This document shows positions 1 through 32,000 of a stretch of DNA of 32,000 nucleotides, piece after piece. This DNA is from Nitrospinales bacterium (GTDB lineage Bacteria; Nitrospinota; Nitrospinia; Nitrospinales; VA-1), in NCBI GenBank assembly GCA_965262115.1, contig OZ253496.1, forward strand, positions 1,315,175 to 1,347,174, read 5' to 3'. Made by a program: the position numbers and the translations under genes. Position 1 is the stretch's first letter; the number at the start of each line of letters is the position of its first letter. The notes beneath the pieces were generated by a model. That model saw nothing but the letters and a program-made list of their open reading frames with translations, was not told where the DNA came from and made no database searches.

Positions 1-71
1 CGTCCTATTGCCCTCGGCGGCTCGCCGATGGTACAATTTCGGCGGGGAAAACAGTGGAGACATTTTAGAGC

Positions 72-452
72 ATGTCACTTTGGTTAATCGTGGGTTTTGG
101 CGGGTTTATCGGGGCGATTTTACGCTACTGGGTCAGTGGGTGGATTCAGAGTGGATTCGTCACCTTCCCTTTTGGTACTATCGGGGTGAACTTTATTGGC
201 AGTTTGCTGCTGGCGCTGGTCATGTACGCCTCCGAATACCGAGGCCTTTTTGGCGAAGAAACACGGGTGTTCCTGACCATCGGTGTTCTCGGCTCGTTCA
301 CCACCATGTCGACCCTCAGCTATGAGTCAATGAAACTTTTGGAACAAGACCAGCATATGCTGTTTGGACTTAACCTGGTGGGAACCGTCACGCTCTGCCT
401 GCTGGCCGTTTACATGGGAAAAGTTTTGATCACCGTTATAGGACTTAAATAA
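72..452 (+). CDS. crcB: Fluoride efflux channel CrcB/FluC
   Basis: 126-aa ORF with the family pattern GFGGFIGAILRYW...FPFGTIGVNFIGSLLLAL...GVLGSFTTMSTLSYE; four hydrophobic segments. Confidence 0.95.
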   Translation: MSLWLIVGFGGFIGAILRYWVSGWIQSGFVTFPFGTIGVNFIGSLLLALVMYASEYRGLFGEETRVFLTIGVLGSFTTMSTLSYESMKLLEQDQHMLFGLNLVGTVTLCLLAVYMGKVLITVIGLK

Positions 453-453
453 A

Positions 454-810
454 ATGAAAAAAGAATCCGATGCCATTCTTCTGAGAATTTTTATCGGCGA
501 GTCCGACAAATATGAGGGCGTGCCGCTTTCCAAATATCTGGTGGAATTTTTCAAGAATGAGGGGTTGGCTGGAGCCACTGTTTTGAGGGGGATCAGCGGA
601 TTCGAGAAATCCAGCAAACTGCACACGACATCCATACTAAGATTATCCGATGACCTGCCGATCGTGGTGGAAGTGGTGGACCGGAAAGAAAATATCGAAC
701 GTGTCAAACCGAAACTGGACGACGTGATCGAAGAAGGATTGATCACCGAAGAAGAAGTTAAAATCATCCTCTACGAAGGAACCAGGCGCGGAGCCGAGGG
801 TGAAAAGTAA
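454..810 (+). CDS. DUF190 family protein
   Basis: 118-aa ORF with LRIFIGESDKYEGVPLSKYLVEFFKNEGLAGATVLRGISGFE...LSDDLPIVVEVVD, typical of DUF190; directly follows crcB, a common pairing. Confidence 0.9.
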   Translation: MKKESDAILLRIFIGESDKYEGVPLSKYLVEFFKNEGLAGATVLRGISGFEKSSKLHTTSILRLSDDLPIVVEVVDRKENIERVKPKLDDVIEEGLITEEEVKIILYEGTRRGAEGEK

Positions 811-849
811 TAGGTCTGTCTGGATAGCAATCTAATTTCAAATAGTATG

Positions 850-925
<76 letters not shown>

Positions 926-1188
926 TTTAAAACAAAGGTTTATGGGTTTCCTCCCGTAGACCTTTTTCTTTTAGTCGGCACATAGTAGGCGGTAGGGAAA
1001 AGTAAGGGGATAAAACTTCATACAGGGGAAAGCGGACAGGCTTCTTACTCCCGCTACTCCCGCTACTTTTCAGCAATTTCCCCGATTTCCCGCCTGTTAA
1101 TTTTCTCATTTGTGGCTGAAGGTGCGTGGATTCGGGCAAGGCATATATTATTAGATAAAGACTGACATATTTTTTAGGAGGACAGACA

Positions 1189-1479
1189 ATGGCCAGTTAT
1201 CTAATGCTAGGCAATTTCACAGACCAGGGAATTAGAAACGTTGAAGAAACCATCAAACGTGGGGAGCGCTTCAAAGAGATGGCTAAAGAATGTGGAGTGG
1301 AGATCGAGGAACTCATGTGGTTGTTGGGAGATCACGATGTATTCTGCATTGCTGACGCTGAAAATGACCTTGCGATCACTACCTTGCTCCTGAAGGCGGG
1401 ATCAAAAGGATTCATCAAGACCAGCACCTCTCGGGCCTTTAGCAAGGACGAGATGGGCGCCATCGTCCAAAAAATGTAA
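1189..1479 (+). CDS. GYD domain-containing protein
   Basis: 96-aa ORF MASYLMLGNFTDQGIRNVEET..RGERFKEMAKECGVEIEELMWLLGDHDVFCIADAENDLAITTLLL; good AGGAGG ribosome-binding site upstream. Confidence 0.85.
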   Translation: MASYLMLGNFTDQGIRNVEETIKRGERFKEMAKECGVEIEELMWLLGDHDVFCIADAENDLAITTLLLKAGSKGFIKTSTSRAFSKDEMGAIVQKM

Positions 1480-1546
1480 TAGAGGAATTGTTCAGTAACA
1501 AGAAGGGGGGTAACCTCAATGGGTATACCCGGGTGCCAGGGGGTCC

Positions 1547-1608
1547 GCGATAAACCCCTACCAAGAGTCCGCCAAGCTTATGGTTTATTCTCTTGGTAGG
1601 GGTTTATC
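1547..1608 (+). terminator. Perfect 20-bp inverted repeat with 22-nt loop, terminator-like or small mobile-element-like
   Basis: CGATAAACCCCTACCAAGAG (1547-1566) and its exact reverse complement CTCTTGGTAGGGGTTTATCG (1589-1608), downstream of the GYD gene, followed by TTTTGGG. Confidence 0.6.
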
Positions 1609-1812
1609 GTTTTGGGATAGTTATTCCCCCTGATCTAATTCCATCTTATAAAACACCCCCGCCTCTCAAAAAAGCCATTGATCACACGTTTTATATTTAC
1701 ATTACCTCATTGATTGATTTAGTGATTCGGAAATGGCAAAATCTTAGCCTAGTCCAAGGTAAAATATTTTTTGAATAAGAAATCCTGATCAACTTTTAAT
1801 TGAGGTGATTCC

Positions 1813-2658
1813 ATGAAGCGCATGATTGGCATAGGCGGTGGATTACTGGTTTTAGTCGCTATCGCGGTATTTTTCTTATACTCATCGCTGGATACGATTA
1901 TCACAAGCGCTGTTGAAAAGTTCGGTTCGGAAATCACGCAAACCCGGGTCACCCTGAAGGAAACAAAAATTTCGCCCACCGATGGCAAGGGGACTCTGCG
2001 CGGATTCAGAATGACCAATCCGGCAAACTTTAAAACCGAAAGCGCTGTCGAGTTTGATGAAATCAGCATGACGTTGAACATCAAAACGATTACTGAAGAC
2101 ACAATAGTCGTCAAAGATATAACCATTTCCGGCCCCAGGATCACTTACGAACATAGTTCCAGTGGCAGCAACATTGATGTGATTAAGAGAAATGTGGACT
2201 CTTATCTGGGAACGGGATCCAAAGAGAAAACTGGCAGCAAAAAGCTCATCATCGAAAAACTATCCATCCTCAACGGCAAAGCCAATGTCAGCGCCGCGAT
2301 TCTGCAAGGCAAAACCATATCGGTAAATATTCCCGATATTGTTTTGAAATACATTGGCAAAAGCAAAGGTGGCGCAACACCGGGAGAGGTGGTCAACAAA
2401 GTAATGGCCGCCCTGCAAAAAAATATCAATGGAGCGGTCACACCCCTGAATCTGGATCAGGTTAAAGAGGTGGTGGGCTCAGTCGTTTCCGGAGCCAAGG
2501 ATATGCTGGAGAAAGGTACCTCCGGAGTTAAAGACATGCTGGAAAAAGGCGCGACCAAAGATATGATTGAAAGCGGTAAGAGCATGATTGAAAACAGCAA
2601 AGACCTGATTGAAAAAAACCCGGTCGGTGATGCCATGAAAGGACTCTTTGGAAATTGA
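1813..2658 (+). CDS. Exported/membrane-anchored AsmA-like or DUF748-like protein
   Basis: 281-aa ORF; N-terminal signal anchor MKRMIGIGGGLLVLVAIAVFFLYSSLD, then beta-rich repeats; C-terminal short repeats (SGAKDMLEKGTSGVKDMLEKGATKDMIESGKSMIENSKDLIEK). Confidence 0.55.
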   Translation: MKRMIGIGGGLLVLVAIAVFFLYSSLDTIITSAVEKFGSEITQTRVTLKETKISPTDGKGTLRGFRMTNPANFKTESAVEFDEISMTLNIKTITEDTIVVKDITISGPRITYEHSSSGSNIDVIKRNVDSYLGTGSKEKTGSKKLIIEKLSILNGKANVSAAILQGKTISVNIPDIVLKYIGKSKGGATPGEVVNKVMAALQKNINGAVTPLNLDQVKEVVGSVVSGAKDMLEKGTSGVKDMLEKGATKDMIESGKSMIENSKDLIEKNPVGDAMKGLFGN

Positions 2659-2737
2659 GCGGAGAACCGCCAGAAATAGACTGATCCCAATTCGCATAAG
2701 GTTTACCGCCTTTACTAAAACTCATCCGACACACGGA

Positions 2738-4273
2738 TCATGATCGCTTTTTATAGATGAGAAGATAATGGTTGGATCGGGGAAGATAACCCCTCGCCTG
2801 CTCACCCCATTTATAAAGCGTCTCCTCGCGGGAAAGGATATCTACCACTCCGGAAATCTCATACCCTCTGGCCACAAAACCCTGAGCCCAGTCTATCAAC
2901 AGGGTTTGTGAATTTGAATCGAACAACCAGGATGTGTGAATATTCGCCAGCACGATGAATTCAGGCCGGGAAACTTGTATTTCCAGAATCATCTCTGTCT
3001 GCATATGGCGGGCGTAGGAATGTTGTTCCCCCAGGTGATACATATAAAGATGCCGCGTCGCGGATTTCCTTTTTGAATAAAATAAGATCTGCGGTTCCGA
3101 CCCAAAAATGGCAACTCTGTCATCTTTTTGTGAATGGTCGCGAATGTATTTAGCGATCTCAAGAGACTCCGGAAAAGGATTCGGATAGTATATCGATCGG
3201 GTCGCTTCGGTGACCGGGAGGGTGAAGAAAAAATCCGTCTTGCTCAATACAGGAAACCCCAGAATCACAGTCAGGATTCCCACAGGGATTGCAGTTTTAA
3301 TTCCGCGAAACCTCAAGCTCTCGAAACCTGCGCCCACAAGCAGAGAAACGGCGGGCATCCATAACAAAAAATAATGTGGCCTGAAATAGAGCCCGGGAGT
3401 CACCGCTAAAAATGAACACACAAAGAATCCGATCAAGAATTTGTATTCCCGCCTGACATCCTTTCTCCAGCCTACCGATACCAGTCCCAACAAAGCTAAC
3501 AACAGGATCGGAAAATTGGACTCTAAAATTTGTTCGAAAACCCATTTGAAGTTTTCAAAACCCTGATCCAGCGGAACCATGGAAACGTATTCCAAAGGGT
3601 ATAGAAATGTGCAGAACCAGAAATCAGAAGAATTTCCGGTAACCTGGTAGAGTAAGGCTGAAAGAATCACCGGTGCCAACCCGCCTGCCGCAAACAACCC
3701 TAAAGTCAGACGGGGTTTTTTGAGAGGTTGGGTGATAACTCTGTAACTCAGATAAACCGCGCCAAAAAGGCAAAAAAAGACAGCATGCTGCTTTATCAGC
3801 AGAGCAAACCCCAACAGAAGTCCGCTTAAGAAAAACCGTGCGGGTTGATCCTGAGCTATCCGCAATAGCCAAATCCCGCCGATGGCAAAAAGCAGGACAA
3901 AGTGTTCTGAATTTGCCCAAAAACCCTGAAGGAATGGAGTCAAGGTTAAAACACAAAAGCTAACCCCTGCTACAATACCCGCGGACAGGCTCAATAAATT
4001 TCTCCCCAGTAAAAACAGAAGAAACGCCGTGGCAAGGTTTACAAATAACAAGGACAAATGAATGGCAACAGGGGTCTGGCCAAAAACTGCCAGAACTGCG
4101 GCATACACTAAAAAGATGCCGGGAAATTTCATGCTGTGGGCTTCGGTATAAGGCAGGACCCCCTGAAGCAACTGCTGGGCCACATAGGCATACTCACCTT
4201 CATCACGTTCAAGGGGAACTCCCAAAAGTCGGAGCCGGACCAAAACGATGCTTACCAGGAAAATCGCGGCCAT
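2738..4273 (-). CDS. ArnT/PMT-like (GT39-type) membrane glycosyltransferase family protein
   Basis: 511-aa polytopic ORF with N-terminal RLRLLGVPLERDEGEYAYVAQQLLQGVLPYTEAHSMKFPGI...ARCLV-like DE motif (ERDEGEYAY). Confidence 0.8.
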   Translation of the reverse strand: MAAIFLVSIVLVRLRLLGVPLERDEGEYAYVAQQLLQGVLPYTEAHSMKFPGIFLVYAAVLAVFGQTPVAIHLSLLFVNLATAFLLFLLGRNLLSLSAGIVAGVSFCVLTLTPFLQGFWANSEHFVLLFAIGGIWLLRIAQDQPARFFLSGLLLGFALLIKQHAVFFCLFGAVYLSYRVITQPLKKPRLTLGLFAAGGLAPVILSALLYQVTGNSSDFWFCTFLYPLEYVSMVPLDQGFENFKWVFEQILESNFPILLLALLGLVSVGWRKDVRREYKFLIGFFVCSFLAVTPGLYFRPHYFLLWMPAVSLLVGAGFESLRFRGIKTAIPVGILTVILGFPVLSKTDFFFTLPVTEATRSIYYPNPFPESLEIAKYIRDHSQKDDRVAIFGSEPQILFYSKRKSATRHLYMYHLGEQHSYARHMQTEMILEIQVSRPEFIVLANIHTSWLFDSNSQTLLIDWAQGFVARGYEISGVVDILSREETLYKWGEQARGYLPRSNHYLLIYKKRS

Positions 4274-4553
4274 CCATAACAGATATGTACTTTGGGGACT
4301 TCTAGTGGATTGCGTGGACTGTATTTTTGTGCTCCTGAAAAAAATGGTGGGTCAACCGGTAATATCAATGGGAAGAATCTGCAAAGCCAGCCTTCCTCAC
4401 CACAGAGGGTAAAATAGGTTCAAGAACATGTAAACAGATAAAAGCTATCCAGGCATTCCTGCTTCAAGCTAAACTCCTCTTTGACCTGCTTGACAAAAGG
4501 ATCCAGTGGATTCGGAGTACGCGAAAGATAAAACCAGGCGAGGGGTTACGGCG

Positions 4554-4784
4554 TCAGGCTCCCCTTCTCTCGCTCGAAAAGTCTCTTCGCATTTCTGACC
4601 GGCGGGAAGCCTCGCGTTTATCGAGGGCAATGGTCAATAATGATTGTCTCCGGTCTTCATTCCTTCGACCAGGAAAGTCTCTTCTTTCCTCCTGGCGCTG
4701 ATCCCCTTCTTCAGTATCCAGAAACAAAATTTCGCCCAGTAGGGACTCTTGAGTAGAATACTTGCAGGACGCATATATTCCCAC
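4554..4784 (-). CDS. Hypothetical small Arg/Glu-rich protein
   Basis: 76-aa ORF with repeated charged blocks RRDFPGRRNEDRRQ...RREASRRSEMRRDFSSERRG; coding status unproven. Confidence 0.3.
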   Translation of the reverse strand: MGIYASCKYSTQESLLGEILFLDTEEGDQRQEERRDFPGRRNEDRRQSLLTIALDKREASRRSEMRRDFSSERRGA

Positions 4785-5252
4785 TTTTTCCTCACTATTA
4801 AAACCCCATTTTTTTAGGAATTTAGATTTTTTTCTAGTCTCCTATCCGTATCAAGCAGAACTCCTCATCTGCCAGGACCAAGTATCCACTAAAAATACAA
4901 ACAGTTATATAAATTTCAGGGGGATAGACCCTGCAAAAACCAATATCCCGCGTCCCCGACGGGCAAACAGGAACTATATATTTCAGCAAATAGGTTGGGT
5001 TCAGACACACTTTATGATACAATCCCCGAGCAAATGGGTTGACGTTAGTTGATGACTGTTTTTTAGGAAAACTATCAGGATAAATCGGAGCGCAAATTGA
5101 TGGGCTTTATTTCCCAAACCGTCCAAGCACAACCATGTATGGTTTTTTTTGCTCCACAAAAGGCAAAATGCCAACCTAAATTCAAATTTGGGAAACCCTG
5201 ATTTCCGGATCAGGAAAAAAGTTCCCGCTTATTTTGCAGGAGAGCATTTAGC

Positions 5253-5453
5253 ATGGATCAAGGAAAAGTAAAATGGTTCAACGAAAGCAAAGGTTATGGT
5301 TTTATCGAGTCCGATGATGGTGAAGATTGTTTTGTTCATTTTTCAGAAATTCAAGGTGATGGCTTCAAAACCCTCCATGAAGGACAGGCCGTGGAATTCG
5401 AAAAGACCATGGGTCAAAAAGGACCGCAAGCCTCAAAAGTTGTCCCCAAATAA
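5253..5453 (+). CDS. Cold-shock domain protein
   Basis: 66-aa ORF with [50 protein letters not shown], the RNP1/RNP2 signature of CspA-family proteins. Confidence 0.97.
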
Positions 5454-5474
5454 AGCAGTTTCAAGTGTCTTTCC

Positions 5475-5498
5475 CCGGCAGAGTTTTTACTCTGCCGG
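5475..5498 (+). terminator. Hairpin downstream of the csp gene
   Basis: CCGGCAGAG-TTTTTA-CTCTGCCGG, perfect 9-bp stem 22 nt after the csp stop codon; only a weak T tract follows. Confidence 0.6.
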
Positions 5499-5555
5499 TT
5501 AAGTTTCGGCCACTAACCCAATTGCGTACAAGACATATTAGAAAGAGGAAAGACT

Positions 5556-5738
5556 ATGCATGAAGTAAAAGTTTATGACAGTTCTGGTAACTTGAAAAAA
5601 ATCATTTCCGTTAAAACCCTTACACAAAGGTCTGACCAGCAAATCAAGTCGCCTTCCCTGTACAATAAGAAATGGCGCAAGGCAAAGCCGATGGTCAAAG
5701 TTGAGAAAAAGGATCCCAAGGCCGCTTCAACAAGGTAA
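5556..5738 (+). CDS. Small basic hypothetical protein
   Basis: 60-aa ORF MHEVKVYDSSGNLKKIISVKTLTQRSDQQIKSPSLYNKKWRKAKPMVKVEKKDPK, with a GAAAGAGG ribosome-binding site upstream and a CCCCAGAGCTTTGGGG hairpin directly after. Confidence 0.55.
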   Translation: MHEVKVYDSSGNLKKIISVKTLTQRSDQQIKSPSLYNKKWRKAKPMVKVEKKDPKAASTR

Positions 5739-5754
5739 CCCCAGAGCTTTGGGG
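5739..5754 (+). terminator. Short terminator-like hairpin
   Basis: CCCCAGAGCTTTGGGG immediately after the 60-aa ORF. Confidence 0.35.
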
Positions 5755-5959
5755 CTCCTTTCCGCATTCATTTTCTACACTGTAAAAGTTCCAGTCACCG
5801 CCCCCCCCCAGATTTATACTGAGCCTCAGTTCAATCCCCGCTAGGGGGTAAAGCCCCCCCCTTATCTAATTAGCAGACAAGCCAGGCCTGGGAAGCTGTG
5901 GAGCTTCCTGATTCGCTTTTTATGGTGGAACGCCACCTTGTTATTGATACAATACCGTC

Positions 5960-7801
5960 ATGCCTTTGAAAATAGCATTGATCAACATGCCCTTCGGGTT
6001 CCATATCTATCCATCCATCCAGTTGGGGACTCTCTCGACCTTACTGAAAACCCACGGTTGCGAGGTAAAGAGCCATTACCTGAACCTTCATTTTGCGCAT
6101 CAGCTCGGCCTGCCGGTCTACAACCAACTCTGTGAAAAACGCTTCCTGATTGGCGAGTGGCTGTTCTCCCACCCCCTTTTCGGGGACAATGCCAGGAACC
6201 AGGATTACATGAACCATTTTGACCCGCATATTGAAGATGTCTGCCAATCCATTGAGCGTCCAAGGGAGTTTTTAGTCGATGTAAAGACCAAAATGGTCCC
6301 CGAATTTCTTCAGTGGGCCCGGGACTCCTGCGACTGGGGAGCCTTTGATGTCGTAGGCTTTTCTTCGACCTTCAATCAAAACATCGCCAGTCTGACTCTG
6401 GCTAAATGGATCAAGGAAAAATATCCCCATGTAAAAATCCTGTTTGGCGGGTCCAATTTTGAATCCGATATGGGATTGGAATATTTCCGGGTCTTTCCAT
6501 GGATCGATTATGTAGTACCCGGAGAAGCTGAAGATGTATTGCCACAACTGGTCAAATATCTCGAACAGGGCGGGCCGGTTCCCCGCAGCGTGGTTCACCG
6601 CTGTGAAGGGGAAGTGCTTTATCAGGAGCCCGAGGCTATGTTCGGCAACTTTCAGGATTACCCGGCTCCCGATTACGACGATTTTTTTGATCAGTTGCGG
6701 GAGATAGATCCGAATTCTTCTCTGCTGGAAAACCCGGTTATTCTTTATGAAACCGCGCGGGGTTGCTGGTGGGGGGAGAAACATCACTGCACTTTTTGTG
6801 GTTTGAACGCCAGTACCATGAAGTTCCGGTCCAAGCCTATCGAGCAGGTTCACGCCGATCTTTCCCAGCTTTCAAAAAAATACGACACCTTTCGCTTCCG
6901 ACTGGTCGACAACATCCTGGAAATGAAATATATCGACGGAGTTTTTGGTGCCCTGGCTGAAAACAACTATGACCTGCATTTTTTTATTGAAGTCAAAAGT
7001 AACCTGACTAAAAAGCAAATCAAGACTCTGGCTCAGGGTGGGGCAAAAGCAATTCAGCCAGGCATTGAGAGTTTCAGCAGTAATCAATTGCAGGAAATGG
7101 ATAAGGGCGTCCGGCCCCTGCAAAACATTCTCTGTATGAAATGGGCGATGTATTATGGCATTGAGATCAACTGGAATATCCTGATCGGGTTTCCTGGCGA
7201 AACAGATGACGATTACCGGCAGCAGATTGACCTGATTAAACTACTGTTCCATCTGCCTCCGCCCGAGTGCGTCGGCAGCCTATGGCTCGAAAGGTTCAGC
7301 CCCTATTTCCAGCGGCCGGAAGAATATGGAATAAAAATCACGGCACCGGGGGAAGCCTATCCCTTTGTTTATGATCATCCCGATGTCGACCATTTAAAAA
7401 TCGCTTATGATTTTGAATTTGAAACGAGTAACCGGATTGACCCGCAACTGAAGCAGGAGTTATTTCAAACTGCGGAAGAATGGAAACAAAGACACCAGTC
7501 AGAACAATTGCCTTACCTGATTTTTACCAAGGCCATGGATTTTGTGACCGTTTATGACCAAAGGTCACTGGAATCCATCAAAACCAGATTGGAAGGACCA
7601 CATGCCTGGGCATTCATCTGCTGCAACGAAGCACCAAAATCCGTGGAACAAATTCGCCAATATTTCCGGGAAAAAATGGAGCAAGAGCCTGAAGACAATC
7701 TGGCCGAAAATGCCATTGCCTATCTTGAAGAAAAAGGCTTCCTTTATGGAGAGCGGGGCAAATACCTGAATCTGGCCCTGCCGCATAATTCCAACCTTTA
7801 A
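5960..7801 (+). CDS. B12-binding radical SAM protein, RiPP maturation radical SAM protein 1-like
   Basis: 613-aa ORF; N-terminal cobalamin-binding-like fold (PFGFHIYPSIQLGTLSTLLKTHG..LLFGGSNFES..PWIDYVVPGEAEDVLPQL) and radical SAM core with GCWWGEKHHCTFCGLN..MKFRSKPIEQV...GIESFSSNQLQEMDKGV...WNILIGFPGET. Confidence 0.85.
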   Translation: MPLKIALINMPFGFHIYPSIQLGTLSTLLKTHGCEVKSHYLNLHFAHQLGLPVYNQLCEKRFLIGEWLFSHPLFGDNARNQDYMNHFDPHIEDVCQSIERPREFLVDVKTKMVPEFLQWARDSCDWGAFDVVGFSSTFNQNIASLTLAKWIKEKYPHVKILFGGSNFESDMGLEYFRVFPWIDYVVPGEAEDVLPQLVKYLEQGGPVPRSVVHRCEGEVLYQEPEAMFGNFQDYPAPDYDDFFDQLREIDPNSSLLENPVILYETARGCWWGEKHHCTFCGLNASTMKFRSKPIEQVHADLSQLSKKYDTFRFRLVDNILEMKYIDGVFGALAENNYDLHFFIEVKSNLTKKQIKTLAQGGAKAIQPGIESFSSNQLQEMDKGVRPLQNILCMKWAMYYGIEINWNILIGFPGETDDDYRQQIDLIKLLFHLPPPECVGSLWLERFSPYFQRPEEYGIKITAPGEAYPFVYDHPDVDHLKIAYDFEFETSNRIDPQLKQELFQTAEEWKQRHQSEQLPYLIFTKAMDFVTVYDQRSLESIKTRLEGPHAWAFICCNEAPKSVEQIRQYFREKMEQEPEDNLAENAIAYLEEKGFLYGERGKYLNLALPHNSNL

Positions 7802-7812
7802 ACTCTTACGTT

Positions 7813-8430
7813 ATGAAAAAACCCGGATCAAAGGGCGAGCATAATCTGCAAAAAAAATTTGAAGCTGAGAAACGCGCGTCAGCCTTTTATAATTCCCAAT
7901 TGCTCAACCAGCTTAATCCTGAAATGTGCCGGTTTATTGTTGAGCAGGAAATGGTTTTCATTTCCACCTCTGACTCAAAAGGTGAGTGTGACGCCTCCTT
8001 CCGTGCTGGCCATGCCGGTTTCGTGGAAGTCCTGGACGAAAAAACCCTGCTCTTTCCCGAATACCGAGGCAATGGAGTTCTGGCCAGCATGGGGAACATT
8101 GCGGAAAATCCGCATATAGGAATGGTCTTTGTTGATTTCTACCGAAGCTCTATAGGACTGCATGTCAATGGAAATGCAGAAATCCTTTCCAACGAGGAAC
8201 TGGAGGCCAGTCACGATTTGTCTGAAAAAATAAAACAGGCACTTACAAATTCGGGTTCACGGAAACCCATAGCATGGATCAAGGTCGAAGTAGAAGAAGC
8301 CTATATCCACTGCTCCAAACATATCCCTCTCATGAAAAAAAGAGATAAAACCATTCATTGGGGAACCGATGACGAAAAACTAAAAGGCGGTGATTTTTTT
8401 AATGCCAAAGGCCGCAACTCATCAACATGA
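7813..8430 (+). CDS. Pyridoxamine 5'-phosphate oxidase-family (split-barrel FMN-binding) protein
   Basis: 205-aa ORF with FIVEQEMVFISTSDSKGECDASFRAGHAGFVEVLDEKTLLFPEYRGNGVLASMGNIAENPHIGMVFVDF...VEEAYIHCSKHIP. Confidence 0.85.
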   Translation: MKKPGSKGEHNLQKKFEAEKRASAFYNSQLLNQLNPEMCRFIVEQEMVFISTSDSKGECDASFRAGHAGFVEVLDEKTLLFPEYRGNGVLASMGNIAENPHIGMVFVDFYRSSIGLHVNGNAEILSNEELEASHDLSEKIKQALTNSGSRKPIAWIKVEVEEAYIHCSKHIPLMKKRDKTIHWGTDDEKLKGGDFFNAKGRNSST

Positions 8431-8460
8431 TTGCGCAGAATGGCAATGCTCCTGATTAAT

Positions 8461-8674
8461 GAAGGCATGAGTGTCTTTAGGGCCAAAAGAATACTTAATG
8501 TCTAGGGTTCTGAAGAACGATACCTTTTTCAAAGTGTTTACATGATGTTTGAGGGACGGTTTGACAAGCTCTGGGGGGGGGCAGACTCTCCCCTTAACAA
8601 AATGGTGTTCATCGGGCCAGAACCTGAATCCCCAAAGACTGGAAGAAAGCCTGAAGAGCTATACCGTCACCTGA
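8461..8674 (+). pseudogene. Remnant of a CobW/P47K-family C-terminal domain
   Basis: Translation gives EGMSVFRAKRILNV*GSEERYLFQSVYMMFEGRFDKLWGGADSPLNKMVFIG, then after a +1 frameshift NLNPQRLEESLKSYTVT*. This matches the CobW_C pattern (FRAKGILN...YxFQxVHMxFDG...NKLVFIGRNLD). Internal TAG at 8503-8505. Confidence 0.75.
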
Positions 8675-8725
8675 TGGTTGGGTTTGGCGGAAAACCCTGT
8701 AACTTTTAATTTTGCAAAATTACTC

Positions 8726-9429
8726 ATGGCAGAAGAAGACCGAGAAAAGCCTGGCGGGTCTCAGGAAATTGAACTCAGTGAATCGGAGATCAAAGAACTT
8801 AAACGCCTGGAAGCCAAGAAACAAGCCGAGCAACAAAAGGTGCTTGGCTCTAAAGACAATCTATTTGGGGCGATCCTGACCGATCTGGACCTGGAAGGAC
8901 TAGATTTGCATGACGCCAAAATGGCAAAAGCAAACCTCAACAACACCAATCTGAGTGGGGCCAATTTGAGCAATGCTAATTTCATTGAAGCAGATTTGAC
9001 AGAAGCCAATTTGTCAAAGGCCGACCTGCATGATGCCTATTTTGCCGATGCCCAATTGATTGCGGCAGATTTTTCCGAGGCCGACCTGCGCTGAGCAGAT
9101 TTCAGTTGGGCTGTTTTAAGCGAAGTCCGATTCAATGAAGCAAATCTGCTGGAAGTTGATTTTACCGAAGCGACTCCGGTCGCCTCCGACTTCACCTGGC
9201 CAATGTGACCGGAGCAAATTTCGACCAGACAAACCTGATTGATGTACGTTTGAAGGAGATTGATCTGTCTCAAGCGCTGAACCTTACGCCGGAACAAATC
9301 GAATCCGCCGAAATCGACAAGGCCACCCAACTCCCTCCTTACCTCGAAGTAATATGGGAAGATAGGGATAACTTCAAAGTACAAAAGGTGACTGAGAAAA
9401 AATCCAGGCGGGAAAAAGCAAAAAAATAA
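8726..9429 (+). pseudogene. Pentapeptide-repeat protein, disrupted
   Basis: ORF 8678..9094 (likely start ATG 8726) has A(D/N)LxxANL pentapeptide repeats, hits TGA at 9092-9094, resumes in frame (ADFSWAVLSEVRFNEANLLEVDFTEA), then needs a frameshift near 9190 to join ORF 9205..9429 (ANVTGANFDQTNLIDVRLKEIDL). Confidence 0.75.
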
Positions 9430-9480
9430 ATCGTCTTTGCTTAATCAATATTTTGTTCTAAAGAAACCAGAACCCTTCTA

Positions 9481-9663
9481 TCAACCCCGGCCTTCCTCAA
9501 ACTGAATCTCGCCATCCGCACCCACTGCATATCTTATTTCTATCGGACGGCAACAGACTTCACAATCTTCTATATATTCCTGATGCGGCACCGACAAATC
9601 CAAGAGGACGGAAATGGACTGACCACAATGCGGGCAGTTAAAAAATTGTTCGACCTGCTCCAT
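9481..9663 (+). CDS. CPXCG-motif cysteine-rich small protein
   Basis: 60-aa ORF FFNCPHCGQSISVLLDLSVPHQEYIEDCEVCCRPIEIRYAV, two paired CxxC-type motifs. Confidence 0.8.
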
Positions 9664-9674
9664 GCTCGATTCAG

Positions 9675-10067
9675 TTATTCCTGCATACGAAAATCTTTGG
9701 AGAAATAGGATACCAGGTCTTTCACCGAAAGGATGCCCACTATTTTATCCTCTTCCGTAACCCCCAAATGCCGAATCTTATTTTTATGCATAAATCGGTT
9801 CGCCTCTTCAATAGGCAAATAACAATCCAACGAAAGCACAGGGCTTGTCATGATTTCCGAAATCGGAGTGGCGTCCGGGTTCAAACCTTTACCCAATACT
9901 TTTCGGGTCAGGTCCGTTTCGGTCACAATACCCACATACTCGTCAAATTTTTTCACCAGCAAAGACCCGATATTATTTGCCGTCATAAACAAGGCGGCTT
10001 CCTGAACAGTAGACTCTATGTCTATACTCAATACGGGGGATACCATATAATCGCCGATTTCATCCAT
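9675..10067 (-). CDS. CBS domain-containing protein
   Basis: 130-aa ORF with two CBS motifs: TVQEAALFMTANNIGSLLVKKFDEYVGIVTETDLTRKVLG and PIEEANRFMHKNKIRHLGVTEEDKIVGILSVKDLV. Confidence 0.93.
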   Translation of the reverse strand: MDEIGDYMVSPVLSIDIESTVQEAALFMTANNIGSLLVKKFDEYVGIVTETDLTRKVLGKGLNPDATPISEIMTSPVLSLDCYLPIEEANRFMHKNKIRHLGVTEEDKIVGILSVKDLVSYFSKDFRMQE

Positions 10068-10287
10068 GTTCCTCCTCCTTATTTAAAAGGTGCCATGATG
10101 CCCATAATTCTTGGATGCCGGACAAAGGCCGGGGATTCGCTCTTTTTAAGACCCTTAAAATACCTCAAGACAGGGGCTGAAAACAATAGCAAAAGGCGGA
10201 CCATAACTTCTCGAATTTTAAGGAGTTATTGATTTATACCGTTTTTATTATAAAATCTGCAATTCAACAGGAAACATCCATAGCCCT

Positions 10288-10752
10288 ATGCCTCACGAAA
10301 TAAATGTCGTTTTAGTCGAACCGGAAATTCCCATGAATACGGGAACGATTGGGAGGTTGTGCCTTGCGACAGGGAGCACCCTGCACCTGATAGAACCGCT
10401 GGGATTCGAAATCAGCAACAGCCAGCTTAAACGAGCGGGTCTGGATTATTGGAAACACGTAAATGTCAAAACCTACCCCGGCCTTGAAATGTTTCTTCGA
10501 AGCATTCTCCCTTCTGCCCAAAAGGTATTTTTCTCCACCAAGGGGAAGAAGGATTTTTTCCAACATGCATTTCAACCAGGCGCCTATCTGTTCTTTGGCA
10601 GTGAAACTCAGGGGCTACCAAAAAGTTTACTGCAATCCAATCAGGATACCACTTATCGCATCCCACAATATGATGAACGGGTTCGGTCTATCAATATTGC
10701 AAATGCAGTTAGCATAGCTGTTTACGAAGCCATCCGACAACTGGGAGTCTAA
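10288..10752 (+). CDS. trmL: tRNA (cytidine(34)-2'-O)-methyltransferase, SPOUT family
   Basis: 154-aa ORF: INVVLVEPEIPMNTGTIGRLCLATGSTLHLIEPLGFEIS...LKRAGLDYW...YLFFGSETQGLP...RIPQYDERVRSINIANAVSIAVYEAIRQ. Confidence 0.92.
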   Translation: MPHEINVVLVEPEIPMNTGTIGRLCLATGSTLHLIEPLGFEISNSQLKRAGLDYWKHVNVKTYPGLEMFLRSILPSAQKVFFSTKGKKDFFQHAFQPGAYLFFGSETQGLPKSLLQSNQDTTYRIPQYDERVRSINIANAVSIAVYEAIRQLGV

Positions 10753-10795
10753 GCCTCAAAAAAATACCAGCCGAGTTGCTCCATAACAATCTGGC

Positions 10796-11176
10796 TCATA
10801 CACCCGGATCAACCTGAGAAAAATCTTCTGGCTTAACGTCGAATTTTCGGTAGTACTGCCGCAACAACCCTCTGGCCTCCACCTTATTCACCTGATCGTT
10901 TTTATTGCCAAAAAGGTTGCCGGCTTTAAGAATATGCAAAATGGCTTTTTCTCCGTTGCTCATGCTTTCATACAAAACCGCCAGGTTAAAATGCGCTTCC
11001 GCAGATTTTGGATTGCCCTTTAAAGTTTCTTCAAATTCGCGAACCGCTTCTTCCGCCCTGTCCGCCCTTTCATAGGCCGTGCCCAGGTTAAAATGCGCCG
11101 CCGGATCATCGGGCGTGGATTCCACCTGGGCTCTCAGTTCCTTTATTTCCTTGCTCTCAAAAAATTTTCCGAACAT
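10796..11176 (-). CDS. Tetratricopeptide repeat protein
   Basis: 126-aa ORF with TPR units DDPAAHFNLGTAYERADRAEEAVREFEETLKGNPKSAEAHFNLAVLYESMSNGEKAI. Confidence 0.85.
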   Translation of the reverse strand: MFGKFFESKEIKELRAQVESTPDDPAAHFNLGTAYERADRAEEAVREFEETLKGNPKSAEAHFNLAVLYESMSNGEKAILHILKAGNLFGNKNDQVNKVEARGLLRQYYRKFDVKPEDFSQVDPGV

Positions 11177-11295
11177 TTTTTATGCTTGGTTCTTTAAATT
11201 CTTTGCGCTCAAAGAGATTTTTTTGAACACAATTTTTCACTCCAGACTCTCAGTTCTTCAGTACCATTACTTTTAAAACAATCTCAACATACAAC

Positions 11296-11652
11296 TCAAA
11301 GACCGGAATCGCCCAACTCGTCCTCTTCAAACAATTCCATCAGGGAGTTTCTGGAATCGTCTTGAAATTGTTCCTGGTCTTTACGGTCAATATATAAGTT
11401 CAACTGCTTCAAATGTTCCGCCGACAAATTGCACAATATCAACCGTTCCATAACAGTTTCTTTTTGGTAATCGTTCAGCAATTTACCGATACAATTGTGG
11501 AGAAACGGGGTCAAAATAGACTGCACCTCCTCAAAATCCAATTCCACCGGGTTGCCTTTCTGAAATTCTGGAGCAAGCATAGAGTACACCTTCTGCCCAT
11601 CATCGATGGACGCGCAATGAGCTCCCACATGTTCTGATAGTCTGATTTTCAT
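11296..11652 (-). CDS. STAS-like DUF4325 family protein
   Basis: 118-aa ORF MKIRLSEHVGAHCASIDDGQKVYSM...VELDFEEVQSILTPFLHNCIGKLL; pattern resembles DUF4325. Confidence 0.6.
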   Translation of the reverse strand: MKIRLSEHVGAHCASIDDGQKVYSMLAPEFQKGNPVELDFEEVQSILTPFLHNCIGKLLNDYQKETVMERLILCNLSAEHLKQLNLYIDRKDQEQFQDDSRNSLMELFEEDELGDSGL

Positions 11653-12004
11653 CGTTTATTATTTCCTTCACATCGAGTCTGCATAAAAATATCTTGCTAT
11701 TTTACTCATGATACCTCTGCATACCCCATAAATTTCCGCAATAATTTCATATTTTCTGGTGTTTTTGCCATGAAACATGCCAGCCGAGGTCAAATTTGCC
11801 TTAATTTTACCGATAAGTTGTTATAATTAAACCTCTAACCTTATAGTTCCAGCAATGCGAAACACCTCTTTCACACGGGGCTCTGGCCGCTCGACTGTTT
11901 TTGGCGCAACAGCTCGAACCGTTTTCTTAGGATTCCTGCTTTTATTAGGTTTCCCCCTCCACACTTCTGCTGCTTGCTGATATACGCTATAATCCGCTTG
12001 ACCT

Positions 12005-13306
12005 ATGGAACCCAAAAACACGATTCACATAAACGCCCAGACCTCAAAACCAAAAGCCATATTGGTGGGGGTTAGCATGCCGGGCATCCGATCCCCGTCC
12101 ACTGAAATTTCACTTGAAGAACTGGAAGGTCTTGCAACCACTGCCAATTATGAGCCGGTGGCCACGTTGACCCAGCACTTAGCAGAGATTAACTGCAAAA
12201 CCTTTTTAGGCAGTGGAAAAGTGGAAGAGATCAGGCAAGCCGTCAAGTACCATTATCCGGAAGCAGTCATTTTTGACGAAGAACTGTCGCCCCGACAAAA
12301 CCGGGAACTGGAAAATATTCTGAAATGCAGGGTCATGGACCGACCCTGGGTCATCCTGGAAATTTTTAGCGACCACGCCCGAACCCGGGAGGCGAAAACC
12401 CAGGTTGAACTGGCAAGGATGAAATATGCCCTTCCCCGTCTTACCGGAATGTGGGGACACCTTTCCCGGCAACGAGGCGGAATTGGCATGAAGGATGTGG
12501 GAGAAACCCAGATCCAACTGGACCGCCGAATGATCCGCAATGAGATCCACAAACTGGAAAAAAAACTCGTTCAAATCGATAAGGAAAAAAAGACCCAGAG
12601 AAAAAACAGGCAGGGAACTTATAAAGTAGCGTTGGTCGGTTACACCAACGCAGGAAAATCCACACTGATGAATTGCCTGACGGGTGCTGACACGCTGGTC
12701 GAGGATAAATTCTTCGCGACCCTGGACGCGACCGTGCGCAAGATAAAGAAAAATTTTCCCTACCCGGTACTGCTCTCAGATACCGTTGGACTGATCAACA
12801 AATTGCCTCATGATCTGGTCGCCTCGTTTAAGAGCACCCTGGACGAAGTGCGTGATGCCGACTTACTGATTCATGTCGTGGACCTCAGTCATCACAAATA
12901 TGCCGAACAAATGCGCACCGCAGATGACCTTCTTCAGCAAATTGGAGTGGACAATATCGATATTCTCACCGTCTTCAATAAAGTTGATGCGTTGTCGAAC
13001 ACCGAAATTCTGGATCGGGTCCTTCATGCTTATCCTTCTGCAATCGGTATTTCCTGCAAAACGGGACAAGGCATCGATTCGCTCCGCCAACAAATGGCCT
13101 GCCATTATGAGAAAAATCTGGTACCGTACCGTCTCGAACTGGAGCACTCCCAGACCATGCTCATTCAGGAAATACGGAAACATGCCCTGGTGTTGAAGGA
13201 GGATTACAACCCCAACGGCATTGCATTAAGCTTACGGCTTTCTCCGGAGGCAAAAGCTAAACTGGAATCCATTTTGAAACGATCTATAAAACCCACACCG
13301 GGATGA
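12005..13306 (+). CDS. hflX: GTPase HflX
   Basis: 433-aa ORF; SQRGGIGMKDVGETQIQLDRRMI (RGGIGxRGPGETQ-like), G1 GYTNAGKSTLMN, G3 DTVG, G4 NKVD. Confidence 0.95.
   Translation: MEPKNTIHINAQTSKPKAILVGVSMPGIRSPSTEISLEELEGLATTANYEPVATLTQHLAEINCKTFLGSGKVEEIRQAVKYHYPEAVIFDEELSPRQNRELENILKCRVMDRPWVILEIFSDHARTREAKTQVELARMKYALPRLTGMWGHLSRQRGGIGMKDVGETQIQLDRRMIRNEIHKLEKKLVQIDKEKKTQRKNRQGTYKVALVGYTNAGKSTLMNCLTGADTLVEDKFFATLDATVRKIKKNFPYPVLLSDTVGLINKLPHDLVASFKSTLDEVRDADLLIHVVDLSHHKYAEQMRTADDLLQQIGVDNIDILTVFNKVDALSNTEILDRVLHAYPSAIGISCKTGQGIDSLRQQMACHYEKNLVPYRLELEHSQTMLIQEIRKHALVLKEDYNPNGIALSLRLSPEAKAKLESILKRSIKPTPG
13249..13294 (+). repeat. Left copy of exact 46-bp direct repeat, 3' end of hflX
   Basis: GGCAAAAGCTAAACTGGAATCCATTTTGAAACGATCTATAAAACCC; identical copy at 14359-14404. 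Confidence 0.95.
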
Positions 13307-13328
13307 CGTGTTAACGCCAATACGATAA

Positions 13329-14192
13329 ATGACAAAAATTAATTGGGCATATTGTCAAAAAAATTCTGATTCAATCCTTGCTTCCGGTCTAAATTTATTA
13401 CAAGAAGACACTATAGAAGACTTCGATAGCGAATTCTCAAAAGACTATGGTAATTATCTCATTTCCGATAAAAGTAAGGAATGGAATTATATTGGAGAAG
13501 CAAAAAACCTTTCTAAAAGATTAAAACAGCACTCCAAAGAAGAGACTTCTACATTCTATAAGAACTATAAAAAGCTTGAAAAAGACTTCTGCAATTATCC
13601 AAAAGGTCTTAAAATTAGTCAATTTGAAGTTAGAACTATTAACACTAAAATAGGACGGAAAGAACTTGAGGAATTTGGAATAGTAAACATTCCTGCTGTT
13701 TTAAATAAATTCCAAAAACGGAAAAGGAATAGATTTAAACAAAAAGTTGATACTGAAATTTGGAACGGAACTCAGAGCAATTTCCATTCAATTCTCGAAC
13801 AAGAAGAAAAGAAATTAATGGGTTTAAAAAGTTATAATTGGTTTCAACCACAAATACCTTCAACTGCTGGACTATATTGGGTTGAAAACAAATCGAAAGG
13901 ACTCATTTATATTGGAGAAAGTTCTAATATCTACGAAAGATATGGTACTCATTCTAGAGATACTTATTTTTCAGCATTAAGACGACATATTGGAGAAAAG
14001 ATTCTTGGTTTCAACTTGCAGACAATTAACAATCGTAAAAGATATTTCTCGAAATCAGAAAATGACGAAATAACTACTTTTTTAAAAGAATGTATTATTA
14101 AACCATTTTCAATCAATTATGGAAGGTATGAGCTTGAAGAATATTTAATACGAAAATACAACCCGTTATTGAATAGAAAAGGAAATAAGTAA
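13329..14192 (+). CDS. Protein with two GIY-YIG nuclease-like domains
   Basis: 287-aa AT-rich ORF. Domain 1: YGNYLISDKSKEWNYIGEAKNLSKRLKQHS. Domain 2: TAGLYWVENKSKGLIYIGESSNIYERYGTHSRDTYFSALRRHIGEKILGF...YELEEYLIRKYNPLLN. Confidence 0.8.
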   Translation: MTKINWAYCQKNSDSILASGLNLLQEDTIEDFDSEFSKDYGNYLISDKSKEWNYIGEAKNLSKRLKQHSKEETSTFYKNYKKLEKDFCNYPKGLKISQFEVRTINTKIGRKELEEFGIVNIPAVLNKFQKRKRNRFKQKVDTEIWNGTQSNFHSILEQEEKKLMGLKSYNWFQPQIPSTAGLYWVENKSKGLIYIGESSNIYERYGTHSRDTYFSALRRHIGEKILGFNLQTINNRKRYFSKSENDEITTFLKECIIKPFSINYGRYELEEYLIRKYNPLLNRKGNK

Positions 14193-14358
14193 AGGCGCTA
14201 ATTGAGTAAACAGCTCCACCAGTAGAAACTGGCGGAGGTCGTTAAGGCGAAGATTGCAGCCCAGCATCAGACCAGTTTGTTTTCTCCAGAGATGGTTGTT
14301 AAGCAGGTGATTGGAGCAAAAGAGGCGTCTGCATCCAGATCGTCCGATTTTCTCCAAG

Positions 14359-14404
14359 GGCAAAAGCTAAACTGGAATCCATTTTGAAACGATCTATAAA
14401 ACCC
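14359..14404 (+). repeat. Right copy of exact 46-bp direct repeat, ectopic hflX 3' end
   Basis: Identical to 13249-13294, spacing 1110 bp; reads through ...SIKPD* in the hflX frame. Confidence 0.95.
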
Positions 14405-14448
14405 GATTGACATACATTCGCATCGCCCCGGGTTTATAAACCTGATCT

Positions 14449-16635
14449 CTAAAGAACAATCAGTTTGGCATGGCTGGCCGAAAGTTTCTTTTTCCCGTGA
14501 GGGGCTTTAAAAAACACTTCCAGATTCAAATTTTCTTCACTACCTGAAAGGTTGATCACAATTCCCGACCCAAACTTAGCGTGCAAAACCTTTGTCCCGA
14601 TAGAATAAGTACCGTCCTTTGTTCCAATCGAATAGGAACCCCCACTTTTTCCCTGATAAGGAAGAGCTCCGCCAAGTGTGCTGATAAATTGAGGTGCGGT
14701 TTCATTGCTGAACCTGCTGGATTCACGGATCATAACTTCATCGGGAATAGAAAGCAGAAAATCTGATGGAAGATAATTAAAAGTAGTGCCATAGATTCTC
14801 CTACGCCTGGCATAAGTGACGAACAGTTTTTTCCGGGCTCGGGTAAAACCTACATAGCACAGCCTTCTATCTTCTTCATATTGCTCAGAGTCCGACATGG
14901 AACTGGCATGCGGGAAGAGTCCATTTTCCATACCCACTACAAATACCGAAGAAAATTCCAACCCCTTACAGGTATGCAGGGTCATTAATGGAAGAACCCC
15001 ACGCTCGTCATCAAGGTTATCCAGATCCGCCACCAGAGAGGCCGAATCCAGAAACTCCTGCAGGGAACCTTCCCCATTCTCAATGGACTGCTCCACTGCG
15101 GAAAATAATTCCTCCAGATTTTCCATACGTCCTTTACTCTCGCGGGTATCCTCTTTTTTCAACATTTCCCCATAACCCGTTCGGTCTACCACCTCTTGCA
15201 GAAGTGCCAGCGGGTCATCCTTCATGGAATCCAGATGATCGATGATTTGCAAGAATTGGGCAATTCTCTTGCCTGCTGCAGGATCTGTCAATTTTTCCTG
15301 CTCGTTCCGGCGCAAACCCTCCTGGAGCGACAATCCCATTTCCCGGCAATACTGCTCAACCTTTTCCATCGAGGTCTTGCCAATTCCCCGGGCAGGAACA
15401 TTGATAATTCGTTTTAAAGAAACTGAATCACTCGGATTTAAAACAACCCGCATGTACGCCAGCACATCCTTGATCTATTTTCTTTCATCAAAACGCAGGC
15501 CTCCTATTACCTGATAGGGCAACCCGGTTCTCATCAACACATCTTCCAATACCCGGGACTGCGCATTGGTACGATAAAGAACGGCCATATCATTAAAGCT
15601 AAAGCCTTCGTCACGGTTCAAAGCCTGGATTTTTTCGCAAACAAATTCCGATTCATCCGTTTCATCTTCAGCCCTGTAGCACAACACTGGAGAACCCACT
15701 TCATTTTTCGTCCACAATGTTTTATCCTTCCGATTTCTGTTTTCTCTCACTACACTTCCTGCCGCATTTAAAATATTTTGTGTGGACCGGTAATTTTCCT
15801 CAAGCTTGATCACCGTTGTTCCGGGGAAATCTTTTTCAAACTTCAAAATATTTTCTATGTTTGCCCCCCCCCTCCAACGATAAATACTCTGGTCATCATC
15901 CACAACAACGCATATGTTATTGTGCGATTGCGACAGCAGACGTACCATCCTGTACTGAACCGCATTGGTATCCTGAAACTCATCAACCAGAATATACTGA
16001 AACCTGTCGTTGTAACGAGCCCTTAAAGAAGGAAACTCCTGAAACAATCTGCTTGTAAAAACCAGCAAATCGTCAAAATCTAAAGCATTATTTTTTTTCA
16101 GGGCAGACTGGTAAACAAGATAAAGACCCGCCGCCTTGAGTTGGTGACCATAAGGCATCGCATCCGGCTGCAAATCTTCGGGCATGAGAAAATCATTTTT
16201 GAATCCGCTGATGTGACCGAGAAGGGTTTTTGGAGGGAATGCGTCAGCACTGATTTCCGCTACCTTCATACACTGCTTGATCAAAGTCAACTGGTCCTGC
16301 GCGTCGTAGACAGCAAAATCATTGGAAAAACCCAGTTCCGAAATATTCATTCTTAGAATTCTCAGACAAAAAGAATGAAAGGTGCTGATCCAGGGGGAAG
16401 CTCCACGAAGGTCCAGCATTTTCCGGACACGTTCCTTCATTTCCCCTGCGGCTTTGTTGGTAAAGGTTATCGCTAGAATACTTTCTGGAGGAATCCCTTT
16501 CTCTTTAATTAAATTGGCAATGCGGCAGGTGATGACACGTGTTTTCCCGGAGCCTGCTCCCGCCACCACCATCAGCGGACCCTCATTATGGCGCACGGCC
16601 TGTAACTGCTGCGGATTCAAATTTTCAAGATCCAC
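14449..16635 (-). pseudogene. UvrD/PcrA-family superfamily I DNA helicase, split by one in-frame TAG
   Basis: ORF 15475..16635 (LNPQQLQAVRHNEGPLMVVAGAGSGKTRVITCRIANLI...ILAITFTNKAAGEM...VVVDDDQSIYRWRGG...GGLRFDERK*) continues in the same frame after TAG (minus-strand codon at 15475-15477) as IKDVLAYMRVVLNPSDSVSLKRIINVPARGIG...MTLHTCKGLEFSSVFVVGMENGLFP...RRLCYVGFTRARKKL. Confidence 0.9.
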
Positions 16636-16765
16636 GGAGTGCCTCCGATGGCAAATTGCAAAGTCTTTATTTCATCCTTCGGGGCATGGCTATAACATGC
16701 GGTAAACGTTCTCTCGGCCCTATGAGCCATTGCTATCTGCCTCCACGGCTAGTGGGATTAAACTA
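16630..16765 (+). repeat. Intergenic repeat family, copy 1
   Basis: CGGAG-TGC-CTCCG hairpin, then CAAATTGCAAAGTCTTTA, then CGTTCTCTCGGCCCTATGAGCCATTGCTATCTGCCTCCACGGCTAGTGGG; alignable to copies near 20.6 and 30.97 kb. Confidence 0.6.
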
Positions 16766-17693
16766 AATTTTCCCAGGTCACGGAAGCCAGCGCCTCAACA
16801 AATGTCGGGGAAAGGTTTAACGATTCGATGCGGTGCAAACTCAACTGGCGTTCACGGGCATATTTATTAAATTCTATATCAATATCGAACAAAATTTCTA
16901 CATGATCGCAAACAAAACCAACCGGAACCATTAAAACTGTTTTTGAGCCCCGCTTTGCGATCTTATCCAAAACCGATTCCACCGTGGGCCCCAACCAGGG
17001 AATCGGTATCATCCCCTGACTCTGGTAAGCTTTATACCAGTGCCACGGTTGGACCCGTTCCACGAGCTTTGCAACGGTTTTGTCAAACTCTTCAGGATAA
17101 GGATCGCCAAACTCTAAAGATTCGGAGGGGATACTGTGCGCTGTGAAAATCGTGTGAACCGATTCTTCTACATTCGGTCCCAGTTTTTCAAGAGCCGTGC
17201 GGTATTTTTCTTCAAACGCATCAATGAGAAGTGGATGGTCCACCCAACTACCAATGTAGCGCACATCCAAATTCTCTGCATCGCAGTTTTTCAACGCTTC
17301 CTTAAAAACATTGAAGTACAAACGCGTACTCCAAGTGCTGAATTGCGGGGCCAGGCAAAGTGCCACCACTTTTTTCACCCCGTCTTCCTTCATCCTTTTT
17401 ACCTCGTCACCGATATAAGGACTCCAGTTGCGCATTCCGCAATAGACTTTAAACTGCGATCCCTGCTGGTTGAGAAAAGACTCCAACCGGGCGCATAGTT
17501 CCTGGGTGATCTCCCGCAGGGGAGACTTTCCGCCGATCTGCTCATAACGGTCGCGGATGATCTGGATGGTTTCTGGAGTGGACTCCATTCCGCCGCGAAT
17601 ATTTCTCAAATATTCCGGGATATCATCAACGGACTCGGGAGCCCCATGCGCCATAAGGAAAACACCGATCAGCGGCTCGGCGGGATCATTCAT
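16758..17693 (-). CDS. hemH: Ferrochelatase
   Basis: ORF (open to 17732) with LIGVFLMAHGAPES..DIPEYLRNI..GGMESTPE...YGGKSPL...YCGMRNWSPYI...FTAHSIP...YQSQGMIPIPWLGPTVE...VPVGFVCDHVEILFDIDIE. Start is inferred from the hemE junction. Confidence 0.93.
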   Translation of the reverse strand: MNDPAEPLIGVFLMAHGAPESVDDIPEYLRNIRGGMESTPETIQIIRDRYEQIGGKSPLREITQELCARLESFLNQQGSQFKVYCGMRNWSPYIGDEVKRMKEDGVKKVVALCLAPQFSTWSTRLYFNVFKEALKNCDAENLDVRYIGSWVDHPLLIDAFEEKYRTALEKLGPNVEESVHTIFTAHSIPSESLEFGDPYPEEFDKTVAKLVERVQPWHWYKAYQSQGMIPIPWLGPTVESVLDKIAKRGSKTVLMVPVGFVCDHVEILFDIDIEFNKYARERQLSLHRIESLNLSPTFVEALASVTWENLV

Positions 17694-18717
17694 GCTGGTA
17701 TTCATGGACCATGTCCACCACTGCCTTGACATGCTCTACCGGGGTGTGTTGCAAAATACCATGCCCTAAATTAAAGATATACCCTCTTCCTACAGCGCGC
17801 TTGAGGATGTCATGAACCCGTTCTCGAATCACCGGTAAGGGAGCAAAAAGCGTCACTGGGTCGAGATTACCCTGAACCGGCTGGTCTTTTCCCAGCAGGG
17901 CTCGTGCAGAATCCATCTGGATTCGCCAGTCAAAACTGAGCACATCTCCGCCAGCCTTTTGCACCAGATCCAGCATCGTAGAAGTTCCGGTACTGAAGTT
18001 GATGACAGGGACTCCGGTATCTTTGAGTCCTTCGTAAACACGGCGGGAATAAGGAAGAATATATTTTTCATAATCGCCGGGTCCAAGGCACCCTGCCCAA
18101 CTGTCGAATATCTGGAGAGCCTGGGCTCCTGCAGAAACCTGCATCTTTAAATAATCCACCAGCATGGTGCACACCTTGCCCATCAACTGTTCCCACACAT
18201 CGGTGGCCTCATACATCATCATTTTAGTGGTTGTGAAGTCCCGCGATTTTCCCCCTTCCACCATATAACTGCACAGGGTAAACGGAGCTCCGGCAAAACC
18301 TACCAATGGAATGTTGATCTCCTTTCTCACCAGACGAATCGCGTCGGCAACAAAACCCAACTGCTCTTCCACATTGACCGGCATAAGTTTTTCAACGGCT
18401 TTTCTGTCCTTGACCGGACGCGGAATCACAGGGCCATCTCCCGCTGAAAATTCCAAACCCGTCCCCATCGGTTCTAAAGGAAGAAGAATATCTGCAAAAA
18501 TTATGGCCGCATCCACCCCCAGCACATCCAGAGGTTGTAACGTGACCTCACACGCCAATTCCGGGTTCTTGCACAGTTCCAGGAAAGTGTATTTTTCCTT
18601 GAGGTCCCGGTAAACTTTCATATACCGACCCGCCTGGCGCATGAACCAGACCGGAGTTTTATCAACCGGTTCACCCCGGCAGGCTTTTATAAAACGGTAC
18701 TCGCTTGACTTGTCCAT
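17686..18717 (-). CDS. hemE: Uroporphyrinogen decarboxylase
   Basis: ORF (open to 18804) with PVWFMRQAGRYMKVYR..K...FLELCKNPELACEVTLQPLDVLGVDAAIIFADILLPLEPMG...VNFSTGT...GILQHTPVEHVKAVVDMVHEY. Likely start MDKSSEYRF. Confidence 0.96.
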   Translation of the reverse strand: MDKSSEYRFIKACRGEPVDKTPVWFMRQAGRYMKVYRDLKEKYTFLELCKNPELACEVTLQPLDVLGVDAAIIFADILLPLEPMGTGLEFSAGDGPVIPRPVKDRKAVEKLMPVNVEEQLGFVADAIRLVRKEINIPLVGFAGAPFTLCSYMVEGGKSRDFTTTKMMMYEATDVWEQLMGKVCTMLVDYLKMQVSAGAQALQIFDSWAGCLGPGDYEKYILPYSRRVYEGLKDTGVPVINFSTGTSTMLDLVQKAGGDVLSFDWRIQMDSARALLGKDQPVQGNLDPVTLFAPLPVIRERVHDILKRAVGRGYIFNLGHGILQHTPVEHVKAVVDMVHEYQHE

Positions 18718-18997
18718 AAACCTCCACTCGGCGTGGGACCACCAGCATGCAATAACTCTCTCTGGCGAGCAAAGAGCTATCTCGGTTTTAGGACCCCTTG
18801 CCAATTGCCCCTGTGGCTAGCAGTTAAAATTTATTGATTATAGGACGGGAACCCATGCGGGATCAACGGTTTGTTTTGATTGCTGCGCTGGAATCCGCTT
18901 TATCAGCCCAATTCCACTTTCATATTCCGGTAGATTTTATAGAGGTGCCGATTTTGCTCCCCGGAGGAGACCTTTGCGTAAGTCTATAAAGCAGAAA

Positions 18998-19077
18998 AGC
19001 GAGATGCTTCGACAAGCTCAGCATGACAATAAAAGGCTATCTTGTCATTCTGAGGAACTATTGCAACGAAGAATCTT
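18998..19077 (+). repeat. REP-like imperfect palindromic element
   Basis: GAGATGCTTCGACAAGCTCAGCATGACAA...TTGTCATTCTGAGGAACTATTGCAACGAAGAATCT, an imperfect inverted repeat (AGATTCTTCG..CTCAGAATGACAA on the other strand). Confidence 0.7.
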
Positions 19078-19342
19078 GGGTTATGCAAAGCTCTCTCCCC
19101 GGAGAGGCCGAAAATCTGCTTTGGCAGGCTCCTCATCCTCATCCGTTGAGAATAAAATTGCAACCGCTCCTGAATCGAAAGATGTTTGCCCTCTTTGGCT
19201 GAGGTTTCCAAATACCGCGAATAGCCAAAGCGATCGGGAAAAGTCCCGAAAGAACTAATAAAGGTCGCGGCTGAGTTTGCTCCATAATTTCCTACTGTGG
19301 AATTAAAATTTGCTTAAAGATACCCGTTAATGTTTGCATCCT

Positions 19343-20476
19343 CTAGGCAAATCGGGCCACCACTCTCGCCAGTTCTTCGAGGACAATTTCTTCTTTTTCG
19401 TTATTCAATTTTTCACGAATAAGAGGAAGTACCTCGGACCCTGAAAGTTCACCCAGAGCCCAGACCACGTGCGCCCGAATCAACGGTTCTTCATCATCCA
19501 GAACTTTAATCAGGACAGGGATAGCTTGCGGGTTGCCGGAATTGCCCAAAGCAACGGCCACATTTCTGAGCAGACCTCTTCTCTTGATCCGTTTGATCGG
19601 ACTGCCTTTGAATCTTCGGCTGAACATTTCTCCGTTGATCTGAATCAGGTCCATCAGCTTGAGCGTGTCCTGCTTCTGCTGAAAGTCCGGGTCATCAGTT
19701 TTAACCGTATAGGAATTCCACGGGCAGACAATCTGGCAATCATCGCAACCGTAAATTCTGTTGCCGATTGCCTTCCTGTACTCAACGGGTATGACCCCTT
19801 TCAACTCAATAGTGAGATAAGAAATACATCGTTTCGAATCCAGAACGTAGGGAGCAATAATGGCATCTGTCGGGCAAATATCTATACAGCTTCTGCAGGT
19901 GCCGCAATGGTCTTCAGCTGGCTGGGATGAAGGAAGGGCAACATCCGTCAGGATTTCAGAAAGGAAATACCAGGACCCCATGCCCTCGGTGAGAAGATTA
20001 GTGTGCTTTCCGATCCACCCCAGGCCCGCTTGTTGGGCCAAAGGCTTCTCGAGAATGGGCCCTGTATCCACATAAATCCGGGTCCGGCATCCCTCAAACT
20101 CCTCTTTGATTTTTTCCTCCATCTGACGTAAACGCGGCGTAACAGTATCATGATAATCCTTGTTCAAAGCATAAATGGAAATATCCGCAACATCACGATG
20201 CTCGACATAACTCATATCCTTTTCCATTGCATAGTAGTTGGTGCGAAAGCATAGAATGCTTTGCACCCCTTCCAATACGAGATCAGGATTTTTTCGCTTT
20301 TCCTGGCCGCGCCGCATATAGGCCATTTCACCGTCGTAACCCGCGTCCATCCATTTTCCAAACCTCTCTCCAGCCGGGCCTAATTCGGGACTAGCAACTC
20401 CAAATCCGTCAAACCCCAAAATCTCGGAGAATGACTTAAGACCTGCTAACTTCTCTATTTTTTCTGCAGAATTCAT
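19343..20476 (-). CDS. queG: Epoxyqueuosine reductase
   Basis: 377-aa ORF with YVDTGPILEKPLAQQAGLGWIGKHTNLL...CGTCRSCIDICPTDAI...YLTIELKG..P......IGNRIYGCDDCQIVCPWN...and C-terminal HEAT-like repeats. Confidence 0.95.
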   Translation of the reverse strand: MNSAEKIEKLAGLKSFSEILGFDGFGVASPELGPAGERFGKWMDAGYDGEMAYMRRGQEKRKNPDLVLEGVQSILCFRTNYYAMEKDMSYVEHRDVADISIYALNKDYHDTVTPRLRQMEEKIKEEFEGCRTRIYVDTGPILEKPLAQQAGLGWIGKHTNLLTEGMGSWYFLSEILTDVALPSSQPAEDHCGTCRSCIDICPTDAIIAPYVLDSKRCISYLTIELKGVIPVEYRKAIGNRIYGCDDCQIVCPWNSYTVKTDDPDFQQKQDTLKLMDLIQINGEMFSRRFKGSPIKRIKRRGLLRNVAVALGNSGNPQAIPVLIKVLDDEEPLIRAHVVWALGELSGSEVLPLIREKLNNEKEEIVLEELARVVARFA

Positions 20477-20539
20477 AAGCTTTAAGGAAGTTGATCCAAT
20501 CTAGCGATTCTGATACTCTCAAGCTGCTCGCCGCAGTGG

Positions 20540-20750
20540 CAACAGGCAAGGACTCGTTGTACCCATGCAGGGCACGCCGAAATGGTACGCCTAGTGGGCG
20601 GAGCACCTCCGCCGACAAATTGCAATATCTTTAACTTGCCCTCAATCGACTACTCGGCCCAACGAGTTATTTACCCCTGCGGGGCACGAAATTTAAGGAA
20701 GAGGGCATCACGACTACTGGCCCCACGCCGAGTGGTTTTGAAACGGAAAA
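20540..20750 (+). repeat. Intergenic repeat family, copy 2, with internal repeats
   Basis: Perfect hairpin GGCGGAG-CAC-CTCCGCC (20597-20613), then GACAAATTGCAATATCTTTA. Flanked by ACTCGTTG (20552-20559)/CAACGAGT (20660-20667) inverted repeat and near-identical TACCCATGCAGGGCACG (20560-20576)/TACCCCTGCGGGGCACG (20672-20688). Confidence 0.65.
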
Positions 20751-20756
20751 GTTCTT

Positions 20757-21710
20757 ATGATGAATAAAACCGGTTACGCATCAGATCCATTTTATCTTAG
20801 GCATGAAACTGAACCGCATCCCGAAAACCCCGGCCGGTTAACCGCCATCCAGAATCGGCTGGAGTCCTCTGAATTCTACAATAACCTCATTGCAATACAA
20901 CCCCGCAAGGCCACTCCGGAAGAAATTGCTCTGGTGCATGATGCAGGCTATGTGGCAAGCGTTGAGCAGAGTTGCGCTAACGGGGTACGCAATTTGGACG
21001 CGGACACAGTCATCTCCGCCGATTCCTACGATGCCGCGTTGTTGAGCGCCGGAGCGGGACTGAATGCCATTGACCAACTCATCGATGGCAGTATCCATAA
21101 TGCCTTTTGTGCTGTACGACCGCCAGGCCATCATGCCGAACAGGATCGTGCGATGGGTTTCTGCCTGTTCAACAATGTCGGCATTGCCGCCCGGTATGCG
21201 CAAAAGGCAAAAGGGTTAAATAGAATTTTCATTTTTGATTGGGATGTTCATCATGGCAATGGCACTCAACACTCGTTTTATAGTGATCCTTCTATCTATT
21301 ACAGCAGCACCCATCAATACCCGTTTTATCCAGGTACCGGAGCAAAAGAAGAAACCGGAACCGGCGACGGGTTGGGGACCACATTGAACCTGCCGATGGA
21401 CGCCTACTCAGAGGATGACGACTATCTATCCGTTGTTGAACACAAACTGATCCCGGAAATCCAACGCTACAAACCCGACCTGATTATTATTTCCGCCGGG
21501 TTTGACGCTCATCAGAATGATCCTCTGGCCCAGATTCAATTGACCACAGATTGCTTTGGCAAAATGACCGAGTTATTGATGGGGGTTGCCGGAGATGTTT
21601 GCGAGGGACGGTTACTCTCCATGTTGGAGGGCGGCTACGACTATGACGCGTTGAGCGACTCAGTCCGACTTCACATGCAAACCTTATTAACTCCCGACCA
21701 TGGAAAATGA
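20757..21710 (+). CDS. Histone deacetylase-family (acetoin utilization-like) amidohydrolase
   Basis: 317-aa ORF with HETEPHPENPGRLTAI...AVRPPGHHAEQDRAMGFCLFNNVGIAARYA...IFDWDVHHGNGTQ...IIISAGFDAHQNDPL...MLEGGYD. Confidence 0.94.
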   Translation: MMNKTGYASDPFYLRHETEPHPENPGRLTAIQNRLESSEFYNNLIAIQPRKATPEEIALVHDAGYVASVEQSCANGVRNLDADTVISADSYDAALLSAGAGLNAIDQLIDGSIHNAFCAVRPPGHHAEQDRAMGFCLFNNVGIAARYAQKAKGLNRIFIFDWDVHHGNGTQHSFYSDPSIYYSSTHQYPFYPGTGAKEETGTGDGLGTTLNLPMDAYSEDDDYLSVVEHKLIPEIQRYKPDLIIISAGFDAHQNDPLAQIQLTTDCFGKMTELLMGVAGDVCEGRLLSMLEGGYDYDALSDSVRLHMQTLLTPDHGK

Positions 21711-22252
21711 AACCTGGAATGTCTGATAGCATTGCGCCCAACAAGAGAATCGTCACCATGGCTTTAATGGTGGCCTTGGGGGTGATATTGCATCGCCTTG
21801 AAGCCCTGCTCCCCTTACCCACACCCTGGGTCAAACTGGGACTGGCCAACCTGATGACCTTGATGGCCCTGGTTTATTTAGGAACCCGCGAGGCTTTTAT
21901 AGTTACCCTGCTTCGGGTCATACTGGGCTCCATTCTTGCGGGAACATTCTTGGGACCGACCTTTTTTCTCAGTATGGCAGGAGGCCTGGCCGGCACCGCA
22001 GTCATGTGCGGAGTTTACAACAACGGAAAGGGGCCGTTCAGCCTTGTTGGCGTCAGTGTTTGCGGAGCCTACACCCATACCTTCATCACGGCAATCTGTG
22101 TCTATTTTTTTCTTATAAAACAGACTTCCTTTTTCGTCCTACTGCCCTTTTTCTTCTCACTGGCTCTGATTACCGGCATTTTGACCGGAATGGCCGGAAA
22201 TCTTTTATCCCGGGAAATGGAGTTTTCGTTTAAGCATTCCCAGGCTCATTAA
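21707..22252 (+). CDS. Gx transporter family / heptaprenyl diphosphate synthase component I-like membrane protein
   Basis: 181-aa ORF with LMVALGVILHRLEALLPLPTPWVKLGLANLMTLMALVYLG...FIVTLLRVILGSILAGTFLGPTFFLSMAGGLAGT. Confidence 0.8.
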   Translation: MKPGMSDSIAPNKRIVTMALMVALGVILHRLEALLPLPTPWVKLGLANLMTLMALVYLGTREAFIVTLLRVILGSILAGTFLGPTFFLSMAGGLAGTAVMCGVYNNGKGPFSLVGVSVCGAYTHTFITAICVYFFLIKQTSFFVLLPFFFSLALITGILTGMAGNLLSREMEFSFKHSQAH

Positions 22253-22347
22253 AGGTTTTACAGACAAATCCCGATAAAATTATTTTAGACTTTGGATTTT
22301 TCTTGTTCTAAAATCTACAGAACATAAATGATAATTGGAGTCCTTAA

Positions 22348-22527
22348 GTGAATAACCCCTCTGATCCAGACAGCAAAATCGCCTTGTTAGCAGAATTTTG
22401 GGATTTTCTCAAAACCCGGAAAAAATGGTGGCTGGGACCTATTGTCTTCATCATGTTGCTAATGAGCCTGCTTATAGTTCTAACAGAAGGTAGCGCCGTT
22501 GCTCCCTTTATTTACACCCTATTCTAG
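22348..22527 (+). CDS. Small DUF5989-like membrane protein, absent from the supplied ORF track
   Basis: GTG-start 59-aa [62 protein letters not shown], matching the DUF5989 pattern FL..RKK.WL.P.....LL......[13 protein letters not shown]. Confidence 0.8.
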
Positions 22528-22535
22528 ACCTTAAC

Positions 22536-23222
22536 TTGCTCACACTTTCCATAGTTATTCCAGTTTATAACGAACGCGATACGCTTCGTACCCTGGTTTC
22601 CAAAGTCGAAGCTGTCGACTACGAGAAGGAAATCATCCTGATCGATGATTTCTCCACAGACGGAACACGGGATGTCTTGAAAGAATATGAAGGACGGGAA
22701 AATTTTCAGGTGCTTTACCATGACCGCAATAAAGGCAAAGGCGCCGCATTGCGCACCGGTTTTTCCAAAACCCAGGGGGATATCATCATCATTCAAGATG
22801 CTGATCTTGAATACAATCCTACCGACTACGGAACATTGCTGGAACCCATTCTGGATGGGCGGGCCGATGTTGTGTATGGATCTTGATTTCTGGGAGGTCC
22901 TCACCGGGTATTGTTCTACTGGCATTACCTTGGTAACAAATTTCTCACCACCCTGTCGAACATATTCACCAACCTGAACCTGACCGACATGGAAACCGGC
23001 TACAAGGTCTTCACAAAAAAAGTGAACGATACCCTGGCCTTCAAGTGCGACCGTTTTGGCTTTGAACCTGAGTTCACCGCCAAGGTCGCAAAAAATAAAT
23101 TCCGGGTCTATGAAGTCCCCATCTCTTACAATGGCAGAGACTATTCAGAAGGAAAAAAAACCACCTGGAAAGACGGCTTCGCTGCCATCTGGTATATTTT
23201 CAGATTCAGGTTTTTGGATTGA
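22536..23222 (+). pseudogene. Family 2 (dolichol-phosphate mannosyltransferase-like) glycosyltransferase split by one in-frame TGA
   Basis: [26 protein letters not shown]...[17 protein letters not shown]...[30 protein letters not shown] then same frame [42 protein letters not shown]; TGA at 22884-22886 sits at the usual Arg of GSRFLGG. Confidence 0.88.
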
Positions 23223-23232
23223 TCCTTTCCGT

Positions 23233-23631
23233 TTAACACTCCTCCAGCCGCTCCCCGCAATGCGGACAGACGACATCCTGTTCAGCCACCTGGGTTTCAC
23301 AGACGGAGCAAATCTGAACACTTTCACGTTCTTCCAGTAATTGACGGGCTTGCTCCGCATCTTCTCTCAATGTCCAAAGACGAACCTTCATGAGATCCGC
23401 GACCGGTGCAGGCTCTGCGTGAAAAGATATGTTTTCCAACTGGCAGGGAATGCCTTCGTTTTCCAGAAAGCCCCGCATGATATGAGCCTTGGCTTCGTTT
23501 AAAACCGTGCAGAGGATCACCAGGTCAGGAGCCTCCTTCTCCGCTACCTCCGACACAAGTTCTACATTACAATCAGGACAAAGGGAATGCGTGTCGGGAA
23601 AATTTTCCTCACATTTCGGGCAACTCCACAT
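23233..23631 (-). CDS. DUF2007-like putative signal-transducing protein with zinc-ribbon ends
   Basis: 132-aa ORF: N-terminal CPKCEENFPDTHSLCPDCNVELV, central VILCTVLNEAKAHIMRGFLENEGIPCQLEN, C-terminal CSVCETQVAEQDVVCPHCGERL. Confidence 0.75.
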   Translation of the reverse strand: MWSCPKCEENFPDTHSLCPDCNVELVSEVAEKEAPDLVILCTVLNEAKAHIMRGFLENEGIPCQLENISFHAEPAPVADLMKVRLWTLREDAEQARQLLEERESVQICSVCETQVAEQDVVCPHCGERLEEC

Positions 23632-23741
23632 ACTATTATTCTACAGCATTTCAAGAGGCTCACAAAACAAGTTTATTGTCACCGGGATTATCCCCGTTTG
23701 ATATAATTTTCAAAACGGATAAGAACTCTATCGACCTCGAC

Positions 23742-24131
23742 ATGACACCTCTGGCTCATATAACAGAAAATATATTTAAACTGAGAAAAAAAGACCGCGT
23801 CATCGGATTCTACCTCTATGACAAATTTGATGAATCTATTGCCCGAATTGATGCGGTATTGGTCGACAGCCAAATCTATCATAGCTACTACATGGTCATA
23901 AACCTGGGAGGCTTTCTGCAAGTAAGGGGAAAGGTTGTGGTTCTTCCTGTTGAAATCTGCGAGGTGAAGGATTTAGGAAAAGTAAAAACCGAGTGGCGGA
24001 AAGAGTCCATGCTGGGGGCGCCAACTCCCATCAATATCATGAGTATGACAACTGTGGAAGAAGAATTGATACGTGATTATTATGGCCTGCCACTGCAAAG
24101 ACCCATTCCCTCAAAAAATCAGGAAAAATGA
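23742..24131 (+). CDS. Hypothetical protein, possibly PRC-barrel-like
   Basis: ORF from likely ATG 23742: MTPLAHITENIFKLRKKDRVIGFYLYDKFDESIARIDAVLVDSQIYHSYYMVINLGGFLQVRGKVVVLPVEICEVKD. Confidence 0.5.
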   Translation: MTPLAHITENIFKLRKKDRVIGFYLYDKFDESIARIDAVLVDSQIYHSYYMVINLGGFLQVRGKVVVLPVEICEVKDLGKVKTEWRKESMLGAPTPINIMSMTTVEEELIRDYYGLPLQRPIPSKNQEK

Positions 24132-24150
24132 TGGCAATTTAATTCGGGAA

Positions 24151-25236
24151 TCAATTCTCAAGCCGCTTCAGCAGTCGGTGCACTCCCTCATGGACATCTT
24201 TCACCGTAATATCTTCAAGACAATAAGGCTTGTAAAGGGGAGAAGGTTTACACTCTTTAAAAAATTTCTGTTTACAGGGGGAACAGGAAAAATTCCGTGT
24301 CACCATTTCCTGCTTTTCCACGGCCATATAAGGGCCAGTCGATTCCGGGCTTCCCGGCCCAAAAATTCCCAGGACCGGAACCCCGACCATTGCCGCAAGG
24401 TGCATCATTCCACTGTCATTGCCAATGAACAGCTGGCTTTTTCGTAACAGTCCTGTCAAAACCCTTAAATTAACCGGAGGAATGATCTTGATCGTTTCTG
24501 ATTGGCCAAAGTTTCTGATCCGATTCAGCAATTCCGATTCTTTTTCCGTACCCAAAAGAACCACCCGTTTGCCGTCCTCTTTAATCAGTTTCTGGCACAA
24601 GATACCGAATCTCTCGACATGCCAACTCCGCTCCACTTGCGACGTCCCCGGATGCAGGGTAAGAAAGTCCTCATCCTCATCCATACCCATACCCAGCAGT
24701 ACTTCCCGAGTTGTGATATCTCCTTCCTGTAAAATAAGCGGAGCAAAATCACGGTCGGGAGTATCCAGTTTCAGGGATGAAAGGATTTTAAAATAATATT
24801 CAACACGGTATTGTGCTTTTTTTAAATGCGCTGTTGTGGCAACAGGATGAGTGAGCAGAATATCCCTTCCCTCAGTGTTATAACCCAATCGGCATCTCGC
24901 TCCTGTCAGGCTTAAAAGAAACGCCGAACCAAAGGAATTGGGAAATACCGCTCCAACATCAAAATTATACTTTCTCAAGTCGCGGACAAAGCTAACTCTT
25001 TGCCAAAAACCAATTTCCGGTCCAGAAGGCAAAGTTAAAACCGTATCAATGGCAGGGTGTCCGAGAAGCAATTCGTTGGAAGGAGATTTTGCGACCACAG
25101 AAATGCGGGCCACGGGGTAAGCACGACGCAAGGATTGTATTACCGGTAGCGTCAACACCACATCGCCTATCCAGTTGGGCATCCACAACAAAAAACTTTG
25201 GATATCCTGACTGTGAAGGAGGCGTGTCATGTCCAT
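24151..25236 (-). CDS. waaF: ADP-heptose:LPS heptosyltransferase II-like
   Basis: 361-aa ORF with LLWMPNWIGDVVLTLPVIQSLRRAYP...VFPNSFGSAFLLSLTGARCRLGY...FIGNDSGMMHLAAMVGVPVLGIFGPGSPESTGP...CSPCKQKFFKECKPSPLYKPYCLEDITV. Confidence 0.9.
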   Translation of the reverse strand: MDMTRLLHSQDIQSFLLWMPNWIGDVVLTLPVIQSLRRAYPVARISVVAKSPSNELLLGHPAIDTVLTLPSGPEIGFWQRVSFVRDLRKYNFDVGAVFPNSFGSAFLLSLTGARCRLGYNTEGRDILLTHPVATTAHLKKAQYRVEYYFKILSSLKLDTPDRDFAPLILQEGDITTREVLLGMGMDEDEDFLTLHPGTSQVERSWHVERFGILCQKLIKEDGKRVVLLGTEKESELLNRIRNFGQSETIKIIPPVNLRVLTGLLRKSQLFIGNDSGMMHLAAMVGVPVLGIFGPGSPESTGPYMAVEKQEMVTRNFSCSPCKQKFFKECKPSPLYKPYCLEDITVKDVHEGVHRLLKRLEN

Positions 25237-25260
25237 AACCCCGGCTATTAAGTGGGCGGT

Positions 25261-26514
25261 TTACTTAACTCTTTTTATTCGGGCACCCAGGTTAGAAAGC
25301 TTTTTTTCCATGCTCACATATCCGCGGTCAATATGGTAAACACGTGAAATGACAGACTGGCCTTTGGCCGCCAGAGCCGCCAGCACCAGTGAAGCACTGG
25401 CTCTAAGATCGGTAGCCATCAAAGGAGCACCCGAAAGGTTTTGCACCCCATTGATGATCGCTGTATGCCCATCCAGCGTAATATCAGCTCCCATCCTTTT
25501 TAATTCCGCAACATGCATAAACCGATTCTCGAATACGGTCTCCATGATAATACTCTGTCCGCGCGACAAAGTCATCAACGCCATGAACTGGGCCTGTATG
25601 TCAGTAGGGAATCCCGGAAAAGGATGAGTCCTGGCATTGACGGCAGTCAAGGGGCGACCACCCCGGACTCGAATCGAGGAGCCATCGACTTCCACATCAA
25701 CCTGAGCCTCCTGAAGTTTGAGGGTGATGGGTTCCACATGTTGTGGAATACAATTCTCAATCAATACTTCTCCCCGGGTGATAGCGGCCGCGATCATGTA
25801 AGTACCGGCCTCAATGCGATCAGGAAAAATTTGGCACTCGATCGGCTTTAACGATGAGACCCCTTGAATGGTGATCATATCGTTGCCTTGACCCTCAATT
25901 TTTGCTCCGGCCTGATTCAAAATATCCGCAAGGAATACAACCTCGGGCTCCTTGGCCGCATTTTCCAGAATGGTTTCCCCTCCCGCTAGAGATGCCGCCA
26001 TCATCAGGTTCGCGGTACCCGTTACCGAAACCGTATCAAAATAGAATTGAGTGCCCTTAAGACCATCGACGGCTCCGTGCACATAACCTTGTTCCAGCCA
26101 GACCTTCGCCCCCATTGCTTCCAATCCTTTAATATGGAGATCAATAGGTCGTGCTCCTATGGCACACCCGCCGGGCAGGGAAACCCGGGCCCGGCCTAAC
26201 TTGGCCAACAAGGGTCCCAGAACCAGACAGGAAGCGCGCATCGTAGAAACCAGATCATAGGGTGCTTCCGGGTTGTCTGCGGCAGACGTGTCCAAAACAA
26301 TTTTTTCACCGCGATTGCTTTCAACCTCTGCTCCCAAATCTTTAAGAAGCTGAATCATGGTGGCCACATCGCTAACTTTTGGAACCCCTTCAATAACATT
26401 CCGCCCGCGGGTCAGAAGCGTTGCCGCCAGTACAGGAAGAACCGCGTTCTTGGCTCCGCTGATCTTAACAGTGCCCTCTAAAGGCCGACCGCCCTCTATA
26501 ACAATCTTATCCAT
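25261..26514 (-). CDS. murA: UDP-N-acetylglucosamine 1-carboxyvinyltransferase
   Basis: 417-aa ORF with EGGRPLEGTVKISGAKNAVLPVLAATLLT...TMRASCLVLGPLLAKLGRARVSLPGGCAIGARPIDLHIKGLEAMGA...FPTDIQAQFMAL...RMKADIxxxG-like. Confidence 0.97.
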   Translation of the reverse strand: MDKIVIEGGRPLEGTVKISGAKNAVLPVLAATLLTRGRNVIEGVPKVSDVATMIQLLKDLGAEVESNRGEKIVLDTSAADNPEAPYDLVSTMRASCLVLGPLLAKLGRARVSLPGGCAIGARPIDLHIKGLEAMGAKVWLEQGYVHGAVDGLKGTQFYFDTVSVTGTANLMMAASLAGGETILENAAKEPEVVFLADILNQAGAKIEGQGNDMITIQGVSSLKPIECQIFPDRIEAGTYMIAAAITRGEVLIENCIPQHVEPITLKLQEAQVDVEVDGSSIRVRGGRPLTAVNARTHPFPGFPTDIQAQFMALMTLSRGQSIIMETVFENRFMHVAELKRMGADITLDGHTAIINGVQNLSGAPLMATDLRASASLVLAALAAKGQSVISRVYHIDRGYVSMEKKLSNLGARIKRVK

Positions 26515-27349
26515 TCAGAGTCCTCGCCAACACCACTCTGTCATAACCGGAGTAATCCTGAACCACCTGAATGTCCTGATAGCTGCCTTCCATTAAAGCG
26601 ACCACGACTGCGGCTTGGGTGTGCCCGACCTCCAATGCCAGCAAACCATTTTCTTCCAGTTTTTCCCATGCCATCGGAACGATGAAGCGGTAATAGTCCA
26701 AACCATCTCTGCCTCCATCCAAAGCCTCGATCGGTTCAAATTGCCGAACCTCGGGCATACACTTTGACACGTTTTCCGATTCAATATAGGGAGGGTTGGA
26801 AACAATAAGGTGATACGGCCCTTGCCAGTCGACCTTCATAAGATCACCGGATACAAAGCGGACCTGATCTACCACAGCATGCCGCAAGGCATTTTTCCTG
26901 GCGACCTGTAAGTCCGACTTTTCAATCGCCGTGATTTGGCTTTGGGGAATTTCTTTTGCTAAAACAATCGCGAGAATTCCTGACCCGGTACCAAGATCCA
27001 AAATTTTAACCGGTGATGTTTTCGAAAATGCTTTCAAACATTGTTCAACCAGGATTTCTGTTTCCGGCCGGGGTGTCAGAACTTTTTCATTCACTGCAAA
27101 CTCGAGCGACCAGAATTCTTGAACTCCAGTAATGTGAGAAACCGGCTCGCGCAGAACTCTTCTCTCGATTCTTGAACAAAAATTTTTCGCCTCGATGCGG
27201 TTCAATATCCGTTCAGGATACGTCATCAATTCCGTTCGCGAGATATCAAGGCTCTGTGCCATCAAGACTTCGGCATCCAACCAGGGCGATGCCACCCCTG
27301 AAAGTTTGCGCTGAGCCCAAGCGAGAAAAGAGATGAGGGTTTGGTCCAT
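26507..27349 (-). CDS. prmC: Peptide chain release factor N(5)-glutamine methyltransferase
   Basis: ORF (open to 27373) with REPVSHITGVQEFWSLEFAVNEKVLTPRPETEILVE...ILDLGTGSGILAIVLAKE...LIVSNPPYI; adjacent to prfA. Confidence 0.95.
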   Translation of the reverse strand: MDQTLISFLAWAQRKLSGVASPWLDAEVLMAQSLDISRTELMTYPERILNRIEAKNFCSRIERRVLREPVSHITGVQEFWSLEFAVNEKVLTPRPETEILVEQCLKAFSKTSPVKILDLGTGSGILAIVLAKEIPQSQITAIEKSDLQVARKNALRHAVVDQVRFVSGDLMKVDWQGPYHLIVSNPPYIESENVSKCMPEVRQFEPIEALDGGRDGLDYYRFIVPMAWEKLEENGLLALEVGHTQAAVVVALMEGSYQDIQVVQDYSGYDRVVLARTLNG

Positions 27350-27374
27350 TTTTATCTCCTCAAGAACCTCCACC

Positions 27375-28439
27375 TTATTCTCCTTTCAGAGCTTGCGTCT
27401 GGAAGTGAAGCGTTAACGCATCAAGAATCTCAACGAGGTCTCCCTCCATCACTAAAGACAGCTTATGCAGGGTTAGACCGATTCTATGGTCGGTCACTCG
27501 CTCCTGAGGGTAATTATAGGTGCGAATGCGTCCACTACGGTCACCGGTACCCACCTGCTGCTTGCGGTCACTGGCCATGGATTCCTGCTGCTTTCTTTGT
27601 TCCTCATCATATAACCGGGCTCTTAAAACTTTCATGGCTTTTTCCCGGTTCTTATGTTGTGATTTTTCATCCTGACAGGTCACTATCATTCCGGTAGGGA
27701 TGTAAGTCAAGCGGACCGCCGAATCTGTCGTGTTGACACTCTGTCCACCCGGCCCGGATGAACGGTAGACATCGATTTTTATATCCGCCGGATTAATTTT
27801 GATATCCACGTCCTCCACCTCTGGCAAAACCGCAACTGTCACCGCAGAGGTATGAATGCGTCCCTGACTTTCTGTATCCGGAACCCGTTGCACCCGATGA
27901 GTGCCTCCTTCATATTTCAGTTTGCTATAAACCCCTTTTCCCGAAATGCTGAAAATGATTTCTTTGAATCCGCCTTTGCCAGTCAGGCTGGAACTTAAAA
28001 TTTCCACCGGCCATTTTTTCTCCTCGGCGTATCTCGAATACATGCGGAACAAGTCGTTTGAAAAAAGTGCCGCCTCTTCGCCCCCTGTACCGGCACGAAT
28101 CTCCACGATAACGTTGCGTTCATCGCGGGGATCTTTAGGAAGCAAAAGAATTTTTAGATCCTCTACCGCTTTCTGCTTTTGAGTCTCCAGATCAGCCATG
28201 TCTTCCTGGGCCATTTCCATCAACTCCGGATCTTGCTCTTCATCCAGGATTTTTTTACTCTCTTCCAACTGTCGGCTGATCTTCTGCCACTCTTGAAACC
28301 GGTGGACGATGGGACTCAGTTCAGATTGCTCCCGGGCATACTTCTGGAACTCGGACTGCTGGGAAATGATTTTGGGATCACTGAGCAACTGGTTAAGATC
28401 GTTAGAACGTTTCTCAACCGATTTCAACTTATCAAACAT
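27375..28439 (-). CDS. prfA: Peptide chain release factor 1
   Basis: 354-aa ORF with [27 protein letters not shown]...[39 protein letters not shown]...[28 protein letters not shown]. Confidence 0.97.
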
Positions 28440-28498
28440 GGGTGGTTTCTAGAAAATCCCGGGAGGGATCCGGAGAAGGAAAAAGAAGACAAACGCGC

Positions 28499-28735
28499 TT
28501 ATTGGTGACTGGGTGATTCTTGGTTGCCGGCAGGCTTCGCCTTGGCGTATTTGCGTTTGAATTTTTCAATGCGACCAGCAGTATCCATGAGCTTCTGTTT
28601 TCCCGTGAAAAAGGGATGACATGTGGAACAAATCTCCACATGAAGGTCTTTCAGAGTTGTACGGGTCTGCACATCGCTTCCACATGCACACCGCACCAAG
28701 GTCTCATAATATTCAGGATGAATACTGTCTTTCAT
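28499..28735 (-). CDS. rpmE: 50S ribosomal protein L31
   Basis: 78-aa [66 protein letters not shown]. Confidence 0.97.
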
Positions 28736-28745
28736 TATCTCACCG

Positions 28746-30005
28746 TCAGGAGTTCATAGTCGCCATAAATTCGGCATTGGTTTTGGTTTCTTTAATCTTC
28801 TGTAAGAGAAGATCCATCGTATCATGGATGCCCATAGGGAGCAAAACTTTTCTCAATAACCAGACACGCTGGAGGTCTTCTTCGGGCAACAGAAGCTCTT
28901 CTTTTCGGGTTCCAGAGCGGTTGATATCGATCGAAGGAAAGGTTCTCTTGTCTGCCAGTTTGCGATCGAGAACAATTTCCAGGTTACCCGTTCCTTTAAA
29001 TTCTTCGAAAATAACGTCGTCCATGCGGCTTCCCGTGTCAATAAGCGCTGTAGCGATGATGGTCAGGCTTCCGCCTTCCTCCAGATTTCGGGCCGCACCA
29101 AAAAATCGCTTGGGCCTCTGCAGGGCATTGGAATCCACACCACCCGACAAGACCTTGCCGCTGGGAGGAACAATGGCGTTGTAAGCTCGTGCCAAACGGG
29201 TGATGCTGTCAAGCAGAATGACCACATCTCGCTTGTGCTCTACGAGCCGTTTGGCTTTTTCAATGACCATTTCAGCAACCTGCACATGCCTTTGCGCCGG
29301 CTCGTCAAAAGTGGAACTGATGACCTCGCCCTTAACGGAACGTTCCATATCAGTCACTTCTTCCGGACGCTCGTCAATGAGCAAAACAATCAATGCGATT
29401 TCCGGGAAATTGGTACTGATGCTGTTGGCAATGGACTGCAGCAACATGGTTTTTCCGGTTCTCGGAGGGGCCACGATCAACCCGCGCTGGCCCTTGCCGA
29501 TGGGGGTCATCAGGTCCATGACCCGGGCACTATAGTCTTTGCCACCTGGCGTCTCCAGCCGGATCCGCTCTTCGGGATACAACGGCGTCAGGTTGTCGAA
29601 TAAAATTTTGTCCTTGGTCCTATCCGGATTCTCAAAGTTGATCGCCTCCACCTTCAACAGGGCGAAATAACGCTCGCTGTCTTTGGGCGGACGAATCTGC
29701 CCGGAAATGGTATCACCGGTACGCATATCAAATTTGCGAATCTGCGAGGGCGACACATAAATATCATCAGGACCCGGAAGATAGTTGTAAGTCGGCGCCC
29801 GCAGGAAACCAAACCCATCGGGGAGAATTTCCAGCACCCCCTGTCCAAACATCAGACCATCCTTTTCAGTCTTGGCTTCCAGAATCCTGAAAATCAGGTC
29901 CTGTTTTCTAAGCCCGCTATGGCCCTGAATCTTCAGATCCTTGGCGATATTGGTGAGTTCGGATATGGTTTTAGACTTGAGTTCTTCTATGTTCATCTGG
30001 GTCAT
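28746..30005 (-). CDS. rho: Transcription termination factor Rho
   Basis: 419-aa ORF with [21 protein letters not shown]...[55 protein letters not shown]...[13 protein letters not shown]...[24 protein letters not shown]-like. Confidence 0.98.
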
Positions 30006-30434
30006 GGTTTGTGGCTTCGTTGAGGGAGATTAGGAATGCTTGTCTCGTAAATAGTTACGCCCTTGGAATGATGCTCAGGTTCAAAGACGGGGAAGATTCA
30101 ATAATAGTTGGGTGTTTTATAAGATTGCAGAGTTTGTTCTATGATTAACGGCGAAAGCACGAAAAAATTTAGCTGGATAATTAATTGGTTTTATCAGGGA
30201 TTTTGTCTTGGGAGCTTTCGGGGCTTATCCACTGTATCCAGTTCTCTACTTTTTGTCAACTTCTTTTATCCGCAAATTTCTATCCCCTCGGGGCGACCCA
30301 TATTGCGGACTTCCAGCCCTTCCAAAACGCAAGTCAGATATTAGCAAACCTGATCGAGGTGGCATGGGAGGTCCAAACAAAGCAGCTGACTGGGGTTTTT
30401 ACTACCCTATATTTTCGTTTTTTATTCGTCTTGC

Positions 30435-30740
30435 ATGTCCGCTAACAATTATTCCTATATGGCTAGCGCCACCATGCCAGGCTCAGTGGGTAATAGCCTC
30501 TTAAAAAATTATCCAATGCCTGAATCATCAAAATCATTGCTTATATCTTCAAAAGAGTTTGAACCGGCTTACATGAAATTGTTCCGTACCGGCGAGTTGT
30601 ACCGCCGGTCCCGGCAGGCTCTGCGCCATCTGGAAAACTGCAAGGTGTGTCCGAGAGATTGCGAAGTCAATCGCCTTGAAGATATCGATACGGGTGTCTG
30701 GGGAGATTTTCCGGGTCAGATAGGCCATGCTCCGTATCCT
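30435..30740 (+). pseudogene. Truncated N-terminus of a PflA/PflX-like radical SAM activating protein
   Basis: ORF 30435..31013 begins with FEPAYMKLFRTGELYRRSRQALRHLENCKVCPRDCEVNRLEDIDTGVWG, the N-terminal CxxC pattern of this family. The CxxxCxxC radical SAM motif never appears and the remainder runs into a repeat. Confidence 0.65.
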
Positions 30741-30859
30741 CCCTTTCCCCGAAATAGTGAGCGAGAAAAAATATGGCGAGATCAACCGTCGCCCCACTTC
30801 CAGCGAGATAGTCACTGCCAAGACCACCGCCTGCCAAAAAGGCCTGCACCGCTTCGACC

Positions 30860-31110
30860 AGCGCTCGCCAGCATGACGCTGGCCGGGCCTCGCCGGGTGG
30901 AAGCCTTTAAACCGCTGCCAACCATTCATCTCGGCTTGATGAACCATTGCCTTGCCTCCCCTGCTAAGCGGTGTAGCCACCGCTTGGAAATTGCAATGGC
31001 CCTTTACTGCTAGCAGCCCCGCGTTCTCGGCTCAACAGCCTATTGCTGTCTGCCCTCACGGCGAGTGATGGGTTGACTCTGCGGAGTCAACAAGGCAAAA
31101 TAGCCGTTGA
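30860..31110 (+). repeat. Intergenic repeat family, copy 3
   Basis: CCGGGCCTCGCCGGGTGGAAGCCTT, perfect hairpin AAGCGGTG-TAGC-CACCGCTT (30966-30985), GGAAATTGCAATGGCCCTTTA, then CGTTCTCGGCTCAACAGCCTATTGCTGTCTGCCCTCACGGCGAGTG. Confidence 0.65.
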
Positions 31111-31179
31111 TAGAATCTCCCTGAAAACCGGATTCACTTCTCTCCAAAAATTTATTCTTAACCCAGTAAGGATGTATTC

Positions 31180-31599
31180 ATGGCAAACAAGACAAAGAGC
31201 AAACGAGACGACACCAGCCAGTGCGAAAAATGCCTTCCGGCTTATTGTTGTAATTATTTTGCGTTTGGAATTGATGAACCTGAGGACCGGCGTGAGTATG
31301 AAAGTTTATTGTGGAAGCTCGCGCACGAAAATGTTTCTATTTATATCTATCGAAAAGACTGGTACATCATGATCCACAACCGCTGCAATTTTTTAATGCC
31401 GGATAACAAGTGCGCTATCTACGAGCACCGGCCTTATATGTGCCGCGAACACAGTACGGAATCATGCGAATACACTGGCGACGATTACGGCTTCACCGAG
31501 CACTTCAAGAGTTATGACGACCTTTTGATTTATATCAAGGAAAATACCAACTTCAGGTTTAAGCAGGGACCCACAGGAGTGCCGCCAAACTGCTTGTAA
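31180..31599 (+). CDS. YkgJ-like cysteine-cluster protein
   Basis: 139-aa ORF with CEKCLPAYCCNYFAFGID...CNFLMPDNKCAIYEHRPYMCREH; Cys spacing as in YkgJ/UPF0153-type Zn/Fe-chelating proteins. Confidence 0.8.
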   Translation: MANKTKSKRDDTSQCEKCLPAYCCNYFAFGIDEPEDRREYESLLWKLAHENVSIYIYRKDWYIMIHNRCNFLMPDNKCAIYEHRPYMCREHSTESCEYTGDDYGFTEHFKSYDDLLIYIKENTNFRFKQGPTGVPPNCL

Positions 31600-31604
31600 T
31601 CAGC

Positions 31605-31730
31605 TGACGTTGTCCGGGCCTCGCCCGGGGTGGAAGCCTTCTACTGCGGGCAATCGTGGGGGGTCAGCCACCGCGGGCAGGTTGCAATGTGTTGATCTTA
31701 CCCCTTCTACCCGTTCCGGGCATAAAGTCA
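31605..31730 (+). repeat. Intergenic repeat family, copy 4
   Basis: TCCGGGCCTCGCCCGGGGTGGAAGCCTT, CAGCCACCGCGGGCAGGTTGCAATG; matches copy 3 in order of blocks. Confidence 0.55.
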
Positions 31731-31796
31731 GTGGAGAAATATCACAGGCTCATGAAATTTATGGAAGGGATATCACAGCCCGGCGCCAAGTGGGGA

Positions 31797-32000
31797 TTAC
31801 TTCTTTTCTTTGGGCTTGTCTTTTTTAGCGGTTGCTTTTTTGGCCGTTCCTTTTTTGGGTTCGGCTTTCTTTTTATCCGTCACTTTTGGTTGGGTGTCTT
31901 TCGCTGCTTTTTTCGGCGCGGCTTTGGCAGGAGGCTTTACCTCGCCTTCGCGGTCTACCAGCTCGATAAAGGCCATGGGCGCATCATCTCCCTTGCGGTG
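31797..32000 (-). CDS. rplQ: 50S ribosomal protein L17, 3' end only (runs off window)
   Basis: Reverse-strand open frame ending in TAA at 31797: ...HRKGDDAPMAFIELVDREGEVKPPAKAAPKKAAKDTQPKVTDKKKAEPKKGTAKKATAKKDKPKEKK*; RKGDxAPMAxIELV is the L17 C-terminal motif. Not in the supplied ORF track. Confidence 0.88.
   Translation of the reverse strand, partial: HRKGDDAPMAFIELVDREGEVKPPAKAAPKKAAKDTQPKVTDKKKAEPKKGTAKKATAKKDKPKEKK

Follow-up and report, generated by a model that had tools for sequence, protein, structure and literature searches.

A tandem GIY-YIG nuclease gene downstream of hflX in a Nitrospinales bacterium: a probable isolated integron cassette within a 46-bp host-gene repeat

Free-standing GIY-YIG homing endonuclease genes are exemplified by the seg genes of phage T4. 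Campbell-type integration at att sites is characteristic of islands that target tRNA genes or the 3' ends of other genes, and these islands rebuild the 3' end of the gene that they enter. In an integron cassette, an imperfect palindrome with the triplets 5'-AAC-3' (R'') and 5'-GTT-3' (R') at its two ends, the attC site, lies 3' of the ORF and co-oriented with it, and folds in single-stranded form. The first bases of the cassette (TTRRRY after G|) complement the R'' of its attC, and in an array the R' of one site is consequently complementary to the R'' of the following site. Ssn proteins are single-domain proteins of about 94 aa (cd10448; proteins of >150 aa excluded) associated with 20-50-nt repeats that occur in hundreds of dispersed copies (PMC11893778). 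Isolated integron cassettes located at genomic attG sites with the sequence 5'-GWT-3' have been described as SALINs (Loot et al., 10.1101/2022.09.11.507474; Nat Microbiol 2024;9:228). The same work reports expression of these cassettes from resident promoters and their excision at nearby genomic sites (10.1101/2022.09.11.507474), and excision of this kind would result in circles with flanking DNA.

The window analysed here is a 32-kb stretch of DNA from a Nitrospinales bacterium, in which a gene for a GIY-YIG protein is located directly downstream of hflX (Table 1). The insert is probably an isolated integron cassette (a tandem GIY-YIG ORF with an attC) outside any integron, and thus a member of the SALIN class. 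The window shares several features with SALINs. It contains one cassette, consisting of a single CDS and an attC-like hairpin, with no second att site within 32 kb, and an integrase is not found nearby (no IntI-like match in the 32-kb window). Both cassette junctions are G|TT (13310|13311 and 14241|14242) and fit the 5'-GWT-3' attG rule, and the cassette is co-oriented with a resident expressed gene and lies immediately 3' of it. However, insertion by an integrase leaves no duplication, whereas the cassette in the window lies inside a unit of 1110 bp with the 46-bp repeat of the host gene's 3' end on either side. The unit also supplies hflX with a foreign tail and contains a diverged fragment of that gene, its attC is short and has no AAC, and the host belongs to Nitrospinales, with no integron seen in the 32-kb window.

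Table 1. Features of the hflX-uvrD junction region in the window (positions in the 32-kb stretch).
Feature	Position	Strand	Basis or remark
hflX (GTPase HflX)	12005..13306	+	Pfam GTP-bdg_N/M, MMR_HSR1, HflX_C
Left repeat copy	13249..13294 (extended 13239-13294)	+	codes for conserved HflX C-terminus AKAKLESILKRSIKP
Foreign 'long-type' hflX tail	13295..13307	+	ACACCGGGATGAC (T-P-G-stop plus C); alignment
Left cassette junction GTG|TT	13308..13312	+	crossover G|TT at 13310/13311, 4 nt past the stop codon
Integron-type gene cassette, 931 bp (putative)	13311..14241	+	18-nt leader TTAACGCCAATACGATAA, ORF and attC
Tandem GIY-YIG nuclease gene, 287 aa	13329..14192	+	Pfam PF01541 and PF20815
Short degenerate attC-like hairpin	14194..14249	+	R'' GGCGCTAAT, stem CTCCACCAGT/ACTGGCGGAG, R' G|TTAAGGCG
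Segment of ~53 nt	14250..14302	.	blastn: L001 the sole match
Strongly diverged hflX 3' fragment	14303..14358	+	in frame with right repeat; AGDWSKRGVCIQIVRFSPR vs native KEDYNPNGIALSL-RLSPE
Right repeat copy	14359..14404	+	non-coding now; native short tail GATTGAC next, stop 14408-14410
Native inverted repeat	14395..14438	.	TATAAAACCCG...CGGGTTTATA; between convergent hflX/uvrD; straddles original hflX stop

The first-pass annotation had pointed to an exact 46-bp duplication and to an HflX tail that reads ...SIKPTPG* (the asterisk denotes the stop) in the gene and ...SIKPD* in the same frame of the right copy, and both observations were verified. The two copies of the repeat (GGCAAAAGCTAAACTGGAATCCATTTTGAAACGATCTATAAAACCC) are offset by 1110 bp, and similarity extends over 56 bp with 53/56 identity (13239-13294 and 14349-14404). 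An exact 46-mer repeat within 32 kb cannot be chance. Judged by their sequences, the copies represent two different hflX alleles, a long-tail foreign allele on the left and a short-tail allele on the right, because the tails differ in length (a 6-bp indel) and the bases upstream of the block are not the same. The hflX gene is colinear with its empty-site relatives as far as 13294; the tail ACACCGGGATGAC that follows is identical in the window and in a second filled genome, L001, and aligns as a homolog with GCGCCGGGATGAC, the tail native to another clade of Nitrospinaceae. The gene is chimeric, with a resident body and with the last five codons derived partly from a foreign allele (...KPTPG*). 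The right copy encodes precisely the tail of the empty alleles P0245 and P0246 (...SPRAKAKLESILKRSIKPD*).

The diverged hflX fragment upstream of the right copy passes abruptly into 100% identity where the 46-bp block begins. In a free local alignment with hflX, the region 14193-14358 gave no significant match. The reading of this segment as an hflX fragment, dropped after that alignment, was reinstated after an anchored in-frame test, in which the fragment scored 13 at the protein level vs -15.6 +/- 5.8 (0/2000 shuffles); the anchored DNA test gave p about 0.03. The segment of ~53 nt between the hairpin and this fragment had no match in a metagenome scan and is presumably donor flank or a part of the hflX fragment decayed further. 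The 1.1-kb insert had been described as AT-rich, which holds for ~13300-14200 (28-33% GC) but not for the 166 bp at 14193-14358, where the composition is host-like (GC ~45%). Inside each genome the repeats are identical, and at the single varying site (A/G at 14401) the two copies have changed in concert. In both copies, the window and L001 have different bases at the six positions 5' of the block. No tRNA or Rfam-type element was found at the junctions.

In seven close Nitrospinaceae relatives the site is empty, and hflX is followed by the convergent uvrD after 25-38 bp. The hflX tails of these relatives are KPD* or KPG*, resembling the right copy, and relative to their empty sites the insertion is a clean 1110 bp. 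The short KPD*/KPG* tail is ancestral, and the new hflX tail came with the insertion. The proposed entry at the 3' end of hflX with an altered tail is thereby upheld, and the empty site to be sought in relatives exists. The concern about misassembly can be set aside because the same ~1.1-kb structure recurs, with about 8% divergence, in L001 (OZ242182.1), an independent complete-chromosome assembly, and because a 12.5-kb ENA contig carries the HflX and GIY-YIG proteins of the window together.

The filled state is patchy among the empty relatives. In all 8 gene segments compared, the window is nearer to the empty genome L052 (2.6-6.4%) than to the filled L001 (5.4-9.1%). The divergence of the insert is 0.076 and that of host 4-fold sites is 0.154, with 78 substitutions observed vs about 170 expected; the estimate of a younger insert drawn from these values depends on the mutation-selection model. 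The site patterns of the host tree hold to 13250 on the left and are back by about 14497 on the right, and very little flanking DNA was transferred, <45 bp to the left of the insert and 20-80 bp to its right (right-flank tract p about 0.03). Long co-transferred flanks were considered and rejected: the divergence profile is flat, and a short right-hand cluster alone was seen. A reading of the shared flank substitutions as immunity mutations was also discarded, the same haplotype being present in the empty genome L068.

The GIY-YIG gene is the sole ORF of the insert, with no transposase and no recombinase, which agrees with the earlier statement that a recombinase is lacking in cis. Its product has the two domains described previously, located at ~aa 36-130 and ~aa 175-287. 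The domains share 31% identity, the catalytic set is complete in both, and the catalytic residues are invariant. No further domain was found with Pfam, NCBIfam or PHROGs. The AF2 model has a pLDDT of 91, and the best Foldseek matches are R.Eco29kI and the UvrC N-terminal domain. The dN/dS of the ORF vs L001 is 1.21, compared with 0.13-0.22 for host genes; judged from these substitutions, the ORF is now under neutral drift. It is promoterless, probably with read-through transcription from hflX. On the cassette explanation, the protein is not the mover of the element; it is cargo, possibly with a defence or DNA-cutting function.

Homologs of the protein (547+) are of conserved length and occur in many phyla, one per genome. 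They have no conserved neighbours, and many lie on contigs of ~1 kb. No common target gene was found across the family, and there was no match in IMG/VR, INPHARED or PLSDB. In at least 17 loci a hairpin begins a few nt past the stop codon; hairpins of the type described by covariance model R1 are present in only about 17/55 loci. AAC and GTT are invariant columns in an alignment of 12 sequences. The hairpins show covariation, with 81.8% of cells paired vs 59.6% after shuffling (0/500) and 25-40% when slid, and compensatory changes are seen at 16/21 pairs. An Rfam search gave no match. Model R1 also matches between unrelated genes, on one strand throughout, with 8 sites in 8.8 kb in L042 and 3-4 sites each in L006, L017 and L059-61. 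Among the neighbouring cassette ORFs tested, 5/8 are without a Pfam family.

In the L042 array, all seven consecutive pairs of hairpins show complementarity between the 3' end of the first and the 5' end of the second, and in L006 (Mesonia) the linked ends agree at 13/14; linkage of this kind is the classic result of crossover at G|TT. An identical cassette was found in three different upstream contexts, with the break precisely at G|TT. The L006 array is bordered by an IntI-like tyrosine recombinase (ORF 827-2026; tblastn with IntI1, E = 8e-34), which matches TIGR02249 with E = 3e-58 and 198 bits, under the NCBIfam integron-integrase cutoff of 265. No IntI-like recombinase was found at the other family loci (+/- 4 kb each). 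Because of the invariant AAC...GTT ends, the separation of unrelated genes, the linked ends and the recombinase in Mesonia, the hairpins are, by their sequence features, attC sites, and the GIY-YIG family appears to behave as integron gene cassettes, for whose mobilisation an integron integrase would act in trans.

The window shares with the cassette arrays of sedentary chromosomal integrons and CALINs (Bacteroidota and others) a GIY-YIG gene whose homologs stand in an ORF-attC-ORF-attC order with linked ends. Like the attC sites of these arrays, the family hairpins combine invariant AAC/GTT with an unpaired spacer, bulged bases and an apex that varies, and L006 has the IntI-like recombinase. 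In contrast, the window contains one cassette, and its hairpin, at about 55 nt, is shorter than those of the Bacteroidota arrays (about 130 nt). The idea of an undescribed minimal mobile unit does not stand against this family-wide evidence of attC hairpins, arrays, linked ends and one IntI-like locus: the apparently recombinase-free unit would belong to a known system, integron cassettes, a case made across the family from sequence alone. The family itself, for which a literature search ('tandem GIY-YIG') returned no description, is a large and highly conserved cross-phylum cassette family whose product, a tandem GIY-YIG nuclease, has both active sites intact; it is a candidate for a compact defence or DNA-cutting function.

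The hairpin of the window (R'' at 14194-14202, stem at 14214-14237, R' at 14241|14242) is 56 nt long and has a DNA fold z of -2.4. The R' triplet GTT is present (14241-14243), and the R'' triplet is AAT, not AAC (14200-14202), in the window and L001 alike. Model R1 did not recognise this hairpin; its position is homologous to that of the attC sites of L057 and L062, the closest relatives, both of which are recognised by R1. The left junction shows positional homology with the cassette starts of L057, L062 and L059-61 (G|TTAGCACC, G|TTACCGCC). The linked ends match at 10/10 in L057 and 9/9 in L062; in the window, the cassette start TTAACGCC (GTTAACGCC in the linked-ends test) agrees with R'' GGCGCTAAT at 7/9. 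The hairpin may be described as attC-like and degenerate, a status that rests on positional homology. No further copies of the hairpin or of the end motif were found within the window.

We infer both the nuclease function and the origin of the repeat, which would be present because the incoming cassette brought a copy of the hflX end along. The att-type logic of the first-pass annotation, in which an element brings the 3' end of its target gene, fits the junction anatomy. In the proposed history, a trans-acting integron integrase would have inserted the cassette into a minimal G|TT site, 4 nt past the stop codon of a donor long-tail hflX, where the predicted empty attG site reads ...CCGGGATGACGTG|TTAAGGCGAAGATTGC... 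Imprecise excision may then have produced a ~1.1-kb circle composed of the cassette and about 130-180 bp of hflX 3' flank, with the predicted junction GTCCGATTTTCTCCAAGG - 46 bp - ACACCGGGATGACGTGTTAACGCC. As the anatomy of the junctions suggests, one crossover (or an ends-in event) in the 46-bp block, which is conserved among all alleles, would have joined the circle to a short-tail hflX; the block would be duplicated, hflX would gain the foreign KPTPG*, and the resident KPD* end would be pushed downstream. Host homologous recombination, or else a trans-acting integron integrase, probably made the crossover. The composite allele would, with support from phylogeny, have moved among close Nitrospinaceae by homology-dependent replacement with very short tracts. 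The end state is the one seen at the locus, an ORF that evolves neutrally and an attC without the conserved AAC.

Several observations do not fit this history easily. Insertion by an integrase is conservative and by itself makes no 46-bp duplication, ~53 nt (14250-14302) are unaccounted for, and the differences between the window and L001 at the six bases 5' of the block need extra mutation or heteroduplex repair. Searches for the empty attG site (GACGTG|TTAAGGCG), a donor genome and a circle found none, and a metagenome scan for the protein of the window lineage returned nothing. The locus would be a natural Nitrospinales example of a cassette outside an integron, and experiments on attG predict such events. 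If confirmed, it suggests that imprecisely excised cassettes with host homology, integrating site-specifically by recombination, represent a further route of spread.

An extension of the cassette explanation, offered tentatively and on balance doubtful, is that a cassette with a captured 3' end of a housekeeping gene acts as a self-targeting module. The block would serve as a portable 'att' site with which the ~1.1-kb circle re-enters hflX in related genomes by host homologous recombination, without an integrase of its own and possibly aided by the nuclease. If true, such a module would account for the homing-like spread among Nitrospinaceae lineages. A Campbell-type element is similar in that the element of the window carries its own hflX 3' end, and in that the shared block is doubled on integration and the gene receives an element-encoded tail; the difference is that no integrase is encoded here. 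The search for duplicated host-gene 3' ends at other GIY-YIG loci, recommended earlier, returned none, the host-derived repeat being unique to the window lineage among about 55 loci. The repeat was also considered as a hallmark of the family and rejected, since a blastn comparison of flanking sequences at 51 loci identified the 'direct repeats' of L012, L014, L042 and L018 as element-borne hairpins and not as host duplications.

It is unlikely that the gene is a free-standing GIY-YIG homing gene which cuts the empty hflX-uvrD junction and is copied by break repair, with the repeat as the scar of a first one-sided invasion. The insert is present in some genomes and absent from others at one conserved site, with a scattered distribution on the host tree; this, the apparently younger age of the insert than the host split and the very short transferred flanks are all as expected of homing. 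The gene resembles homing genes in its GIY-YIG fold, AT-richness, sporadic distribution, conserved-gene neighbour and neutral decay, a dN/dS of about 1 being a feature of the homing-gene degeneration phase, and two active sites could, by analogy with the R.Eco29kI dimer, give a double-strand break. On the other hand, the family is found on chromosomes, is missing from phage collections, has no common target or neighbour, and has members in attC-bounded arrays of unrelated genes. The protein has no recognisable DNA-binding module such as those of known homing enzymes (Pfam, NCBIfam, PHROGs). The filled allele retains the intact empty-site sequence (right copy and flank), and no immunity is evident, because the empty genome L068 has the flank haplotype of the filled allele. 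There is no need to regard the GIY-YIG protein as a homing enzyme, as had been suggested; homing could nevertheless be compatible with cassette ancestry.

An Ssn-like or RAYT-like system, in which the GIY-YIG nuclease acts on its own flanking hairpin repeats and disperses them in place of an integron integrase, is very improbable. It has a precedent (Chenal et al. 2025, PMC11893778), the hairpins are multicopy near the GIY-YIG gene, and the hairpin-gene-hairpin layout of L012, L014, L018 and L042 recalls NTS-ssnA-NTS, with the look of a small mobile element. However, the protein of the window, with 287 aa and two domains, differs from the single-domain ~94-aa Ssn. The family hairpins (56-200 nt, and 60-200 nt where they bound unrelated genes) form cassette boundaries common to unrelated genes, have linked ends and adjoin an IntI-like recombinase, and dispersed hairpin copies are absent from the window.

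There is only a slim chance that the insert is the remnant of a larger att-type element (a tyrosine-integrase island or prophage) at the hflX 3' end, of which attL, attR and one cargo gene were left after deletion of the interior. Typically for an att site, the repeated block comes from the 3' terminus of a conserved gene, and this gene is rebuilt with an altered tail; in addition, an element-borne diverged hflX fragment precedes the right copy. Yet an integrase and other island genes are absent, the content other than hflX is one cassette with G|TT ends and about 53 nt, L001 has the same 1.1-kb layout, and neither the relatives nor the collections searched yielded a larger element related to it.

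A transposon-like insertion with a 46-56-bp target duplication, made by widely staggered cuts with one per GIY-YIG domain, agrees with the two nuclease domains and with repeats that are identical per genome and concerted at 14401, but is hardly credible given that the copies come from different alleles (long vs short tail, 6-bp indel, different bases 5' of the block), the right copy runs upstream into the diverged hflX fragment, host-derived duplications are absent from all other family members, and the insert lacks a transposase. The apparent terminal inverted repeats, tried as transposon ends, are accounted for by the attC linked ends. The native inverted repeat around the original hflX stop can be read in the empty sites as well.

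A 46-bp block at the 3′ end of hflX recurs without a mismatch 1110 bp downstream, and the repeat stretches to 56 bp at 53/56 identity. The first-pass annotation had reported this exact duplication, as well as the differing tails of the two copies, and both are present: in the hflX frame, the left copy leads to ...SIKPTPG* and the right copy to ...SIKPD*. The AT-rich insert described there holds for 13300-14200 (~30% GC), but not for the 166 bp that lead up to the right repeat, where the GC-content is host-like.

Features of the locus at the 3′ end of hflX
Feature	Position	Description	Basis
hflX	12005-13306	C-terminus reads ...SIKPTPG*	
Repeat, left copy	13249-13294	46 bp, exact	
Cassette	13311-14241	from TTAACGCC to ...GGAGGTCG	homology with L057, L062
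GIY-YIG ORF	13329-14192	287 aa, two GIY-YIG domains	
attC	14194-14249	putative site, short; R″ changed from AAC to AAT	homology with L057, L062
Repeat, right copy	14359-14404	46 bp, exact	

Nitrospinaceae have plentiful HflX relatives, whose conserved C-terminus is what the repeat codes for; the closest of them stop one residue past KP (KPG*, KPD*, NPN*). In seven relatives (L052-L056, L063-L067, L068, L069), a gap of 25-38 bp separates hflX from convergent uvrD, and a GIY-YIG gene is absent. These empty sites bear out the proposed entry of DNA at the hflX 3′ end; their sequence is that of the window's left flank, ending in ...AAAACCC, directly continued by the right flank, which begins with GRTTGAC. 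An orthologous insert with ~8% divergence is present in L001 (Nitrospinales MAG OZ242182.1), an independent complete chromosome, which rules out misassembly at the repeats.

In the family of the GIY-YIG gene, a long hairpin is located directly after the stop codon. The stems are wholly different between loci yet still complementary (arm score of 13.5 within a locus versus 6.4 ± 1.6 between loci). In the hairpin alignment, 81.8% of cells are paired, versus 59.6% after shuffling (0/500) and 25-40% with partners slid. Compensatory changes occur in 16/21 pairs, and the columns AAC (5′ end) and GTT (3′ end) are invariant. A covariance model of the hairpin found extra copies between unrelated genes, every one on the same strand, including eight hairpins in 8.8 kb at locus L042. 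In the arrays, the 3′ end of a hairpin is complementary to the 5′ end of the next one. An IntI-like tyrosine recombinase, scoring under the curated cutoff, lies beside the array of L006, and a cassette of unchanged sequence is present behind three upstream contexts, with divergence starting exactly at G|TT. As a set, these traits are what defines integron gene cassettes and attC sites (for attC, see the summary in PMC12614218). An autonomous element was suggested at first by terminal inverted repeats, by hairpin direct repeats (L012, L014), by tandem-looking junctions (L018, L049) and by numerous family copies on contigs of ~1 kb; the cassette/attC nature explains all of these.

Many 3′ arms of Bacteroidota-type hairpins (L010, L018, L042, L057, L059, L061; e.g., L010 4877-5014) contain an internal motif, GCTTCGAAATCCCGC, whose pairing partner on the 5′ side is (A)TGCGGG; such sequence conservation exceeds what is usually expected of attC sites. 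The hairpin at L042 8495-8630 overlaps a weak Rfam match to the ‘DUF2693 RNA’ motif (8445-8607, E = 0.33). In L018 (1168-1316) and L049 (1064-1240), a second cassette leader follows the downstream hairpin, where L018 also repeats the first 15 nt of the ORF, suggesting that the cassette is duplicated in tandem or followed by a truncated copy of itself.

The ends of the window's cassette were set by homology to the closest non-orthologous relatives, L057 (77%) and L062 (74%), both with a model-recognised attC. G|TT is present at both junctions; the degenerate attC of the window is unrecognised by the 135-nt covariance model. The absence of a recombinase from the insert, noted at first pass, extends to the window, which has no integrase, so the insert would be a SALIN, a lone cassette outside an integron. 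SALINs are reported to arise via integrase insertion at minimal 5′-GWT-3′ genomic sites, to be expressed if behind a resident promoter and to be excisable via nearby genomic sites (10.1101/2022.09.11.507474). No promoter or terminator was found between hflX and the GIY-YIG ORF. Judging from sequence, the feature is probably an isolated integron cassette, a kind already known, of a previously undescribed tandem GIY-YIG cassette family. The initial interpretation therefore stands in part: the observation and a real insertion are confirmed, while the ‘undescribed minimal mobile unit’ gives way to an integron cassette, given the attC hairpins, arrays and linked ends of the family.

The window protein has >547 homologs of near constant length, spread over Bacteroidota and numerous further phyla (among them Patescibacteria, Planctomycetota and Bacillota, and also one Methanosarcinales MAG), in a single copy per genome. 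No conserved neighbour genes were found across loci, and no members were found in phage, plasmid and viral collections. Members at 45-52% identity in MAGs of a Methanosarcinales archaeon, Patescibacteria and a Mollicutes bacterium (L039, L028, L009, L008) would reflect either very wide transfer or binning contamination. In L059 (3001-4924), L060 and L061, ORFs of 267 aa and 80 aa without a Pfam family begin 11 nt after the GIY-YIG gene with no hairpin between, an arrangement resembling a cassette of three genes; restriction genes, Mrr-like and with a FokI cleavage domain, lie among its upstream neighbours.

Both domains adopt the GIY-YIG fold (AF2 model pLDDT 91; in the PDB, R.Eco29kI and the UvrC N-terminal domain match best), are homologous to one another and have complete catalytic sets. 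Nothing calls for a part of the protein in mobility, since cassette movement is catalysed in trans. Defensive cargo is frequent in cassettes (PMC12614218); PADLOC gave weak matches only. The main rival, a homing role of the nuclease, draws support from the short tracts and the patchy occurrence of the insert; it is unlikely, however, as family members occur in arrays and lack a common target, and filled alleles keep an intact empty-site sequence. The nearest described hairpin-flanked GIY-YIG arrangement is the Ssn family (PMC11893778), but the window protein lacks its defining features.

Integrase insertion is conservative, so the 46-bp repeat needs another cause. Its copies appear to derive from different hflX alleles. 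The left copy runs on as ACACCGGGATGAC, a homologue of GCGCCGGGATGAC, the long tail (...KTAPG*) that is native in another clade, and the right copy with its flank matches a natural short-tail allele: the empty-type HflX alleles P0245 and P0246 end in ...SPRAKAKLESILKRSIKPD*, identical to the right-copy reading. When the sequence ahead of the right copy is translated in frame, the result, AGDWSKRGVCIQIVR, resembles HflX significantly at the equivalent position (0/2000 shuffles reach the score); similarity of this segment to hflX at the DNA level is marginal. By this protein-level test, a diverged hflX fragment jumps to 100% identity at the 46-bp block. A circle carrying a diverged hflX 3′ end, its stop and the cassette, possibly produced when a cassette next to the end of a long-tail hflX was excised imprecisely, could have recombined with the resident hflX by a single crossover or ends-in event inside the block. 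Such an event, in a block that all alleles conserve, would yield the observed arrangement except for ~53 nt (14250-14302). The unusual integration scar points to recombination via a captured host-gene end.

The DNA of the block is highly conserved among Nitrospinaceae alleles (window and L052-L069), with 0-6 differences, even next to variable codons; immediately upstream, six bases are hypervariable (CCGGAG, CCAAGG, CCTGGG, CCGGGG). The block end has its pairing partner in an inverted repeat further downstream (TATAAAACCCG / CGGGTTTATA). The sole variable site inside the repeat (14401 / 13291) is concerted, with A in both window copies and G in both L001 copies, suggesting that one copy was converted by the other or that a heteroduplex was repaired during integration.

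The 90%-identity HflX cluster contains both filled and empty alleles, and in 8/8 flanking gene segments the window is nearer to empty L052 (2.6-6.4%) than to filled L001 (5.4-9.1%). The dN/dS of the insert is 1.21, versus 0.13-0.22 for host genes, and its substitution rates (0.058 at A/T sites, 0.114 at G/C sites) predict its own GC-content, so it appears neutral. It differs at 0.076 of sites, versus 0.154 at host 4-fold sites (78 substitutions versus ~170 expected); under a simple mutation-selection model, the host split would be about twice as old as the common ancestor of the insert. Site patterns track the host tree up to 13250 and again from ~14497, with a small L001/L068-like cluster directly past the right copy (p ~0.03). 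From these data, homology-dependent replacement that took along very short flanks seems to have carried the composite allele from lineage to lineage; the alternative, in which the insert was lost precisely and repeatedly via the repeats, fits the divergence data more poorly.

Two further differences were observed at the locus. The uvrD/pcrA gene carries one in-frame nonsense codon (GAG to TAG, 15475-15477, − strand), splitting it into ORFs 14449-15465 and 15475-16635; the change may mark a pseudogene, reflect an error in sequencing or be a codon that is read through. The genes of L001 and L052 are intact (718-742 aa) and read through this position. Window 9329-10228, upstream of a SpoU-methylase-like gene, is a second variable spot, failing to align with L001 (~50% mismatch), while the sequence from 10229 onward is 90-95% identical.
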